From assembly GCA_964470365.1 (NCBI GenBank), contig CAYYCO010000007.1, forward strand, positions 207 through 64,206: 64,000 nt of DNA, in the 5' to 3' direction. The notes below the pieces were generated by a model. The model saw only the letters and a list, made by a program, of their open reading frames with translations. It was not told where the DNA came from and did no database searches. The translations under genes were made by a program, and so were the position numbers. This document shows, in pieces, positions 1 to 64,000 of the stretch (position 1 is its first letter; each line of letters begins with the position of its first letter). Origin of the DNA: an uncultured Anaeromyxobacteraceae bacterium (GTDB lineage Bacteria > Myxococcota_A > UBA9042 > DTJE01).

Positions 1-1
1 C

Positions 2-1447
2 ATGCTCCCGGACATCCTGAACCACGTGGTCAGCACCGGATTCCTGGCAATCATATTCATCCCGATTTTCCAGGGGTTCCGCGCACGCGACGACGAGGAC
101 GGCGGCTGGAAATTCCTGTCGAACACGGTGACGGTCCTGACCACGGTGCTGGTGGGGCTGATGATCCCGATGTTCATATGGATGCGGGAACTGATCACGC
201 TGTTCACGTCGGCCGCGAACCTGACGCCGGAAATCCTGGACCGCGCGACTTACCTGAGCCGCATCATCCTGCCAGGACAAGTCTTCATATTCGTCGGCAG
301 TTACTTCATGGCGCTGCAGAACTGCCGCGAACAGTACCTGATCCCGGCGCTGACGGGCGCGGTTTACAACGTGGCCATCATCGCGGGCGGGCTTGCCGGG
401 TGGGGACACGGGCTGGAGGGCTTCGCCTGGGGCGTCCCGATCGGCGGCTTTGTCGGCTTCATCGTCCTGCAGATCATCGGCGCCAGGCGCCAGGGCATCC
501 GGTTCAGGCCGACGTTCAGGCTTCGCGACCCGACGCTGCGGCGTTACCTGCTGATGATGATTCCGCTTTCAATCGGACTGGGCAGCCAGTTCGGGCTGGA
601 ATTCGTCATGCGCGCGCTTGGCGGCGTTTTCGGCGCGTCCAGCATTTCCAGCCTGAATTACGCCTACAAGATCATGTTCACGGTCGTATCCGTGTTCGGT
701 TACTCGGTGGGCGTGGCCGGATATCCGCGTATGAGCCTGATGGTCAAGCAGGGCCGGATCCGCGAGGTAAACGAAGACATCTGGCGAAGCCTTTCGCGCA
801 TGTTCGTTCTGCTGACGGCGGCGGTCATCGCGGTCTGGGTGCTGTCGTTCCCGGCGGTGCGGATACTGTTCGAACGCGGGTCCTTCAGCCGTGAGGACAG
901 CGAGGTGGTCGCCAGCCTGCTGCAGTGGTACCTGCCCGCCACGCTTGGACTGAGCATGCAGGTCGTGCTCGTTCGGGCCTTTTACGCCCACGAACGCATG
1001 TGGACCCCGACGCTTATCAACACCGGCGTGTTCCTGCTGACGATACCGGCATATTTCCTGGCGGCGAAACCCCTTGGCGTTTACTGCGTGCCTCTGGTCG
1101 GCGCGGCCGGCGCGCTGCTTCAGGTGGCAACCATGACGGTCGCATGGGCGGTCAGGTACGGGCGCGACGGCATGAAGCCGGCCCTGCTGAACATGGCACG
1201 CGCGCTGGTGGTGCTGATCGCGGTGGCCGTCGGCGCGCATATGCTGGACCGGGTCACCCACGAATTCGTGCGATCGACCGGCCTGGCGACGCTGACTGCA
1301 TATTCATGCGCGGCCGGCGCGATGCTGCTGATGCTGTCTCTGGCGCTCCAGATGCTGATCGGGTCGAAAGACGCCGGCGACATCATAAAGATGATGGGCG
1401 GCAAGGTTTCACGCAAGCTGGGCGCGCTGGGCGGCCGCAAGGGCTGA
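2..1447 (+). CDS. murJ: Lipid II flippase MurJ/MviN (5' end truncated by the window edge)
   Basis: 481-aa ORF that runs off the window start. Polytopic membrane protein whose residues and length match MurJ/MviN-family flippases. It overlaps rph convergently by 39 nt. Confidence 0.85.
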   Translation: MLPDILNHVVSTGFLAIIFIPIFQGFRARDDEDGGWKFLSNTVTVLTTVLVGLMIPMFIWMRELITLFTSAANLTPEILDRATYLSRIILPGQVFIFVGSYFMALQNCREQYLIPALTGAVYNVAIIAGGLAGWGHGLEGFAWGVPIGGFVGFIVLQIIGARRQGIRFRPTFRLRDPTLRRYLLMMIPLSIGLGSQFGLEFVMRALGGVFGASSISSLNYAYKIMFTVVSVFGYSVGVAGYPRMSLMVKQGRIREVNEDIWRSLSRMFVLLTAAVIAVWVLSFPAVRILFERGSFSREDSEVVASLLQWYLPATLGLSMQVVLVRAFYAHERMWTPTLINTGVFLLTIPAYFLAAKPLGVYCVPLVGAAGALLQVATMTVAWAVRYGRDGMKPALLNMARALVVLIAVAVGAHMLDRVTHEFVRSTGLATLTAYSCAAGAMLLMLSLALQMLIGSKDAGDIIKMMGGKVSRKLGALGGRKG

Positions 1448-2110
1448 CACGCCGGCCGTCGCCATGTCCAGCATGCGGTCAAGCGACGCGCGCGGGAACG
1501 GTTCGCCTTCGGCCGTACACTGGACCTCGATCAGCATGCCGTCCGACGTCATCACGAAATTGGCGTCCACTTCGGCCGCGACGTCTTCGTCATAAACCGG
1601 GTCCAGGACAGGCCGACCGTCCACGATTGCGACCGACACGGCCGCGACCTGCCGGACGATCGGGTCCCGTTCGATCAGGCCCGCCGCCATCAGGCGGTTG
1701 ACGGCCATGCGCAGCGCCAGCCAGCCACCCGTGATGGACGCAACGCGCGTTCCGGCGTCGGCCTGGATGACGTCGCAGTCGATGGTGATCAGGCGTTCGC
1801 CCAGCAGTTCCATGTCCACTGCCGCCCGCAGGCTGCGGCCGACCAGCCGCTGGATTTCCTGGTCGCGCCCACCCTGCTTCCTGGGCGCGCGGTCATTGAC
1901 CGACCCGGGCAGCATGGAATACTCGGCCGTGACCCAGCCCTTGCCCTTGCCGGCCATCCACCCTGGCACCTTTTCCTGGACCGTGGCCGCGCACAGCACG
2001 ACGGTGTTTCCCTGGGTGATCATCACGGAGCCCAGCGGGCCGCGCTGCACGCCGGTCCGGAAGGAAACCGGCCGAAGTTCGTCGTCGTTTCTGTTGTCAG
2101 GTCGGGACAT
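1409..2110 (-). CDS. rph: Ribonuclease PH
   Basis: The start is placed at internal Met (MSRPDNRNDDELRPVSF...), which gives ~233 aa. The RNase PH core is conserved (GSVMITQGNTVVLCAA, GWVTAEY, SMLPGS, DCDVIQADAGTR). The upstream 21 codons of the track ORF are probably not coding. Confidence 0.9.
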   Translation of the reverse strand: MSRPDNRNDDELRPVSFRTGVQRGPLGSVMITQGNTVVLCAATVQEKVPGWMAGKGKGWVTAEYSMLPGSVNDRAPRKQGGRDQEIQRLVGRSLRAAVDMELLGERLITIDCDVIQADAGTRVASITGGWLALRMAVNRLMAAGLIERDPIVRQVAAVSVAIVDGRPVLDPVYDEDVAAEVDANFVMTSDGMLIEVQCTAEGEPFPRASLDRMLDMATAGVSALAAAQRAQLA

Positions 2111-2208
2111 TTTTCCTCCACCCGGGTTTGCACCACGGGGCTGTTGACGGCGGGTCCTCCGCGCCCGGACCACGACGGCATATCATCGGACCCCGGGCAT
2201 TGATCCCG

Positions 2209-3423
2209 TCATGGGTCGATTTCGAACGACACGGTTCCGCGACGCCGGTCGGCGGAATAACCGGCCAGCAGTTCATCCAGCGAAAGACGCTGCGACGGGT
2301 GCGGCGGGTACAGCGCGTCTTTCAAGGCCGCGGCCATCCCGTGCGGCATGCCGTCGGACCCGAACAGCAGGTCGCGGCCCGGCGTGAATCCCGCGTCGTC
2401 GATGATCATCCTGAACGGGTTGTTCGCGGCCGCCGTCGCAGGGTCGAGCCGGTCAAGGTAAACGGCCGAGTCCGAATTGAAATTCGGCTGCATCGAAAGC
2501 GTGATGCCCATTTCGCGCGCCAGCTTTGCCTGCGACAGCGTGATGAACTGCGCGTGCTCGATGCGGACGCCCGACGGCAGGTCCGCCGGCATCCCGGGCA
2601 TCCAGGCGGCAGCTTCCACGGCGCCCAGGACCTGCCCGATCGCCATGTCGCCGATCGCGTGAATCGCCAGGCCGGCGCCCGCGGGCATCACGGCGAATGC
2701 GGCCCCGATTTCTTCACGCAGGGCATCGTCGGAGTATGTCAGCACCGGTTCCCCGCCGCCGACGTACCCGTCCGAGATCGCCGCGGTCCGCGCCCCGACC
2801 GCGCCGTCCGTGAACAGCTTGATGCCGCGAAGCCCGGGAACGCCGGCAGCCGAAGCCGCCACGAACGCGGCCGGCATCGCCCACGGCAGCACGATGAAAC
2901 TGTCGCCGTCAACCTGCGCGGTCGTGATGCGGTCGCCCGCGACGGCGCCCGTTCCCGCCCGCCCGGGGCCCGCCACGTACAGCATGTCTTCCACGCCATA
3001 AAGCCCGGCGGCACGCAGCCTGTCGACCATGGCCCGCGACGCGTCGGGGGCAAGCGGCACGAAACCGCCGAAAAACGAAAGGACACGCGGCATCAGGCGT
3101 TCCGCATCAAGGGCGCACGACGGTTCGACCGGGAACCCGGCGTCGGCCGCCATTCCCGCCGCCGCGTCGTTCATAATCCAGCCGTGCAGGCAGGAGTTCA
3201 GGATGGCAACCGGGGGCAGCCCCTCCAGTTCGCGCCGCGTGATGGCGAAACGATCGCTGTGCCACCCGGTCACAAGGTTCGGCCGATCGTTCGGCAGCGC
3301 GGCCACGACCGCCAGCGCCGATGCCCGATCGTGCACGCCTTCCAGCGACGGGCACGCGGCCAGCGCCCGGTAAAGGCTGAAGTGGTTGTGATGATCGAAA
3401 CACAATGGAATTTCAAAACGCAT
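2209..3423 (-). CDS. Metal-dependent amidohydrolase-family protein
   Basis: 404 aa. N-terminal CFDHHNH metal-binding His cluster, plus AIHAIGD and FGSDGMP motifs typical of amidohydrolase-3-like TIM-barrel hydrolases. The substrate is unknown. Confidence 0.6.
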   Translation of the reverse strand: MRFEIPLCFDHHNHFSLYRALAACPSLEGVHDRASALAVVAALPNDRPNLVTGWHSDRFAITRRELEGLPPVAILNSCLHGWIMNDAAAGMAADAGFPVEPSCALDAERLMPRVLSFFGGFVPLAPDASRAMVDRLRAAGLYGVEDMLYVAGPGRAGTGAVAGDRITTAQVDGDSFIVLPWAMPAAFVAASAAGVPGLRGIKLFTDGAVGARTAAISDGYVGGGEPVLTYSDDALREEIGAAFAVMPAGAGLAIHAIGDMAIGQVLGAVEAAAWMPGMPADLPSGVRIEHAQFITLSQAKLAREMGITLSMQPNFNSDSAVYLDRLDPATAAANNPFRMIIDDAGFTPGRDLLFGSDGMPHGMAAALKDALYPPHPSQRLSLDELLAGYSADRRRGTVSFEIDP

Positions 3424-3437
3424 CGCTGGCCCCCGCC

Positions 3438-5216
3438 CTATTCCCTGGTCACGCCGGTGTATCGCGTGGCGGCCGGCGGCGAAACGGTCCCGCGCCGGCG
3501 CAGCAGCTTCACGAAGCCCTCGACGTAACTTGCGTAAGGCAGGGCCGTCCAGCGGTCGGCAGGGATACGGCCGAAGAATTCGTCCATCCGGTCGCCGCCC
3601 TCCTGGAGGTATTTCGTCGTGATCACGCGATAAGTGCCGTCGTCCCTGACCGGCCGCCCGTTGTCCAGGACAAGTTCAAGCGGTCCGCCGTCAACCCGGG
3701 CCACAGTGAATCCCGAAATGACCGGCGCCTTGTTTACGTCGTCGATCAGGAATCGCATCATGTCACGCAGTTCCGCGCCGGAAAGATTCACGGCGACTGG
3801 CGGGTCCGTAAACGGCCAGACCCTGGCGACGTCGCACAGGGTAACCGGCCCGGCAGCCAGGCTGCCCCGGGTCGAACCGCGGTTCATGAACGCCACGACC
3901 GCGTCGACCTTCGCACGGCGTCCGCCGACGTCCGCGCCCAGTTCGCGCAGCATGTCCACGGCCAGCAGGGCCAGAGGCGGTTCGGTCCCGCGGAAAAACA
4001 CGATGTCCGACGTCGCGGTGACGACGACGTCCGAACATTCCCGCGACACCACCGCCTCCGTTTCGCGGCGCAATTCGGTCACGGGCACAAAAGGTTCAAT
4101 CGGGCCGATGTATCCGGGCCACGACGGTTTGCACACGACGGCGCCCGGAAATTCCGGCGGACAGACCGGCACGTGCGGCAGCGCCCTGACCGCGCCCACA
4201 CGACGCCCGGTCATCGCGTCCACATCGATTTCGACCAGCCCGACCGAAATCCCCTGCCCCGGGTTTTCGATCACGGGAATGACGGGGCCGTCGCCGCGCA
4301 GCATGACGTGGTCATGGCCCGACACGATCAGGTCGATGTCGTCGGACGTGAAAGCCGACTGGATTTCGGCCAGTTCGCCGTTCAGCGCGCATGGCGCCGT
4401 CCCCGGTGATACGGCGTCGTCCGCGCGTCCCCGGCAGACGCCGCCAAGGTGCGACAGCACGACGACCACCGTGGCGCCGGCCGCGCGCATCTTCGGAAGC
4501 ACCCGGCGCAGTGCGTCCACAGGCCGGTCGAACACGACGCCGACGCTTCCGGCCCTGCGCGAAACGGTCGGTGTCAGAGGTGTTATGACGCCGGTGAAGC
4601 CGACCTTGATCCCTGCGACGTCGACGATGGCGAATTCCCTGAACGAACGAATCACCGGCGCACCGTTCATCATGCGGGCATTGGCCAGCACGATCGGCTG
4701 TTCAGCGGCCGCGGCGGCCCTTTTCAGCGCCCCGCGGGGATCGACGATTTTGTCATCGGGACCGACGTCCAGGTAATCGAATTCGTGATTACCGATGGTC
4801 CGTGCCGTATAGCCGGCTGCGTTGAAGTATTTCGCGCAGAACATCCCTTCGGACGCGTTGACCGCGTAATCGCCCTGGGAACAGTCGCCCGCGTCGACAA
4901 CAATCGTCCTTTCCGGCGCCTGCGCCCGCAGCGCCGCGATCGTCCCCGCCAGGTAATCGACACCACCAAGCCGGGCCGACGTTGCCGTGTCCGGGTTCAT
5001 CGCAAAATCGGATGCCAGCGTGGATGCCAGCGCGCCATGGATGTCGTTGGTCGAAACCACGCGCAGGGTCACGATCTGCGGGACGGGCGCGGCGGCCGCG
5101 GCCGGGGTTGCGTCTTCCGACGCGGACCACGTTTTGCCGGAACAGGCCGTTGTCCCCGCCGCCAGCGCGGCGGTCAGCACGATGAAGGGAAACAAGTGAC
5201 GGGCATACACGTTCAT
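3438..5216 (-). CDS. Bifunctional metallophosphatase / 5'-nucleotidase lipoprotein (UshA-like)
   Basis: Start set at MNVYARHLFPFIVLTAALAAGTTAC, a signal peptide with a lipobox Cys. Motifs NDIHG, DAGD and GNHEFD are calcineurin-like, and a 5'-nucleotidase C-terminal domain follows. The ATG overlaps the upstream gene's TGA as ATGA at 5213-5216, which suggests translational coupling. Confidence 0.8.
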   Translation of the reverse strand: MNVYARHLFPFIVLTAALAAGTTACSGKTWSASEDATPAAAAAPVPQIVTLRVVSTNDIHGALASTLASDFAMNPDTATSARLGGVDYLAGTIAALRAQAPERTIVVDAGDCSQGDYAVNASEGMFCAKYFNAAGYTARTIGNHEFDYLDVGPDDKIVDPRGALKRAAAAAEQPIVLANARMMNGAPVIRSFREFAIVDVAGIKVGFTGVITPLTPTVSRRAGSVGVVFDRPVDALRRVLPKMRAAGATVVVVLSHLGGVCRGRADDAVSPGTAPCALNGELAEIQSAFTSDDIDLIVSGHDHVMLRGDGPVIPVIENPGQGISVGLVEIDVDAMTGRRVGAVRALPHVPVCPPEFPGAVVCKPSWPGYIGPIEPFVPVTELRRETEAVVSRECSDVVVTATSDIVFFRGTEPPLALLAVDMLRELGADVGGRRAKVDAVVAFMNRGSTRGSLAAGPVTLCDVARVWPFTDPPVAVNLSGAELRDMMRFLIDDVNKAPVISGFTVARVDGGPLELVLDNGRPVRDDGTYRVITTKYLQEGGDRMDEFFGRIPADRWTALPYASYVEGFVKLLRRRGTVSPPAATRYTGVTRE

Positions 5217-7909
5217 TTTCCGCCCTTCCCCTGACGTTTGCCGAGCGCCAGCCGCATGTCGACCCACGCCTTGCGCTGGGCAGCCGAATAGTTGTAGCCG
5301 GCATTGGCGGCAATCACCGGCCCCTTCGAAAACATGGGCTGGCCCGCAACGGCCATATTCCAGTAACGCCGGGCCGTTTCCAGGTCGCCCGCCCTGAACA
5401 TCGACAGGGCCATGCCAACCAGGAAGTCGGGGTCGGACGGGGATTTCGTCAGCGCGGCCGCGAAGTACCCGGCCGCCTCCGTGAAACGTTTCTGGTCGAA
5501 CGCGGCCCAGCCGATGCCGGCTATCGGTTCGGCAGCAGGACCGGACAGCGCGACGCACGACCTGAAGTCGGCCTCGGCGCCGGCGGCGTCACCGTTCATC
5601 AGGCGCGCGATCCCGCGGTTGAACAGCGGTTCGCAGTCGCCGGAACGCAACCCGGCTGCCATGTCGAATTCGGCGGCCGCCCGGACGAAATCCTTCTGCA
5701 GGACGCGCGTCCGGCCCCGGACCATCCTTTCCATGTATCCCCATTCGTCCTCCGGGCCCAGCTTGTCCGCGGCCTCGGCGGCGACCTGCACGCTCTTCAT
5801 GCGGACCGCGACCGACGCGATCACGAGCCAGTCTGCCGAGTCGAGGTTTTTCATGGTTCGCGCGGTGCGGAAAAGCATTGCCGACTGTTTCGGGAAGCCC
5901 TTTTCATCGGCCAGCCGGGCCGCCGACGCCACGACCGCGCCAGACACGCCCCCGGCACGGATCGCGCGGTTCACGACACCGACGCAGATGTCGGGACGCC
6001 CGGTTTCAAGCATCCAGAACACCAGCCTGGGCAGGGCCTTGTTGCGCGCCACCGGCGTTTCAGGCGACATGGCCTTCAGCGCATTGTCCAGCGACAGCCA
6101 GCCCCCCTTCAGATCGCCGGAAACCAGTTCGTGCCGCGCACGCAGCAGCAGCCACGACGCGCCCGCTTCCGGATCGGCGTCGCCCGCGCCGTATTCGTCG
6201 ACCAGAGCCACACAGCGCCCGGCCTCCGGGCTGCCCGGCCAGGTATCCAGTATCGTAACGACGAAATCCGCGACCACGGCAACCGCGTCGGGCGACGACG
6301 CGTACGCTGCCCTGAACAGGGCATCCACCGCTTCAAGCCGGGGCCGCCCGGGCAGCAGGTTTTCAACCAGATCCACCAGTTCCTGCGCGGTCACCCCGGC
6401 CGCGAAAAGGTTCCGCGCGGCCAGCGAGGCGTCCGAAACAGACGCGCCCGGACGATCAAGCGCAACCAGGAAGCGGCCGGCGTACGCGCGTTTCCATTCA
6501 GGTTCGGGCAGGTCGGCACGTGCGATCGCGAAAATGTCGTCCGCCTGGCCGTGAAGCCCGGTTTCCAGCAGCGCGCGCCCCAGTTCGCAGCGGCGCATCC
6601 CCCGGGTGACCGGGAATGCGTCCAGCCGTCCAATCGCCTTTTCCAGGACGGCGACGCGTGTCGCCGGGTCCGCGCGCAGGGGAATGTCCACCGGCGCCGA
6701 AACCATGATTGTCACGATATCGTCCAGCCGACCGCCCGCCGCCAGCGCCGACGCCTGGTCGGGGGCAAGCCCGCGCAGCGCAAGCCCGGCAGCCAGTGTC
6801 GCAAGGCCGCAGTCACGGCCATGACGGCCGGCAACCGCCGAAACCACCCGGTGCAGCGAATCGAACGACGCGCCGGCCACAATCGCCGCCAGCACGGGGT
6901 CGTATTCGCGGAATCCGTTACCGACCGTCGCGTCCAGCAGCAGCGGCGTCGACATTGAACAGGCGCCGTCCGGCCCGCCCAGCGCTGCCACGGCGGAATC
7001 GGCATCGCCGATCGAAAGCGCCGTCAGCGCGACCTTTTTGACGATGGCGTCCAGATCCACGGAATTTTCGATACCGGCGGCGCGAATGCGGCCGATTGAT
7101 TCAACACCGGCCCTGACATAGTCTTCCGGCGTCACGACGATGCGCGCCAGTTCGAGATAATTCGCGACGGCGACGAACCATGCGGCGGGATCAGCCTGCC
7201 CGTCGGCGATAAAGGCGCGCGGTGGGGGGCAGAACCCGAAACCACGCGAAGCCGCATCGGGATCGACCGTGCCGTCAGCCACCGTGATGTCGAACGGGAT
7301 GGAACACGCCAGGCGTCCGAGCCTGTCGCGGACGGCCTGGGCGGCGGTCCCGGCGACATCGACCTTCATGAAGCACTTCGAGTATCCCTCGACCAGCGCA
7401 AGCGCCTGGGGATACATGCCGACCGCGATGCGCGCGTCGATGGCCGGACCGACAAAACCATCCAGTTTCATTATCGAATCGACGTTGTCGATTTTGGCGC
7501 ACAGGTCATTCACGACCGTCAGCATGTCATCGCCGGTCAGCGGGATCGCCGATGGCGGCGGCGGTTCGGGGGCCGGCGCGGGGACAGGTTCAGCGGCTGC
7601 AGGCTCAGCGGCAGGGGCCGGTTCCGCCGCAGGTTCAACCGCAGGCGCGGACGCAGCGACCGGTTCGATGGCAGGCTGGACAGGCGGTTCCGGCACTGGT
7701 TCGGCCGCAGGCTGTGCCGTCGCATCCGCCGCAGGCTCCGCCACCGGCGCCGGCGCCTCTGCCACCGTTGGTTCCGCCACTGGTTCGGCAACAGGTTGCG
7801 TTGCTTCCACCACCACTTCCACGGGCGGTTCAGCCACTGGCTGGTCCTGCGCGACGGCGGCCGATGACAGCAACAACGACGCCAGCGATGCGATCAATGC
7901 GACTTTCAT
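5213..7909 (-). CDS. Secreted protein with a Pro/Ala/Glu-rich repeat linker and a C-terminal TPR-like helical-repeat region
   Basis: 898 aa. Signal peptide MKVALIASLASLLLSSAAVA. Residues ~20-130 are a PAEP/AEPV low-complexity repeat. The remainder is A/L/R-rich helical repeats. TPR assignment is by pattern only and is not verified. Confidence 0.55.
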   Translation of the reverse strand: MKVALIASLASLLLSSAAVAQDQPVAEPPVEVVVEATQPVAEPVAEPTVAEAPAPVAEPAADATAQPAAEPVPEPPVQPAIEPVAASAPAVEPAAEPAPAAEPAAAEPVPAPAPEPPPPSAIPLTGDDMLTVVNDLCAKIDNVDSIMKLDGFVGPAIDARIAVGMYPQALALVEGYSKCFMKVDVAGTAAQAVRDRLGRLACSIPFDITVADGTVDPDAASRGFGFCPPPRAFIADGQADPAAWFVAVANYLELARIVVTPEDYVRAGVESIGRIRAAGIENSVDLDAIVKKVALTALSIGDADSAVAALGGPDGACSMSTPLLLDATVGNGFREYDPVLAAIVAGASFDSLHRVVSAVAGRHGRDCGLATLAAGLALRGLAPDQASALAAGGRLDDIVTIMVSAPVDIPLRADPATRVAVLEKAIGRLDAFPVTRGMRRCELGRALLETGLHGQADDIFAIARADLPEPEWKRAYAGRFLVALDRPGASVSDASLAARNLFAAGVTAQELVDLVENLLPGRPRLEAVDALFRAAYASSPDAVAVVADFVVTILDTWPGSPEAGRCVALVDEYGAGDADPEAGASWLLLRARHELVSGDLKGGWLSLDNALKAMSPETPVARNKALPRLVFWMLETGRPDICVGVVNRAIRAGGVSGAVVASAARLADEKGFPKQSAMLFRTARTMKNLDSADWLVIASVAVRMKSVQVAAEAADKLGPEDEWGYMERMVRGRTRVLQKDFVRAAAEFDMAAGLRSGDCEPLFNRGIARLMNGDAAGAEADFRSCVALSGPAAEPIAGIGWAAFDQKRFTEAAGYFAAALTKSPSDPDFLVGMALSMFRAGDLETARRYWNMAVAGQPMFSKGPVIAANAGYNYSAAQRKAWVDMRLALGKRQGKGGK
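7519..7849 (-). repeat. Low-complexity coding repeat (Pro-Ala-Glu-Pro-Val units) inside CDS 5213-7909
   Basis: Translation reads VAEPVAEPTVAEAPAPVAEPAADATAQPAAEPVPEPPVQPAIEPVA... The DNA is reiterated gcngaacc(g/c) units. Confidence 0.6.
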
Positions 7910-8032
7910 GGAATCCCCCGGGTCGAATTCGACCCCGGCATTCTAGCGCAGGCCCACGCCCCCGGGTAACTATGAAATGCCCGATGACCGCGTGTGATGC
8001 TATACTGCTGGCGGATTTCACCGGGTCGGGCC

Positions 8033-8860
8033 ATGGGGCGTCGCATAATCACGATTATCGTCGTGTTCGCGGCATTCACCGCGCCCTGCCTGCACGCTTT
8101 CGCCGGCACACCCGACGAGGCCTTCGCCGAGGCCGAAAACACCTTCCGTTTCCAGGACTACGAAAACGCCTCGAAAATGCTCGAATCGCTGCTGTACCCG
8201 AAAATCCTGATCAGCGATCCCGCCCGCCAGATCAAGGCTCGCGAATATCTTGCCGCCTGCTGGTTCTGGCTGGGAAACCGTAACCGCATGGAAGAGGAAT
8301 TCACGGCCCTGCTTACGCAGGCGCCGCTGCATGAACTCGATTCGTTCTTCTACCCGGCCGAACTCATTAACGAATTCCAGACGCTCAAACTGCGCCTGAT
8401 CGAACTTCATATCCTGGACCCCGAAAAGGCAAAACTGCAGACCGAACCCGAATGCCTGATGCGGGTCGAGGAAATCACGAAACGTTCAAAAATACCGATG
8501 CTGGTCCCCTTCGGCGTCGGGCAGTTCGTAAACGGCAAAACAACCAAGGGCGCGCTGTTCCTGACAGGCGAACTTGTCTTCCTGGGAATGAACATCGGGG
8601 GTTGGGCGGGCGCCGAATCGCTGCGCGGCGACGACGGCCTTTATTCGCACGACGATGCGGAATCGGCCCGGAAACTGCGCATAGTCCAGTACGTCGGACT
8701 CGGTTCATTCGTCGCGCTTGCAATCTGGGGAATCGTCGACGCGTTCATGGACTTCAAACCTGAAACCAGGTCATACAGATTCGTGCCCTGCCCGACTTCG
8801 TCGCCCGTGTCGCGCGGCGCGCCGGACGGCATCGGCATCTGTTTCCGGATGGGAAAGTAA
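8033..8860 (+). CDS. Hypothetical membrane protein
   Basis: Start moved to MGRRIITIIVVFAAFTAPCLHAFAG (signal/anchor). Two further hydrophobic segments follow. No recognisable catalytic motif. Local GC is slightly lower than the flanks. Confidence 0.45.
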   Translation: MGRRIITIIVVFAAFTAPCLHAFAGTPDEAFAEAENTFRFQDYENASKMLESLLYPKILISDPARQIKAREYLAACWFWLGNRNRMEEEFTALLTQAPLHELDSFFYPAELINEFQTLKLRLIELHILDPEKAKLQTEPECLMRVEEITKRSKIPMLVPFGVGQFVNGKTTKGALFLTGELVFLGMNIGGWAGAESLRGDDGLYSHDDAESARKLRIVQYVGLGSFVALAIWGIVDAFMDFKPETRSYRFVPCPTSSPVSRGAPDGIGICFRMGK

Positions 8861-8872
8861 AGGGGACTCGAA

Positions 8873-10663
8873 GTGGCCAGGATTGTCGTATTCAGTTCGA
8901 ACCAGCCGATTCGCGAATTCCCGCTGTTCCGCCGGTCCACCATGATCGGTCGCGACGAGGCCTGCGACATCTCGCTTCCGGTCCCGGGGCTGAAGGAAGT
9001 CCACGCCGAACTTATCCTGGACGGCGAATCGCACCGCGTCCTTCCGATGGACCCCAAGGCGGAAGTCCTGGTCAACGGCAACAAGACAAAAATGACGGTG
9101 CTCGAACCGTTCGATCTGATCCGCCTCGGGTCCGTAACCATGCTGTACGCTCCTGACGAATTCACGCTGCGTGACGGCGCGGGTCGGGAAAACGAGGCGT
9201 TGCGCGCACTGGAATCGATGTCTGGCCTCGGACGCCGCCTGATGGAAACCACCGACCTCGACCGCTGCCTCGAAATGCTGCTGGACGAAACGATCGCGAT
9301 CAGCCACGCCTCCAAGGGTTTCATCATTTTCAACGAACTGGATTCCCCGGTCGTGAAGGTCGCCCGCAACGTCGGAATGCACGAACTTCCCGACGACGCC
9401 GTGCTGTTTTCCGAAAGCATCGTCCGCAAAGCGCTGGAAAACGGGGAACCGCAACTGGTCAAGGACGCGGCCACCAACCAGGAATTCTCGTCGGCCACCA
9501 GCGTCGTCAACTTGAAACTCGCCTCGGTCATGTGCATCCCGCTGAAGTCGGGCGGCGCCGTCCTGGGGGTGCTGTATCTCGGCACCGAACGCGTCGTGGA
9601 CCTGTTCGACGAGGTGACATTCCGTACGCTGACCGTCCACGCGGCCCTGGCTGCCTCCATCGTCGCCAACGTGATGCTGATCAATTCGCTGCGCCGCGAC
9701 CGCGACGCCCTGCGCGAAGAAGTGAAAGTGTCCAGGTTCGGCGCCCTGATCGGTTCCTGCGACGGAATGCGCGCCGTTTTCGAACGCGTGTCCCGCGTGG
9801 CCCCGACCGACGTCCCCGTCCTGGTCACCGGCGAAACCGGCACCGGCAAGGAACTTATCGCCCGCGAAATTCACGGCCGCAGCCACCGCGCACAGAAACC
9901 GTTTGTCGCGATCAACTGCGGCGCGATCCCGGAAAACCTGATCGAAAGCGAACTGTTCGGCCATGTCAAGGGCGCTTTCACCGGCGCGATCAACACGACC
10001 GCGGGCAGGTTCCAGGCGGCCTCCGGCGGTACCCTTTTCCTGGATGAAATCGGCGACCTGCCGATTCACATGCAGGTCAAGCTGCTGCGGGTCCTGCAGG
10101 ACGGCCTGGTCATGAAGGTCGGCGGCACGCGGCCCGAACAGGTGGACATCCGGGTCCTTGCGGCGACCAACCGCAACCTCGAGGACGAAATCAGGGCCGG
10201 CCGCTTCCGCGAGGACCTTTACTACCGGATCGCCGTCGTGGGCATCAGGCTTCCGGCCCTGCGCGAACGCGGCGAGGACATCGACAGACTGGCCCAGTAT
10301 TTCCTGAAACGGTTCGCGACCGAATTCAAAAGTCCCGTCAGTCGATTCACGGCCGAGGCGGTGGCGGCCATGCACGCATACGGCTGGCCCGGGAACATCC
10401 GCGAACTGGAAAACCGCGTTCGCAAGGCGGTGTTGTTCGCCGACGGCCCTGCCGCGGGGACCGACGCCCTTGAATTCGACGCGGCGCCCGCCACCCCGCT
10501 GGATCTGCCGCTGGCGGCCGCGCGCGACAATTTCGAACAACGCTATGTGCTGGATGCCCTGAAACGCCACGGCGACAACAAGGCGGCCACCGCGCGCGCG
10601 CTGGGTGTCGATGTCAGGACCATATTCCGTTACCTGGAAAGGATGACCGGCGGCGAGGGCTGA
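8873..10663 (+). CDS. FHA-domain sigma-54-dependent transcriptional activator (FHA - GAF-like - AAA+ - Fis-type HTH)
   Basis: The N-terminal region matches an FHA fold ([15 protein letters not shown]). A central GAF-like segment follows. The AAA+ module has Walker A GETGTGKE, the GAFTGA sigma-54 contact loop and an ESELFGH motif. The C-terminus is a Fis-type HTH ([18 protein letters not shown]). Confidence 0.9.
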
Positions 10664-10673
10664 CGGGCAGGGG

Positions 10674-11192
10674 GTGAACGTGTACAGGATTTCCACGGCA
10701 GCCGCACATACGGCCCCGACTGCCGCACCGGCGTTCGTCGCGGCGATCCTCGGCGGCCTGCTGGCGGCCGGATGCGCGATTCCGACCGAAATCCATGAAC
10801 GTTCGGACGCCCTCGATTCACCGACACTCGACCGTTCCCTGGTCACACCGTCGCCGGACCGCACGGTGGAACTGACTTCCACGGTTACGGAATTTTCGGT
10901 CGCTGCCGCGATATCCGCCGACCCGGAAATCCTGGATGAACTCTATTTCCAGTGGTACGTCGGCTATCCGGAATCCGCCGTGCCGACGCCGCCCGCGTTC
11001 GAATCATTCAGGACCATCCTGTTTAACGCCTGCGCGTTCACGGACCTGCTTGGCCCTGTCGGCTCCACGCACACGATTGAACTGGTCATTTCCCGGGACC
11101 CCGCTGAATTCGATTCCGCCAGTGGCAGAGTCCTGCCCGACGAATACATCTATGTCAGCTGGCCCGTTAGACTGATGGTTGCCTGCGAATGA
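10674..11192 (+). CDS. Hypothetical lipoprotein
   Basis: 172 aa with signal peptide and lipobox (LLAAGCA). Begins 10 nt after the activator gene. Its stop overlaps the next start by 4 nt. Confidence 0.5.
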   Translation: MNVYRISTAAAHTAPTAAPAFVAAILGGLLAAGCAIPTEIHERSDALDSPTLDRSLVTPSPDRTVELTSTVTEFSVAAAISADPEILDELYFQWYVGYPESAVPTPPAFESFRTILFNACAFTDLLGPVGSTHTIELVISRDPAEFDSASGRVLPDEYIYVSWPVRLMVACE

Positions 11193-12919
11193 AACCGTTC
11201 CGTGGATGGTTCGCCGCCGCCTTCGCCATCGCCCTGGGGGGAACGGCTTCGTGTGATTCCGAATCCGGAACGATCGTCGACAATTTCCCTGGTTTAACGC
11301 CATGCGCGACCGTGTCCGACTGCCGGCCGGGCCTGGCTTGTTCGGAACGGTACGGGGTCTGCTTCCGGCCGATGCCCGCCGGCGCGCCGCTGGTTTTCAC
11401 GATCACGCCGGCGGCCGGGTCCGGCATGGTTCAGGATCAGTTCGACGGTGTCGAATGTCCACAGCCGGGCCGAATCGACATCACCATGACGCCCGCGACG
11501 GTTATCAAGGGATACATACTGCCGCCGTATGGTGACGACGGCGGCGACTACCGTGGCGCCGGGCGACTGTTCGCCGAGGCTCCCGGACGCATCCCCGGCC
11601 TCTCGTTCCGGCATGACGCGCGGACGACGGCCGGCTCCATCGGATCGAAATGGGAAATACCGCTTGCCCCCGATCGCGATTACATGCTGACTTTCGTGGC
11701 GGATAACCCGGATGTCCCGCCCGCATCGTGGTCAGTCGGCGCCGGCATATCCGGCGGCATGGATCTGCGCGTGTCAACGCCGGTTTTCAAATTGTCCGGT
11801 GTTGTGCGGCGCCTCGTAGGCAATGAAAAGATTCCCCTGCCCGGCGCACTTGTCGAGGCTTTCGCGGCCGGTCGCCGCTCCACGTCATGCGTGACCGACA
11901 ACAACGGTGTTTTCACGCTGTCAGTCCCGGAAACCGATGGTTCGATATCTATCGTGACCAGCCCGGGTGATTCGGGCCTCGTATTCCCGCGCGGCACCCT
12001 TTCGTTCGACGGAATCGACGATTTGCGGAACAGGCTGCCCAGAACCGACTTCATGGCAATCGATGTCCAGCCTGCCGACGCGATTGCAACGATATCTTTC
12101 CAGGTGCTCAGCGTGTCTACCGGCGTAAGCCGCATTCCTATCGCGGGCGCGTCGATATTCATCGACCAGCGTTCCGGGGACGGGGTATTCCGGTACCGAT
12201 CGGTTATCGATGACAACGGATTCTTCGCGCTCGATCTGCCGGCCGGCATCTATCAGGTGGCCGTAATGCCACCCGGTGGAGGCCCGGACGCACCGCTGAA
12301 ATCCGCACAATTTTCATGGACCGGCGCCGAGGTGCAGTTCGATGGCCAGACCGATCGGATCTTCGGCATGGAACTTCCGCGACGGCCGATGGTCACCGGA
12401 CGCATCGTCGATGCCGCGACCGCCGCGCCGGTGCAGGGGGCCAGGGTGATCCTTGCGACCGATTCGTCGCAGCTTGCGGACTGGCATTCATCTTTCGCGA
12501 CCGACCTGCTGTTCGAAGCCCTCACCGACGAAAACGGCGAATTTTCGGTCAGGTTGGAACCTGCCATATACGCCATGCAGGTCAGGCCACCTGCCGGCTC
12601 GGGACTTGCAACCGCGTCCTGGCCGTCCGTGGCCATAACCGGCACCGAAAACCTGCGCGCCGAACTTGGCGGGGTCTGCCTGCTGGGTGGAAGGTTCGTT
12701 TCGACGGATGGCAAGGCCGCGTCGGGCGCGACCGTGACCTTCTTCCAGCCGACGACGGCCGACACCTGGCAGGCATGGCCGATGCGCGACGCATACTGGG
12801 CAAACGCCCTGCGCGAGGTCGGCTCGACACGTGCCGGTTCTGACGGTTCATGGGAGATCCTGCTGCCATGCCCCGACGCCCCCTCCAGCGCAACCGGCGG
12901 CGTTTTCATGACCTGGTAG
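11189..12919 (+). CDS. Lipoprotein with three carboxypeptidase-regulatory-like beta-sandwich repeats
   Basis: 576 aa. Lipobox ALGGTASC. Three repeats fit the CarboxypepD_reg pattern (G-A-x-V / TD-x-NG-x-F / P-x-G-x-Y-x-x-x-V): TDNNGVFTLSV, DDNGFFALDLPAGIYQVAV and TDENGEFSVRLEPAIYAMQV. Confidence 0.55.
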   Translation: MKPFRGWFAAAFAIALGGTASCDSESGTIVDNFPGLTPCATVSDCRPGLACSERYGVCFRPMPAGAPLVFTITPAAGSGMVQDQFDGVECPQPGRIDITMTPATVIKGYILPPYGDDGGDYRGAGRLFAEAPGRIPGLSFRHDARTTAGSIGSKWEIPLAPDRDYMLTFVADNPDVPPASWSVGAGISGGMDLRVSTPVFKLSGVVRRLVGNEKIPLPGALVEAFAAGRRSTSCVTDNNGVFTLSVPETDGSISIVTSPGDSGLVFPRGTLSFDGIDDLRNRLPRTDFMAIDVQPADAIATISFQVLSVSTGVSRIPIAGASIFIDQRSGDGVFRYRSVIDDNGFFALDLPAGIYQVAVMPPGGGPDAPLKSAQFSWTGAEVQFDGQTDRIFGMELPRRPMVTGRIVDAATAAPVQGARVILATDSSQLADWHSSFATDLLFEALTDENGEFSVRLEPAIYAMQVRPPAGSGLATASWPSVAITGTENLRAELGGVCLLGGRFVSTDGKAASGATVTFFQPTTADTWQAWPMRDAYWANALREVGSTRAGSDGSWEILLPCPDAPSSATGGVFMTW

Positions 12920-12977
12920 CACTTTCCCCGACACCCCCATTTCTGGTAAAGTCCTTCTGGCTTTGGAGTCTGCACCG

Positions 12978-14699
12978 ATGGAAAGGATTCCCGTTTCGAT
13001 CGCGATACTGCTTTCAATGTTCTTCGCAGCCCCGGCACTGGGGGCGACCGATCCGGAATACCCCGGCGACTCGTCGCATGTGCTGTGGTTCCTGGTCATG
13101 TCGGATGAACACATCACCGCCCGTGACAGCGACGGCCCCGAAAGGCTGACCTGGCTTGTGAACGACGGCATGACGTATGTTGAACCCGATATCGTGTTCA
13201 ACTGCGGCGACCTGACCGACGGCAGCAACGGCGAACCGCTGGTTTCGCTATATCCCGGCAAACAGGATGACGAATGGCAGGCCTACCGCCAGATTCTGGA
13301 CGACGCGGGAATTTCGGTTGAACAGTACATCGATCTTCCGGGCAACCACGACCAGTACAGCGACAGGGGCAACACCAGGTACCTGCAATACTCGCTGGCG
13401 GGCAGCACTTTTTCGCGCACGCAGCATTCCATCGTCATCGACAAACCGTGGGGCAGCTACCACTTCCTGGGCATCGACACCACCGGCAACGACGGCGCGG
13501 GTTGGCCGCTGGACAACGCTGGACTGGACGTCGACGAACTGCTGTACATCCTTCGGTCGCTGGAAGATAACGACGGGGCGCGGATGCAGGTAATGTTCGG
13601 GCACCACCCGATCGTCAGGCCGGACCTGGGTTTCAAGTTGAACGAGGGCAGCGACGAAATCCAGGAATTCATGGGCGACCACCGGGTCAGGGCATATTTT
13701 TACGGACACACCCACGAATACCGTGATCTTTACTGGCCTGACAATGACATGATGCCCGTGACCCTTCATGAAAACGTCGATTCGTTCGGCAAGGCCGAAA
13801 CGAACAACGTCATCCTCGCGTCGATCGACAACGACAACCTCCAGATCAGGCAGGTTTCCGTCGGCGAATTCCCCTGGGTCATCGTGACCGCTCCCGCCGA
13901 CATCAACCAGGGCGGCGGCAACCCGTGGGCCGTCGACGTCCCCGCCGGCATGGAATTCGCACCGATCCGCGCTCTCGGCTTCACATCCGATCCCTTCCTG
14001 TCCTGCCAGTATAGCCTGGACGGCGGGCCCTGGGTGACGATGGAACAGCTCGGCGACCACCGCTACGAGGGATACATGGACACGCGGGGCATGACCGCGG
14101 GTAATCACACCGTCGAGGTGCGCGCGCTGCCGGGACCGGCGAACGGCCACAAAATCACGTTCCGGGTCACGGCTTACGCCTGCGGCAACGGCATGGACGA
14201 GGACTCGGACGGTCTGACCGATTTCCCGGACGATCCTGGCTGTGATTCGGCCGCTGATAACGATGAATACAACGATATCGTCGTGCCTGAACCGGAACCC
14301 GAACCGGTGGCCGACGTGATCGTCGCCGACATGTATGTGCCGGACGCGTCCGTGCCGGACGCATTCGATCCCGAAGTTCCCGCCGCAGATGAACATACGG
14401 GCGAAACCGGCGAAACGGTCATTTTCGACGTTCCCGGCGACGCTGTTCCGGTCGACACAGCACTGATCGATGACCCCGGCGCCGTCGACGACCGTGGACA
14501 GGCATTTGACCATGGAATCGCTTCCGACGCGGCTTCCGACGCGGCTTCCGACGATGCCGCGGCGGATGACGACGTCGCCCGTGACGAACATTCCGGCGGC
14601 GGCTGCTCGGCCGGCGGCGGGACCGCCGGAAACGCATTCGGCGCGCTCGTGCTGCTGGCCCTGGCTGGCATGGCGATGCGCAGGAGGTCGTTCAATTGA
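12978..14699 (+). CDS. Secreted calcineurin-like metallophosphoesterase with a MYXO-CTERM-type sorting tail
   Basis: Start set at ATG 12978 (MERIPVSIAILLSMFFAAPALGA). The track ORF begins at an in-frame TTG 15 nt upstream. MPE motifs GDLTDGSNG, LPGNHD and GHTHEY are present. An acidic low-complexity region precedes the tail GGGCSAGGGTAGNAFGALVLLALAGMAMRRRSFN. Confidence 0.7.
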   Translation: MERIPVSIAILLSMFFAAPALGATDPEYPGDSSHVLWFLVMSDEHITARDSDGPERLTWLVNDGMTYVEPDIVFNCGDLTDGSNGEPLVSLYPGKQDDEWQAYRQILDDAGISVEQYIDLPGNHDQYSDRGNTRYLQYSLAGSTFSRTQHSIVIDKPWGSYHFLGIDTTGNDGAGWPLDNAGLDVDELLYILRSLEDNDGARMQVMFGHHPIVRPDLGFKLNEGSDEIQEFMGDHRVRAYFYGHTHEYRDLYWPDNDMMPVTLHENVDSFGKAETNNVILASIDNDNLQIRQVSVGEFPWVIVTAPADINQGGGNPWAVDVPAGMEFAPIRALGFTSDPFLSCQYSLDGGPWVTMEQLGDHRYEGYMDTRGMTAGNHTVEVRALPGPANGHKITFRVTAYACGNGMDEDSDGLTDFPDDPGCDSAADNDEYNDIVVPEPEPEPVADVIVADMYVPDASVPDAFDPEVPAADEHTGETGETVIFDVPGDAVPVDTALIDDPGAVDDRGQAFDHGIASDAASDAASDDAAADDDVARDEHSGGGCSAGGGTAGNAFGALVLLALAGMAMRRRSFN

Positions 14700-15232
14700 A
14701 GACTTCGACAATCATTGCAATCGCGGCGGGCGGCCTGGTGGTCGCCGCGGTCACCGTTACGCTCGTCGTTTCGGCCACGAACCGTGGCAACTCCGTGAAA
14801 CCGGAAAAGGCCGCGACTGCCCAGACGGCACCTGCACCGGTCCGCGGCAACGGTCTCAGGAATTCGCCCAGGATCCCGCGTCCGCCCAAGGTCGCCGCCC
14901 CGCAGGGAAAGGATCTGCGTGAACCACAACCCATAAAGTCGGCCGATTATGTGAAAAACGCGATCAGGTTCGGCGTTCAGAAGGCGCCCGATACGAAGCT
15001 GCCGATTGCCAGGATGGCGCAGATGCCGGTCAGCGGTCCTTCGGCCGCGGACAGGATTGTCGGCCGCGCTCAGACGCTTCGCGCACAGGGCAAGAATGCC
15101 GAGGCGACCAAACTGCTGAAAAATTCGCTGCTGACCGAAACGAACCCTTATTACCGCAAACTTCTTGAAAACGCCATCAGGGAAGACCAGCAGGCCAATC
15201 GCAGGCCGCCTGATGGTGCACAATTCAAGTAA
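14696..15232 (+). CDS. Hypothetical membrane-anchored protein
   Basis: 178 aa with an N-terminal TM anchor (IIAIAAGGLVVAAVTVTLVV). Its start overlaps the previous stop by 4 nt. No recognisable domain. Confidence 0.45.
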   Translation: MKTSTIIAIAAGGLVVAAVTVTLVVSATNRGNSVKPEKAATAQTAPAPVRGNGLRNSPRIPRPPKVAAPQGKDLREPQPIKSADYVKNAIRFGVQKAPDTKLPIARMAQMPVSGPSAADRIVGRAQTLRAQGKNAEATKLLKNSLLTETNPYYRKLLENAIREDQQANRRPPDGAQFK

Positions 15233-15251
15233 TCCATTCGCAGGGGGCGCC

Positions 15252-17093
15252 ATGTCCACCGAAATGCCCGTTCATTCAAAGGCTTTCAAGATCCGCAGGT
15301 TCCTGAACTGGTTCCCCATGGGCCTGACGTACGCGTTCCTGTACATGGGCAGGTACAACCTGACCGTGGCCAAGAATTCGCTGGGCGACATGATGACCAA
15401 GGAGGACTTCGGCCTGATTTTCGGGGCCGGAACGCTGGTGTACGCATTCGCTTTCCTGCTGAACGGGCCGCTGACTGACAAGGTCGGCGGGAAAAAGGCC
15501 ATCCTTGCAGCGTCGCTCGGTTCGGGCATCATGAACCTGCTGATGGGCCTGTTCGTGTGGAACATGATCGTCAACCCGGGTTCGATGGCCCTGAACATGG
15601 TCACGACCATGTCGGTCATGTACGCGATCAACATGTATTTCCAGTCGTTCGCGGCGGTCGCCATCGTCAAGGTGAATTCGTCGTGGTTCCACGTACGCGA
15701 ACGCGGCGGATTTTCGGGCATTTTCGGCACGATGATCTCATCCGGCATCTTCTTCGCGTTCACCGTCAATTCCTGGATCCTGAACCTGACGTCCGCCTGG
15801 GGCCCGACCGGGTCGAAGGCCACCTGGTGGGTCTTCCTGATGCCGTCGTTCATCCTTTTCACGATGTTCGTCGTCGAAATATTCCTGCTGCGCGACACGC
15901 CGAAAAAGGCGGGGCTTGAAGACTTCAATACCGGCGACGCGACGTCCGATGTCGGCTCCGACGTCGGCCTGGCCCAGATCGTGAAAAAGGTACTGACCAA
16001 CCCGATCATCCTGACCGTCGCCTTCATCGAACTGTGCACCGGCGTCATCCGCAACGGCGTCATGCACTGGTTCCCGATTTATGCGAAGGAAGTCCTGGCC
16101 CTGCCGTCGCACCACATGCTGCGGGACGGGTCGTGGGCCGGACACCTTTGGTGGGTCGTTGCTGCCATGTTCGCGCTGGCCGCGATCCTGTTCATCCTTT
16201 CGACGAAGTTTACCGGCAAACGCAAGGCGACCCTGATCGTGTCCGGCGCCCTGATTGCGCTGGCGCCGTTCATGCAGGGCGGCTGGGGCGGCCTGCTGTT
16301 CGTGGCGGGCGTCATCGGCGGCAACGTGGCCGGCTGGGTCAGCGACCTGTTCTTCCAGTCCAGGCGCGCCCCCGCCGCGGCCGGGCTTTACGGGCTGCTG
16401 GCCCTGTGCCTGGTCGGCATGTACTTCAGCCTGAGCGGCACAAAATCGGAAGTTGGCTGGACGAAATCCGACGAATACGGGCTGAAAAAGGGTGACGTGG
16501 TCGTTTCCGTCAACGGGAAGGATGGCCTTCGGGACTGGACCGACGTATCGCGCGCGATTGCCTGCATCCCGTCCGCCTGTCAGGGCGACAAGGTCGTCTG
16601 GGACATGAAGGCCTGCATGTGCACGGCCAAACCGAAAGAACCCGCGGGCGCCGGCCTGCTCACATCGGACGGCACGATCCACCTGGTCGTCGATCGCGGC
16701 GGACGCGGTACCGCCGTCGAACTGAAGGACCCGCTGATGACGGCCCGCGCCGGCGATTCGCGCAGGCTGGACGCCGGGCCGGTCCTGACCCTGACGCCGT
16801 TCTTCCTGGGCCTCATCCTGTTCCTGGTTTCCCTGGGCGTCATCGGCACGCACGGCCTGCTTTCCGGCACCGCCACGATGGACTTCGGCGGCACGAAGGG
16901 CGCCGCCACCGCGGTCGGCATGATCGACGGCTTCGTTTATCTGGGCACCGCGCTGCAGAGCGTGTCCCTGGGCTTCCTGACCACCCGGTCATGGTCATAC
17001 TGGCCGCTGTTCATGCTGCCATTCAGTTTCCTGGGCTTCTTCCTGCTGACCCGCATCTGGAACGCCAAACCGAAGGCCGGCGGCGGGCACTAG
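15252..17093 (+). CDS. OPA-family MFS transporter (GlpT/UhpC-like) with an inserted PDZ-like, Cys-rich soluble domain
   Basis: Start set at MSTEMPVHSK. The N-terminus follows the GlpT/UhpC pattern (FLYMGRYNLTVAKNSLGDMMTKEDFGLIFGAGTLVYAFAFLLNGPLTDKVGGKK). A ~115-aa insertion sits before the last two TM helices. It carries a PDZ-like GLKKGDVVVSVNGKDGLRDW segment and five Cys (CIPSAC, CMC). Confidence 0.75.
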   Translation: MSTEMPVHSKAFKIRRFLNWFPMGLTYAFLYMGRYNLTVAKNSLGDMMTKEDFGLIFGAGTLVYAFAFLLNGPLTDKVGGKKAILAASLGSGIMNLLMGLFVWNMIVNPGSMALNMVTTMSVMYAINMYFQSFAAVAIVKVNSSWFHVRERGGFSGIFGTMISSGIFFAFTVNSWILNLTSAWGPTGSKATWWVFLMPSFILFTMFVVEIFLLRDTPKKAGLEDFNTGDATSDVGSDVGLAQIVKKVLTNPIILTVAFIELCTGVIRNGVMHWFPIYAKEVLALPSHHMLRDGSWAGHLWWVVAAMFALAAILFILSTKFTGKRKATLIVSGALIALAPFMQGGWGGLLFVAGVIGGNVAGWVSDLFFQSRRAPAAAGLYGLLALCLVGMYFSLSGTKSEVGWTKSDEYGLKKGDVVVSVNGKDGLRDWTDVSRAIACIPSACQGDKVVWDMKACMCTAKPKEPAGAGLLTSDGTIHLVVDRGGRGTAVELKDPLMTARAGDSRRLDAGPVLTLTPFFLGLILFLVSLGVIGTHGLLSGTATMDFGGTKGAATAVGMIDGFVYLGTALQSVSLGFLTTRSWSYWPLFMLPFSFLGFFLLTRIWNAKPKAGGGH

Positions 17094-17111
17094 CGGGCGT
17101 GCCGGTTTTTT
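17083..17111 (+). terminator. Putative intrinsic terminator after the MFS gene
   Basis: GGCAC-N8-GTGCC stem followed by GG and TTTTTT, immediately after stop 17093. The stem partly overlaps the stop codon. Confidence 0.45.
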
Positions 17112-17251
17112 GATAATCCACGGATATCTAACGTCAATTGCGCTGGTAGACGAATTACCGCGCCCGGGACTTCGCCGGCCAGGTGACATGTTCCACTTCA
17201 ACGTTGCAATCCGGATACCGGGGCAAAGGACAAGCCACCCTGCCAGGTCTC

Positions 17252-18121
17252 TCACCAGTAGACGTGGTAAATCGGCTGGACTTCGGAACAGGGACGGCAC
17301 ATCGATGACGGAAGGCCGGTGTTGCGTCGGTTGCGGCCGGCGACGGACTTGAAAACCGGGCCGGACTTTTCTTCGTCGCACAGCAGGCAGTCGTTCAGGG
17401 TACCGTCCGCGTTGTGATAGGACGCGTCGAGCAGTTCGAAACAGGTCGAAAAACACTCGGCCTGCGTATGCATGGTGTTGTAATACCAGATCTGCGCGCA
17501 CGGAAGGTCGAAGCCCAGGTCGCGCAGGCACTGTATGTTGCCGTCGGGATTCCCGAAATTGTCCAGGCCGCAGGCGCGCACCGGGTCGGTCAGGTCCGGG
17601 TGCCGCATGTACACCACAAGGTTGGTCAGCGTCGAACAGACCCCGCAGCCGTCCCAGTGCGTGATGTATGCCCCGGCATCAATGGCATCGGCTTCGCTGG
17701 CGAAGGTTTCCAGCCGGTATCCGTTTTCGACGGAATCATCCAGAAACAGGCCGCACACCGCGCCCGGCACCGGCTGGTGCAGTTCCGGTTCGGCATAAGG
17801 GTCTTCGGTGACTTCGGCGGGCGGGTTCACCGGAACCATCGCCAGCAGGCGTTCAATGTCGGCTTCCGTGTATGCGGGCGGCCGGAAGCACTTCCCGCCG
17901 CAGTTGAATTCCGGGCGGCACTGTTCGGCTGTCAGGCCGGTCTTATCGTTCGGGACGCCGAACAGGAACGTGCATTCGTCGTCAGATACCGGCTCGCCGC
18001 AGTAATCGACGGCCGGTTCACCGCCGCATCCGGCCAGCGCAACTGAAACGACCACGGCACCAAGCGTGCGGGCCGCGTTGAAAAAGCTTGAAATCACCGG
18101 AACCTCCCTGTTTGTGAGCAT
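17252..18121 (-). CDS. Cys-rich hypothetical lipoprotein
   Basis: Start set at MLTNREVPVISSFFNAARTLGAVVVSVALAGCGG (lipobox). The mature chain has about 20 Cys. No known motif. Confidence 0.5.
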   Translation of the reverse strand: MLTNREVPVISSFFNAARTLGAVVVSVALAGCGGEPAVDYCGEPVSDDECTFLFGVPNDKTGLTAEQCRPEFNCGGKCFRPPAYTEADIERLLAMVPVNPPAEVTEDPYAEPELHQPVPGAVCGLFLDDSVENGYRLETFASEADAIDAGAYITHWDGCGVCSTLTNLVVYMRHPDLTDPVRACGLDNFGNPDGNIQCLRDLGFDLPCAQIWYYNTMHTQAECFSTCFELLDASYHNADGTLNDCLLCDEEKSGPVFKSVAGRNRRNTGLPSSMCRPCSEVQPIYHVYW

Positions 18122-18146
18122 GAATCGTCTGCCGCCCCCACCCTCT

Positions 18147-18749
18147 TCAAAGCAGGCCCATTTCCGAAAGGCGGGCGGCAAGATTGACGTCGGGGCCCAG
18201 GCAGATGGTCTGGAAACCCAGCGCCCGGGCGGCGTCGGTGTTTTTCCGGCTGTCATCGATAAACAGGCATTCTTCGGCAAAAAGCCCGTAACGGGTCAGC
18301 AGCGCGTCGAATATCCGCCTGTCCGGCTTCGTCACACCCTCGTCGCCGGAAACAACCATACCATCGAAATCATTGAAGAAGTCATACCGTCGAAGGACGA
18401 TGTTGAAGGTTTCACGCGACCAGTTCGTCAGCCCGAAGACGCCGCATTTCGCCTTCAGCGGCTTGATAAGGGCCGTGTTTTCGACGATCTCGCCGCCAAC
18501 CATGCGGGTCCATTCGCCGTAATACATCGCGATCTGATCGTGGTATTCGGGATGCAGCGCCTGCAGTTCGGCGGTCGCCACGGCCGTCGGGTGGCCGGCG
18601 TCCACGCGGCCGTTCCATTCGTTGCTGCAGATGTCGGAAAGAAAGTATTCCATTTCCGCGGGGTCCGTGAAAACGTCCCTGAACAGATAACGGGGATTCC
18701 AGTCGATCAACACCCCGCCGAAATCGAAAACGATGTTCCTGATGACCAT
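18147..18749 (-). CDS. HAD-superfamily hydrolase (subfamily IA-like)
   Basis: Start at MVIRNIVFDFGGVLIDW, which carries HAD motif I DxDxG. Motif II is LTNWS and motif IV is IDDSRKN. About 200 aa. Confidence 0.8.
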   Translation of the reverse strand: MVIRNIVFDFGGVLIDWNPRYLFRDVFTDPAEMEYFLSDICSNEWNGRVDAGHPTAVATAELQALHPEYHDQIAMYYGEWTRMVGGEIVENTALIKPLKAKCGVFGLTNWSRETFNIVLRRYDFFNDFDGMVVSGDEGVTKPDRRIFDALLTRYGLFAEECLFIDDSRKNTDAARALGFQTICLGPDVNLAARLSEMGLL

Positions 18750-18855
18750 GTCACCCCTTCCCATGCCGCAGACCGCCGCAATTATAACGGGCCGCGCCAC
18801 CGCGCGGGATGCATTCGTGTAGAATAGGCCCGGTTTTTGCCCCCGGGGGCGCGAC

Positions 18856-19932
18856 TTGGCGGACCAGATTCCTGAACAGTTCCAGCTTTCGATGTACGAC
18901 TTCGACCTGCCGGACGACCGCATCGCCCAGGTCCCGGCCGACAGGCGCGACCATTCACGACTGATGCACCTCCCGCTTGCGGGCGGCGAACCGACCGACC
19001 ATGTCTTTTCCGACGTTGGCCGGTTCCTGCGTCCCGGCGACTGCCTGGTCCTGAACGACACGCGGGTATTTCCCGCGCGCCTGTTCGCAACCAAACCGGC
19101 GGGCGGGCGTGTGGAGCTGCTGGCCCTCGAATCCGGCGGCGATCGTTTCACCGCGATGTACGGGACTCACCGCGGCCTGCGGGCCGGGACGACGCTTGAA
19201 ATACTCGACCGCCACGGCGTGCCGTCCGGGCGGAAGGTCCTGGTTGAATCCACCGCGGAAGGGCGTGCGACAATCCTCGTCAAGGACGGCGATTCCGCCG
19301 ACGACGCAGCGACCCTGTTTGCCCGGTTCGGCCATATGCCGCTGCCGCCGTACATCAAGCGCCCCGACGACACCCATGACGACCTGGACCTGGATCGGTA
19401 CCAGACCGTCTACGCCGAAAACAACGGCGCGGTCGCGGCCCCCACGGCGGGCCTGCACTTCACCCCGGCCGTCCTTGACGGGCTGCGCGCGGCCGGCGTT
19501 GAAACGGTACGCGTGACCTTGCACGTCGGCCCGGGCACTTTCCGGCCGATCCGTACCGACGACGTCCGGCTGCACGACGTCGGGACCGAAAGTTTCGTGA
19601 TCACCGAAGAATCCGCGGCCGCGATCAACCGCGCGCTGGACGACGGCCGCCGCGTCATCGCGGTGGGTACCACGGTCGTACGCACGCTGGAATCCGCCGG
19701 CGCGGACGGCCGGGTCAGGCCTGGCAGCGAGGCCACATCGATCCTGATAACCCCCGGATACCGCTTCAGGATCATCAGCGGGATGCTGACGAACTTCCAC
19801 ATCCCGAAATCTTCCCTGATACTTCTGGTATCCGCCCTGGTCGGCCGTACACGCATACTGGACGCGTACCGTACGGCCGTCGCGCGCGATTACCGTTTCT
19901 ATTCGTATGGCGATTCGATGCTGATACTGTGA
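18856..19932 (+). CDS. queA: S-adenosylmethionine:tRNA ribosyltransferase-isomerase
   Basis: QueA signature throughout (DFDLPDDRIAQ, YQTVYA, GLHFT, ISGMLTNFHIPKSSL). An alternative start at Met 18892 is possible. Confidence 0.9.
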   Translation: MADQIPEQFQLSMYDFDLPDDRIAQVPADRRDHSRLMHLPLAGGEPTDHVFSDVGRFLRPGDCLVLNDTRVFPARLFATKPAGGRVELLALESGGDRFTAMYGTHRGLRAGTTLEILDRHGVPSGRKVLVESTAEGRATILVKDGDSADDAATLFARFGHMPLPPYIKRPDDTHDDLDLDRYQTVYAENNGAVAAPTAGLHFTPAVLDGLRAAGVETVRVTLHVGPGTFRPIRTDDVRLHDVGTESFVITEESAAAINRALDDGRRVIAVGTTVVRTLESAGADGRVRPGSEATSILITPGYRFRIISGMLTNFHIPKSSLILLVSALVGRTRILDAYRTAVARDYRFYSYGDSMLIL

Positions 19933-19966
19933 CGGCGTGGCCGCGAAAGGCCCGCCGGAGGGTTCG

Positions 19967-21124
19967 ATGTCCGACGGATTCAAGTTCGAACTGCTGATGA
20001 CCGACCCGCGCACGGGCGCCCGCCGCGGCCGCCTGCACACGCCGCACGGCACGGTCGAAACGCCATGCTTCATGCCTGTCGGCACGCTCGGCACGGTAAA
20101 AGGGATGCTTCCCGAAAACGTGGCGGCCGCCGGTTTCGGCCTGATCCTGGGCAACACATACCACCTGTCGCTGCGTCCCGGCCCCGATATCGTCGCCGCG
20201 CACGGCGGACTGCACCGGTTCATGGGCTGGAACGGCGCGATCCTGACCGATTCCGGGGGGTTCCAGGTCTTCAGCCTGTCCCACCGCCGCAAGCTGTCGG
20301 CCGACGGCGTCGCGTTCAAGTCGCACATCAACGGCGACCCGATCGAATTCACCCCGGAATCCGTCATCGGCATCCAGGAAAAGCTGGGGTCGGACATCGC
20401 GATGGTCCTTGACGTGTGCCCGCCTTCGACGGCGCCGGTCATGGAACTGGACCGCGCGCTTGAACTGACCACGCAGTGGGCCCGCCGATGCGTTAACGCG
20501 CGCACCCGCCACGACCAGGCGGTGTTCGGCATCGTCCAGGGCGGACTGGACGTGGAACGGCGCGTCCAGCACGCGGCCGCGCTGCGTGAAATGGATTTCG
20601 AGGGATTCGCCATCGGCGGACTTTCGGTCGGCGAGCCCCCGCACCAGATGTACCCGGTCGCCGCCGCCACCGCCGCCGCCCTGCCCGTCGACAAGCCGAG
20701 GTACCTGATGGGCGTGGGCATGCCTGCCGATCTTCCAAACTGCGTCGCGGGCGGCGTCGACATGTTCGACTGCGTGTTCCCGACCAGGTGCGGGCGCAAC
20801 GGCACATACCTGACCACGATCGGCCGTCTGAACATCAAAAACACGAAATACAGGGACGACCTGTCGCCGATCGACCCCGGCTGCGACTGCCCGGTCTGCA
20901 CCCGATTCACGGCGGCCTACCTGCGCCACCTTTACATTTCGGGCGAAATCCTGTCCAACGTGCTGAACACGACGCATAACCTGCATTACTATGCCAGGTT
21001 GATGGCCGACGTGCGCGCGGCCGTGGAAAACGGGACCATCGCGGAACTGGCATCCAGGCTGATTGGCATCCACGGCAGGGATCCGATGCTGGAAGCCGGT
21101 CGTAACGGCGGGGACGCGGACTGA
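19967..21124 (+). CDS. tgt: Queuine tRNA-ribosyltransferase
   Basis: Start at MSDGFKFELL. TGT motifs TPHGTVETPCFMPVGT and LGNTYHL are present, plus the Zn site CDCPVC with a downstream His. Confidence 0.9.
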   Translation: MSDGFKFELLMTDPRTGARRGRLHTPHGTVETPCFMPVGTLGTVKGMLPENVAAAGFGLILGNTYHLSLRPGPDIVAAHGGLHRFMGWNGAILTDSGGFQVFSLSHRRKLSADGVAFKSHINGDPIEFTPESVIGIQEKLGSDIAMVLDVCPPSTAPVMELDRALELTTQWARRCVNARTRHDQAVFGIVQGGLDVERRVQHAAALREMDFEGFAIGGLSVGEPPHQMYPVAAATAAALPVDKPRYLMGVGMPADLPNCVAGGVDMFDCVFPTRCGRNGTYLTTIGRLNIKNTKYRDDLSPIDPGCDCPVCTRFTAAYLRHLYISGEILSNVLNTTHNLHYYARLMADVRAAVENGTIAELASRLIGIHGRDPMLEAGRNGGDAD

Positions 21125-21134
21125 GGTAAAACCG

Positions 21135-22217
21135 ATGGATATTGCCGAACGCAGGCGCAGGAACGTGTTCAAGGGCGGATTGCTGGCGGCGCTGCTGATC
21201 ACGACCGCCTTCGTTGCCTGGAACCGCCTTTCGGATGGCGACCGGACGAAGAAACCCGTGACTAAGGAAGGGCTTGTATACGCCGGAATACCGGCCCGCG
21301 TCGAATTCGTGCCGACGCCGTCCGCTTCAGGCCCAGAACAGGCCTGGCGCATCCTGGTTGACACCGGTAACGTCTTCAACGCGTTCGATCCCGCGTCCGA
21401 ACTGGGCCGTCTGAACGCCACTCCCGGCGCCGACGCGGTCGATGTTTCGAGGGATCTCGGCGACGCAATCGGGGGCGCGATCGGAATCAGCCAGGCTACC
21501 CAGGGCGCATTCGACATAACGGTAAGGCCGCTGAAAAAACTCTGGAAAAAGGCTGTGGAAACCGGCATCGCCCCGACCGATTACGAATTGTCGGCGGCAC
21601 TGGAAAAGATCGGCTGGGGTTACCTGAGCCTGATTCGCGCCCCTTCAAATTCATGGAAGGTGTCGCGCGGGCGGCCCGGCATGGAACTGGACCTGGGCGG
21701 CATCGTCAAGGGATGGTCGGTTGACCGGGCCGTCCAGTGGCTGACGGACAGGCGCGTGAAATCGGCGCTCGTCCAGGTCGGCGGCGAAATCGGGCTGGTG
21801 GGCCAGTCGGACACGAACCGCCCCTGGCGCATCGGGATCAGGCATCCGCTCGACGGCAACAGGAACTGGACCGTCCTTTCAATCACGGGCCGCGCCGCCG
21901 TTTCGACCAGCGGCAACTACGAACAACCCATTAAAATCGGCGGCATTGATTACTACCACATCTTCGACCCGGCGATAGGGCGGCCGATTTCAACTGACAT
22001 CCTCGGCGTCACGGTTGTGGTGACTGCCGGACAGGACATGAATGCCAGGGCGGACGGGCTTGCCACCGCCTTCGCCGTCATGGGTGTGGACAAGGCGCTG
22101 GAAACGGCTGCGACCATGAAGGGCGTGGACGTTCTGTTCATCGTGCGCGACAAGGATGGCGGAAAGCCGGTCGAACGCACGACGCCGGGATTCAAACGGT
22201 TCAGGAAGGGGTCATGA
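21135..22217 (+). CDS. apbE: FAD:protein FMN transferase (ApbE family)
   Basis: Start at MDIAERRR. N-terminal TM anchor. ApbE-like core (GGIVKGWSVDRA, SGNYE, GIDYYHIFDP). Confidence 0.8.
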   Translation: MDIAERRRRNVFKGGLLAALLITTAFVAWNRLSDGDRTKKPVTKEGLVYAGIPARVEFVPTPSASGPEQAWRILVDTGNVFNAFDPASELGRLNATPGADAVDVSRDLGDAIGGAIGISQATQGAFDITVRPLKKLWKKAVETGIAPTDYELSAALEKIGWGYLSLIRAPSNSWKVSRGRPGMELDLGGIVKGWSVDRAVQWLTDRRVKSALVQVGGEIGLVGQSDTNRPWRIGIRHPLDGNRNWTVLSITGRAAVSTSGNYEQPIKIGGIDYYHIFDPAIGRPISTDILGVTVVVTAGQDMNARADGLATAFAVMGVDKALETAATMKGVDVLFIVRDKDGGKPVERTTPGFKRFRKGS

Positions 22218-22218
22218 A

Positions 22219-23280
22219 ATGAAACGAAGACTTCTGCTGACAGTCCTGGCATTCACCGCGCTCTCCACGTCCTGCGGCGGGGCCGGCTCGCCTGACGTGA
22301 CTGACGCGCCGGACGCCGGCGACAGTGTTTCCATGGACACCTTCGACCCGTTTCCGATGGACAACCTCATCAGAATCAACCAGATACAGGTCCTGGGCAC
22401 GCACAACAGCTATCACATCAGTTCGGTCGAGGACGGCACGGCCTCCGAAATCAACTATACCCACCCGCCGATCGCCGACCAGCTTGAAACATACGGTGTC
22501 AGGCAGCTTGAACTGGACATCTGGGAAACCGAAGAAGGCCTTTTCCGCTGCATCCACCTGATATTCATCGACGAAAAATCGCACTGCGACAACATCCGGG
22601 ACTGCCTCACGGCCGCCAGGGAATGGTCCGAGGCGCACCCGGGGCACGTCCCGATCGTGCTTGTCATCGAAATCAAGCAGGCGTACGGCGTCGATTACGA
22701 CAACGTTCAGGGCATCGTCGATTCAGGTTTCTACACCAGGTTGCACCAGATGTTCATCGAAACGCTGGGGCAGGACCGGATCATCACGCCTGATTCGGTC
22801 CGCGGCGACCACGCCACCCTGCGTGAAGCACTCGCGACGGACGGCTGGCCGACCCTCGGCCACTCGCGCGGAAAATTCCTGCTGGTCCTGAACACGACGT
22901 CCGAACGGGCCGGGCTGCGCGATGCATACATCCAGCAGTTCCCCGGGCTGCGCGGCGGCCTGCTGTTCGCAAAGGAAACCGACGCCGATTTCGGCACCGT
23001 GGTCGAACTGAACCGCGTGACCAGGGACGCAGACGCAATTTCAACCGCGCTGGCCGACAATTACATGGTCAGGGGTGCGGCCGACGGCATCGGCTGGGAC
23101 GATCCCACCATTGCCGAACTGGCGCCAATCACGCCTTCATACGGTGTCCACTGGGTCAACACCGATTTCCTGACGCCTCAGCCCGGCCGGACCCACGTCA
23201 TCGACTGGCCCGTGGAACACCCGGTACTGTGTAATCCGGTGAACGCCCCCGCGGGCTGTGAAGACTGGATGCTGGAATAG
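22219..23280 (+). CDS. PI-PLC-like (PLC-type phosphodiesterase) lipoprotein
   Basis: Start at MKRRLLLTVLAFTALSTSCGG (lipobox). The VLGTHNSYH motif is typical of the PLC-like phosphodiesterase TIM-barrel superfamily (Ca-dependent PI-PLC type). Family assignment is by motif only. Confidence 0.55.
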   Translation: MKRRLLLTVLAFTALSTSCGGAGSPDVTDAPDAGDSVSMDTFDPFPMDNLIRINQIQVLGTHNSYHISSVEDGTASEINYTHPPIADQLETYGVRQLELDIWETEEGLFRCIHLIFIDEKSHCDNIRDCLTAAREWSEAHPGHVPIVLVIEIKQAYGVDYDNVQGIVDSGFYTRLHQMFIETLGQDRIITPDSVRGDHATLREALATDGWPTLGHSRGKFLLVLNTTSERAGLRDAYIQQFPGLRGGLLFAKETDADFGTVVELNRVTRDADAISTALADNYMVRGAADGIGWDDPTIAELAPITPSYGVHWVNTDFLTPQPGRTHVIDWPVEHPVLCNPVNAPAGCEDWMLE

Positions 23281-23308
23281 CGCCGCAACAGACAGACGCC
23301 ACGGACCG

Positions 23309-26300
23309 TCAGGGTTTCGTCAGCCTGAATTCCACGCCGACAGGGAAGTGGTCGGACGGCCAGATGCCGTCATAAGAAGATTTAATGACTTCCGCGGACA
23401 CTGCCTTGAAGCCATCGTTGTGCAGAATCCAATCGATCCTTTCGCCACTCGAAATGCCGTCAAACCCGTGGAAAGTCCCCTCTTCCGGAAGCCCCAGCTC
23501 GACCCACGGGTCGATCAGGTTTCCGGTCACGCCCTCCCATTCGGCCGTTCCGGTCATCACGCCGTAAGTGGTCGAGTCAACGCCGCAGTTGAAATCGCCC
23601 GCCAGGAACGCCGGCCGGCCACCGCCCAGAAGCTGCATCTGTTCAAGCGTTATGACCGCCATTTCTTCGCGGATGCCGTCGACCGAAGTGTGGTCGAAGT
23701 GCGTGGAAAACACGTCGAATTCGAAATTGTCGGCAAGCCGCCGGAAGTGTCCCCAGGTGACGGCCCGCGGGAAAAGCTGGTCGACGTCATCGACCATCGT
23801 CCCGATTTCGTCCGGCGTGGCGCTCAGGGCAAACGTCTTTGTTTCAATCATTTCATAACGATCGGTCCGGTAGAAGATCCCGTTGTATTCGTCGACGAAG
23901 TTCTGGGAACGCTTTTCGCCGATCCACACCATGTTGGCCACGTTGTCCTTGATGAAGTCCATCGTTTCCACATAGCCTTCCTGGACGACCATGATGTCCG
24001 GCACGAATTCGTTAATCACGTTCAGGACGGGCTGCTGCCTTTCAGTCCAGCGCTTCCCCGGTTCCGAATCGAACGGCAGGCGCAGATTAAATGACAGGAA
24101 CCGGATGTTCTGGTCATAACGAACGGGAACTTCAGGCACTTCGACAACCTTGATCTCATTTCCATCAAGGTCCAGGATCCGGACCTTCATGACGTCACAA
24201 CCGGCTTCGACGATGGCCATCGGCGGGATTTCGTAAATACCCTGCCACCCTTCCGGAATCGCATCGCTGGGTTCGCAGACGTCGGCGTCCATGTTGCCCG
24301 CGAGTCCGCCGATCGTGAACATGTACACGTTGTTGTCCACGCCCCACTCGATGCCGTGCATGTGACCGTGGAAACTCGCCTGGATTCCCGCTTCCTTCAG
24401 CATCGGGGCCATCGCGACCTTCAGGCAGTCCTCGCCGTCGAATTCACACTCGCTGCCCCACTGGATCGCGTATGCGGGCTGGTGGATGAAGAACAGCTTC
24501 CACTGGGCCGTCTTGAATTCTTCGGTCTGGAACTGCTGCCGGAACCAGCCAACCTCGCCCCAGTCCGAATCGGGCATTGAAAGATAGAAATCCCTGATCC
24601 AGCCGCCGCCCAGCCAGACGTTCCCGATGCGCCGCGACCACCAGCCTTCCCCGAGGCCGTTTTCGATTTCGGCGACGTTACCCTGCGGCAACACGAACGA
24701 ATCGAAGTACCCCGGGGCGTTCTTTTCGTCATGATTGCCGGGAACAGCCCAGATGTTGACGCGGCTGCCAAGGTCCTGCCAGCCCTTGAATGTGATGTCG
24801 AATTCCTCTGGAAGTCCCGCCCCGGAAAGATCACCGACGCCAATCGCGAAATCGACGCCTTCGGCAAGGGCGATTTCGGACATCTTCCGCGTGTTTTCCT
24901 CGTTCGTGTGCGCGTCCGCGAACATGGCGAATTTCATCGGGACCGGGCCGTCCGGCATCGTCCGGAACGAAAGATCCGCCGTCGATTCCGCACCGACGCG
25001 CGCCCTGTACGAAATTTCCGTGGCTGGCGGCAGGCGGTCGATCTTCACTTCATACTGGCCGTTGAGGTCGGCCAGGCCGCATCTGGTGCGCGTCTGGTCG
25101 GCCCACCAGTAGTCGACGCAACCCTCATCCGTCACCGGCGTGGCGGTCCGCCAGACGATCGTGACGGTGTCGCGGTCGGACATCTGAATCATCGGTCCAC
25201 GCTTGAACGTCGCATCGCTGACGGGAATCCACGCCGCGCCGGTTCCCGTGCCCTCGCATCCCGATTCCCACACGAACCCCGGTCCCTCGCCGATCACCGC
25301 CATCGCGCGCGCCAGGAAATCCCGCATGACATCGCCGGTCGGAAGCCTGTTGGCAGATTCGATTTCCACCATGACGGCAGCAAATGTATCGAGTTTTTCG
25401 GCCGGCACCGCGCGCCCCGCCGCCATTTCGCCGATCACATCCAGCACGATGGCGCCGGCCGCACCGTACCTGCCAAGCTGATCGACCCACGGCTGAAGTG
25501 AGCCACGAAGTTCGTCCGACGGTCCCGGCTGCGCCCACATGTCCGGAAGCGCCGCAAATTCGGCGAACCGGGCCGCCAGCGTTGTCGGGTCAGGCGTCGC
25601 GCCCGAATCCCACGCTGCCCAGTAAGCAGTTGTCGCGGTCAGCAGGTCAGGCGCCATCGATTCATTGAAGGTATTCGACACGTTCACGCGGGCCATCAGG
25701 TCAAGCGCGGACGCGCCGTCTGCCGATCCGCCCAGCATCCGGGACATGGCGCCAACCGATTCCCACGGTTCGTAACCGGCGGCGTTCCACGCGTAGTCGG
25801 CGCACGTCGCCAGGGCCGGCAGCGAAGGGAACGGGAAAGGCATCGGGTTGAACAGGATACCGTCGAGGTGTTCCGGGAGATCGGCTGCCCTGCCCTGGAG
25901 CGGCCCCAGAAAAACCGTCGAACCGCTGTTGTCGATAACCGGATAATTGTCGCCCAGAAGAGGCTTGCGCTTGATCCAGGCGGCCACGGCGTCGGCGTCG
26001 GCGGCTGTGATGGTTTCGGGGATGACCTCGGTGCCGGTCCATCCGATACCGACATATTCAGGGATCTGCGAACCGGCAAGCGTGAGCGTGGTCGACGCCG
26101 TTTCCGCATTGCTCCAGTAGTCCGTCGGGACCCAGCCAAGCACGAGGTCGGGCATTTCGGCGTGGATGGCCTCAAACGCCCTCTTCGAAAAGTCTATCGC
26201 GGCTTCGTCGTACGAAGCATACGCAGCCAGGTCATCACCATGCAGTTCCTTTTTCGTGTCGTCGAAACTGAGGCTGAAGAGATCGAATCCAGCGTCCCTG

Positions 26301-27181
26301 AAAACCCTGACCTTATCCAGGAACACCGCCATGTCGGCATCGCTGGAAAAGACTATCGAACCTTCGTCAATCCTGAGCTGGACGCCAGGCATCATACCGG
26401 CCGCCTTGATGCCTGCGGTCATGCGGCCAAGCATCGCGATGTAGTCGGCCGGCCATTCCCCGGACCAGTAAGTGCCGACCCAGTCGGTGTAGATGTCCAT
26501 CTTCCCGGCGTAGATGTACTGGTTGAATTTCATGTCGGCCAGGTACGGCATCAACGCGAGGCGGTCCGCCTCGGAATACACCGGACCGTAGAACGTCTCG
26601 ATTACGCCGCGGAATTTCGACGCGGGCGCGTCGGCGATGAACAGTTCGGAACCGGCCAGGTGGCCCGGAATCTGGCGGACGGTCTTCCAGGCCCACAGCC
26701 TTCCACGATCGGAAGCGGCCACGATATGCACCGACTGATTGCCGCCGCCGTCCACGCTCCAGCGGACGATGTACGCCTCATCGCTTTCGGGTATCGCCGG
26801 CGCGCAGTCAGCGACGACCGCGGCCCATTCGGCGGAATCATGAACGAACACCGCCAGGCCGGCGGTACGGACGTATCCGCGGACCAGCCCCAGCGAAGAT
26901 TCCAGGAACGTCATTTCGGCATCGTCCATGTCGTCGCCGCCAATAAGCCCGGAAGACGCCGATTCCATTGCCGGCACCATTCCGGCGTTCCACGTCATTT
27001 CAACCACGGGCCGCGGCAGCGCGCCCGAACGCGATGCCACTGCATCGGCCGCCGGGCACCAGTCGACGTCGGGCGTGACAACGACGTCCGCCGACGCCAG
27101 GTCGTCCATGACGTCTTCGCCCCCGACGGGCCCGGAACACGCGGCAAGAAGAACCAGGAACGACAGAATCGACTTTTTCAT
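23309..27181 (-). CDS. 1290-aa multidomain lipoprotein: GH84-like beta-N-acetylglucosaminidase + purple-acid-phosphatase-like metallophosphoesterase + endonuclease/exonuclease/phosphatase (EEP) domain
   Basis: Lipobox MKKSILSFLVLLAACSG. GH84 hallmark FRGVIETFYGP...YIYAGKMD...FSLSFDD at aa ~189-330. A PAP N-terminal-like segment sits at aa ~660-730. Metallophosphatase motifs are FADAHTNEEN, GVGDLSGAG, VPGNHDE and GHMHG. The C-terminal EEP motifs are IRFLSFNLR, AGDFNCG and SDHFPV. Confidence 0.75.
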   Translation of the reverse strand: MKKSILSFLVLLAACSGPVGGEDVMDDLASADVVVTPDVDWCPAADAVASRSGALPRPVVEMTWNAGMVPAMESASSGLIGGDDMDDAEMTFLESSLGLVRGYVRTAGLAVFVHDSAEWAAVVADCAPAIPESDEAYIVRWSVDGGGNQSVHIVAASDRGRLWAWKTVRQIPGHLAGSELFIADAPASKFRGVIETFYGPVYSEADRLALMPYLADMKFNQYIYAGKMDIYTDWVGTYWSGEWPADYIAMLGRMTAGIKAAGMMPGVQLRIDEGSIVFSSDADMAVFLDKVRVFRDAGFDLFSLSFDDTKKELHGDDLAAYASYDEAAIDFSKRAFEAIHAEMPDLVLGWVPTDYWSNAETASTTLTLAGSQIPEYVGIGWTGTEVIPETITAADADAVAAWIKRKPLLGDNYPVIDNSGSTVFLGPLQGRAADLPEHLDGILFNPMPFPFPSLPALATCADYAWNAAGYEPWESVGAMSRMLGGSADGASALDLMARVNVSNTFNESMAPDLLTATTAYWAAWDSGATPDPTTLAARFAEFAALPDMWAQPGPSDELRGSLQPWVDQLGRYGAAGAIVLDVIGEMAAGRAVPAEKLDTFAAVMVEIESANRLPTGDVMRDFLARAMAVIGEGPGFVWESGCEGTGTGAAWIPVSDATFKRGPMIQMSDRDTVTIVWRTATPVTDEGCVDYWWADQTRTRCGLADLNGQYEVKIDRLPPATEISYRARVGAESTADLSFRTMPDGPVPMKFAMFADAHTNEENTRKMSEIALAEGVDFAIGVGDLSGAGLPEEFDITFKGWQDLGSRVNIWAVPGNHDEKNAPGYFDSFVLPQGNVAEIENGLGEGWWSRRIGNVWLGGGWIRDFYLSMPDSDWGEVGWFRQQFQTEEFKTAQWKLFFIHQPAYAIQWGSECEFDGEDCLKVAMAPMLKEAGIQASFHGHMHGIEWGVDNNVYMFTIGGLAGNMDADVCEPSDAIPEGWQGIYEIPPMAIVEAGCDVMKVRILDLDGNEIKVVEVPEVPVRYDQNIRFLSFNLRLPFDSEPGKRWTERQQPVLNVINEFVPDIMVVQEGYVETMDFIKDNVANMVWIGEKRSQNFVDEYNGIFYRTDRYEMIETKTFALSATPDEIGTMVDDVDQLFPRAVTWGHFRRLADNFEFDVFSTHFDHTSVDGIREEMAVITLEQMQLLGGGRPAFLAGDFNCGVDSTTYGVMTGTAEWEGVTGNLIDPWVELGLPEEGTFHGFDGISSGERIDWILHNDGFKAVSAEVIKSSYDGIWPSDHFPVGVEFRLTKP

Positions 27182-27238
27182 TTGATTACAACACCTCGAA
27201 GTCCCGACTGGAATGTTTAACAGATTCGCACCCTCGCC

Positions 27239-28174
27239 TCAAGGACGCCGTGGCTCGATCCGGGTTGTGCCGTCCCCGTCCCGCCGCCCGATGAAAGGTA
27301 CCGCCGCCGACGCGAGAATCACGAACAGAGCGCCCACTATTCCGTGAAGCGTTATTTTTTCCGAAAACGCCGCCACGCCGATCACATATGAAAACAATGG
27401 ATTGAAGAACGAAAACGGACTGACCATCGATGCCCGCGCGCGGGCGTATGCCGCCGTCATCATGAGCTGGCCGAGGATCCCGAACAGGCCCACGCAAATC
27501 AGCGTCGTCAGCGTCCATGGGCTGCGCAGATGTCCGATGACGGACGGGATGTCCATGCCGCTCCACCCCGTGAGAATGTCCACACCGATCGCGACTATCG
27601 CGAACAGGGTTCCCCAGACCGAAAAGTAAAACACGATGATGGCCGACGATTCGGTCGCGGAAAGCTGCTTTACCGTGACATAGGCAAGCGCGGAAAGGAC
27701 CGCCGAAACCAGGGTCAGCCCGGCCCAGAGGCCCGAAGCCCCCATGTCGGGGCCCACGAGGATCGCAACCCCCGCGAACGCGGCCACCGCGGGCGCCAGG
27801 ACGTGCATCGCCCTGTGTTCCTTCAGGATCAACGCCGAAAAGACGACCGTGAACACCGGTGAGGACTGGTTAAGTACGACGGCAGTCGACAGCGGCAGTT
27901 TTTCGATGCCCAGGAAAAAAAGGCACATGGCGCAGAAACCGAGAAGGGATCGGCGGAACAGCAACGGATGCCTGCCGGACCGCAGCGATCCCTGCCTGAC
28001 CAGGACCAGTATGCCCAGGGGAACAATTCCCGTGATGCTTCGGAAGAACAGCGAAACCACGAACGGCATATCGACGGTCGATGCCTTGACGCACGCACCC
28101 ATCAGCGCGAACGCCAGCGACGAGCCGACCATCAGCATCACCGCCGCATAGGGTCGCGGACGCGCCTGATTCAC
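27239..28174 (-). CDS. DMT-superfamily (EamA-like) transporter
   Basis: 311 aa with ~10 TM helices and two EamA-like halves. Confidence 0.8.
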   Translation of the reverse strand: MNQARPRPYAAVMLMVGSSLAFALMGACVKASTVDMPFVVSLFFRSITGIVPLGILVLVRQGSLRSGRHPLLFRRSLLGFCAMCLFFLGIEKLPLSTAVVLNQSSPVFTVVFSALILKEHRAMHVLAPAVAAFAGVAILVGPDMGASGLWAGLTLVSAVLSALAYVTVKQLSATESSAIIVFYFSVWGTLFAIVAIGVDILTGWSGMDIPSVIGHLRSPWTLTTLICVGLFGILGQLMMTAAYARARASMVSPFSFFNPLFSYVIGVAAFSEKITLHGIVGALFVILASAAVPFIGRRDGDGTTRIEPRRP

Positions 28175-28209
28175 ATTGATCTGTTCCAGACTTGTGTTTT
28201 CCAGCGGTT

Positions 28210-29097
28210 TCAGCGCGTGACCTTCTTGCCGCGGTTTCCGCCGATGATACCGGTCTTGATTTCGATCAGCTTCTTGTTTTTCGGGGTTCCGCCGTTGCCC
28301 TTTTTCACCGCCTGGACCGGGGCGGCGGGTTCATAGACCGCCGGGACGACCGCCGCGACGAGCATTTCCGGGTCCGGGGTCCTGGCGGAGCGCAGCGTGT
28401 CCGCGCCCCAGGCGACCGGTGCCGAAAGGATCATGCCGCCACGCGCGCGTTCCAGATTGGAATCGGTGGCGAAAACAACCGGTTCCACACGAGGCATCGT
28501 GAACCACACGACGGCGCCACCGACCACAAGCACGGCCGCAACCACACCGAATATCCAGCCCCTGCCGCCCTTTTTTTCCGCGGGCATTGACGTTGTCTGG
28601 GCCTGGGCCCTCGGTTTCGCCGCCTCTTCCTTCTGGCGCTGACGCGCCTCGTATTCCTTCAGCGCGGCTTCACGTTTGCGGCGTTCCTCTTCGACACGGG
28701 CCCGCCCCTCGGCGGCCCTCCGGCGATCCTCTTCCTCGCGGGCAAGCCTGGCGGCGTCCTGCTGCACCTTGAGGGCGCCCATCAAGGCCGCGGCCTCGTT
28801 GTTGACCTCGTCCTTGGAACGTTCAAGTATGCCCTTCAGCACACCCTTGGCCGCGTCGGGCGAACCGTGAACCGGCGGCAGATCCAGCGCCTTCATCGCG
28901 CCCGTTGGCGGAGGCGGAGGCATCGCGCCGCCTGCCGGCGGTGGTGGCGGAACATCGGGAATTGCCGGAACGTCGGGGATTTCCGGGACGGCCGGGGCGC
29001 CGGTGGCACCGCCGGCATTCCCGGCGTCGTTCACCGTGCCCGCGCCGGACTGGATTCCAACGTCTTCCTGACCTTTCGTCTTCTTCTTTTTCGCCAT
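28210..29097 (-). CDS. Hypothetical Pro-rich / coiled-coil single-pass membrane protein
   Basis: Start at MAKKKKTKGQ. Pro-rich PEIPDVPAIPDVPPPPPAGGAMPPPPP region, then a highly charged E/R/K coiled coil and a single TM (GWIFGVVAAVLVVGGAVVWF). Confidence 0.45.
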   Translation of the reverse strand: MAKKKKTKGQEDVGIQSGAGTVNDAGNAGGATGAPAVPEIPDVPAIPDVPPPPPAGGAMPPPPPTGAMKALDLPPVHGSPDAAKGVLKGILERSKDEVNNEAAALMGALKVQQDAARLAREEEDRRRAAEGRARVEEERRKREAALKEYEARQRQKEEAAKPRAQAQTTSMPAEKKGGRGWIFGVVAAVLVVGGAVVWFTMPRVEPVVFATDSNLERARGGMILSAPVAWGADTLRSARTPDPEMLVAAVVPAVYEPAAPVQAVKKGNGGTPKNKKLIEIKTGIIGGNRGKKVTR

Positions 29098-29215
29098 TTC
29101 ACCTGACCCGCATCGGCAAACTGAAAGCCCGTACAACAATCCGCCGAGATGTTATTGTCCCCCGCGACATGAGTCAACCGCATCATTGAACAAATCAGCA
29201 GAACAGCGGCCGGAA

Positions 29216-29986
29216 TCATTCCCAGGGCGCGCAGCCCCAGCGCAGGAACTTCGCCCTTACGCGCAGCACGTTTTCAGGATAGTTGAAATTCTGGGGAATC
29301 GTGGATTTTTTCCTGGCCCTGCCGGGCATGCCGAAACCGGCGTTGTACGCCGAAAGCCCCAAAACCATGCGGTTGTCGAAACGCTTCAGGAACCTGGACA
29401 GGATTATTGCGCCGCACCTGGCGTTTTCCAGTGGGTCCAGCAGGTCCCCGCAGCCAAGCCTCGCGGCCGGTCCAGCCATCACCTGCATCAGGCCGATAGC
29501 CCCCGCGTAAGAAATCACATTCACGGTCAGGGAGCTTTCAACACGCATGATCCCGAAGAGAAGCGCCGGGTCCAGGCCGGCCTCCGTGCCTGCCTTCACG
29601 GCAACGGCCCACGCATCCGCACACGAGATCCGGCGCTGGACGAAGTCGAAAGTCTCGGCCTCACGCCGCGGTCGGGCATCTGTCGACACGGCCTGCCTGA
29701 CGAACCCGGAGGGAATTTCGAATGGCCTCGACCTGGCCGACACCGGGTCAAGGTCCAACGGCAGCCAGCCGGGTGGCGCGGGGGGAATTTCCTGCGGGGC
29801 CGACCGCACGTCGTCCCGCACCGACGCGGCATTGACCGAAGGATAAACCGAGGCGCAGCCGGTGACGCAAAGCAACGCGCAGAAACCAGCGGCGATCGAC
29901 AAATCCGCGATATTGAACAAAACTGTCATCGGTATCGTCCGGCCGGGCAAACGAAAATTCGCCCATTTCCGTAATCGTTTTATCAT
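29216..29986 (-). CDS. Lytic transglycosylase (SLT domain) lipoprotein
   Basis: Start chosen at MIKRLRKWANFRL...FCALLCVTGCAS (positive n-region and lipobox). Met 29929 is an alternative start. SLT motif ESSLTVNVISYAGAIGLMQV...GLSAYNAG. Confidence 0.7.
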   Translation of the reverse strand: MIKRLRKWANFRLPGRTIPMTVLFNIADLSIAAGFCALLCVTGCASVYPSVNAASVRDDVRSAPQEIPPAPPGWLPLDLDPVSARSRPFEIPSGFVRQAVSTDARPRREAETFDFVQRRISCADAWAVAVKAGTEAGLDPALLFGIMRVESSLTVNVISYAGAIGLMQVMAGPAARLGCGDLLDPLENARCGAIILSRFLKRFDNRMVLGLSAYNAGFGMPGRARKKSTIPQNFNYPENVLRVRAKFLRWGCAPWE

Positions 29987-29995
29987 AAGTCCGCG

Positions 29996-30895
29996 ATGCG
30001 CACGAAAAACAGACATATCATCTTTTCGACCCCGATCGCCGTTCTGATGCTCGCCACATTCACCACCGCCACCCCGGCGGCCGCACAGGACGCGCCCTCC
30101 GACGCCGCGGTGCCGATAATCCCGCATGACGACCTCGGGCGCGGCGATATCCGTTCGGAAACGCTGGCAGCGGCCATCCGGCTCAAGGGGATGACGAACG
30201 CGTTCGAACCTGATGGTTTTATTGCACATATCCTCTATGTGACGGGCATCGTCGAAAAGGGGCTGTTCCCGGCTCGCGGCTGGGCGCCGGCCCTGACCCG
30301 CAGGCTCAAGAAGGCCGGCCTGATCAGGACGAAAGCAGTTCCCGCCCGCGGCGACCTCGTGTTCTTCAGTCTGTCGCCATCGGCGCCCCACTCCGCGAAG
30401 GCGTCGAAAGTGTCCGTCGGCGTGGTTGAACGGGTCAGGAAGGGAAGCATCGACTTCGTGGCTGCCGGGTCCGGCAGGGTGATACGCGGCACTTTGAAAA
30501 CCGGCAAGGGCAAAGTGTCCGAAACAAAACTGACTTCGTGTACGGTCAAGACCGGCAAGGCGGGGAAGGCTGTCGTCGAAAAATCCGGCGGAAAATCGAA
30601 AAAGGGAAAACAGAACGACAAGTCGAACGCAAAATCGAAAAAGTCGGCGACGAAATCAAAGAAGGCATCCTCAAAATCGCAGGCGCAGCCGGTCAGGACG
30701 AAACAGGTTCCCTGCCGCGCGTCGGAACTGCTGATCGGGTTCGCCTCAATCGAGGACGTGGCGATCGAATTGAACGTCACGCCGCCCAGCCCGCCCGCCG
30801 CGCCGCCTGATGATCAGGCCGCGGATCCTGCTGCCGCGGATCCCGGGGACACGCCCGATGCGGCGGCGGTCGATGCCAGCGAAGTCGTGCAGTGA
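29996..30895 (+). CDS. Secreted Lys-rich hypothetical protein
   Basis: Signal peptide MRTKNRHIIFSTPIAVLMLATFTTATPAAAQ. The central tail is very Lys/Ser-rich (KSGGKSKKGKQNDKSNAKSKKSATKSKKASSKSQ). A weak NlpC/P60-like ARGDLVFF motif is present but no catalytic Cys was found. Confidence 0.45.
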   Translation: MRTKNRHIIFSTPIAVLMLATFTTATPAAAQDAPSDAAVPIIPHDDLGRGDIRSETLAAAIRLKGMTNAFEPDGFIAHILYVTGIVEKGLFPARGWAPALTRRLKKAGLIRTKAVPARGDLVFFSLSPSAPHSAKASKVSVGVVERVRKGSIDFVAAGSGRVIRGTLKTGKGKVSETKLTSCTVKTGKAGKAVVEKSGGKSKKGKQNDKSNAKSKKSATKSKKASSKSQAQPVRTKQVPCRASELLIGFASIEDVAIELNVTPPSPPAAPPDDQAADPAAADPGDTPDAAAVDASEVVQ

Positions 30896-30902
30896 AGACC
30901 GA

Positions 30903-32849
30903 TCAAAGAATCGTTACCAGGTTACGCGGCAGTTCCGACAAAAACACCGAGGGCCTGCTGGATTCCACGAACCCGCGCGACATCCTTGTACGTGCGTACG
31001 AAAGATAGAGGACGTCCCGGGCACGCGTCATCGCGACGTACATCAGGCGCCGCTCCTCGTCCAGTGCATCGCGTTCCGCCACCGGATCGGCCCCGGGGAC
31101 CGCCAGTTTTTCCCTGCGTGACTGAAGCGGAAACAGCCCCTGTTCAAGGCCGGAAACGAACACGCAGTCGAATTCAAGGCCCTTCGCCGCATGGACCGTC
31201 ATCAGGTTCACGGCGTCGCCATCAGGCACGTCGTCCATCGGCTGGACCAGCGCCACGCGGTCCAGGAACGCCGCCAGCGCCGTTTCGCCCGTCAGGTTGA
31301 TGAATTCCTGCACGGAACTGACCAGCTCGTCGATGTTTTCCAGACGGCCCTGCGCCTCCTCCGTATCATCGGATTCGAACATGGCGCGGTAACCGGTGTC
31401 GGCAATCACCTTTTCGACAACGGCCCTCGCATCGTGATCCCGGGCGAAAAGGGCGAGGCCGCAGATCATGTCAACGAACCCGCGGATACGCGACTGGATC
31501 GCCTTGCCCGATTCGTCGCCGACAGCGGCAAGCGCCTCGAGCATGGGAATCCCGGCATGGTCGGACCGTTCGCGAACCTTGTCCATCGTGGCCTTGCCGA
31601 TGCCGCGGGCAGGCACGTTGACGACGCGTTCGAGGCTGACCGAATCGAGCGGGTTGACCAGCAACCGCAGGTACGCAATGACATCCTTGACTTCCGCGCG
31701 CTGGTAGAACCGCATTCCGCCGATCACGCGGTATGGCACCTGCAGCCGCCGGAGCTGATCCTCGAAAACGCGGGACTGCGCGTTCGTCCTGTAAAACACT
31801 GCCATGGACGAATACGGGATCCCGCGCCGGTGCCTTGACCTGATTTCGCCCACCGCGAAAGTCGCCTCGCCGGTTTCGTTCAGGGACCGGTGAACATAGA
31901 CATTTTCGCCAGGGCCGCGCACGGCGGAAAGCGCCTTCGGATAACGCGCCCGGTTGAAAGCGATGACCCTGGTCGCGGCCGACAGGATCGGTTCTATTGA
32001 CCGGTAATTGCGCCCCAGGACGATTTTTACCGCGTCGGGAAAGTCATCCGCGAATTCAAGGATGTTCGCCACGCGCGCGCCGCGCCACGAATAGATCGAC
32101 TGATCGTCGTCCCCGACCACGCAGATGTTCGGGTTCGGCCTGCACAGAAGGCGCAGGAACCTGTACTGCGCCAGGTTGGTGTCCTGGAATTCGTCCACGA
32201 TGATGTGCCCGAAAGCCCCCTGGAGTTGTTCGCGCACGTCCGGGTTTTCGTCCAGCAGGCGCAGCGCCTGGACAAGCAGGTCGCCGAAATCCATCGCGCC
32301 CGCCTTCATGAGCGCCCGCTGGTACCGCTTGAACGCGTCGGCCGCCACCGCCTCGTAGTTGGATCGCGGTTCCGGCGCGTCGATGTATCCGTCGTTTTTC
32401 AACCTGTCGGCAAAGGACGTGAACCGACGAACCTGTTCGCGCGGGATCGACATTTCGTCCAGCACCTGCTTCATCAGGCGTTCGGAGTCGTCGTCGTCGT
32501 ACACCACGAAATCGGCCGGAAAACCGAGCCGCGCATGATTGATCCGCAGAAGGCGCAGGCAGACCGAATGAAAGGTCCCCATCCACGCGGGTGCCCCGCC
32601 GCCATCGAGCAGCTGCCGCACGCGTTCACGCATTTCGCCGGCGGCCTTGTTGGTGAAGGTAACGGCCAGTATCGACGACGGGTGCACCGCACGTTCGCGG
32701 ACAAGCCATGCGATCCGGTGGGTTATGGTCCTGGTCTTTCCGGAACCGGCGCCCGCGAGGATAAGCAGCGGACCGGTTTCGTGTGTCGCGGCCGCGTACT
32801 GGTCATCGTTCAGGCCGGACAGGATGCCCCTGTTCTGCACGTCTTCCAT
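30903..32849 (-). CDS. uvrD: ATP-dependent DNA helicase UvrD/PcrA
   Basis: 648 aa. SF1 motifs GAGSGKTRT, VTFTNKAA, VDEFQDTN, VVGDDDQSIYSWRGA and YRS are present, with a conserved C-terminal region. Confidence 0.9.
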   Translation of the reverse strand: MEDVQNRGILSGLNDDQYAAATHETGPLLILAGAGSGKTRTITHRIAWLVRERAVHPSSILAVTFTNKAAGEMRERVRQLLDGGGAPAWMGTFHSVCLRLLRINHARLGFPADFVVYDDDDSERLMKQVLDEMSIPREQVRRFTSFADRLKNDGYIDAPEPRSNYEAVAADAFKRYQRALMKAGAMDFGDLLVQALRLLDENPDVREQLQGAFGHIIVDEFQDTNLAQYRFLRLLCRPNPNICVVGDDDQSIYSWRGARVANILEFADDFPDAVKIVLGRNYRSIEPILSAATRVIAFNRARYPKALSAVRGPGENVYVHRSLNETGEATFAVGEIRSRHRRGIPYSSMAVFYRTNAQSRVFEDQLRRLQVPYRVIGGMRFYQRAEVKDVIAYLRLLVNPLDSVSLERVVNVPARGIGKATMDKVRERSDHAGIPMLEALAAVGDESGKAIQSRIRGFVDMICGLALFARDHDARAVVEKVIADTGYRAMFESDDTEEAQGRLENIDELVSSVQEFINLTGETALAAFLDRVALVQPMDDVPDGDAVNLMTVHAAKGLEFDCVFVSGLEQGLFPLQSRREKLAVPGADPVAERDALDEERRLMYVAMTRARDVLYLSYARTRMSRGFVESSRPSVFLSELPRNLVTIL

Positions 32850-32910
32850 AAATAATCCAGAACCTTTGGAGGGAGGCGCGAAGTCGGCCGGCCCCGGGGT
32901 TCGACCGCCT

Positions 32911-33510
32911 TCAGTTGACGGGAACGGTTATGATTCCGCCGGACACGCGCGCCGGCTCGCAGGAAATAACGTCGGCCGCCTCCTTGAAGCCGCCGGCCTT
33001 GGACCAGCGCAGGACCAGCGTGCGCGTCGCGATCTTCACCGGGTCGCCGGGAGCCTGCCGCGGCACGATACCGGTCAGGACGAGCCCGCCCGGTGCCTTG
33101 CCCTTCATCATCACTTCCCACTTCATCCCGAAGAAGGTCCTGGTGCTGGTGCTGGGCTCGATCGCGTCCTCGATCGCGTCGAAGGCGAACGAATCGAATT
33201 CGATCCTGTCGCCGTCGAGGATGTACAGCCTGTTGATCGTGGCCAGCGCATCGGTTTCGGATTCCGGGAGGCGCAGCGACAGCAGGACGGCGGTCCAGCC
33301 GGGACCGAACCCCGTTAGTTCAACCTGTTCAATGACTTCGTAACCGCGCATCTTCAAGGATTTCTTGTTGATGACCGCACGGTTGTCACAGACCGGCGCA
33401 CCCGCCTGTTCCAGTGCCGGCGTTGTCCCATCGCCCGCCGCCTGTGCGAAGGCCACATTCGCGCCAAGCACCACCGCCAGCAGAACGAAAACCGAAAGCA
33501 GCCTGTTCAT
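32911..33510 (-). CDS. Secreted hypothetical protein
   Basis: 199 aa. Signal peptide MNRLLSVFVLLAVVLGANVAFAQA. No motif recognised. Confidence 0.45.
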   Translation of the reverse strand: MNRLLSVFVLLAVVLGANVAFAQAAGDGTTPALEQAGAPVCDNRAVINKKSLKMRGYEVIEQVELTGFGPGWTAVLLSLRLPESETDALATINRLYILDGDRIEFDSFAFDAIEDAIEPSTSTRTFFGMKWEVMMKGKAPGGLVLTGIVPRQAPGDPVKIATRTLVLRWSKAGGFKEAADVISCEPARVSGGIITVPVN

Positions 33511-33689
33511 CAGAGTTTCCCCAATGACGTTAAAGCCAATGCAGTGTCTAAATTCCGGCTTCGTATTTCAACATACGGCAACGAAGCAGTCAATGCGTGT
33601 ACCGGGGGGCAAAGGCCCCGCGCCGGCACTCTTGACCGTCATGGGATGGTCGATTAGAGTAAGGCGCCCGTTAACCAGGCGATGAATCG

Positions 33690-35693
33690 ATGATGATCGG
33701 TCAATCAGGCTTCATAACCGGAAATACGCGTTTCCTGCGGCTGCCGCTGCTCCTTGCGATGGTCCTGGCTGCCGCGCCCGGTTATGCGCAGACGGGTGGT
33801 GACGTCGCTGATCCGGCACCGGCGACCGCCGCACCCGGCGATTCCGGTTCAATGGGATTCACGCGGCTGGAAAAGCCGGCCCCGCTGGCGACCGATTTGC
33901 TCCAGGAGGCCTCTGAACCGGCCGAAACGCCCGCCCAGCCGGCTGAACCCGTCGCCGATGAATCGCCCGCTGCCAGCGGCCAGAACGACGCGGTTAAGAC
34001 ACTCGACCAGGAACGCATCCGCGACGAGGCGGCCGATTCCCGCCGCAACACGCCGATTCACCCGACGGGCTACCCCTGGATCGAAAATAACGGATATTTC
34101 CGCCTGCGGCTGGACGGTTTCCACCGCCCGGGCCTGGGGACCACCGCATACATCGATCAGACGCAGACGACCGTCAACTCGTCGGCATTCCCCGGAACCA
34201 TAACGGCCAACTACGCGAACAAGGGCAATTTCGAAAACGAAAACTGGGTCAGCAGCGCCAACATGCGCCTGCGCTGGTCGCCGACCATCCACGTGATGAA
34301 AAACCTCGCTGTGGTCGCGCAGGTCGACGTACTCGACAACCTCATCCTCGGTTCGACCCCGGATTTCGATGCCGACCGCCCCGATTCGCCCCTGCCGCTT
34401 TTCGCAAGGTCCCAGGTACCGGCCGAAGACTCCATCCGCGTCAAGCAGGCCTATATGGTCTGGAGTCCCTTCAATCCCGACAACAACAGGGACTTCCTGC
34501 TGTCGCTGTCGGGCGGCCGCATGGCCCGCCACTGGGGCCTCGGCATGATGGAAAACGACGGGGCCGACATCGACGCCGACTGGGGCACTTACGTTGACCG
34601 CGTCAACGTCCTCCTGCGGTACTGGAACGTGTTCATGGAACTCGGTTTCGGCTGGGCCTCGACCGGCGCCACATCGGCCACGGCCGTGCAGACATTCGGC
34701 CAGCCGTACGACCTGACGAACAGCGACAACGTATACGATTTCACGTTCGCGCTGTTCCAGAAACCGATGACGGAATCGGGCCGCCTCGCCCGCGCCGAAA
34801 GGCTGCTGCGCGGCAAACCGGTGGTGGACTGGGGGGTGTACCTGAAGTACCGCTGGCAGAAAAGCGACGAAAAACAGACCATGGACGACGACTATACGCT
34901 GACGTCGTCGACCGGTTTCGACGACTACGTCCTGGAAAACCGCGATGCATGGATCGTGACCCCGGACGCCTGGCTCAAACTCGAATGGAAACACAGCGCA
35001 AAGGAACTGCTGCGCATCGAATTCGAGGTCAACGCGAACTTCGGCCATATCGAAAACACGCCCCGCTTCCGCCTTGACCCGGCCACCGATCGGTGGGTCG
35101 GCGACGGCTACCAGGGCCTGGACATACTGTCATGGGCCGTCGCGTTCGAGGGCGAATACCAGTGGGGTCCGGTGAACGTCGGCCTGATGACGGGCGCGGC
35201 CAGCGGGTCCGACAGCGACTGGTGGGGATGGCTCGACAGGAACAACGTGTCGACCAACCGGGCGCTGACCGAAACGAATTCCCACTACTTCAATCCCGAT
35301 TACCATGTGGACGAACTGCTGTTCCGGCATGTCATCGGCACGGTCACGGACGCTTTCTATATAAAGCCGTGGTTCATGTATGACTTCTTCGAAAGCCGCA
35401 AGGACGCGCTGGCCGTTGGCGCCGGCATCCTGTACGGACACGCGCTCGAGGCGAAGGCGACCCCCGGCAACGACCCGCACCTGGGGCTGGAAATCGATGT
35501 CAACCTGCTCTACGAAAATGCCGGCATGTTCTATGTGGGCGTGACCTGGGCGACGCTCGTGCCGTTCGACGGTCTCGATCTCGCAACCGACTACGGATGC
35601 GCGGTGTTCGACAGCTCGGGCGGTTGCCGCTCCGAATCAATCAATTCCGAATGGGCCATGTCCATACGTGGCGTCCTCGGCGCCCGCTTCTGA
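33690..35693 (+). CDS. Putative outer-membrane beta-barrel protein
   Basis: 667 aa. Signal peptide, then an acidic Pro/Ala/Glu-rich N-region, then alternating aromatic/hydrophilic beta-strand-like sequence ending ...RGVLGARF (C-terminal Phe). Confidence 0.5.
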   Translation: MMIGQSGFITGNTRFLRLPLLLAMVLAAAPGYAQTGGDVADPAPATAAPGDSGSMGFTRLEKPAPLATDLLQEASEPAETPAQPAEPVADESPAASGQNDAVKTLDQERIRDEAADSRRNTPIHPTGYPWIENNGYFRLRLDGFHRPGLGTTAYIDQTQTTVNSSAFPGTITANYANKGNFENENWVSSANMRLRWSPTIHVMKNLAVVAQVDVLDNLILGSTPDFDADRPDSPLPLFARSQVPAEDSIRVKQAYMVWSPFNPDNNRDFLLSLSGGRMARHWGLGMMENDGADIDADWGTYVDRVNVLLRYWNVFMELGFGWASTGATSATAVQTFGQPYDLTNSDNVYDFTFALFQKPMTESGRLARAERLLRGKPVVDWGVYLKYRWQKSDEKQTMDDDYTLTSSTGFDDYVLENRDAWIVTPDAWLKLEWKHSAKELLRIEFEVNANFGHIENTPRFRLDPATDRWVGDGYQGLDILSWAVAFEGEYQWGPVNVGLMTGAASGSDSDWWGWLDRNNVSTNRALTETNSHYFNPDYHVDELLFRHVIGTVTDAFYIKPWFMYDFFESRKDALAVGAGILYGHALEAKATPGNDPHLGLEIDVNLLYENAGMFYVGVTWATLVPFDGLDLATDYGCAVFDSSGGCRSESINSEWAMSIRGVLGARF

Positions 35694-35775
35694 CAACTTT
35701 TATAACGCCTGCCAATTGTGGTACCATGCTTTCCGGGGTTCAAACGCCTTAATTGCGTTTCATCGGGGTTTGTCG

Positions 35776-36387
35776 ATGTCCGAAAGGACTTCACAACGCG
35801 GGTTCACGATGCTGGAACTTATGATGACAGTCAGTGTCATCATGGTTGCGGCCGTGATCGCCGTTCCATCCGTGATGGACGCGCTGAACCGACAGACCGC
35901 CGCCGACGCGGCCCGGGCCATCAGGGACGCTGCCGAATTCGCCAGAATCCAGGCGGCTGCGACAAACGTCGCGTACGAAATCGTCCCGACGGTCGGCGGG
36001 GGCTTGAACGACAGCGGCCGGGTCGAAATCTGGCAGGGCACCAGCGGTGCCTGCAACTACTTCCAGGCGCCCAACCCGACCACCGGCCTGTCGGCGATTC
36101 GAATCCGGGACATCGACATCACACGTGACTTTCCTTCAACCAGAATCATATCGACGGTCCCGGCGAACATGAACCTTTCGCCGATATGCTTCAAGCCGGA
36201 CGGACGCGTTTTCCAGGTGCAGGGCGATTTGACCCCTGTAATCATTCCGGCCCCGGCCGGCTCCGGATATCACGCCGGCGAGGCGGTCATCCGGGTTCAG
36301 CGGATGGACTCCGAGGGCAGTCTCGAGGGTGCGGTGCACGCGGTCAGAATCCCGTTCAACGGTTTGACGCGTACGGTCGTGGAATAG
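35776..36387 (+). CDS. fimU: Type IV pilus minor pilin (FimU/GspH-like) with prepilin N-terminal methylation motif
   Basis: Start at MSERTSQRGFTMLELMMTVSVIMVAAVIA (prepilin peptidase site G|FTMLE). First gene of the minor-pilin cluster. fimU is assigned by position and size only. Confidence 0.7.
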   Translation: MSERTSQRGFTMLELMMTVSVIMVAAVIAVPSVMDALNRQTAADAARAIRDAAEFARIQAAATNVAYEIVPTVGGGLNDSGRVEIWQGTSGACNYFQAPNPTTGLSAIRIRDIDITRDFPSTRIISTVPANMNLSPICFKPDGRVFQVQGDLTPVIIPAPAGSGYHAGEAVIRVQRMDSEGSLEGAVHAVRIPFNGLTRTVVE

Positions 36388-36397
36388 TGGTGGACCT

Positions 36398-37027
36398 TTG
36401 AAAGGACTTTTCGCCAGCAGGTTGACGCGCGGCCGGGGGTTCACCCTCGTCGAAATGATGGTCGCCATCGCCATTTCGATCGTCGGTTTCCTGGCGATCG
36501 TATACCTCCAGACCTCCCTGCTGCGCGGCACTTCAGGCGCGTGGGACATGACGTGCGCCACTACGCTCGCGCGGCACACGCTCGAAACAATCCGTATCGA
36601 GGGTATCGAATGGTACAACGACACGGGCCTGGGCGTGGGCGGGGTTCAACAGGGAAAATTCAATTACCTGCGTAACGTCGGCGCTCCGATCGCCGGCGCC
36701 GGTTCCGGGTGGCTTCGCGCGCCCTTCGCGAATGCCGCGGCGCCGTTCCAACTTACGAACCAGCTCGGCGACAACCTGGCATGGGACGACGGCGCCCTGG
36801 GCGAAATCGTGAATACAACGAACCGCAGGTTCTGCGTTCAGTACAGGCTGACCTGGGTGGTGCCCAACTTCCTGATCAGGGCGGAGGCCCGCGTGATGTG
36901 GCCCAGGCCGGAAATTACAGCCGGCACCTACGATGCCTGTCCGGCGAACATGTTCGACAATCCGACGGATATCTATTCGATTTCGATGCCCATGACGGTG
37001 ATGAAAAATGTATTCGTGTCGCCGTGA
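36398..37027 (+). CDS. pilV: Type IV pilus minor pilin PilV-like
   Basis: N-terminus RGFTLVEMMVAIAISIVGFLAIV. 209 aa. Confidence 0.7.
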   Translation: MKGLFASRLTRGRGFTLVEMMVAIAISIVGFLAIVYLQTSLLRGTSGAWDMTCATTLARHTLETIRIEGIEWYNDTGLGVGGVQQGKFNYLRNVGAPIAGAGSGWLRAPFANAAAPFQLTNQLGDNLAWDDGALGEIVNTTNRRFCVQYRLTWVVPNFLIRAEARVMWPRPEITAGTYDACPANMFDNPTDIYSISMPMTVMKNVFVSP

Positions 37028-38183
37028 CATATCGGCCCGGCAGGGCTGCCATGCCTGCCCGCGGCGCGCGGACGGCATGATCATGATCGAACTGATGGTT
37101 GCGCTGTCCGTGGCCGCCATCATTCTGATGGGCGTATACCAGATTTACACGATATCGACTGGCGCATACAGGACGCAGGACGAAGTCATCAACGCGATGA
37201 ACCAGGCCCGCTTCGGCATGGAACAACTGCGTCGCGACATCGCGATGGCCGGTTTCCAGGCGACACCGGATTCGACGGCGGACATGATGGTCTGCCCGAA
37301 ACCGGCCAACCCGATTCGGTCGGTCATCTTTGAACGCGCGGGGGCGGTCGCAAACCCTGGCGACAACGTGAACATCGCGCCCAACGGCGTCATCCTGTTC
37401 GGCGCCTACTGGAGCCCGGAAATCTATCGGACCGAAAGCGTCATCGGCAATACGGTGACTCTGCAGACCGCCGCCGACGGCGCCCCGTATCCGCTTACCT
37501 CGGAAGATTTCGACGCCATCTTCACGCCGGGACGTTACCTGCGGCTGGTGAACGCGGAACAGAACGAGGGGTATTACAGGATACAGTCATCCAGCTTCGC
37601 AACCAATACCATCCAGCTAACCGGGGCCGTCGCGCTGGCCAGCCCGCCCAGCTACTGCGGCGTGCAGGGATTCGGCGTCGGTCTGGACGCGACGGTCGCC
37701 GGTTTCATCAGGTACAGGCTGGTCGCGGATCCCGAAGACGCGACGGGAACAAAAATCGATCTGATCCGGGAAGAACTGAACCCGGTCGATCCGACACTCC
37801 AGACGCCGATGGCCAATACGGCCGTCAGGATATCGGAAAACGTCGTCGATCTGCAGTTCTACGATTTCGTCGTCGATTCGGACAGGTCGGGCCGCGCACC
37901 GCTTCTGATGAACAATCCCGACATCGGTGACGTGCTGGATGCCGGGACACAGCAGTTGAACAACACGGCAGTTGCACGCCCTCAGGACCTCCGTTTTGTG
38001 ACAGTGAAACTGACGACCAGGACCGCGCACGAGGAAGAAAACCTGCAGCACGTGCGCAGGCCCGCTTTGTTCACGCCGATCGAAACATACGAGGTTGACC
38101 CGGCAATGGCCGGTTCGGCACGGACTGTGACGCTGGCCGGCAGGGTCGGCCTGAAATCGCTTGAGGTTCGCAACGTCAAGTAG
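37008..38183 (+). CDS. pilW: Type IV pilus minor pilin PilW-like
   Basis: Prepilin-type segment ADGMIMIELMVALSVAAIILMGV. About 390 aa, typical of PilW. The exact start is uncertain and overlaps the pilV end. Confidence 0.65.
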   Translation: MYSCRRDISARQGCHACPRRADGMIMIELMVALSVAAIILMGVYQIYTISTGAYRTQDEVINAMNQARFGMEQLRRDIAMAGFQATPDSTADMMVCPKPANPIRSVIFERAGAVANPGDNVNIAPNGVILFGAYWSPEIYRTESVIGNTVTLQTAADGAPYPLTSEDFDAIFTPGRYLRLVNAEQNEGYYRIQSSSFATNTIQLTGAVALASPPSYCGVQGFGVGLDATVAGFIRYRLVADPEDATGTKIDLIREELNPVDPTLQTPMANTAVRISENVVDLQFYDFVVDSDRSGRAPLLMNNPDIGDVLDAGTQQLNNTAVARPQDLRFVTVKLTTRTAHEEENLQHVRRPALFTPIETYEVDPAMAGSARTVTLAGRVGLKSLEVRNVK

Positions 38184-38203
38184 AAACCGTTTGGGGGGGG
38201 GCC

Positions 38204-38797
38204 GTGCACCGCATTTACGGAAACGACGAACCGACCACCCGGCGCACGAACGCGCGCGGTGGCCGCGGTTACGCCCTGCTCGTGGTTCTCCTGCTGATGC
38301 TCGCCCTGACCGTAATCGGCGTCATCGCCGTCCGGACCACTGCGAACGACATCACTTTTTCGGGCGCCCAGCGCGTGACTGCCATGGCGCGCAACGTGGC
38401 ATCGTCCGGTGCACAGGCAACCATCGTTTTCGGCGCGATGAATCCCACGGGTTTCATCGACTATGTGAACGTCAACAGCGGCAATATCGCGATGAACGAT
38501 TTTCTTGCCGGTTTCTTCGACACCGCGGTCGACGGCTCCGGTTCCTTCGGCCGCGAGGTCGCAAATGTCAACAATGCCGCATGGACCAGCCGCCTGATCA
38601 ACCCTCAGACATCGGCTCGCGCGCCCGGCTATCAGCTTGGCGAACACTGTTTCATCAGGTACACGGCATTCACCGACGGCCTGTACGGCAACCAGCCGAA
38701 TATCGCCGATCCGCAGGACGTCACGCGCAATGCCGAACGCAACGCGCTCGCGCGTGACCTGACCACACTGTACGTCGGACCGGTCCCGTGTCCATGA
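38204..38797 (+). CDS. pilX: Type IV pilus minor pilin PilX-like
   Basis: N-terminus RGYALLVVLLLMLALTVIGV. 197 aa. Confidence 0.7.
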   Translation: MHRIYGNDEPTTRRTNARGGRGYALLVVLLLMLALTVIGVIAVRTTANDITFSGAQRVTAMARNVASSGAQATIVFGAMNPTGFIDYVNVNSGNIAMNDFLAGFFDTAVDGSGSFGREVANVNNAAWTSRLINPQTSARAPGYQLGEHCFIRYTAFTDGLYGNQPNIADPQDVTRNAERNALARDLTTLYVGPVPCP

Positions 38798-38805
38798 GGT
38801 GTGAA

Positions 38806-41800
38806 ATGAAACGTAATGCAAAATCATTCCTGGTGGTGACGGTCGTTCTGGCCTGTTCCGCAACATGCCTGGATGCGGCCGCGAAAAAGCCGATTGACTC
38901 GGGAACGCCGTCCGCCGTGCCGATTGTCCACCTGATGATCGATACGTCCGGATCGATGCAGTACAACGTCGTACCTTCCCCGGCTGAAAGGGACGACTTC
39001 CAGCCGGAACTGGTGCCGACATGTTCCAAGACACCGGGGATGTCCGGGAAAAGCCGTTACATCGATCTGGTGGAAAGGCTCGTCGGCTCTCTTGGCGACG
39101 ACTATTACTGCGAATCGCAGGACCGCAATTCAAAAAAATCGCCGTACTGCCCGGCCAAGGACTGCTACAACGTCGTCCCGCACATACAGGCTTACGGAAC
39201 CCGCGCGTCCGACGGCATCATCGACGCCGCCGGCGCCAGCGTCAAATTCAGCATCATGACCATGGACACCGACCCCGACCACAACTCGGGTAACAGCGGC
39301 GACTACAGCTACGGCAAGGAAAAATTCGGCAGCGGCTCCGACAAAATCAATTACGGCGCGCAGAATGGCCACGCAAAAAACGGCGCGCTGGTGGTTCCCC
39401 CCTCTTCCGACTCACCTGCCGACATCCTGGCTAACAACGCCGCGGTCAAGGCATCCCTGCTGGCGGCCCGGCCTGGTGGCGGAACCCCGATCGGCGCCAT
39501 GATGTACGACGCCGCGTACATGTACAACAACGAACCGGTCTTCCAGAACGACACTTATTCGTCATGCCGAAAAAATTCGATCGTCCTGCTGACCGACGGC
39601 CTCAGCAACCTCGCGGACGGGGAGCGCGGCTACCCGAACGCGGTTGACGGCGCGCAGACGATGCGCGAACTCGGATTCGACGTCTGGGTCGTCCAGTACG
39701 CCACCGGCGCCGGCGTCACCAGCAAGGCCTACGACATCGCCACATATTACGGCATGCTGCCCGACGACCATCTGCTGACTGCCAGCGATGCGGCCAGCCT
39801 TAACACCGCGCTGACAACGGTGGTGGAGGCCGCCGCGGAATCGTCCCAGACCAGGACGGCCACGGTCGTGACGAATGCGACGGGCAACACGACCGACGTC
39901 CAGTACCAGTTCAACGCGTCGTTCATGTCCGTCAGCGGGCCCGCCGGCGCCAGTGACGCGACGATTCTTACGGGCGTCCTGGAACGTTCGGTTTACCAGT
40001 GCGGTATCAACCAGGAAGACACCGGCAACGCCGGTCTGGCGGAAATCCAGAACATCAGCGCAAAGCTGACCGCGACGTCCGACGGTTCCCGGAACATCTA
40101 CACGATGGTCGACGGCGATAAGGAAGAATTCGTTTCCAGCAACAACGCGATAACGAATTCAATGCTCAACGCCCCGAATCCCTTCCTGGAAATGGTTCCG
40201 GACTTCGGCCTCGACCCGGCGACGGACTGGTGCAGGGCAGGATCGATTTCCAGCCTGCTGCCGTCACAGAGGCTGGCGAAGTGGCGTGAAAACCTGTTCG
40301 ATTACATCCGCGCCAGCGATGATTCATGCCGCGCCGGATACAAAATGGGTGCCATAATCCATTCGACCCCGGCGCTGCAGGACGATCTTGCCAACGCGTC
40401 GCTGACGATTCCATCGTTCGCGGATTACAAGGCCACAATCAAGAACAGGCCTCACATGCTGTACGTGGCGACTCACGACGGCCTGATCCATGCAATCAGA
40501 TTCGATCGCCCGGACGGCCGCACGCAGCCGGATACCTGGGGGCAGGAACTCTGGGCGTACATTCCGGGCCACCTGCTCGGAAAACTGCGCACGGTTCCGG
40601 AAGACGGACAGATCATCCTCGACGGCGCGGCGACCATTTCGGACACGGTCGTTTCGCGAACCGCCAACAGCCGGCGCGACGAGGACGCCAGTGACTGGAT
40701 GTCGGTGCTGATCGTTGGCGACAGGGCCGAGGGTGCCGGTTACACGGCGCTCGACGTGACCGACCCGACCGACGGCAACTGGTCAATACTGTGGGAACTC
40801 TCCGCCCAGTATGGACGCTGCATGGGGGGGGCCAACAATTGCAACCCCGGCGGCGCCCTGGGCGGATATCGCAACGACTTTTCGCGGCTTGGCCAGGCTT
40901 TCGGGCAGCCCGCAACCGGAAACGTAATGATTTGTCCGTCGGCGTCGGGCACATGCAACCAGACCCAGCTTGAAGAGGTCGCGGTTGCCGTCATCCCGGG
41001 CGGAAGTTCCGATGGCATCCTTACGCCGGGCGTCGGCAGGACGGCCTTCGTGGTCAGGCTTGATACCGGTGAAAAACTGGCAGAATTCGCATCCGGCAAT
41101 CTGGACGGGGATTCATCCAACGCAAAATCCGACTGCAATGGCTCCACCTCGATAGTCGCCGCGGACATCATCGGCGACGTGTCCTGCATATCAACGATGC
41201 CGGGAACCTTCCTGACGAAGTGCTATGTCGGCGACCGTGCCGGCCGGCTGTGGAAAATCGAAATCGGTTCTCCATCCAGGTCGGCATGGACCATGACCAT
41301 GTTCTACGACCCGTACGACTTCGACGGCGGCACGGCCGATCCGCTGGATTCGATGCGCGCACCGGTTTACGGTGCCCCGGCGATTTCGATGACCCGCGGG
41401 ACCAACGAACCGGTGATCATTTTCGGCGGCGGTGAAATCGACCAGTTGACCGGAACGACGCAGAAGGCTTTCGTGGCGTCCATCACCGATACGATCGCCG
41501 CATCCGCGCCTGCCGACTGCTCGCCCTGGGATGACAACACATGTTTCAGGTCGGTGGGCGGCGGCATGTTCAACGGCCCGAAGGTCAACTGGAAATTCTT
41601 CCTGGGATACGATTCCAGTCTGAGCGCCATTTCCGGCGAACCGTCCGGCATGCGCCTGATGGGGGCGCCAACGATCTACGGCGGCGTCGCGTACTTCACG
41701 ACATATATCCCCGACGAGGACAACGCCTGCGCGGTCGGCGTCGGCCGCGTTTACGGCGTGGACTATGTGCAGTCTGACGGGTCCTGCGACAATCCGCAGG

Positions 41801-42147
41801 CACGCCTCCCGTCCGAGGATGATCCCTACGAATTCGAGTCATGGCAGGTGATTGGCTGCGCGGAAACGCCGGCCGTGCCGTACGGCGTCACCGTTGTCGA
41901 CCGGCCGGCCTGCATCGGCGGCGAAAGCATCTTCGACGCGGGCGCCGGGTCGGCCAGCGGAAGCGCGTTCGGTTCGGCCGCCGGCGGCGGCCCGCAAATA
42001 GTCGTTCAAACAGGCCTGGATACTGGTGTTGACGGGGAACAGCCGGCCGGCGGTTCGACTGATCGTACCGTCAACCAGCTGGTCCGCAACATCATGCGGG
42101 CCGTCGAATCGATCGTCGTCGGCACGTGGGGCTCGGTTTTTGACTGA
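38806..42147 (+). CDS. pilY1: PilY1-like pilus tip protein with an N-terminal vWA domain
   Basis: Start at MKRNAKSFLVVTVVLACSA. vWA MIDAS motif LMIDTSGSM with downstream LLTDGLSN. The long C-terminal region is PilY1-type beta-propeller-like. About 1113 aa. Confidence 0.8.
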   Translation: MKRNAKSFLVVTVVLACSATCLDAAAKKPIDSGTPSAVPIVHLMIDTSGSMQYNVVPSPAERDDFQPELVPTCSKTPGMSGKSRYIDLVERLVGSLGDDYYCESQDRNSKKSPYCPAKDCYNVVPHIQAYGTRASDGIIDAAGASVKFSIMTMDTDPDHNSGNSGDYSYGKEKFGSGSDKINYGAQNGHAKNGALVVPPSSDSPADILANNAAVKASLLAARPGGGTPIGAMMYDAAYMYNNEPVFQNDTYSSCRKNSIVLLTDGLSNLADGERGYPNAVDGAQTMRELGFDVWVVQYATGAGVTSKAYDIATYYGMLPDDHLLTASDAASLNTALTTVVEAAAESSQTRTATVVTNATGNTTDVQYQFNASFMSVSGPAGASDATILTGVLERSVYQCGINQEDTGNAGLAEIQNISAKLTATSDGSRNIYTMVDGDKEEFVSSNNAITNSMLNAPNPFLEMVPDFGLDPATDWCRAGSISSLLPSQRLAKWRENLFDYIRASDDSCRAGYKMGAIIHSTPALQDDLANASLTIPSFADYKATIKNRPHMLYVATHDGLIHAIRFDRPDGRTQPDTWGQELWAYIPGHLLGKLRTVPEDGQIILDGAATISDTVVSRTANSRRDEDASDWMSVLIVGDRAEGAGYTALDVTDPTDGNWSILWELSAQYGRCMGGANNCNPGGALGGYRNDFSRLGQAFGQPATGNVMICPSASGTCNQTQLEEVAVAVIPGGSSDGILTPGVGRTAFVVRLDTGEKLAEFASGNLDGDSSNAKSDCNGSTSIVAADIIGDVSCISTMPGTFLTKCYVGDRAGRLWKIEIGSPSRSAWTMTMFYDPYDFDGGTADPLDSMRAPVYGAPAISMTRGTNEPVIIFGGGEIDQLTGTTQKAFVASITDTIAASAPADCSPWDDNTCFRSVGGGMFNGPKVNWKFFLGYDSSLSAISGEPSGMRLMGAPTIYGGVAYFTTYIPDEDNACAVGVGRVYGVDYVQSDGSCDNPQARLPSEDDPYEFESWQVIGCAETPAVPYGVTVVDRPACIGGESIFDAGAGSASGSAFGSAAGGGPQIVVQTGLDTGVDGEQPAGGSTDRTVNQLVRNIMRAVESIVVGTWGSVFD

Positions 42148-42278
42148 TCGCTTCCATTCCCTTCTGTTGCCATCCGATGATTTTGGTGCTAAAAATCGCC
42201 GGCCTGCGTCTTACAGCCGGGGGGCGTCGTGAACGGCAACGGGACGGCAGGGCGTTCCTGCGGCGCGCAGGTTTGAAT

Positions 42279-42350
42279 TCTCCGGTCGTCCAACGGTTAG
42301 GACACGGGCCTTTGGAGCCTGGTATCGGGGTTCGAATCCCTGCCGGAGAG
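42279..42350 (+). tRNA. tRNA-Gln (anticodon TTG)
   Basis: Hand-folded cloverleaf. Acceptor TCTCCGG/CCGGAGA. D-arm GTCC-AACGGTTA-GGAC. Anticodon arm CGGGC-CTTTGGA-GCCTG with U33 and anticodon TTG (G at position 37 is unusual). T-arm CGGGG-TTCGAAT-CCCTG. Discriminator G. CCA is not encoded. The track ORF 42177-42389 overlapping it is spurious. Confidence 0.6.
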
Positions 42351-42433
42351 CCGCGAATCCATGGTTACGGGGCCGGGATCGGGCAGTGATCGGGACCACC
42401 GGCTTGGCCGGATTGACACGAAGGTGGCACACA

Positions 42434-43216
42434 ATGTCGAACAAAGCAGGTATCAAGGGTAAGGAAAAGGTCAGGAAGGATCCCCTCAAGGGACCGGATG
42501 AATTCCAGGAATGGGTTGGCAAGGCGGCCCAGTTCTTCGTGGAATACGGCGTGCGTCTGGCGATCGGGTCGGCGGTGCTGGTCGCGGTTATCGTCGCCAC
42601 CGTGCTTATCAGCAGGTACATGCGTTCGTCCGACATAGATGCCGCAAACGATTTCACCCGGGCTTTCAATCCCGTGGCGGCATCGGTTCTGCCCGACGAA
42701 AACATGCAGCAGCTTCCGGTCGCCGACAAGGCGACGATGGAATCCGCCCGCAAGGCACTTGCTGAATTCACCGGCAAACAGGGCGAATGCGAGCTGACCG
42801 GCATCTCGAAGCTCGGCGAGGCGATCGCGGCTTACCAGGCGGGCGACGCCGCCGGCGCTGCCGATCTCCTGAAGCCGATACTGGACGGGGACAAGCTGGA
42901 CCCGGCGCTGGCGTCGATTGGCCTGCAGGTTTATGCGGTTGCCGCCGACGCGGCCGGGCGCCGTGACGATGCCGAGGCAGCCTTCTTGAAAATGACGGAA
43001 AACAGCAGCAAGCTGATCAAGGCTTACGGGTTCATGTACCTTGGCGACATGTTCAACCCCGAAATGAAATCGGCGGCAGACCAGCCGGCCGACCAGGCCA
43101 AGGCACTTGAACATTACAACGCCGGCGTCGCCGCCATCGGCGATGTCCTGGGCGACAGCGGCGAGCTGACTGTGCTGGCCAATTCGCTGAAGATGCGCAT
43201 CGAACGCCTGAACTGA
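42434..43216 (+). CDS. yfgM: YfgM-like membrane-anchored TPR protein
   Basis: Start at MSNKAG. The QFFVEYGVRLAIGSAVLVAVIVA anchor parallels the E. coli YfgM N-terminus. A bamB-like gene follows immediately, as in the yfgM-bamB arrangement. Confidence 0.6.
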   Translation: MSNKAGIKGKEKVRKDPLKGPDEFQEWVGKAAQFFVEYGVRLAIGSAVLVAVIVATVLISRYMRSSDIDAANDFTRAFNPVAASVLPDENMQQLPVADKATMESARKALAEFTGKQGECELTGISKLGEAIAAYQAGDAAGAADLLKPILDGDKLDPALASIGLQVYAVAADAAGRRDDAEAAFLKMTENSSKLIKAYGFMYLGDMFNPEMKSAADQPADQAKALEHYNAGVAAIGDVLGDSGELTVLANSLKMRIERLN

Positions 43217-43254
43217 TTTTTCGCTTCCGGCCGCCGCGCCGGGGAAGGTGCAGA

Positions 43255-44409
43255 ATGAAACGTCCTGCCCTGCTGTTGATTGCCGCGGCCGCGATCCTGG
43301 TTCCGGCCGTCCAGGCATCCGGTCAGACCGCGCCCGTGCAGAATGGCATCTCGACGTCCGATTTCCATCGCATCGACATCGTTGAAAGATGGGGCGTTAA
43401 GATCTACTCCAACCGCCTTCTTGACATCAGTCCGCGCGAATTCGGCCGCTGCACGGCGGATCCTGTCCGGCCGCTGGTTTACTGCGGCGCCTCGGACGGC
43501 GTGTTCAGGGCTCTCCACAAGGCGAACGGACGGGAAATCTGGTCAATGAAAACGTCGGGCGGCGTCCGCGCGGCCCCGGCGGTTTCCGACAAGGGCCTGT
43601 ACGTCGCGACGACCGACGGGTTCCTGTACCGGCTCGAACCAGAAACGGGCCGTCCGATATGGCCCGCCCCGTACCAGACTGATAATCCGGTCTGGGGAAG
43701 CCCGGTTGTTGTCGGCGACATCGTGTATTTCTCGGTCCTGGGCAACCAGACCTACGCGGTGGGCGCCGAGGACGGACGATTCAGGTTCAAGGTTGCCCGG
43801 GACAAGCCCGTCGACATGAGTTCGGAGGGCGTGTCCGAACCGGCCGTCAGCGGCGATGTGCTTTTTTCGGCGTTTTCGGACGGCAGGCTGGTCGCGTCCA
43901 GCCGGTTCAGGGACGAAAAGCTCTGGGAACAGGATCTCGCGGCCGGCAATGATGGACCGACCGATGCCGACTCCACCCCGGTCGTGATCGGCGACCTCGT
44001 CTTTTCCGGCGCGTTTTCGGCGGGCCCGGTCGCGGTTCGCGCCGACACCGGCGCCGTGGTCTGGAAGGGCCGCAGGTTCGGCGTAGGCAAGCCGGTTCCC
44101 TACCGGGACCAGATAATCGTTGCCGATGCGGACGGCTTCGTCGTGTCGCTGGACCAGGCCACCGGACGGGAAACCTGGGTGACGCAACTGGACACGAAGG
44201 CCGCGTGGTGCCCTGTCATCATCGATGGATACCTGATCGTCGGCGGGGATCGCGGCTTGTGGGTGCTGCGCGCGTCGGACGGAAAACCATTGCTGCTGAA
44301 GACCCTTCCGTTCGGCGTGACCGCGGAACCGGGCGTTGACGGGCGAGACATCTATTTCGTGGCGCCGGGCGGTACCATCGACGCAGCCACTCTGCGCCTT
44401 CCCGAATGA
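43255..44409 (+). CDS. bamB: PQQ-repeat beta-propeller lipoprotein, BamB-like
   Basis: Signal peptide, repeated PQQ-like blades (VYCGASDGVFRALHKANGREIW, LYVATTDGFLYRLEPETGRPIW, etc.), and synteny with the yfgM-like gene. Confidence 0.7.
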   Translation: MKRPALLLIAAAAILVPAVQASGQTAPVQNGISTSDFHRIDIVERWGVKIYSNRLLDISPREFGRCTADPVRPLVYCGASDGVFRALHKANGREIWSMKTSGGVRAAPAVSDKGLYVATTDGFLYRLEPETGRPIWPAPYQTDNPVWGSPVVVGDIVYFSVLGNQTYAVGAEDGRFRFKVARDKPVDMSSEGVSEPAVSGDVLFSAFSDGRLVASSRFRDEKLWEQDLAAGNDGPTDADSTPVVIGDLVFSGAFSAGPVAVRADTGAVVWKGRRFGVGKPVPYRDQIIVADADGFVVSLDQATGRETWVTQLDTKAAWCPVIIDGYLIVGGDRGLWVLRASDGKPLLLKTLPFGVTAEPGVDGRDIYFVAPGGTIDAATLRLPE

Positions 44410-44516
44410 TCCCGAACCGTCAAAACTAACCTTTCCTTCGACGCTTTCAGCATGTAAAATTCGGCATCCGCCGCGACCGGCGGACGTTCTTGATCGTGAT
44501 TAACCGGAGGAACCAC

Positions 44517-45971
44517 ATGCAGCTTCGCAAGCTTTCGTGCCTTTTCGCGGCCATCGCTCTATCCGCCTTCGCGGCGTGCGGGACAGGTGACTACAACCCC
44601 GATGCCGTTACAGGCGACGATAATTCCGTCAGCCAGGACGGCGTCATCGTTTTCGACATCGGCGGGGAAGACATCCCGACCATCAACAAGATGTGCGAGA
44701 CGAACGAACAGTGCCAGACGGAAAACATGGGCGAATGGTGGGGTTGTGCAAAATGCGAAACCGAATGGCGCTGCGTGCAGCCCGCCGAAATGGGAGAACC
44801 GGACTTCGGTTGCATCGCAAATATCAACTGCGGCTCCGAAAAGTACTGCGACCCCTGCGACATGACCTGCAGGACGATGCTTGCCGCGTGTGAACCCTGC
44901 ACCGAGGATGCGCAGTGCAAGGGCATGATGTCGCACTGCGTGGACTCCGTGACGTACGAGGGCGTCGTTACTTCGCTGCCCGAAAAAATCTGCGCGCCCT
45001 GGTGCCCGCTTTCGACAAAGGTCTGCACGGTCGAGGGCGCTCCGCAGGGCTCATATGTCTGCGCCGATGTGGGCGACCCCAGCAACGGCGTGTGCGTGCC
45101 GGCGACGATGTCCTGCGATTCGACCATCGAAAAGTGCGACGACGACACGGACTGCACCCAGGAAGGCTTCGTCTGCTATCTCGACACCGGAATGTGCGGA
45201 TGCAAGGACGCCCTTTCGTGCCAGCTGGGCCAGGCCTGCCATCCGATCACGCACCAGTGCATGACCGGCTGCGGCGACGACAACGAATGCGGCGAAGGCA
45301 CGGTCTGCTCGCAGGGTCTGTGCACGGCACCGTGTACCGGCACGCTGGAAAAGGCCAACGTCCAGGGATGCAACGGGACCGCGCCGGAAGGGATGGCTTG
45401 GGACTGTGACGACACCGGCCACTGCTTCATCCCCGGCATGTGCTTCCAGCCGAAGGACTGCGTTGAGGCCGCAACGTTCTGTAACGCCGATACCCACACG
45501 TGTGACTCCGGTTGCATGTTCGATTACGACTGCAAGACCTTCTCACAGATCTGCGACACGACGACTACGCCCGGAACCTGCATCAAGCGGCCCTGCAAGG
45601 GCAACTGGGGATGCGCGTGCGGCGAGGTCTGCGAACTCGAGGCAGGCGAATGCCAGACCGCAGAGGGCGATTACTGCGCGGTCTGCGATCCCCAGGCCGA
45701 CCAGCCCTGCGCCACCGAAGACGAATTCTGCCTGTCGTTCCAGGACAAGGACGGGAACGACAAGGGCTCGTTCTGCGCGCCGCCGTGTTCGTCGGACACC
45801 GACAACCTTTGCCCGCAGGGCTGGCAGTGCAGCGAAATCAAAAACCAGGACGGTTCGCTTGCCGGCAAGGCATGTGTCCGCGCCTGCTACCAGAAGGTCG
45901 CCGGCGGCTGCGCCACGGGTGATGCGCCTGACGACACAACGACATCCGACGGCGTCACCGCCGACAACTGA
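44517..45971 (+). CDS. Cys-rich repeat lipoprotein (myxobacterial Cys-rich repeat type)
   Basis: Start at MQLRKLSCLFAAIALSAFAACG (lipobox). Roughly 70 Cys in ~485 aa, in reiterated C-x3-C / D-x-D-C / G-x-C units. Confidence 0.6.
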   Translation: MQLRKLSCLFAAIALSAFAACGTGDYNPDAVTGDDNSVSQDGVIVFDIGGEDIPTINKMCETNEQCQTENMGEWWGCAKCETEWRCVQPAEMGEPDFGCIANINCGSEKYCDPCDMTCRTMLAACEPCTEDAQCKGMMSHCVDSVTYEGVVTSLPEKICAPWCPLSTKVCTVEGAPQGSYVCADVGDPSNGVCVPATMSCDSTIEKCDDDTDCTQEGFVCYLDTGMCGCKDALSCQLGQACHPITHQCMTGCGDDNECGEGTVCSQGLCTAPCTGTLEKANVQGCNGTAPEGMAWDCDDTGHCFIPGMCFQPKDCVEAATFCNADTHTCDSGCMFDYDCKTFSQICDTTTTPGTCIKRPCKGNWGCACGEVCELEAGECQTAEGDYCAVCDPQADQPCATEDEFCLSFQDKDGNDKGSFCAPPCSSDTDNLCPQGWQCSEIKNQDGSLAGKACVRACYQKVAGGCATGDAPDDTTTSDGVTADN

Positions 45972-46015
45972 TCGATCTTTTTCTCCACCGGTCCCCGCGC
46001 GCCCGGAGGCCCGTC

Positions 46016-47020
46016 ATGTCCAGGCAGACACTTGCTGAAACGCTGAAGGGCGGCACGCTGCTGCTGGGGATCCTCATGCTCCTGCTGATGATTGCCGGCG
46101 GCCTCCTGAAACTGGTGCTTGGCGATGCGCCCCGGGGCCCCGAATATAAGGTGCAGGTCAGGATCGATCCGGCGGCCGCACGCATGAGGGCTCCGGCGGG
46201 CAACGGTCCTGCCGCATTCGCAATTCCCGATGGCGCGGTGGACGTCGCTGGGCCGACCCATGTGGGTCCTGACGGCCTTGCCGGGCGACCCGGCGTCGAT
46301 TCCGCGGGCCTGATCCGGGCCGGCTTCAGGTCCCTGGACTGCCGGACGTTCGCGTGGGACCGTGACAGGAACGCCACAGTGACTGCGTGCATGACACTGT
46401 TCGATTCGGCGGCCGGCGCGTTCTCAATATACTCGACCGGACGCCCTAACCCGGACTCGCTCGCTCCGCGCGACTTCGCCCGCGGCTACATCACGCCGGA
46501 AGGCTTCAAAATCGTCAAAGGACGCGCATGTTTCGAAATCGTGCGTTCGGGCAGCGATGACGCGGCCAGACAGCTTGCGCTGTCTTTCCTGGATAGACTG
46601 GGCACGCAGGACTTCGGGCCGGATGTGTCGGATCAGCTTGCGCGCCTGCCCCGCCAGGGAATGGTTCCGGGGACCGAACAGCTTACGATGGCGCCAGCCA
46701 GGGACCGCCCGCCGGCACTGTCGGCACGGTACCGCTTCGACGGCGTCGAGGTGAGCGGCAGCCTTACGGTGATGGAATCGGAACAGGCGGCCGTGGCCGC
46801 GACCGACGCTTCAGCAGCGAACCTGGTGGCGCGGGGGGCGGCCCGGACGACCCCTGATGGCGGCCCGAGGGGCACATGGTTCTTTGTCGATGGTCAGTTG
46901 CCGGTGGCGGTGGGCAGCGCCGGCGCCGCCGCATTCCGCATCGACGGCACGGCGGGGATCACGGCCGTGGTCAAGGCCGCGCAGGTACTCGCCGGCATCG
47001 AAACGCAGGCCGACCAATAA
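46016..47020 (+). CDS. Hypothetical membrane-anchored protein
   Basis: N-terminal TM (GGTLLLGILMLLLMIAGGLL). No motif recognised. Confidence 0.4.
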   Translation: MSRQTLAETLKGGTLLLGILMLLLMIAGGLLKLVLGDAPRGPEYKVQVRIDPAAARMRAPAGNGPAAFAIPDGAVDVAGPTHVGPDGLAGRPGVDSAGLIRAGFRSLDCRTFAWDRDRNATVTACMTLFDSAAGAFSIYSTGRPNPDSLAPRDFARGYITPEGFKIVKGRACFEIVRSGSDDAARQLALSFLDRLGTQDFGPDVSDQLARLPRQGMVPGTEQLTMAPARDRPPALSARYRFDGVEVSGSLTVMESEQAAVAATDASAANLVARGAARTTPDGGPRGTWFFVDGQLPVAVGSAGAAAFRIDGTAGITAVVKAAQVLAGIETQADQ

Positions 47021-47053
47021 AATCCTTCCGTCGAACCGGGCTGATGCAGCGTG

Positions 47054-47731
47054 TCACCTGCGGACCATCTCCGTCCTGATTTCCAGCGCCGAGGTTCCGC
47101 AAGCCAGTGAATGAATTCCGTCGGACGGCGGCCATTCCAGCGAAACGTCGCACAGGACGACTCCGCGTGATTTTGAAACAGTGCCGACGCCCCGGTCGCC
47201 GGGTCGGGTTTTCCGGGTCCCCGCGACGCCGTACGCGGGTGGATCCGACGCCGCGGGCGACGTTTCCAGAATGTCGTAGTCGCCGATCAACCCCTCGAAA
47301 CCTTCGCCAAGCACATCCTCCCCGTCAACGGATTCAAGCCTGGCCCGATCCTTCCGGTGGTTCGCGGGCGGAGGGGGATTCGCGGACTTCGACAGTCCGG
47401 CCCGACCGGCCTGTTCCGCCACCACGCCATCCCCGCCCGTCCGAATCCTGACGACAAGCCGAATCGGCATCGATTTCGCGGTGGAAAAGGTGATCCTGTT
47501 CGTGAAACCGGGCGCAGTCAGCGGCTTGTCAGGGGTTTCAAACAGCCTGGTGGCGCCGATGTAGATCTGGACGTAAACCATGCCGTCCGGATACTCCTCA
47601 ACCGGCGCATCCTTCAGCCGAACAATGGAAACAAAGCACGATTCGCGCGACGGTCCCGCGGATGCCGATGGGACCGCGACTGCGGCAAAAACGGCACAAA
47701 AGGCAGATGCGGCCCACCTGGTCCACGTCAT
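47054..47731 (-). CDS. Secreted hypothetical protein
   Basis: Signal peptide MTWTRWAASAFCAVFAAVAVPSASA. No motif recognised. Confidence 0.4.
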   Translation of the reverse strand: MTWTRWAASAFCAVFAAVAVPSASAGPSRESCFVSIVRLKDAPVEEYPDGMVYVQIYIGATRLFETPDKPLTAPGFTNRITFSTAKSMPIRLVVRIRTGGDGVVAEQAGRAGLSKSANPPPPANHRKDRARLESVDGEDVLGEGFEGLIGDYDILETSPAASDPPAYGVAGTRKTRPGDRGVGTVSKSRGVVLCDVSLEWPPSDGIHSLACGTSALEIRTEMVRR

Positions 47732-47742
47732 GGCGCAATCCT

Positions 47743-50734
47743 TCAGAAAAGGCTCTGCTGAACCGGACGCCGCCCGGTTCGACCACCCGCCGAAACCTGC
47801 CGTGCAGGACAGCCGGGCAGGAAGCGTGACAGTTCCGGGCGCCCCTGACGGCCGCGTGCCGACCAGCTCAGGAAAAGACGGCTGCGGGCACGGGTGACGG
47901 CGACGAAAAGCAGCCGGCGCTCTTCATCTTCGTCGAAATCGGGCCCCGATACCAGCGGCACCATGCCGTCATTCAATCCAACGACAAAAACATTGTCGAA
48001 CTCAAGGCCCTTGGACGCGTGAATCGTCAACAGATGGACGCGCTCCGGGCTCAACCCGAAGGCGTCGACTTCGTTCAGCAGCGCAAGTCGCGCCACCGCG
48101 GGACCACAGGCCATGCCTTCCACGAGGGCAAGGAGGGCCCTGACCTGGCGCGGCGGCGGGCAGAAGCCGGAAACCGCGACGGCGCCGCGGGCCACATCGT
48201 CGAACGGCCGGGCGGGATCTGCAGCAGCGGCGGCGGACATCACGGTGCGCACCCACTCGTTTTCCCACAGTGGCGCGTCCGACGCCTGCTCGAACGGAAT
48301 GCCGGCGTCGGCCAGGGCGGCGGCGACCGGTTGCAGGGCCTGGTGGGTGCGCCCGAGAACCGCAAAATCGCCCAGGCCGGCAAAACCGGCATCGCTGGCG
48401 GAATCCAGCATGTCCAGACCCCCGACAAGTCGCCCGATCGTGTCGGCAACCCACGCGGCCTCGTCGCCGGCATACCCCGCGCGGCAGAGGACGACCGGAT
48501 CGTGGTCGTGCCCGGCGCGTCCCGACCGCAGCGCGCGCCCCGAACCGCCGCACGATCCCGAAACGAACGTCGCCATGTCGACGACCGGCGGCGTCAGTCT
48601 GTGCGTGAGTCCGATGACATGGCGCGAGGCATCGGGATGGTCTGCGGCGAAACGCTCGAAAACGGCCGGGACCGCGCCACGGAATCCATAAATCGACTGA
48701 TCGGGATCGCCAACGCAGAAGACCGATGTATCCGGTCCGGCCAGGAGACCCAGCATCGTGTACTGATCGTCCGAAATGTCCTGGAATTCGTCGACAAGAA
48801 TGTGATCCCAGCCGCCAAAGACCGATCTGTCCGCCGCCAGTGCCGAAACAAATGTCGGGACCAGCATGTCAAGGGTGACGGCGCCGGGGAACTGTCCCGC
48901 CGCAGCTGCGGCGTCATCAACGACGACAGGAGGCTGCGCCCCCCCCGGCAATCGCGGCCGCGGTCAGCTCGCGAAGGGCCAGCGCGTGGAAGGTTGACAC
49001 CGCCGGACACCCGGATTCGCCCAGTTCCTGACGCAGCCTGCCCAGCGCCTCGCCGGCGGCACGGTTCGTGAACGTCACGACGAGAATCCGCGATGGGTCG
49101 CATCCGCCCGCGACGAGCCCGGCGGCACGGGCAACCATCGTCCGTGTCTTGCCCGTTCCAGGTCCGGCCACGACCAGACAGTACCTGTCGTGGCATGACG
49201 CAGCCATGTCCTGCTCCGGGGTCAGCGCCGACACCGCCGGCACCCCCGGGGCAAACAGGTCGTCAGCCGCCAGTTCCGCACCGATCTCCGGTGCGACGGC
49301 CGACGCCGTACCGGCCACGACGCGCCCGGACGCGGGTCTTTCCCCGGGCCCGAACATCAGGCCCTGCCCCTGGAACATCGCCGCCTCGCCGGGCAGGAAC
49401 AGGCGGATCCGTCCATATTCGCCGTCATAACCCGCTTCCTTGAATACCCGCCCCGCCCTCATGCGCCGTATCGCCTCGGCCAGGGCATATTCGCCGCCGT
49501 CCTCCAGCACGCCCGTGTCCATGTCGGCAAGTATGTCCAGTTCCCCGCCGAACCTGGCGATCAGCGATTCCCAGCGGCTGACGACCCTGCGCGACGACTC
49601 GCCGCATCCCTCGATTTCGGCGACGATTTCGGGCAGCGGAATCAGGCTGGCCTGTCCCGGGAATCCGGGCGGAACGTCCGATGCGGCACGATCGGCCAGT
49701 TGTTCCACGCGCCCCAGCACGCCGGGCGTCAGACGGCCGCCGCACACCGGGCACCGTCCGCCAAGCCGTTCGGTCTCGGCAGGTTCGCACCGGAAATCGC
49801 ATTTACGGTGACCGTCAACGTGGTACTTGCCCTCTTCCGGGAAAAATTCGACCGTGCCCAGCAACCGTCCGGGACCTGGCTCGCCCCGGAGTGCCGAGAC
49901 CAGTCCCCGCCAGGACATCTCTCCGGCCAGTATCGTGGCCTCACGTCCCAGTTTCGACGGAGAATGGGCGTCCGACGACGAGGTCAGCGCCAGCCGATCC
50001 AGCGCTGACCAGCGACGGTTCATGGCCACGTCCGAAGACAGGCCCGTTTCGATCGCGAATATTTCGCCGGTAAGGTCCTCGAAGCACTCTTCCAGGGAAT
50101 CGAACCCCGACATCGCCCCGAACACCGAAAAGTGAGGCGTCCAGACGTGAGCCGGAATCATGAACGCCCCCGGGGCCAGGTCAAGCGCCAGGCGCAGGAT
50201 CGCAAGCGGTTCCAGCCCGAGTATCGGCCGTCCGTCCGACGTGATGTTGCCCAGACGCCCCAGCGCCGTCGAAAACCGTCGCGCCGATTCCAGATCGGGC
50301 ATGAAAACCAGGCTATGCACCTTCCTGGTCCGCCCGTTCTTCTTGAAAATGGACGAAATCTCGCCGCAGATGACGAACCTGACGTCGCGTTTCGCCGCGG
50401 CCGGAACCTGCGCGCCTGCCGGCGCGACCACCGATGACCTGGCCGAAAGCAGACCGTCGCCGTCCTCCACCAGGTCGCGTTCGATTTCGGCCATCCAGGC
50501 CGGATGGGTGAAGTCGCCCGTTCCGACGAGCGAGATCCCCTTCAGGCCGGCGAACCTGGAAATCGACGTGAAGTTCAGTTCACTGCTGGTCGCACGTGAA
50601 AAACGTGAATGTATGTGGAGGTCGGCGAAATACCGGCCGGGTTCCAGTTCCATCAGGGCACCCCGGGATTCGGCAACCGGCCGGGCGGGTTCACGAACGG
50701 GCGCGCCTGACGCCGAAAGCGGCCGCGCAGCCAA
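47743..50734 (-). pseudogene. PHP-domain phosphoesterase fused to a compact UvrD-like SF1 helicase, split into two frames by a frameshift in a G8 (plus-strand C8) homopolymer
   Basis: Upstream ORF 48917-50734 (probable start MELEPG at 50653) carries PHP motifs ADLHIHSRFS and SSDAHSP, a Zn ribbon CPVCGG, then helicase motifs I (VVAGPGTGKTRT) and Ia (VVTFTNRAAGEA). It stops 30 nt after the tract. Downstream ORF 47743-48951 starts at a TTG right on the tract. It carries motifs II (ILVDEFQD), III (VGDPDQSIYGFRGA) and V/VI (LTIHASKGLEFDNVFVVGL, VAVTRARSRLFLS). Removing one G from the tract at 48939-48946 fuses them in frame. Confidence 0.7.
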
Positions 50735-52094
50735 GGACCAGCAGGAACATTGCCAGCCAGCCGGAGTTGGCGGACGTACCCGCGGAACAGCCCGAATCGC
50801 CGTCCGAATTCCAGCCGGCGAGGTCCTGTCCCTGAACCGCGTCGACGATCGCGCCGCCCTCGTCGTTCACGGCGACGGTATCGCGTTCAATCACATCGCC
50901 AGTCGCGTTGTCCCCGTCGACCTCGGGTTCGATCGGCGTGTCGTCGACAAGCCTGATGATATCGGCGTTGTCGCCGGCAGCGAAGCAGAGGTTCCGGGAC
51001 GGGCACCTGACCGCGTACATCGCGTCGGCATGTTCGGTCGGGTCGGGGAGCATGGCGACCGGGGCGCCGCCATTGGTTATCCGGTAGATGACCCCCCACG
51101 AATCCTGGTCCCCGTTCGGGGTCGCCGCGACAACGATCAGGTTGTCTGCGTCGAACGCCCAGAAATCGTTGACCCATTTTACCGGACCGAGATCGCCGAC
51201 CTCGGGGAACGCAATTTCGGCCCAGTTGGCGCCGCCGTCGGTCGTTTTGCGGAGCTGGTACCCGTCTGCAGTTTCAGTGATCAAATAACCCACATTTTCC
51301 GTCACGAATTCCAGCTTTCTGGGGAACCACGCCTGGCCGGAAGTCTTCACTTCCCAGGTCATCGCTGGCTTCGGGGCGCCGTCGGGCCTGTTGCCGTCTG
51401 TCGTCTGCACGTCGCCGGTCCTGATAATGGCGCCGACCGGGTCGATGGTCCGCGTCTTTCCGTCCTGTGATTCGGTGACCTTGCCGTTGGCAAGCCACGC
51501 CGTGTTTTCATCAAAAATGTCACCGGCGACGATCGACATGAACGATTCTTCGCCCGCCTTGGGCACGAACCAGCTTTTTGCCTTGACGCCGCCGTCGTAG
51601 GACATCAGGCACAGCGTGTCGGAACCGAAGAACAGGGCCAGCTTGTCCCCGTACGCGGCGATTGTCGAAGGCGAAACCGGCCGCTTGTAGTAGGGATCGG
51701 CGAATTTCGTCCAGGAACCGCCGCCGTTCGTCGTCAGCATGAACGGATAAGCCATGGCCATCGTCTGGGAATTGACGTCCATCGCCAGCATGTAGCAGCG
51801 GTTCGGCAACGTGCACTGCGTGCTGCTGGGGAAGAACATGTCACCGGTCGCAGGAAGGGCAAATTCGCCGTATGTGTCGACGCCGGTCGTCTTGTATCCC
51901 GCCGGCATGGCGTTCTGCGGGTCCGCCGGGTCGGGCTTGGTTCCGAATGCGAACAGGTGGGTTTCGTCGGGGGCCTCCATGTTGACAATCGCGCCGCCCG
52001 GATTCTGGAAAACCAGTTCCCATTCAGCCGCGGACGCGGCGACGGTAAAGGCGGAAACCAGCCCGAACGACACAATGGCGAGAACTGAACGCAT
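50691..52094 (-). CDS. Secreted BNR/Asp-box beta-propeller protein with MYXO-CTERM-type tail
   Basis: Start at MRSVLAIVSFGLVSAFTVAASAA. Asp-box-like repeats (TTNGGGSWT, TTDGGANWAEI, ITNGGAPV). C-terminal tail GDSGCSAGTSANSGWLAMFLLVLGCAAAFGVRRARS. Confidence 0.65.
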   Translation of the reverse strand: MRSVLAIVSFGLVSAFTVAASAAEWELVFQNPGGAIVNMEAPDETHLFAFGTKPDPADPQNAMPAGYKTTGVDTYGEFALPATGDMFFPSSTQCTLPNRCYMLAMDVNSQTMAMAYPFMLTTNGGGSWTKFADPYYKRPVSPSTIAAYGDKLALFFGSDTLCLMSYDGGVKAKSWFVPKAGEESFMSIVAGDIFDENTAWLANGKVTESQDGKTRTIDPVGAIIRTGDVQTTDGNRPDGAPKPAMTWEVKTSGQAWFPRKLEFVTENVGYLITETADGYQLRKTTDGGANWAEIAFPEVGDLGPVKWVNDFWAFDADNLIVVAATPNGDQDSWGVIYRITNGGAPVAMLPDPTEHADAMYAVRCPSRNLCFAAGDNADIIRLVDDTPIEPEVDGDNATGDVIERDTVAVNDEGGAIVDAVQGQDLAGWNSDGDSGCSAGTSANSGWLAMFLLVLGCAAAFGVRRARS

Positions 52095-52271
52095 CACGAA
52101 TACCTCCGGGAATTCAAAAAGCCGCAACGGCGATATTCAACACGATTTTCCCGATTTGTGCCACCGTGTGTGAATGCACCATCGCGGGTTTTGCGCACGG
52201 CTGCGTGACAAAGGCCTTTCACTGGCCTAACATCAGTTTCAATCGTTCACCGAACTTTCCAGGGGGGCATC

Positions 52272-54728
52272 ATGAACAGGTATCTGCGCGCGATACTGTG
52301 CCTTGTTGCGGCCTTCACTGCCCTGTGCCTGCCGGCAGCGGCCCTGGCAAAGGCCGCCGATTACACGTTCAGCATCGTTGTCGAGGCGCACTGCGTCAGC
52401 AAGGCCACGGTGTGCGGCGCCAATTCCGAGGCCGACTTCGAGTCCGGCGCCCGGCAGGCCATATTCGACCTGAACGAATACTGGCGTTCAACCGGCATCT
52501 CCTTCCAGCTCGGCAAGGTCGAATTCAATTACGCGGACGACTACGCCGAAATCAGGGACGACTCGCTGGACGCCGGTGAGGAAGCCGATCTCGCCCTGTT
52601 GAACACGCTGCGCTTGAAGGCGAAAAACGACCCGTCGAACGTTTACTGGTTCGTCATCGAAAAAATCGGGTTCTGCTTTTCGGGAATCCCGGGGGCGCAC
52701 CTCGGCCGCACCCCGAACGTGAGGATGCCGAACGAGTATTACGGCCTGTTCTGCAGCGGCGTGGACGGCAACACGATGGCGCATGAACTTGGCCACCATT
52801 TCTGCCTGAACCACCCGTTCACGGAGGCGGAACCGACATCGGCCGCTGCCGGCGTCAACCACGACGGCGACGGACTGACCGACACGCCGGACGACCCCAG
52901 CATCGCCGAGGGAGCGTGGAACGACGCATCCCAGGCCGCCAGGGACAACGCCGACGTGGTTTACACCCGCCCGACCCAGTGCTGGCGCGACCCTGAAACG
53001 TGCGGCGCGATCAACGACAGGCGCGACTGGTGCGGGTACACGTACCTGAACACCGACCCCGGCAGCTACCGCCCGGGTTACTGCGATCCGTCGTGCAGGC
53101 GGAAAATGGACGGAGTCATCACGTCAACGGCTTACAGCCCCGCCATGGAACTGATCATGTCGTACTACAAGTGGGAATGTTCGGGGCCGTTCGTTTACAA
53201 CTTCCAGACATACGACGCGTTCAGCCCCCAGCAGATCGACATGGTGCGGTCGTGCGTCATCGACGGCGACGAACGCGGCCAGCTTGTCGACAGGTGCGGC
53301 GGTGTCGATTCTGACTGGGACGGCCTCTGCGACCCGGACGACCCGTGTCCCGGCGACCCGGCCGCGACTTCGTCCGCCGACAAGGACGGCGACGGCGTGC
53401 CGGACAAATGCGATCCCTGCCCGGACATCGTAAATTCCGGCCTCGACACCGACGGCGACGGGGTGGACGACGCCTGCGACGACAACGACGACAACGACGC
53501 CTGCGTGGATTCCGAGGATCTGCGGCCGAAAAACAACACCATGCAGATCGGAACAATCCTGACGCCCGGGTGCAGCAAGACGACCCATGCCGTGACCGCA
53601 TCCGAAAGCGCCGACACCGACGGTGACGGTATCAGGGACTGCGCCGAGGCCGACAACGACAACGACGGAATCGACGACGGCATGGACCCCTGCCCCAACC
53701 TTGCCGATTCGGAGATGTGCGACATTCCCGGCGATGGCTGCGCCCTTGAAATACCCTGGGCCACATGCCTGGGTGGCGGATGCGCCATGGACATCTGGGC
53801 CCGGCTTGAATCAATCATGCACCCCGACGACCCGCGCCTGGAAATCCCGGTAAGGTTCCAGAATGAAAGTATGTTCCTGATGCCTTCGACCGGACGCACC
53901 GCCGGGGAAATCAGGGGCGGGCTGACCGGGATCAATCTCGGCCTCGCGGAAGGCAACGAAACCGTCGGCATGTCGCTCGTCGACTCCACCGGCGCGAAGG
54001 TCGCGGACGTCGGAACGTACAGGCTGGGGGACGTGACGACGATCGGCGGCAACCTCGGCAACGCGGTGGAGGTCAGGTTCGACGGGTACAGGTCGCTCGC
54101 GGCGGCGCCAAGGGAATCGAGGGCGGCGGCAGGGACGATGAAACTGAAGGTCGGCCTTACCTGGGGCGTGGGAATTCCGGCGGACGAGGTGCTGGCGGAC
54201 GCCGACGGCGACGGCGTTCCCGACGTGGCCGACAACTGCGTGGAAACTGCCAACACGGCCCAGGTCGACAGCGATGGCGATCGTGTCGGAAATGCATGCG
54301 ACCCGGATTCCGACGACGACGGGCTCGTCACGCAGGCCGATCTTGATCGAATCGCAGCGTGCGTGGGGGCCGACGTCGCGTCCGTTCCACGCATGACCGA
54401 GCCGGGCCAGCAGGTCATGGATCCCGGGATGGCAGAACAGTCTTTCATGGCCCTGCGCTGCCGTTTTGCCGACCTCGACGGCAACGGGATCGTCGGGGAA
54501 GCCGATTCGGCCGCCGCCGCGGAATACCTGGGACGCACGCCCGGTCCGTCCGGCATGGTTGACACGTCATGGGCGGTCGTGGAAGAAGAAGACGACGGCG
54601 GCTGCACCGCCGGAATGGCAGGCACCGCAGGCAGCGCGGCGCCCTATGTGCTGATCTGCTGTGTTTTCGGGGGTCTGCTGATGGCGATTGGCGCGCGACG
54701 CCGGTTCAGGGCCGCGCAACGGGCCTGA
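52272..54728 (+). CDS. Secreted metzincin-type zinc metalloprotease (M43/pappalysin-like) with thrombospondin type-3 Ca-binding repeats and MYXO-CTERM-type tail
   Basis: Signal peptide. Extended zinc motif HELGHHFCLNH at 52782-52814. Two blocks of DxDxDGxxDxxD repeats (DKDGDGVPDKCDPCP, DTDGDGVDDACDDND, DTDGDGIRDCAEADNDNDGIDDGMDPCP, DADGDGVPDVADNC, DSDGDRVGNACDPDSDDDG). C-terminal tail DDGGCTAGMAGTAGSAAPYVLICCVFGGLLMAIGARRRF. Confidence 0.75.
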   Translation: MNRYLRAILCLVAAFTALCLPAAALAKAADYTFSIVVEAHCVSKATVCGANSEADFESGARQAIFDLNEYWRSTGISFQLGKVEFNYADDYAEIRDDSLDAGEEADLALLNTLRLKAKNDPSNVYWFVIEKIGFCFSGIPGAHLGRTPNVRMPNEYYGLFCSGVDGNTMAHELGHHFCLNHPFTEAEPTSAAAGVNHDGDGLTDTPDDPSIAEGAWNDASQAARDNADVVYTRPTQCWRDPETCGAINDRRDWCGYTYLNTDPGSYRPGYCDPSCRRKMDGVITSTAYSPAMELIMSYYKWECSGPFVYNFQTYDAFSPQQIDMVRSCVIDGDERGQLVDRCGGVDSDWDGLCDPDDPCPGDPAATSSADKDGDGVPDKCDPCPDIVNSGLDTDGDGVDDACDDNDDNDACVDSEDLRPKNNTMQIGTILTPGCSKTTHAVTASESADTDGDGIRDCAEADNDNDGIDDGMDPCPNLADSEMCDIPGDGCALEIPWATCLGGGCAMDIWARLESIMHPDDPRLEIPVRFQNESMFLMPSTGRTAGEIRGGLTGINLGLAEGNETVGMSLVDSTGAKVADVGTYRLGDVTTIGGNLGNAVEVRFDGYRSLAAAPRESRAAAGTMKLKVGLTWGVGIPADEVLADADGDGVPDVADNCVETANTAQVDSDGDRVGNACDPDSDDDGLVTQADLDRIAACVGADVASVPRMTEPGQQVMDPGMAEQSFMALRCRFADLDGNGIVGEADSAAAAEYLGRTPGPSGMVDTSWAVVEEEDDGGCTAGMAGTAGSAAPYVLICCVFGGLLMAIGARRRFRAAQRA

Positions 54729-54733
54729 CGACG

Positions 54734-55504
54734 CTATTCCCCGCCGAAACCGAGAATTTCATCAAGATTGGGCTGCAGGATGATTTCGATGCGCCGGTTC
54801 AGCGCACGGCCATCGACAGTTTCGTTGTCGCCGACCGGCTGGTTTTCACCGTAACCCGCGACAGAAATGCGATCCGGCGGCATTCCCGATTCAACCATGT
54901 ACAACGCGACTTCCAGCGCGCGGTTGACCGACAGGCGCCAGTTTTTGTCCTCGCTGCCGACGCTGTCGGTGTGGCCGGCGACCTGGAACGCCCGGCCCTC
55001 GATCCCGGCCAGCAGCCCGGTCAGTTCGGCAAGCTGGGTCTTTCCCTCGGGTTTCAGCTTGTACTGACCCGAATCGAACAGGAAGCTTTCGCCGATTTCG
55101 ACCAGCATGCGCCCCTTGTCGACGCGCACGTTCAACTTGCCGGCCGCCGACAGGTCCTTGAGCAGGTTTTTCAACTGTTCCAGCTTGGCCTGGCGTTCAC
55201 GCGCCTGCGCCTCCAGCCGCTGTGACTTTTCCAGCGCGTCCTTGAGTTCGGACGACAGGCTGCCCTGCTTCTGCGCAAGCAGGTTCTTTTCCTGTGCCAG
55301 CAACGCCTTTTCCTGCTTTACCGTTTCAAGTTCGCCGTTCAGCTTTTCGCGCTGGCCGACCAGGTCGGATTTCTGCTTTTCAAGACCCGATATCTGATCC
55401 CTCAACGCGGCCACGTCGCGTTCGTAGACTTCCTTCTTGATACCGCAGGCCGAAAAGGCCACGGCCACCACGACCAGGCTTGCGCCGAGCACGATTCGTT
55501 TCAT
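54734..55504 (-). CDS. OmpA-family lipoprotein with N-terminal coiled coil
   Basis: Start at MKRIVLGASLVVVAVAFSACG (lipobox). A long Q/E/K/L coiled coil precedes the OmpA C-like domain (FDSGQYKL, VAGHTDSVGS, NWRLSVNRA, NRRIEI). Its start overlaps the ubiB stop by 4 nt. Confidence 0.8.
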   Translation of the reverse strand: MKRIVLGASLVVVAVAFSACGIKKEVYERDVAALRDQISGLEKQKSDLVGQREKLNGELETVKQEKALLAQEKNLLAQKQGSLSSELKDALEKSQRLEAQARERQAKLEQLKNLLKDLSAAGKLNVRVDKGRMLVEIGESFLFDSGQYKLKPEGKTQLAELTGLLAGIEGRAFQVAGHTDSVGSEDKNWRLSVNRALEVALYMVESGMPPDRISVAGYGENQPVGDNETVDGRALNRRIEIILQPNLDEILGFGGE

Positions 55505-57150
55505 TTCAACCTCCCTTTGTGGACAAACATCGATGCCAGCAGGCAAACGAAAAATACGGGCGCCATGACGGCCGACACGATTCCGACCGCGTGCCGGAAC
55601 CCGCCGGTGGAATCGACGAACAGCGCCGCGGACACGAAGAAGAGCGCGAAAAGCGCGGCGAACACGACCCTGTTGACCAGCGCGTTCCTGTCGATGCGGT
55701 TGGCGCGTTCGTCGGCCGACCGGACGACGATGGTATGTTCACCCTGACGGATGCGCCGCAGGATCCTGCGGATGTCGTACGGCGCGTCCTTCAGCAGGCC
55801 GAGCCCGTCCATCGCGACCCTGGTCAGCGACCGCGCCTGCCTGTCGGTGTCCAGCATCCGGTCGACGTACACCTTCTGCAGGTACGGCTGGATGAAGTCG
55901 ACCGGCTTGAATTCGGGGCAGACCTCCGTCCCGATGCCCTCCATGATCGACATGGCCTTGCCGACCATCAGGAGGTCGGCCGGCAGCCGGACCGCGTGAG
56001 CCCGCGCAACCCCGACCACGTCGTTCATGAACGTCGCAAGTTTCACGTCCTTCAATGACGCCGTCCGGTACCTGGCCATCAGGGACGACAGGGCCGCGCG
56101 AAGCGACCTGACGTCGGTTTCGTCGCCGATGACGTCCATGTCCAGCAGCACATTGACCATCGCGTCGACGTCAGACCCGGCCAGGGCGATCATGAAGGCA
56201 ACCATTTCGTCGATGCGCCGGGAATCGACCGTGCCGACAGTGCCGTAATCGAGCAGCGCCACGGTCCCGTCGCGCAGCACGAAGAAATTGCCGGGATGCG
56301 GGTCGCAGTGGAAGAACCCGAATTCAAAAATCGACCGCAGGATCACGTTCATGCCGGTTTCCACGACCTTCTGCATGTCGACGCCTGCCGCCGTCAGGGC
56401 TGCGGTGTCCGTGATTTTTATGCCGTCGACGAAGTCCATCACGATGACGCGCGACGTGCACAGGCCGTCGATCGGGGCCGGCACGAACAGCCCCGGTTCG
56501 TCCGCGAACATCTCGCGGTAACGGACCATGTTCCGGACCTCGCCGTCGAAATCCAGTTCCTGCATCAGGTTGCGCCGGAATTCGTCGACCACGGCGACCG
56601 CGCCCATCTGCCTGAAAACCGGGACGCCCTTTTCCAGGATCCCGGCAATCCGCCGGATGATCCGCAGATCAGCCGCCATCATGGCCTGGATGCCGGGGCG
56701 CTGCACCTTGACGGCGACACGGCCGCCGTCCCTGAGTACCGCGGAATGAACCTGCCCGATCGAAGCCGCGGCGATCGGAGTTTCATCAAAGCTTTCAAAT
56801 ATGTCCGCCACCAGCCGCCCCGTTTCCGTTTCGATCATCTGGCGGACCTGGTCAAACGGGAACGGCGGCACGTCGTCGTGGAATTTTTTGAATTCGGCAA
56901 TGAATTCGGGCGGCAGGAGTTCCGGGTGGGCCGCCAGCATCTGACCCAGCTTCACGAAGGTCGGCCCGAGTTCGTTGATCGCCATCCTGACGCGGACGGC
57001 CATGGACAGGGCCGGGACGGGCTGCCGTCGGAAAACGCGCCCGGCCGCGGTCCGCACGGCGGACACGAAGCCAAGCCGCCGCGCCAGGTCGTCAAAACCG
57101 TAACGGGAAAGCACCGACGCGATTTCGCGCAGCCTGTTGAAGTCCCGCAT
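55501..57150 (-). CDS. ubiB: ABC1/UbiB-family atypical kinase (ubiquinone biosynthesis regulator)
   Basis: 549 aa. ABC1 kinase core (AAASIGQVH, VAVKVQRPG, HCDPHPGN, DYG) and C-terminal TM helices. Confidence 0.85.
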   Translation of the reverse strand: MRDFNRLREIASVLSRYGFDDLARRLGFVSAVRTAAGRVFRRQPVPALSMAVRVRMAINELGPTFVKLGQMLAAHPELLPPEFIAEFKKFHDDVPPFPFDQVRQMIETETGRLVADIFESFDETPIAAASIGQVHSAVLRDGGRVAVKVQRPGIQAMMAADLRIIRRIAGILEKGVPVFRQMGAVAVVDEFRRNLMQELDFDGEVRNMVRYREMFADEPGLFVPAPIDGLCTSRVIVMDFVDGIKITDTAALTAAGVDMQKVVETGMNVILRSIFEFGFFHCDPHPGNFFVLRDGTVALLDYGTVGTVDSRRIDEMVAFMIALAGSDVDAMVNVLLDMDVIGDETDVRSLRAALSSLMARYRTASLKDVKLATFMNDVVGVARAHAVRLPADLLMVGKAMSIMEGIGTEVCPEFKPVDFIQPYLQKVYVDRMLDTDRQARSLTRVAMDGLGLLKDAPYDIRRILRRIRQGEHTIVVRSADERANRIDRNALVNRVVFAALFALFFVSAALFVDSTGGFRHAVGIVSAVMAPVFFVCLLASMFVHKGRLK

Positions 57151-57177
57151 CCCGTTATCAATCCCGTGTCAAAGCGT

Positions 57178-57891
57178 TCAGGGGTGCCCGGAGGATACCA
57201 CAAGCTCGCGCCGGAGGGCCATCATCTCGGACACGACCCGCACGACGCGGCTTGCGGACAGCACCTTGCTGTGCCCGGACTGCCGCGCCTGGCATTCGAT
57301 CGTAACCATTCCCGGAACGACACCTGACTGCAAAATCCGCAGCGGCACCTCGACGTTTGCCATGAACGTCCTGCTGCGGATCGGCATTCCCTGAAGAAGC
57401 GACCGCCTGAACATCATCGTTCCGGTGAACGCGCACCGGTTTCCCAGCAACATCAGCGCCGTGGTCTGGTATCCCCAGGTCACGAAAGCCCTTAATTTTC
57501 CGTCGCCCCGTCTTTCGTATTCGGAAAGCACCAGATCATGATCGGCCAGGAGCGGCAGGAAACGTTCGAGAGTGTCTGGCACCACCTGCGCGTCCCCGGG
57601 AAGCTGTGTCACGAATTCGTAGGACGCCGCCCCGTAACCACTGGCAATCGCCGCGCCCATCCCCCGGTTCACGCCGTGATGGACGACCTTGACGCGATCG
57701 TCTGACGCGGCCAGTTTGTCGGCGATTGGTCCGGTGCCGTCGGACGATCCGTCGTCCACGACCACCACTTCGCCGCGACCCGCCACGACGCTGTCCAGAA
57801 ATTCCAGGCAGTCGCGCACCTGGCGTTCGATGGTGACCGCCTCGTTGAACGCCATCACGACAATCGACAGTGAAACCGGATATTTATCCAT
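57178..57891 (-). CDS. Family-2 glycosyltransferase (dolichyl-phosphate mannosyltransferase-like)
   Basis: LSIVVMAFNEA...VVVVDDGSSDGT is a GT2 DxD signature. 237 aa. Confidence 0.8.
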   Translation of the reverse strand: MDKYPVSLSIVVMAFNEAVTIERQVRDCLEFLDSVVAGRGEVVVVDDGSSDGTGPIADKLAASDDRVKVVHHGVNRGMGAAIASGYGAASYEFVTQLPGDAQVVPDTLERFLPLLADHDLVLSEYERRGDGKLRAFVTWGYQTTALMLLGNRCAFTGTMMFRRSLLQGMPIRSRTFMANVEVPLRILQSGVVPGMVTIECQARQSGHSKVLSASRVVRVVSEMMALRRELVVSSGHP

Positions 57892-57900
57892 CAGAATCCA

Positions 57901-58638
57901 TCAGGGCCCGAACAACCTCAGGGCGTTGTCGCCAAGTATCGCTGCCTGTTCCCCGACGGAAAGACCGGCCGCCCGGACGACCGCAAGGAATGATGACGGC
58001 GCATTCAGGTTGTGGTCGGAGCCGAAAAGTACCCGATCCGCACCGACGGTACGGACGGCATCGGCCAGCACCCAGTATTCCCGGATGCTTTCCGTTCCCA
58101 TGTAAACATTCCCGACCCGCCCGGATGCGATGGCCCCTGCAGCGGCCCTGACCAGGCCGGGAGAATCGCCACCCATGTGGGCCATCACGAACGTCACATC
58201 CGGCCAGCGCCGGGCAGTGTCCAGCAGGATGCCCCACCCGGCCATTTCCTGCCACCGGCCGCAGTGGACAACCACTGGCAGGCCGCGTTCGCGCGCGGCG
58301 CCGATAGCGGGAACCCAGCAGGGGTCGCTGACAGGCCTGCGACAGAACGACGGATGAATTTTGACCGCGGCAAAGGCGCCCGCGTCCAGTTCCGTCCCGA
58401 AACCGGTGCAGTCGGGCATCGCCCAGGCAGCCGCCAGAAACCTGACCGGGCCCCGGTAAGTCGCAAGCGCCGACAGCAGGCCGTCGTTGTCGCCCGAATC
58501 AGTCGGCATGACCAGCGCGCCCGAAATTCCCGCGTCGGCCAGGACATGCGCGGTCTGTTCAAGCGTGGTCGAATGCCCGCCGAAATCGGGCGCAAGCCAT
58601 TTACCCGCGTGCACGTGGGCATCGAAAATCCCGGCCAT
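57901..58638 (-). CDS. Amidohydrolase-2 family TIM-barrel metal-dependent hydrolase
   Basis: Start set at MAGIFDAHVHAG, which carries the HxH motif. HCGRW, MAHMGG and FGSDHN conserved. The track ORF's 21 N-terminal codons are probably not translated. Confidence 0.7.
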   Translation of the reverse strand: MAGIFDAHVHAGKWLAPDFGGHSTTLEQTAHVLADAGISGALVMPTDSGDNDGLLSALATYRGPVRFLAAAWAMPDCTGFGTELDAGAFAAVKIHPSFCRRPVSDPCWVPAIGAARERGLPVVVHCGRWQEMAGWGILLDTARRWPDVTFVMAHMGGDSPGLVRAAAGAIASGRVGNVYMGTESIREYWVLADAVRTVGADRVLFGSDHNLNAPSSFLAVVRAAGLSVGEQAAILGDNALRLFGP

Positions 58639-58765
58639 CCCGAACCCCCAGGGCTGGTGCGCCCATATTGTAATCCCGGGCGGGCCGTCTTGACAAAGCA
58701 CCCGGCCGGACCTACCTTTCAGCCGGTTTTGATTCCCGGCGTCTGGAACGGGGGCTTGAATCGAA

Positions 58766-59020
58766 ATGCCGACTTACGAATATTCGTGCAGGAAATGCGG
58801 GCACCAGTTTGAAAAGGTCCAGAAGATGTCGGACGCGCCGGGTGCCGTCTGCCCATCATGCGGCAGTGACCGGACGGAACGGCTGATATCGCATTCGTCG
58901 TTCGTCCTTAAGGGGTCTGGCTGGTACCAGACCGACTACTCGCACAAATCCGGCGGCACCAGGCCGTCCGATCCCGCGCCATCGTCCTGCGGCTGCAAGT
59001 CCGGGTCATGTCCGCACTGA
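58766..59020 (+). CDS. FmdB-family zinc-ribbon protein
   Basis: MPTYEYSCRKCGHQFE...CPSCGS is the classic FmdB N-terminus with two CxxC pairs. 84 aa. Confidence 0.7.
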   Translation: MPTYEYSCRKCGHQFEKVQKMSDAPGAVCPSCGSDRTERLISHSSFVLKGSGWYQTDYSHKSGGTRPSDPAPSSCGCKSGSCPH

Positions 59021-59054
59021 CTCAGCGACCTTTATTCCCGCCCGAAGATTGCGA

Positions 59055-59083
59055 TTGACACCAGGGGCATGTCGAATTACTAT
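59055..59083 (+). promoter_or_regulatory. Sigma-70-like promoter upstream of rplC
   Basis: TTGACA (59055-59060), a 17-nt spacer, then TACTAT (59078-59083), about 75 nt upstream of ATG 59158. The leader contains an imperfect hairpin (gtatggccc tacg ggcatac). Confidence 0.4.
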
Positions 59084-59157
59084 ATTTCGCCGCTTGAGTA
59101 TGGCCCTACGGGCATACCGGCGATTTGATTGTTGATTACGATTTTTCGAGGTTCACC

Positions 59158-59823
59158 ATGTCCATCGCAATTCTTGGCAAGAAGGTCGGAATGACGCAGT
59201 TCTTCGACGAGGATGGAAGGCGCCTTCCCGTCACCGTCATCGAGGCTGGCCCCTGCCATGTCATGAAGGTCAAAACGGCCGAGGGCCGTGACGGCTACGA
59301 CGCCGTCGTTCTCGGCATGGGTAACAACAAGGAATCGCGCTTCACGAAGCCGGTTCTCGGACAGTTCCGCAAGGCCGGACTCACCACTTGCCCGACCGTC
59401 GTCAGGGAAATCCGCGTCAGCCAGGACGAAGCGATGCTTTACCCGGAAGGCGGCACCGTTGACGTTACGCTGTTCCAGGCTGGTGAAAAGGTCGACGTGA
59501 CCGGAACAACGCGTGGCCACGGCTTTGCCGGCGTCGTCAAACGCTGGGGGTTCCACGGCGCGATGCGCTCCCATGGCCGTTCGCACGAATGTCACCGTCA
59601 CGGCGGATCGATCGGCATGTGCCAGTTCCCCGGCCGCGTCATCCCCGGCAAGAAAATGGGCGGGCATTACGGCAACGTCAGGCACACCATGCTGAACCTC
59701 AAGGTTGTCGCGGTGTTCCCGCAGCAGAACCTGATCATGGTTCAGGGCCCGGTTGCCGGCGCCACGAACGGCAACGTCATGCTGCGCAAGGCCACCAAGG
59801 TCCGCAAGCGTAGGGCACTGTAA
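59158..59823 (+). CDS. rplC: 50S ribosomal protein L3 encoded outside any ribosomal-protein operon
   Basis: Start at MSIAILGKKVGMTQFFDEDGRRLPVTVIEAGPC. Collinear with bacterial L3 throughout (KVDVTGTTRGHGFAGVVKRWGF...GGSIG...PGRVIPGKKMGGHYGN). No rpsJ upstream and no rplD downstream. Confidence 0.85.
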   Translation: MSIAILGKKVGMTQFFDEDGRRLPVTVIEAGPCHVMKVKTAEGRDGYDAVVLGMGNNKESRFTKPVLGQFRKAGLTTCPTVVREIRVSQDEAMLYPEGGTVDVTLFQAGEKVDVTGTTRGHGFAGVVKRWGFHGAMRSHGRSHECHRHGGSIGMCQFPGRVIPGKKMGGHYGNVRHTMLNLKVVAVFPQQNLIMVQGPVAGATNGNVMLRKATKVRKRRAL

Positions 59824-59887
59824 CCGCACGGTCGCCCGCGCCCCGGTGGCTGTGGACAACGCGTGCTCCGGGTGTCATCATTCCGCC

Positions 59888-60736
59888 ATGAAATTTCGAA
59901 AATACCACGGCACGGGTAACGACTTTCTTGTTGTCGACGCCAGGCGCGGCCATCCGGAAGGGCTTGACGCCGCTGCTGCACGCCGTATCTGCGACCGCCA
60001 TTTCGGGGTCGGCGGCGACGGCATCCTGCTGGTCGAAAACGGAATCGCGGCGCCTTGGTTCATGCGCATCATCAATTCCGACGGCAGTCTGGCCGAAATG
60101 TGCGGCAACGGCATCAGGTGCGTGGCGAAGTTTATCGCCGAACACCTGGGCGCCACGGGCGACGAAATCAACATCGAAACCCCGGCCGGCGTGAAGAATT
60201 GCCGGCTGACGCGTTGGACTGACGGCAGGGTCGCATCGGTCGCCGTCAGCATGGGCGCCCCGATACTCGACAGGTCGCGGATACCGATGTCCGGCAGCGG
60301 ACCTGCCCGGGGCGTCGCGGTCGTCGCGCACGACAGGACTTTCGTCGGCGACGGCGTGAACATGGGTAATCCGCACTTCGTGATTTTTGATTACCTGGGC
60401 GCCGACGATGCCGACCGTTTCGGGGCCGTGCTGTCCCGAGCCTCGATTTTTCCGGCCGGGGCAAATATCGAATTCGTGAAGAAGGTCGACGCGAATCATC
60501 TCGCGCTGACGGTATATGAACGCGGCTGCGGCCTTACCCTGGCGTGCGGGACCGGGGCATCCGCGACCGTCGCGGCCGCTGCCGTGGCCGGTTTTGTCGA
60601 CACCGGCGTGCCGGTTCGCGTGGACCTGCCCGGCGGGCCGCTTTTCATAACGGTCGCCCCCGACATGTCCGACGTCATCCTCGACGGCCCGGCTGTCGAG
60701 GTTTTTGAAGGCGAAGTTGACGTCACGGAAAACTGA
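59888..60736 (+). CDS. dapF: Diaminopimelate epimerase
   Basis: Start at MKFRKYHGTGNDFLVVD. Active-site Cys motifs CGNGIRC and ACGTGA are present. Confidence 0.9.
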   Translation: MKFRKYHGTGNDFLVVDARRGHPEGLDAAAARRICDRHFGVGGDGILLVENGIAAPWFMRIINSDGSLAEMCGNGIRCVAKFIAEHLGATGDEINIETPAGVKNCRLTRWTDGRVASVAVSMGAPILDRSRIPMSGSGPARGVAVVAHDRTFVGDGVNMGNPHFVIFDYLGADDADRFGAVLSRASIFPAGANIEFVKKVDANHLALTVYERGCGLTLACGTGASATVAAAAVAGFVDTGVPVRVDLPGGPLFITVAPDMSDVILDGPAVEVFEGEVDVTEN

Positions 60737-60752
60737 ACGACCGGGGTCGGTA

Positions 60753-61313
60753 ATGATGAATGAAGAACGATTTTCCAGGGGTCTTGCCGAACTGCTGGGC
60801 GAGATCGGCGAGGCTCCTTCCCGTCCAGGTCTTGAAAAAACCCCGGCGCGCGTGTGGGAATCAATCCACTACATGACGCGCGGATACCGCGAAAACCTGG
60901 ACGACATCCTGCAGGGCGCCGTTTTCGCGGAGGATTCCCGCGACATGATCATGGTTCGCGACATCGAATTCGTTTCGCTGTGCGAACACCACATGCTGCC
61001 GTTTTTCGGCACGGTCCACGTCGGATACCTGCCCCGTGGCCGGATCATAGGGCTTTCCAAAATTTCAAGGGTTGTCGACCACTTCGCCTGTCGCCTGCAG
61101 GTGCAGGAACGCCTGACGGGCGAAATCGCGACCGCCCTCTTCGACGCCATCGGCCCGCGCGCGCTGGCCGTGTCCATGACGGCACGCCACATGTGCATGG
61201 AGGCGAGGGGCATCCGAAAGCAGGATTCCCGCGTGATCTCATCGGCATGGCGCGGCCTGCCGCAGCACATCGACGAATTCCGCCCGGAATTCCTTGCCTG
61301 GACGGAAAAATGA
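60753..61313 (+). CDS. folE: GTP cyclohydrolase I
   Basis: CEHHMLPFFG and downstream conserved region. About 186 aa. Confidence 0.9.
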   Translation: MMNEERFSRGLAELLGEIGEAPSRPGLEKTPARVWESIHYMTRGYRENLDDILQGAVFAEDSRDMIMVRDIEFVSLCEHHMLPFFGTVHVGYLPRGRIIGLSKISRVVDHFACRLQVQERLTGEIATALFDAIGPRALAVSMTARHMCMEARGIRKQDSRVISSAWRGLPQHIDEFRPEFLAWTEK

Positions 61314-62363
61314 ATGGACTGCACTGACGAAATTGCAATGTTCGCACCGAAGCCTGACCCGATCGCCGAACCCGACGCACGTCTGGCGCTGGAACAGATT
61401 TCCCGGGCATCGACGATCCTTCTGACCACCCACGAGGGCCCGGACGGCGACGGGATCGGGTCGGAAATCGCGCTGGCCCGCGCCCTGCGCAAGTGCGGCA
61501 AAAAGGTCTGGATCGTCAACGGCGACGACTGCGCCCGCACGTTCAGGTTCCTGGATTCAAACAGCGACATCATCATCTGGAACGAACGGCATGAACATGC
61601 GCATCCAGGCCTGTTCGACGACGTCGACCTGGCAATCCTGGTCGATACGTCCGAAATCGAACGCATCGGCCGCCTCGGTGACCGCCTGCGCCACCGCGCT
61701 GGTCCCGTTGTCGCAATCGACCATCACCAGAAAAACCCGCGCAGCATGGCTGGCATCATCGGTCCTGATTTTTCATCGACCGGGGAACTGATGGTCCGCG
61801 TACTTGACGCGCTGGGAATCGAAATCTGCCGCGAAATAGCAGTGCCGCTTTACGGCGCGATCCTTTCCGACACGCAGCAGTTCCGTTTCGTCCGGCGCGA
61901 TGCGGAAGTATTTGCCGTGGCCGCCAGGCTCGTGGCCGCCGGCGCCGATGCCCAGCAGATCGCGGGCAGGATGTTCGGGACCGTCACGCGTGACCGACTG
62001 ATCCTGATGAACCGCATCATGGCTGCGTCCCAGTTCCTGTGCGCCGGACGCCTGGTCTGGTCGGTGATGACCCCTGAAACGCTTGACGGCATTTCGGTCG
62101 ACCGCGACGAAATCCGGACCATGGTCAATATGCTGGGCGACATCGAGGGCGTCGAAATATCGGTATTTTTCAAGGTTTTCCGCCCCGGCTTCGTCAAAGT
62201 ATCCATCCGCAGCAAGGAAGGCATCGTGATTTCCGATGTGGCCGAATCGCTGGGTGGCGGCGGGCACAAACAGGCCGCCGGCGCCGACGTGGAAGGCGAC
62301 CTGGATGCGATCAGGATGAAAACGATTGATCTTCTGACGAAGAAATTCGAAACCCGTCACTGA
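61314..62363 (+). CDS. DHH-family phosphoesterase (NrnA-like oligoribonuclease / pAp phosphatase)
   Basis: DHH motifs HEGPDGDGIGS, LVDT and IDHHQ, plus a DHHA1-like C-terminus with GGGGH. Its ATG overlaps the folE stop (ATGA). Confidence 0.8.
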   Translation: MDCTDEIAMFAPKPDPIAEPDARLALEQISRASTILLTTHEGPDGDGIGSEIALARALRKCGKKVWIVNGDDCARTFRFLDSNSDIIIWNERHEHAHPGLFDDVDLAILVDTSEIERIGRLGDRLRHRAGPVVAIDHHQKNPRSMAGIIGPDFSSTGELMVRVLDALGIEICREIAVPLYGAILSDTQQFRFVRRDAEVFAVAARLVAAGADAQQIAGRMFGTVTRDRLILMNRIMAASQFLCAGRLVWSVMTPETLDGISVDRDEIRTMVNMLGDIEGVEISVFFKVFRPGFVKVSIRSKEGIVISDVAESLGGGGHKQAAGADVEGDLDAIRMKTIDLLTKKFETRH

Positions 62364-63787
62364 ACCAGTTTCTGATACAGCTCAGCGTATCGCGCCGCCG
62401 AATTCGACCAGGAAAAGTCCTGCGTCATGCCCCTGTCCCTGACCGCATGCATGCGCGGCAGATCCTTGTACAGGGCGCACGCACGCTGGATCGCGTCGGA
62501 CAAGGCGTGAATGTCGAACGGACTGAACTTGAAGCCTGTTCCAGACACGGGATCGGCATCGACGTCGATCACGGTGTCGGCCAGTCCGCCCACATCGTGC
62601 ACAATCGGAATCGTACCGTACCGCAAGGAATACAACTGGTTCAGGCCGCACGGTTCGTAGCGCGAGGGCATCAGGAAGAAGTCGGACCCGGCCTCAATCA
62701 GGTGCGCCAGCCGTTCACTGTATGTCAGCTTGACCGCCGCCCTTTCCGGGAAACCGGACGCGGTGGCCGCAATCATGTTTTCGATGTCGCGTTCCCCGGT
62801 CCCCAGCACAACACCCATGCCGCCGTTATTCGCGATGACCGGCATGACCCCGGCCAGCAGATCATAACCCTTCTGGTGTGCGAGGCGGCCAACCACCCCG
62901 AACAGCGGGCCGCCGGTGTCGCGGAGTCCGAATTCCGCAAGCAGGGCCGTCCTGTTTTCTTCCTTGCCCGACATGTCGTCCCGGCTGTACCGTGCCGGGA
63001 TCATGGTGTCGACCTCGGGCGACCAGTGGGTGTAATCGACGCCGTTCAGGATGCCGGAAAAACGCGGCCCCAGGAGGCGCAGGATACCGTCCATTCCGTA
63101 ACCGGTTTCCGGCGTCAGCACCTCGCGGGCGTACGTCGGACTGACCGTGGTCGCACAGTCTGAAAAGAACAGCCCGGCCTTCAGGAAGCTGACCTGTCCC
63201 CAGAATTCAACCCCTTCCGCAGTGTAAACTTCCCAGGGGATGCCCAGTTCAGGGGTGACATAACCGGGGAATACGCCCTGATATCCCATATTGTGAACGG
63301 TCATCACCGTACGATACTGATTCCCGTGACGGATGCGGTTGAACAACGGCACCAGCCCTGCCTGCCAGTCGTGGCAATGGATGACGTCAACGTCCAGGTT
63401 GAAGGCGCCGATCAGTTCAAAAACGGCCGCACCGAAGAAAGCAAAACGCAGATGATTATCAGCATACGCACCGTCACGCGTGCCGTATATTTCGTCGCGC
63501 CCGAAGAAATCGTGATTTTCCAGCAGGTACACGGTTACGCCGGCCGGCGTCACGGCGGAAAAAACGCCGAACTGCACAACGCGGCCGCCCAGCATCACAT
63601 CGAGCACACGTCCAGTGAACGTCACGCCGAGCCCGGCGCGGTCGACCGTCCTGTACAGGGGCGTCACCGTGCACACGGCATGACCCGCCGCGGCCAGCGC
63701 GTCGGGCAGCGACCGCGACACGTCGGCCAGGCCGCCCGTCTTCGAAAACGGAAGGATTTCTGACGTCACGTTCAGGATTTTGAGCAT
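62357..63787 (-). CDS. glgA: Glycogen synthase
   Basis: Start at MLKILNVTSEILPFSKTGGLADV (KTGGL motif). Full GT5 GlgA collinearity. Convergent 7-nt overlap with the DHH gene. Confidence 0.9.
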   Translation of the reverse strand: MLKILNVTSEILPFSKTGGLADVSRSLPDALAAAGHAVCTVTPLYRTVDRAGLGVTFTGRVLDVMLGGRVVQFGVFSAVTPAGVTVYLLENHDFFGRDEIYGTRDGAYADNHLRFAFFGAAVFELIGAFNLDVDVIHCHDWQAGLVPLFNRIRHGNQYRTVMTVHNMGYQGVFPGYVTPELGIPWEVYTAEGVEFWGQVSFLKAGLFFSDCATTVSPTYAREVLTPETGYGMDGILRLLGPRFSGILNGVDYTHWSPEVDTMIPARYSRDDMSGKEENRTALLAEFGLRDTGGPLFGVVGRLAHQKGYDLLAGVMPVIANNGGMGVVLGTGERDIENMIAATASGFPERAAVKLTYSERLAHLIEAGSDFFLMPSRYEPCGLNQLYSLRYGTIPIVHDVGGLADTVIDVDADPVSGTGFKFSPFDIHALSDAIQRACALYKDLPRMHAVRDRGMTQDFSWSNSAARYAELYQKLVQ

Positions 63788-63935
63788 CAGGTTCACCGGG
63801 TTGGGCCGCTTTCTAGGAATCCTAGCAGGGATTATCGAAATAGTTCAACGGAAGGAACCACACAAATTTTATCCGCGATCCGGCAAACGTCATCCGCCCA
63901 GCGGCCCGACCGAAGGAAGGCCCGCCATACATCAG

Positions 63936-63955
63936 CCCGGGGCGTGAGCCCCGGG
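63936..63955. other. Perfect 8-bp hairpin with a GTGA tetraloop, upstream of glgA
   Basis: CCCGGGGC GTGA GCCCCGGG. It sits ~150 nt upstream of the glgA start near the window end. Function unknown (regulatory stem, or a terminator of an off-window gene). Confidence 0.35.
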
Positions 63956-64000
63956 ACCACGTCGCACGCCACCCAATTTCCCAGTCCGAGCGCAGAGAGG

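Follow-up and report, generated by a model that had tools for sequence, protein, structure and literature searches.

A gene split at a G8 run in an uncultured Anaeromyxobacteraceae bacterium belongs to a widespread family of endonuclease Q-helicase fusions

Introduction

Do two overlapping minus-strand reading frames in the window (the whole stretch of DNA analysed here, 64,000 nucleotides) constitute one gene broken at a homopolymer and, if so, what does this gene encode and what is the nature of the break? The first-pass annotation of this DNA, made from the sequence without database searches, had read them as one gene split at an 8-nucleotide run and encoding a PHP phosphoesterase, a zinc ribbon, and a compact UvrD-like helicase. 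Here we relate the locus to endonuclease Q (EndoQ), a lesion-specific endonuclease that nicks DNA 5' of dU, dI, and AP sites (PMC4357722). A three-family classification of EndoQ by domain organisation (Shiraishi 2017) is cited in Miyazono 2018. Published accounts describe EndoQ as rare among bacteria, with occurrences recorded for Bacillus and Desulfovibrio (PMC4357722, PMC8438529).

Results

The two frames, 48917..50734 (605 aa from a TTG start) and 47743..48951 (402 aa), overlap at a run of eight G residues on the coding strand (C8 on the plus strand) at window positions 48939-48946, which is the sole G/C run of at least 6 nucleotides within the gene. When one G was deleted, a stop-free frame of 996 codons was obtained, reading ...AIAGGAQPPVVVDD..., and the proposal of one continuous gene was thereby confirmed, with a repaired protein of 969 aa as counted from the probable start codon, ATG 50653 (Table 1). 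Translation probably starts at ATG 50653, with the TTG at 50734 extending the frame too far upstream, because the N termini of homologues lie 2 to 8 residues ahead of ADLHIHS and because the Logan gene call comprises 578 aa. This call (P0003) was 100% identical to the upstream frame. The downstream frame is called in Logan as a protein of 374 aa, starting from an ATG at 48867. The G8 run lies where subdomain 1B begins and separates helicase motif Ia from motif II by a change of frame; with one G removed, both flanks aligned gap-free to intact orthologues. As it stands, the gene would yield the EndoQ domain and a dead helicase stub without the clamp motif. Matches to the run pattern in the window (4, versus 6.1 ± 3.3 in dinucleotide shuffles) showed no enrichment of G8, and a G8 run alone is not unusual; the nonrandom feature is that the only frame break of the gene falls exactly inside it.

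Table 1. Features of the EndoQ-helicase locus (window positions; residues are numbered from ATG 50653)
Feature	Position	Strand	Description or basis
Whole EndoQ-helicase gene	47743..50653	-	969 aa plus stop after removal of one G; stop codon 47743-47745
Upstream frame as it stands, 578 aa	48917..50653	-	EndoQ, linker, and helicase motifs Q, I, and Ia; premature stop 48917-48919
Downstream frame, 402 aa from TTG	47743..48951	-	Helicase motifs II to VI and C-terminal clamp-type motif; without Walker A
G8 homopolymer, frame switch point	48939..48946	-	Intact state G7 (GCC GGG GGG GCG, A-G-G-A)
EndoQ PHP catalytic domain, residues 1 to ~270	49844..50653	-	EndoQ alignment, fold, conservation
EndoQ Zn-binding domain, residues ~271-335	49649..49843	-	CPVCGG at 301-306
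EndoQ C-terminal helical domain, residues ~336-430 (Pfam MJ0043_C region)	49364..49648	-	Profile, fold
Low-complexity linker, predicted disordered, residues 435-474	49232..49351	-	pLDDT <50; lowest identity to orthologue
UvrD/PcrA/Rep-like SF1 helicase core, residues 477-957	47782..49225	-	Pfam, AF2 model, motifs
Motif I, AGPGTGKT	49145-49168	-	Helicase core
Motif Ia, TFTNRAA	49055-49075	-	Helicase core
Motif II, DEFQD	48778-48792	-	Helicase core
Motif III	48676-48711	-	Helicase core
Motif V	48001-48021	-	Helicase core
Motif VI, VAVTRAR	47884-47904	-	Helicase core
QQSLF, last five residues	47746..47760	-	Fits bacterial beta-clamp-binding consensus QxxLF; tail pLDDT <50

The N-terminal 430 aa of the repaired protein, which had not been recognised as belonging to a named family, are a full-length EndoQ (TIGR00375-like; Pfam MJ0043_C; PDB 5zb8/7k30). 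Residues 10 to 418 aligned end to end with residues 5 to 382 of PfuEndoQ (E = 2e-44, about 30% identity), and residues 10 to 416 covered positions 2 to 374 of the 374 positions of the TIGR00375 profile (E = 1e-43), with a score (149.7 bits) below the NCBI curated cut-off (326.6). The fused clade is a diverged EndoQ subfamily, for which the substrate range of EndoQ is predicted. The AF2 model (mean pLDDT 89; >90 across most of the EndoQ region) was matched by Foldseek to 5zb8 with a TM score of 0.89 and an rmsd of 2.4 to 3.1 Å over ~425 alignment columns. Generic Pfam PHP did not match at an E of ≤0.01, and the only related match was to PHP_C (E = 0.002, below its cut-off). It is thus homology to EndoQ, together with the fold, that supports the PHP assignment, and on these grounds the PHP N terminus described earlier stands, without a match to the generic profile.

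The PHP metal ligands H13, H15, E98, H113, H169, and D228, plus R142 and H230, were invariant in 103 homologues and are equivalent to H8, H10, E76, H84, H139, and D193, plus R114 and H195, of PfuEndoQ (PMC5961232). The lesion pocket comprises H169, T172, E202, T203, G204, L205, S206, and S226; at 7 of the 9 positions of the deaminated-base pocket (Pfu H139, T142, E167, L168, G169, L170, S171, N191, and D193) the residues were identical, with Pfu L168 replaced by T203, which is invariant across the clade, and Pfu N191 by S226, at a variable position (N/S/H/C). The position of Pfu W144 is occupied by His in the window protein and by Trp in 81 of the 103 homologues. The predicted Zn ligands H282, C285, C301, and C304 (C249, C252, C268, and C271 in Pfu) were likewise invariant in the 103 homologues, whereas the additional C289 of the window protein was present in just 11 of them. 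What had been called a C4 zinc ribbon is indeed a predicted Zn-binding module, but its conserved ligands are His-Cys-Cys-Cys rather than four cysteines.

The C-terminal part matched Pfam UvrD-helicase (147.5 bits; gathering threshold, 23) and UvrD_C (89.4 bits; gathering threshold, 25.6). Q481, GxGKT 499-503, TFTNRAA, DEFQD 621-625, GDPDQSIYGFRG, R685, HxxKGxE 878-884, and VAVTRAR, representing motifs Q, I, Ia, and II to VI, were invariant family-wide. All motifs listed in the first-pass annotation were recovered, namely, HxH (H13/H15), DAHS (D228-S231), CPVCGG, motifs I and Ia before the break, and motifs II, III, V, and VI after it. Foldseek comparison with UvrD/PcrA/Rep gave TM scores of 0.5 to 0.62. 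The gaps between aligned blocks at subdomains 1B and 2B were 49 and 66 aa, versus 113 and 161 aa in Escherichia coli UvrD (~64 and ~95 aa shorter, respectively), and both subdomains are small helical remnants in the AF2 model, in agreement with the compact UvrD-type motor described before. The protein is nevertheless no orthologue of UvrD, PcrA, or Rep: NCBIfam equivalog scores were 129 to 171 bits versus cut-offs of 911 to 1168.

The repaired protein ends in QQSLF, of which Q965 and L968 were invariant in 103/103 homologues, and a clamp-type motif was found within the last 12 aa of 206 of the 252 full-length homologues (0.004 expected). The consensus for binding to the beta clamp is QL[S/D]LF/QxxLF (PMC12309361), and archaeal EndoQ binds PCNA via a PIP motif (PMC8307549). 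By its sequence, QQSLF is a beta-clamp-binding-type motif conserved across the family, and binding to the clamp is predicted.

More than 120 clusters (90% identity) of this family were single ORFs of 925 to 1250 aa, with hosts among Myxococcota, Desulfobacterota, Clostridia, Bacteroidales, Actinomycetota, and Rhodothermus. The best 120 clusters were all fused, with the sole exception of a fragment from the window's own contig. A search with the EndoQ domain gave 929 representatives (50% identity) at an E of ≤1e-30; ~125 of the best 150 matches were 900 to 1250 aa in length. Both parts were in one frame in all fused species loci with DNA reaching into the helicase part (23/23). The fusion is thus not rare and predominates among the closest relatives in the EndoQ family, and the gene is ordinary apart from its break. 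The family is already populated in databases, where its members are labelled only "UvrD-helicase domain-containing protein." Some fused homologues carry the JGI label TIGR00375. At the database level, therefore, the PHP-UvrD architecture proved largely described; in the literature searched, we found no paper describing or characterising an EndoQ-helicase or PHP-UvrD fusion and no assay of any fused-clade member. Near stand-alone EndoQ loci (Rosetta-stone check), no UvrD-like gene was found within 6 kb.

Related genomes carry a single fused ORF, the point that the earlier proposal had asked to have checked: the syntenic orthologues (73%, 67%, and 61% identity) were single ORFs without a G run at the break site. 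The run was missing from 7/7 orthologues and homologues examined, in which the site is a variable segment. Programmed frameshifting or transcriptional slippage as a designed feature was ruled out, as the run was absent from every orthologue. Close relatives showed conserved housekeeping synteny (UbiB, OmpA, BamB-like), and the neighbours in the window encode a DUF6599 protein, a 225-aa protein, and a 478-aa secreted-type protein. Among 22 fused loci, shared neighbours were found only in three close relatives, with none shared across phyla, no operon partner, and no conserved gene that would indicate a pathway; AddB/RecC/RecD-like partner genes were not found near the locus.

Of 183 residues conserved in the family, 182 are retained in the repaired protein; for the part past the break the count is 47 of 48. 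No excess of window-specific changes was observed downstream (Fisher P = 0.45). A decaying gene, one of the explanations offered at first, is not what these residues indicate. Since the orthologues are intact and lack the run, the conserved residues are kept, and changes downstream are not in excess, the break is either very recent or an artefact, and a real slippage or a sequencing indel are still the two leading readings, as had been anticipated. Two contigs, one from NCBI and the other from Logan (SRR10083296), carry G8, yet differ at one synonymous SNP. This agreement tips the balance a little towards a real mutation; identical or related reads may underlie both assemblies, however, so that a systematic homopolymer error retains some probability. 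We consider slippage that truly occurred, and that is carried by the dominant genotype, slightly more likely than a consensus error. In this lineage, a G7 run would have arisen by substitution where 1B begins, after which the addition of one G would have split the frame.

A consensus error, with G7 as the true state and the gene intact and functional, is the lesser of the two possibilities but a serious one. The gene contains just one long homopolymer and is broken precisely there, all orthologues are intact, and the retention of conserved residues without relaxed evolution past the break fits an artefact equally well. The public data searched held no intact or alternative allele either: two scans of JGI metagenomes for G6 to G10 variants revealed no other alleles, and the protein database contained no intact copy at about 100% identity. 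Against an error stands the reading of G8 in two consensus sequences distinguishable by a SNP. In addition, the long and near-identical Logan contig is taken to derive from accurate short reads (the platform is inferred), in which majority-rule errors at G8 are uncommon. Five other suspicious pairs of overlapping or adjacent ORFs in the window were all separate genes, none of them split, and the second G8 run in the window sits in frame in an intact ORF; a G9 run is intergenic.

That the run is an evolved phase-variation tract, toggling a repair enzyme by slipped-strand mispairing and, e.g., modulating the mutation rate, is very unlikely. Within a coding region, eight G residues suffice for slippage, the off state would drop the helicase and the clamp motif while keeping the EndoQ domain, and two more runs of at least 8 nucleotides are located within 11 kb, in a pilus-like cluster. 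However, the run is lacking in all seven homologues examined, at a segment that is variable, the window has no excess of G8 runs, no length variants were present in the databases and metagenomes scanned, and the neighbouring genes are of housekeeping type. The phase-variable switch, put forward in the first-pass annotation as one possibility, is accordingly not adopted.

Discussion

Our data make it probable, with moderate confidence, that the locus is an orthologue of a widespread fusion of EndoQ, a linker of ~40 aa, a compact UvrD/PcrA-like helicase, and a terminal QQSLF, in which the break is very recent, slightly likelier real slippage than error, and not an evolved switch, and in which nick-and-unwind repair would be the function. 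PfuEndoQ remains on its cleaved product (PMC5961232), and removal of the incised strand by a helicase has already been proposed for EndoQ repair (PMC4357722). In the mechanism that we propose, a uracil, a hypoxanthine, or an abasic site would first be flipped out by the EndoQ domain, which would then nick the strand directly on the 5' side of the lesion, so that a 3'-OH remains. Being part of the same chain, the helicase would load at the EndoQ-made nick and, with ATP, strip EndoQ off its tightly held product and peel back the lesion-bearing strand, whereupon a polymerase, a flap nuclease, and ligase would complete the repair. The clamp motif may bring the enzyme to sites of replication and repair. 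The role and polarity of the helicase, as well as clamp binding, are here taken from what is known of the respective protein families. We put forward, tentatively, that the fused clade performs self-contained, clamp-tethered nick-and-unwind excision repair of deaminated and abasic bases, widespread in anaerobic and environmental bacteria, with the helicase turning over a product-bound endonuclease, and that this function was lost very recently in this MAG by slippage in a new G run.

A role of the fusion family mainly in antiphage defence, cutting and unwinding uracil-containing or unusual phage DNA by a Gabija-like logic of nuclease and UvrD, is unlikely. The best PADLOC matches were GajB-type UvrD helicases (E = 4e-48), although they were limited to the generic helicase core. 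UvrD-like motors and nucleases are a recurring pairing in defence systems, which counts for such a role. Bacterial EndoQ may join antiviral defence, according to a review (PMC8307549). In the fused clade, however, no GajA-like or other defence partner adjoins the gene, synteny in close relatives is of housekeeping type with no neighbour common across phyla, and the conservation of a clamp-binding-type tail is suggestive of a function in replication and repair. The RecB/AddA-like end-resecting helicase-nuclease with 3'-5' exonuclease activity that had been suggested, in which a PHP exonuclease replaces PD-(D/E)xK, is highly improbable, since, although a nuclease and an SF1A motor share a single chain in both cases and AddA and RecB models matched weakly via the common helicase core (98 bits versus a cut-off of 708 and 85 versus 696, respectively), the nuclease is a complete EndoQ with a mostly conserved lesion pocket, is N-terminal and joined to the motor by a flexible linker, and has no AddB, RecC, or RecD genes nearby, and the EndoQ enzymes that have been characterised cut on the 5' side of damaged bases and do not degrade ends (PMC4357722).

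Proteins with an EndoQ domain are far from few (929 representatives, versus the published rarity), and most of the closest are fused to a helicase and have a clamp-binding-type end. This suggests a one-polypeptide route of incision and unwinding for the repair of uracil, hypoxanthine, and AP sites in many bacteria. Eisenbergiella tayi, Rhodothermus profundi, Polyangium aurulentum, and Desulfoferula mesophila are cultured hosts suited to testing. For the locus itself the result is mostly clarifying, as the "unnamed" PHP-helicase of the window belongs, as an orthologue with a broken frame, to a large family.

Compared with the characterised EndoQ set (PfuEndoQ PF1551, TkoEndoQ, MacEndoQ, and the Bacillus pumilus and Bacillus subtilis enzymes; PDB 5zb8 and 7k30-7k33), the window protein shares the PHP, Zn-binding, and C-terminal helical domains over ~420 aa, all six metal ligands, the R114 and H195 equivalents, most of the deaminated-base pocket, and a clamp-interaction-type motif at the extreme C terminus of the polypeptide. 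Unlike EndoQ, it adds a C-terminal UvrD-like helicase of ~500 aa and has His in place of Cys as the first Zn ligand, and unlike in archaeal EndoQ, the terminal motif is a bacterial QxxLF and not a PCNA PIP box. With UvrD, PcrA, and Rep it has in common motifs Q, I, Ia, II, III, IV, V, and VI, and the closest solved helicase structures are those of E. coli UvrD, Mycobacterium tuberculosis UvrD1, Deinococcus radiodurans UvrD, Rep, and PcrA. In nucleotide excision and mismatch repair, UvrD works at nicks once an endonuclease has acted. The nick-then-unwind logic proposed for the fusion would be the same, but UvrD is recruited by MutL or UvrAB, whereas the helicase of the window protein is fused to its own incision nuclease. 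As in AddA, RecB, and AdnB, an SF1A motor and a nuclease reside on one polypeptide; in contrast to these, the nuclease is an N-terminal endonuclease of PHP fold, predicted to be lesion specific, instead of a C-terminal PD-(D/E)xK domain, and there are no partner subunits. The UvrD-like core resembles that of Gabija GajB, with strong PADLOC matches, whereas, unlike Gabija, the locus has no GajA OLD-type nuclease partner, lies in no defence island, and encodes a clamp-type motif.

A single break in the EndoQ-helicase gene

The two overlapping ORFs that the first-pass annotation had taken for one gene, with a frame switch at a G8 run, do belong together. They overlap at the coding-strand G8, which is the sole G/C run of at least 6 nt in the gene, and with one G deleted the frame runs without a stop for 996 codons, through ...AIAGGAQPPVVVDD..., close to the continuous protein of about 1,000 aa that had been foreseen. 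The ORF listing probably extends too far upstream, to the TTG at 50734. The start codon is likely the ATG at 50653, since homologues start a few residues before ADLHIHS and the gene call in the Logan contig (a public assembly of SRR10083296 matching the window) has 578 aa; the repaired protein (one G deleted; residue numbers refer to it) then has 969 aa. A G8 run is by itself unremarkable in this window of 63% G+C (4 pattern matches versus 6.1 ± 3.3 in shuffles). What is significant is that the frame is broken once only, inside the run, and that after removal of one G both flanks align gap-free to intact orthologues. As it stands, the first product (578 aa) would retain an intact endonuclease Q (EndoQ) domain, the linker, and, of the helicase motifs, Q, I, and Ia, and the second frame has no Walker A motif. 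The split state would therefore be without helicase activity and the clamp motif; stand-alone EndoQ-like nicking might persist.

Features of the split gene, its repaired product, and its surroundings (PfuEndoQ, Pyrococcus furiosus EndoQ)
Feature	Window position	Strand	Size	PfuEndoQ residues	Repaired-protein residues	Conservation
Upstream ORF	48917..50734	minus	605 aa
Downstream ORF	47743..48951	minus	402 aa
G8 run at break	48939-48946	minus
Metal ligands				H8, H10, E76, H84, H139, D193	H13, H15, E98, H113, H169, D228	invariant, 103 homologues
Other required residues				R114, H195	R142, H230	invariant, 103 homologues
Zn ligands				C249, C252, C268, C271	H282, C285, C301, C304	invariant, 103 homologues
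Segment of first Zn ligand	49790-49810				282-288
Gene with thrombospondin type 3 repeats	52272-54728	plus	818 aa
ORF containing other G8 run	38788-42147		1119 aa
Other G8 run	40824-40831
G9 run	38193-38201

Endonuclease and helicase parts of the repaired protein

[quoted passage not shown] Residues 10 to 416 covered the TIGR00375 model in full (positions 2 to 374 of 374; E = 1e-43) with a score of 149.7 bits, below the NCBI curated cut-off of 326.6, and residues 10 to 418 aligned end to end with PfuEndoQ (PDB 5zb8 and 7k30; E = 2e-44). The precomputed Pfam label of the database copy is PF27218 (MJ0043_C). Functional residues were taken from PfuEndoQ as defined in PMC5961232, and their conservation was counted in 103 homologues (see table). 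In the fused clade the first Zn ligand, Cys249 in PfuEndoQ, is an invariant His (homologue alignment A1). Since all four ligands are invariant, the conserved Zn site is His-Cys3 and not the C4 zinc ribbon first described; an extra C289, present in only 11/103 homologues, gives it a C4 look. Seven of the nine pocket residues of PfuEndoQ are identical here; an invariant Thr stands in place of L168, and the N191 position is variable.

Residues 477 to 931 scored above cut-off with the Pfam models UvrD-helicase (147.5 bits) and UvrD_C (89.4 bits). Of the earlier reading as a PHP-Zn module joined to a compact UvrD-type helicase, the motor stood, and the N-terminal part was identified as EndoQ with its His-Cys3 site. 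The helicase motifs form a complete set that is invariant across the fusion family. The term "compact" was apt: E. coli UvrD has 113 aa (subdomain 1B) and 161 aa (2B) between aligned blocks, versus 49 and 66 aa here. The nearest solved proteins are E. coli UvrD, M. tuberculosis UvrD1, D. radiodurans UvrD, Rep, and PcrA; orthology to UvrD, UvrD1, Rep, or PcrA was ruled out (129 to 171 bits versus cut-offs of 911 to 1168). The repaired protein was modelled with AlphaFold2 from a 104-sequence alignment (mean pLDDT, 89). The linker (residues 435 to 474) and tail (958 to 969) were disordered in the model, which Foldseek matched in the PDB to PfuEndoQ (TM, 0.89; rmsd, 2.4 to 3.1 Å) and UvrD/PcrA/Rep (TM, 0.5 to 0.62).

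The repaired protein ends in QQSLF, a feature missed at first reading. In the homologue alignment Q965 and L968 are invariant, with L, M, or Q at 966 and F or L at 969, and Q-[LMQIV]-x-[LMI]-[FLIWY] occurred in the last 12 residues of 206/252 full-length homologues (0.004 expected per tail). QQSLF fits the bacterial β-clamp-binding consensus, QL[S/D]LF or more broadly QxxLF (PMC12309361), from which we infer clamp binding.

A defence role for the fusion rests on generic matches to GajB-type helicases and one remark in a review (PMC8307549), against which stand the housekeeping synteny of the gene and the clamp motif. RecB/AddA-like end processing, suggested initially, is not supported: the nuclease is of the wrong type and at the wrong position, no partner genes lie nearby, and model scores are far below cut-off. 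The first-pass observation is confirmed and its interpretation partly supported.

Origin of the break

The syntenic orthologues P0001, P0002, and L006 (73%, 67%, and 61% identity) are each a single ORF in a conserved gene order (UbiB, OmpA-like, ~470-aa secreted-type protein, EndoQ-helicase gene, ~210- to 225-aa protein, DUF6599). Their break-site codons are GCG GCC GGG GCC, GCC GCG GGA GAT, and GAA AGG GGG CAA, respectively; the G run was absent in 7/7 homologues compared, and sequence varies in this segment, where 1B starts. Most simply, a substitution first made G7 (changing Ala to Gly), and one more G was then gained. Of 183 columns with at least 95% conservation in 118 homologues, the repaired protein keeps 182 (sole difference, L680I), including 47/48 located 3′ of the break, and a three-taxon test found no downstream excess of window-specific amino acid changes (32 versus 46 upstream and 16 versus 32 downstream; Fisher P = 0.45). 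The break is therefore either very recent or an artefact.

The Logan assembly (8,021 bp) aligned gap-free with the window and likewise had G8, and both ORF fragments are recorded in NCBI and in Logan. A single synonymous CAT/CAC mismatch at 50315, where catalytic His113 is encoded, separates the two, which are therefore non-identical consensus builds or reflect a slightly heterogeneous population. No split gene turned up among the other suspect ORF pairs that were checked in the window, and the other G8 run lies inside an intact ORF, the L004 counterpart of which weakly matched T4P_PilY1. Given G8 in both assemblies, the lack of other split pairs, and the in-frame second G8, we lean toward a true slippage mutation carried by the dominant genotype over a consensus error, which we regard as less likely. 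Decay, also proposed initially, was not seen. That the G run is an evolved phase-variation tract is very improbable; no other run-length alleles were found in the public data searched.

The only other G/C runs of at least 8 nt in the window, the second G8 and a G9 that is intergenic and immediately 5′ of an ORF starting at 38204, lie in a pseudopilin/PilY1-like cluster, and all three long runs, the one at the break included, fall within 11 kb. The 818-aa gene, which also weakly matches M12 metallopeptidases, separates the OmpA-like gene from the 478-aa secreted-type gene. In orthologous loci L002 and L004 these two sit side by side, so the 818-aa gene is apparently a lineage-specific insertion next to the EndoQ-helicase gene.

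Distribution of the fusion

Fused loci were present in GTDB species genomes of Clostridia (e.g., Eisenbergiella tayi DSM 26961), Bacteroidales, and "Deltaproteobacteria," with both parts in one frame in 23/23 fused loci whose DNA reached into the helicase part. Among 5.8 billion clustered proteins, the best 120 matches, except the contig's own 578-aa fragment, were fused proteins of 928 to 1246 aa with MJ0043_C and UvrD domains, from sources including Desulfoferula mesophila, Deferrisoma, Polyangium aurulentum, Amycolatopsis acidicola, Rhodothermus profundi, Planctomycetota, and Gammaproteobacteria. The nearest named orthologues came from Myxococcota MAGs, and NCBI labels fused proteins merely "UvrD-helicase domain-containing protein." The EndoQ domain alone retrieved 929 representatives (50% identity clusters; E ≤ 1e-30), and ~125 of the best 150 were 900 to 1250 aa long. 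Another ~20 of these 150 had intermediate lengths of 520 to 890 aa (e.g., P0123, 687 aa; P0141, 719 aa; P0159, 615 aa; P0184, 550 aa) and could be contig-end truncations or more split or frameshifted fusion copies. Stand-alone EndoQ genes of ~410 aa (loci L027 to L045) came from Blautia, Mediterraneibacter, Aminicenantes, Dehalococcoidia, Aerophobetes, and gammaproteobacterial MAGs, and no UvrD-like gene was found within 6 kb of them.

Bacterial EndoQ is far more widespread than the Bacillus and Desulfovibrio homologues mentioned in the literature. EndoQ is sorted into three families "based on the domain organization," according to PMC5961232, which cites Shiraishi 2017; no description or assay of the EndoQ-helicase fusion was found in the literature searched. 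The architecture census and orthologue check proposed in the first-pass annotation returned single fused ORFs in orthologues and a fusion common in databases. The first-pass annotation had not recognised a named family; the N-terminal part is EndoQ. The locus itself offers little new, being a broken copy from a known enzyme family with an architecture abundant in databases; what stays of interest is the fusion clade, which is uncharacterised, and the clamp-type motif conserved in it.

Proposed mechanism and comparison with known systems

UvrD-type motors translocate 3′ to 5′ and start at nicks in nucleotide excision and mismatch repair. EndoQ would flip the damaged base into its pocket and nick 5′ of it, leaving 3′-OH and 5′-phosphate ends, as reported for EndoQ (PMC4357722). 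PfuEndoQ stays on the cleaved product, with single-turnover behavior (PMC5961232), and the original EndoQ paper proposed that the incised strand is removed "by helicase activity" (PMC4357722). A UvrD-type motor in cis could plausibly load at the self-made nick, free the endonuclease, and peel away the lesion-bearing 5′ end, after which polymerase, flap nuclease, and ligase would finish repair; the clamp-type tail might bring the enzyme to sites of replication or repair. No neighbors conserved across phyla were found around fused genes, which fits a self-contained enzyme. In Rep, deletion of 2B activates the monomer, and by analogy the small 2B subdomain may be relevant to the mechanism. Archaeal EndoQ uses a PIP motif to bind PCNA, which stimulates it (PMC8307549); with a bacterial-type motif here, the clamp link seems to have been kept across domains of life, each with its domain-appropriate motif.
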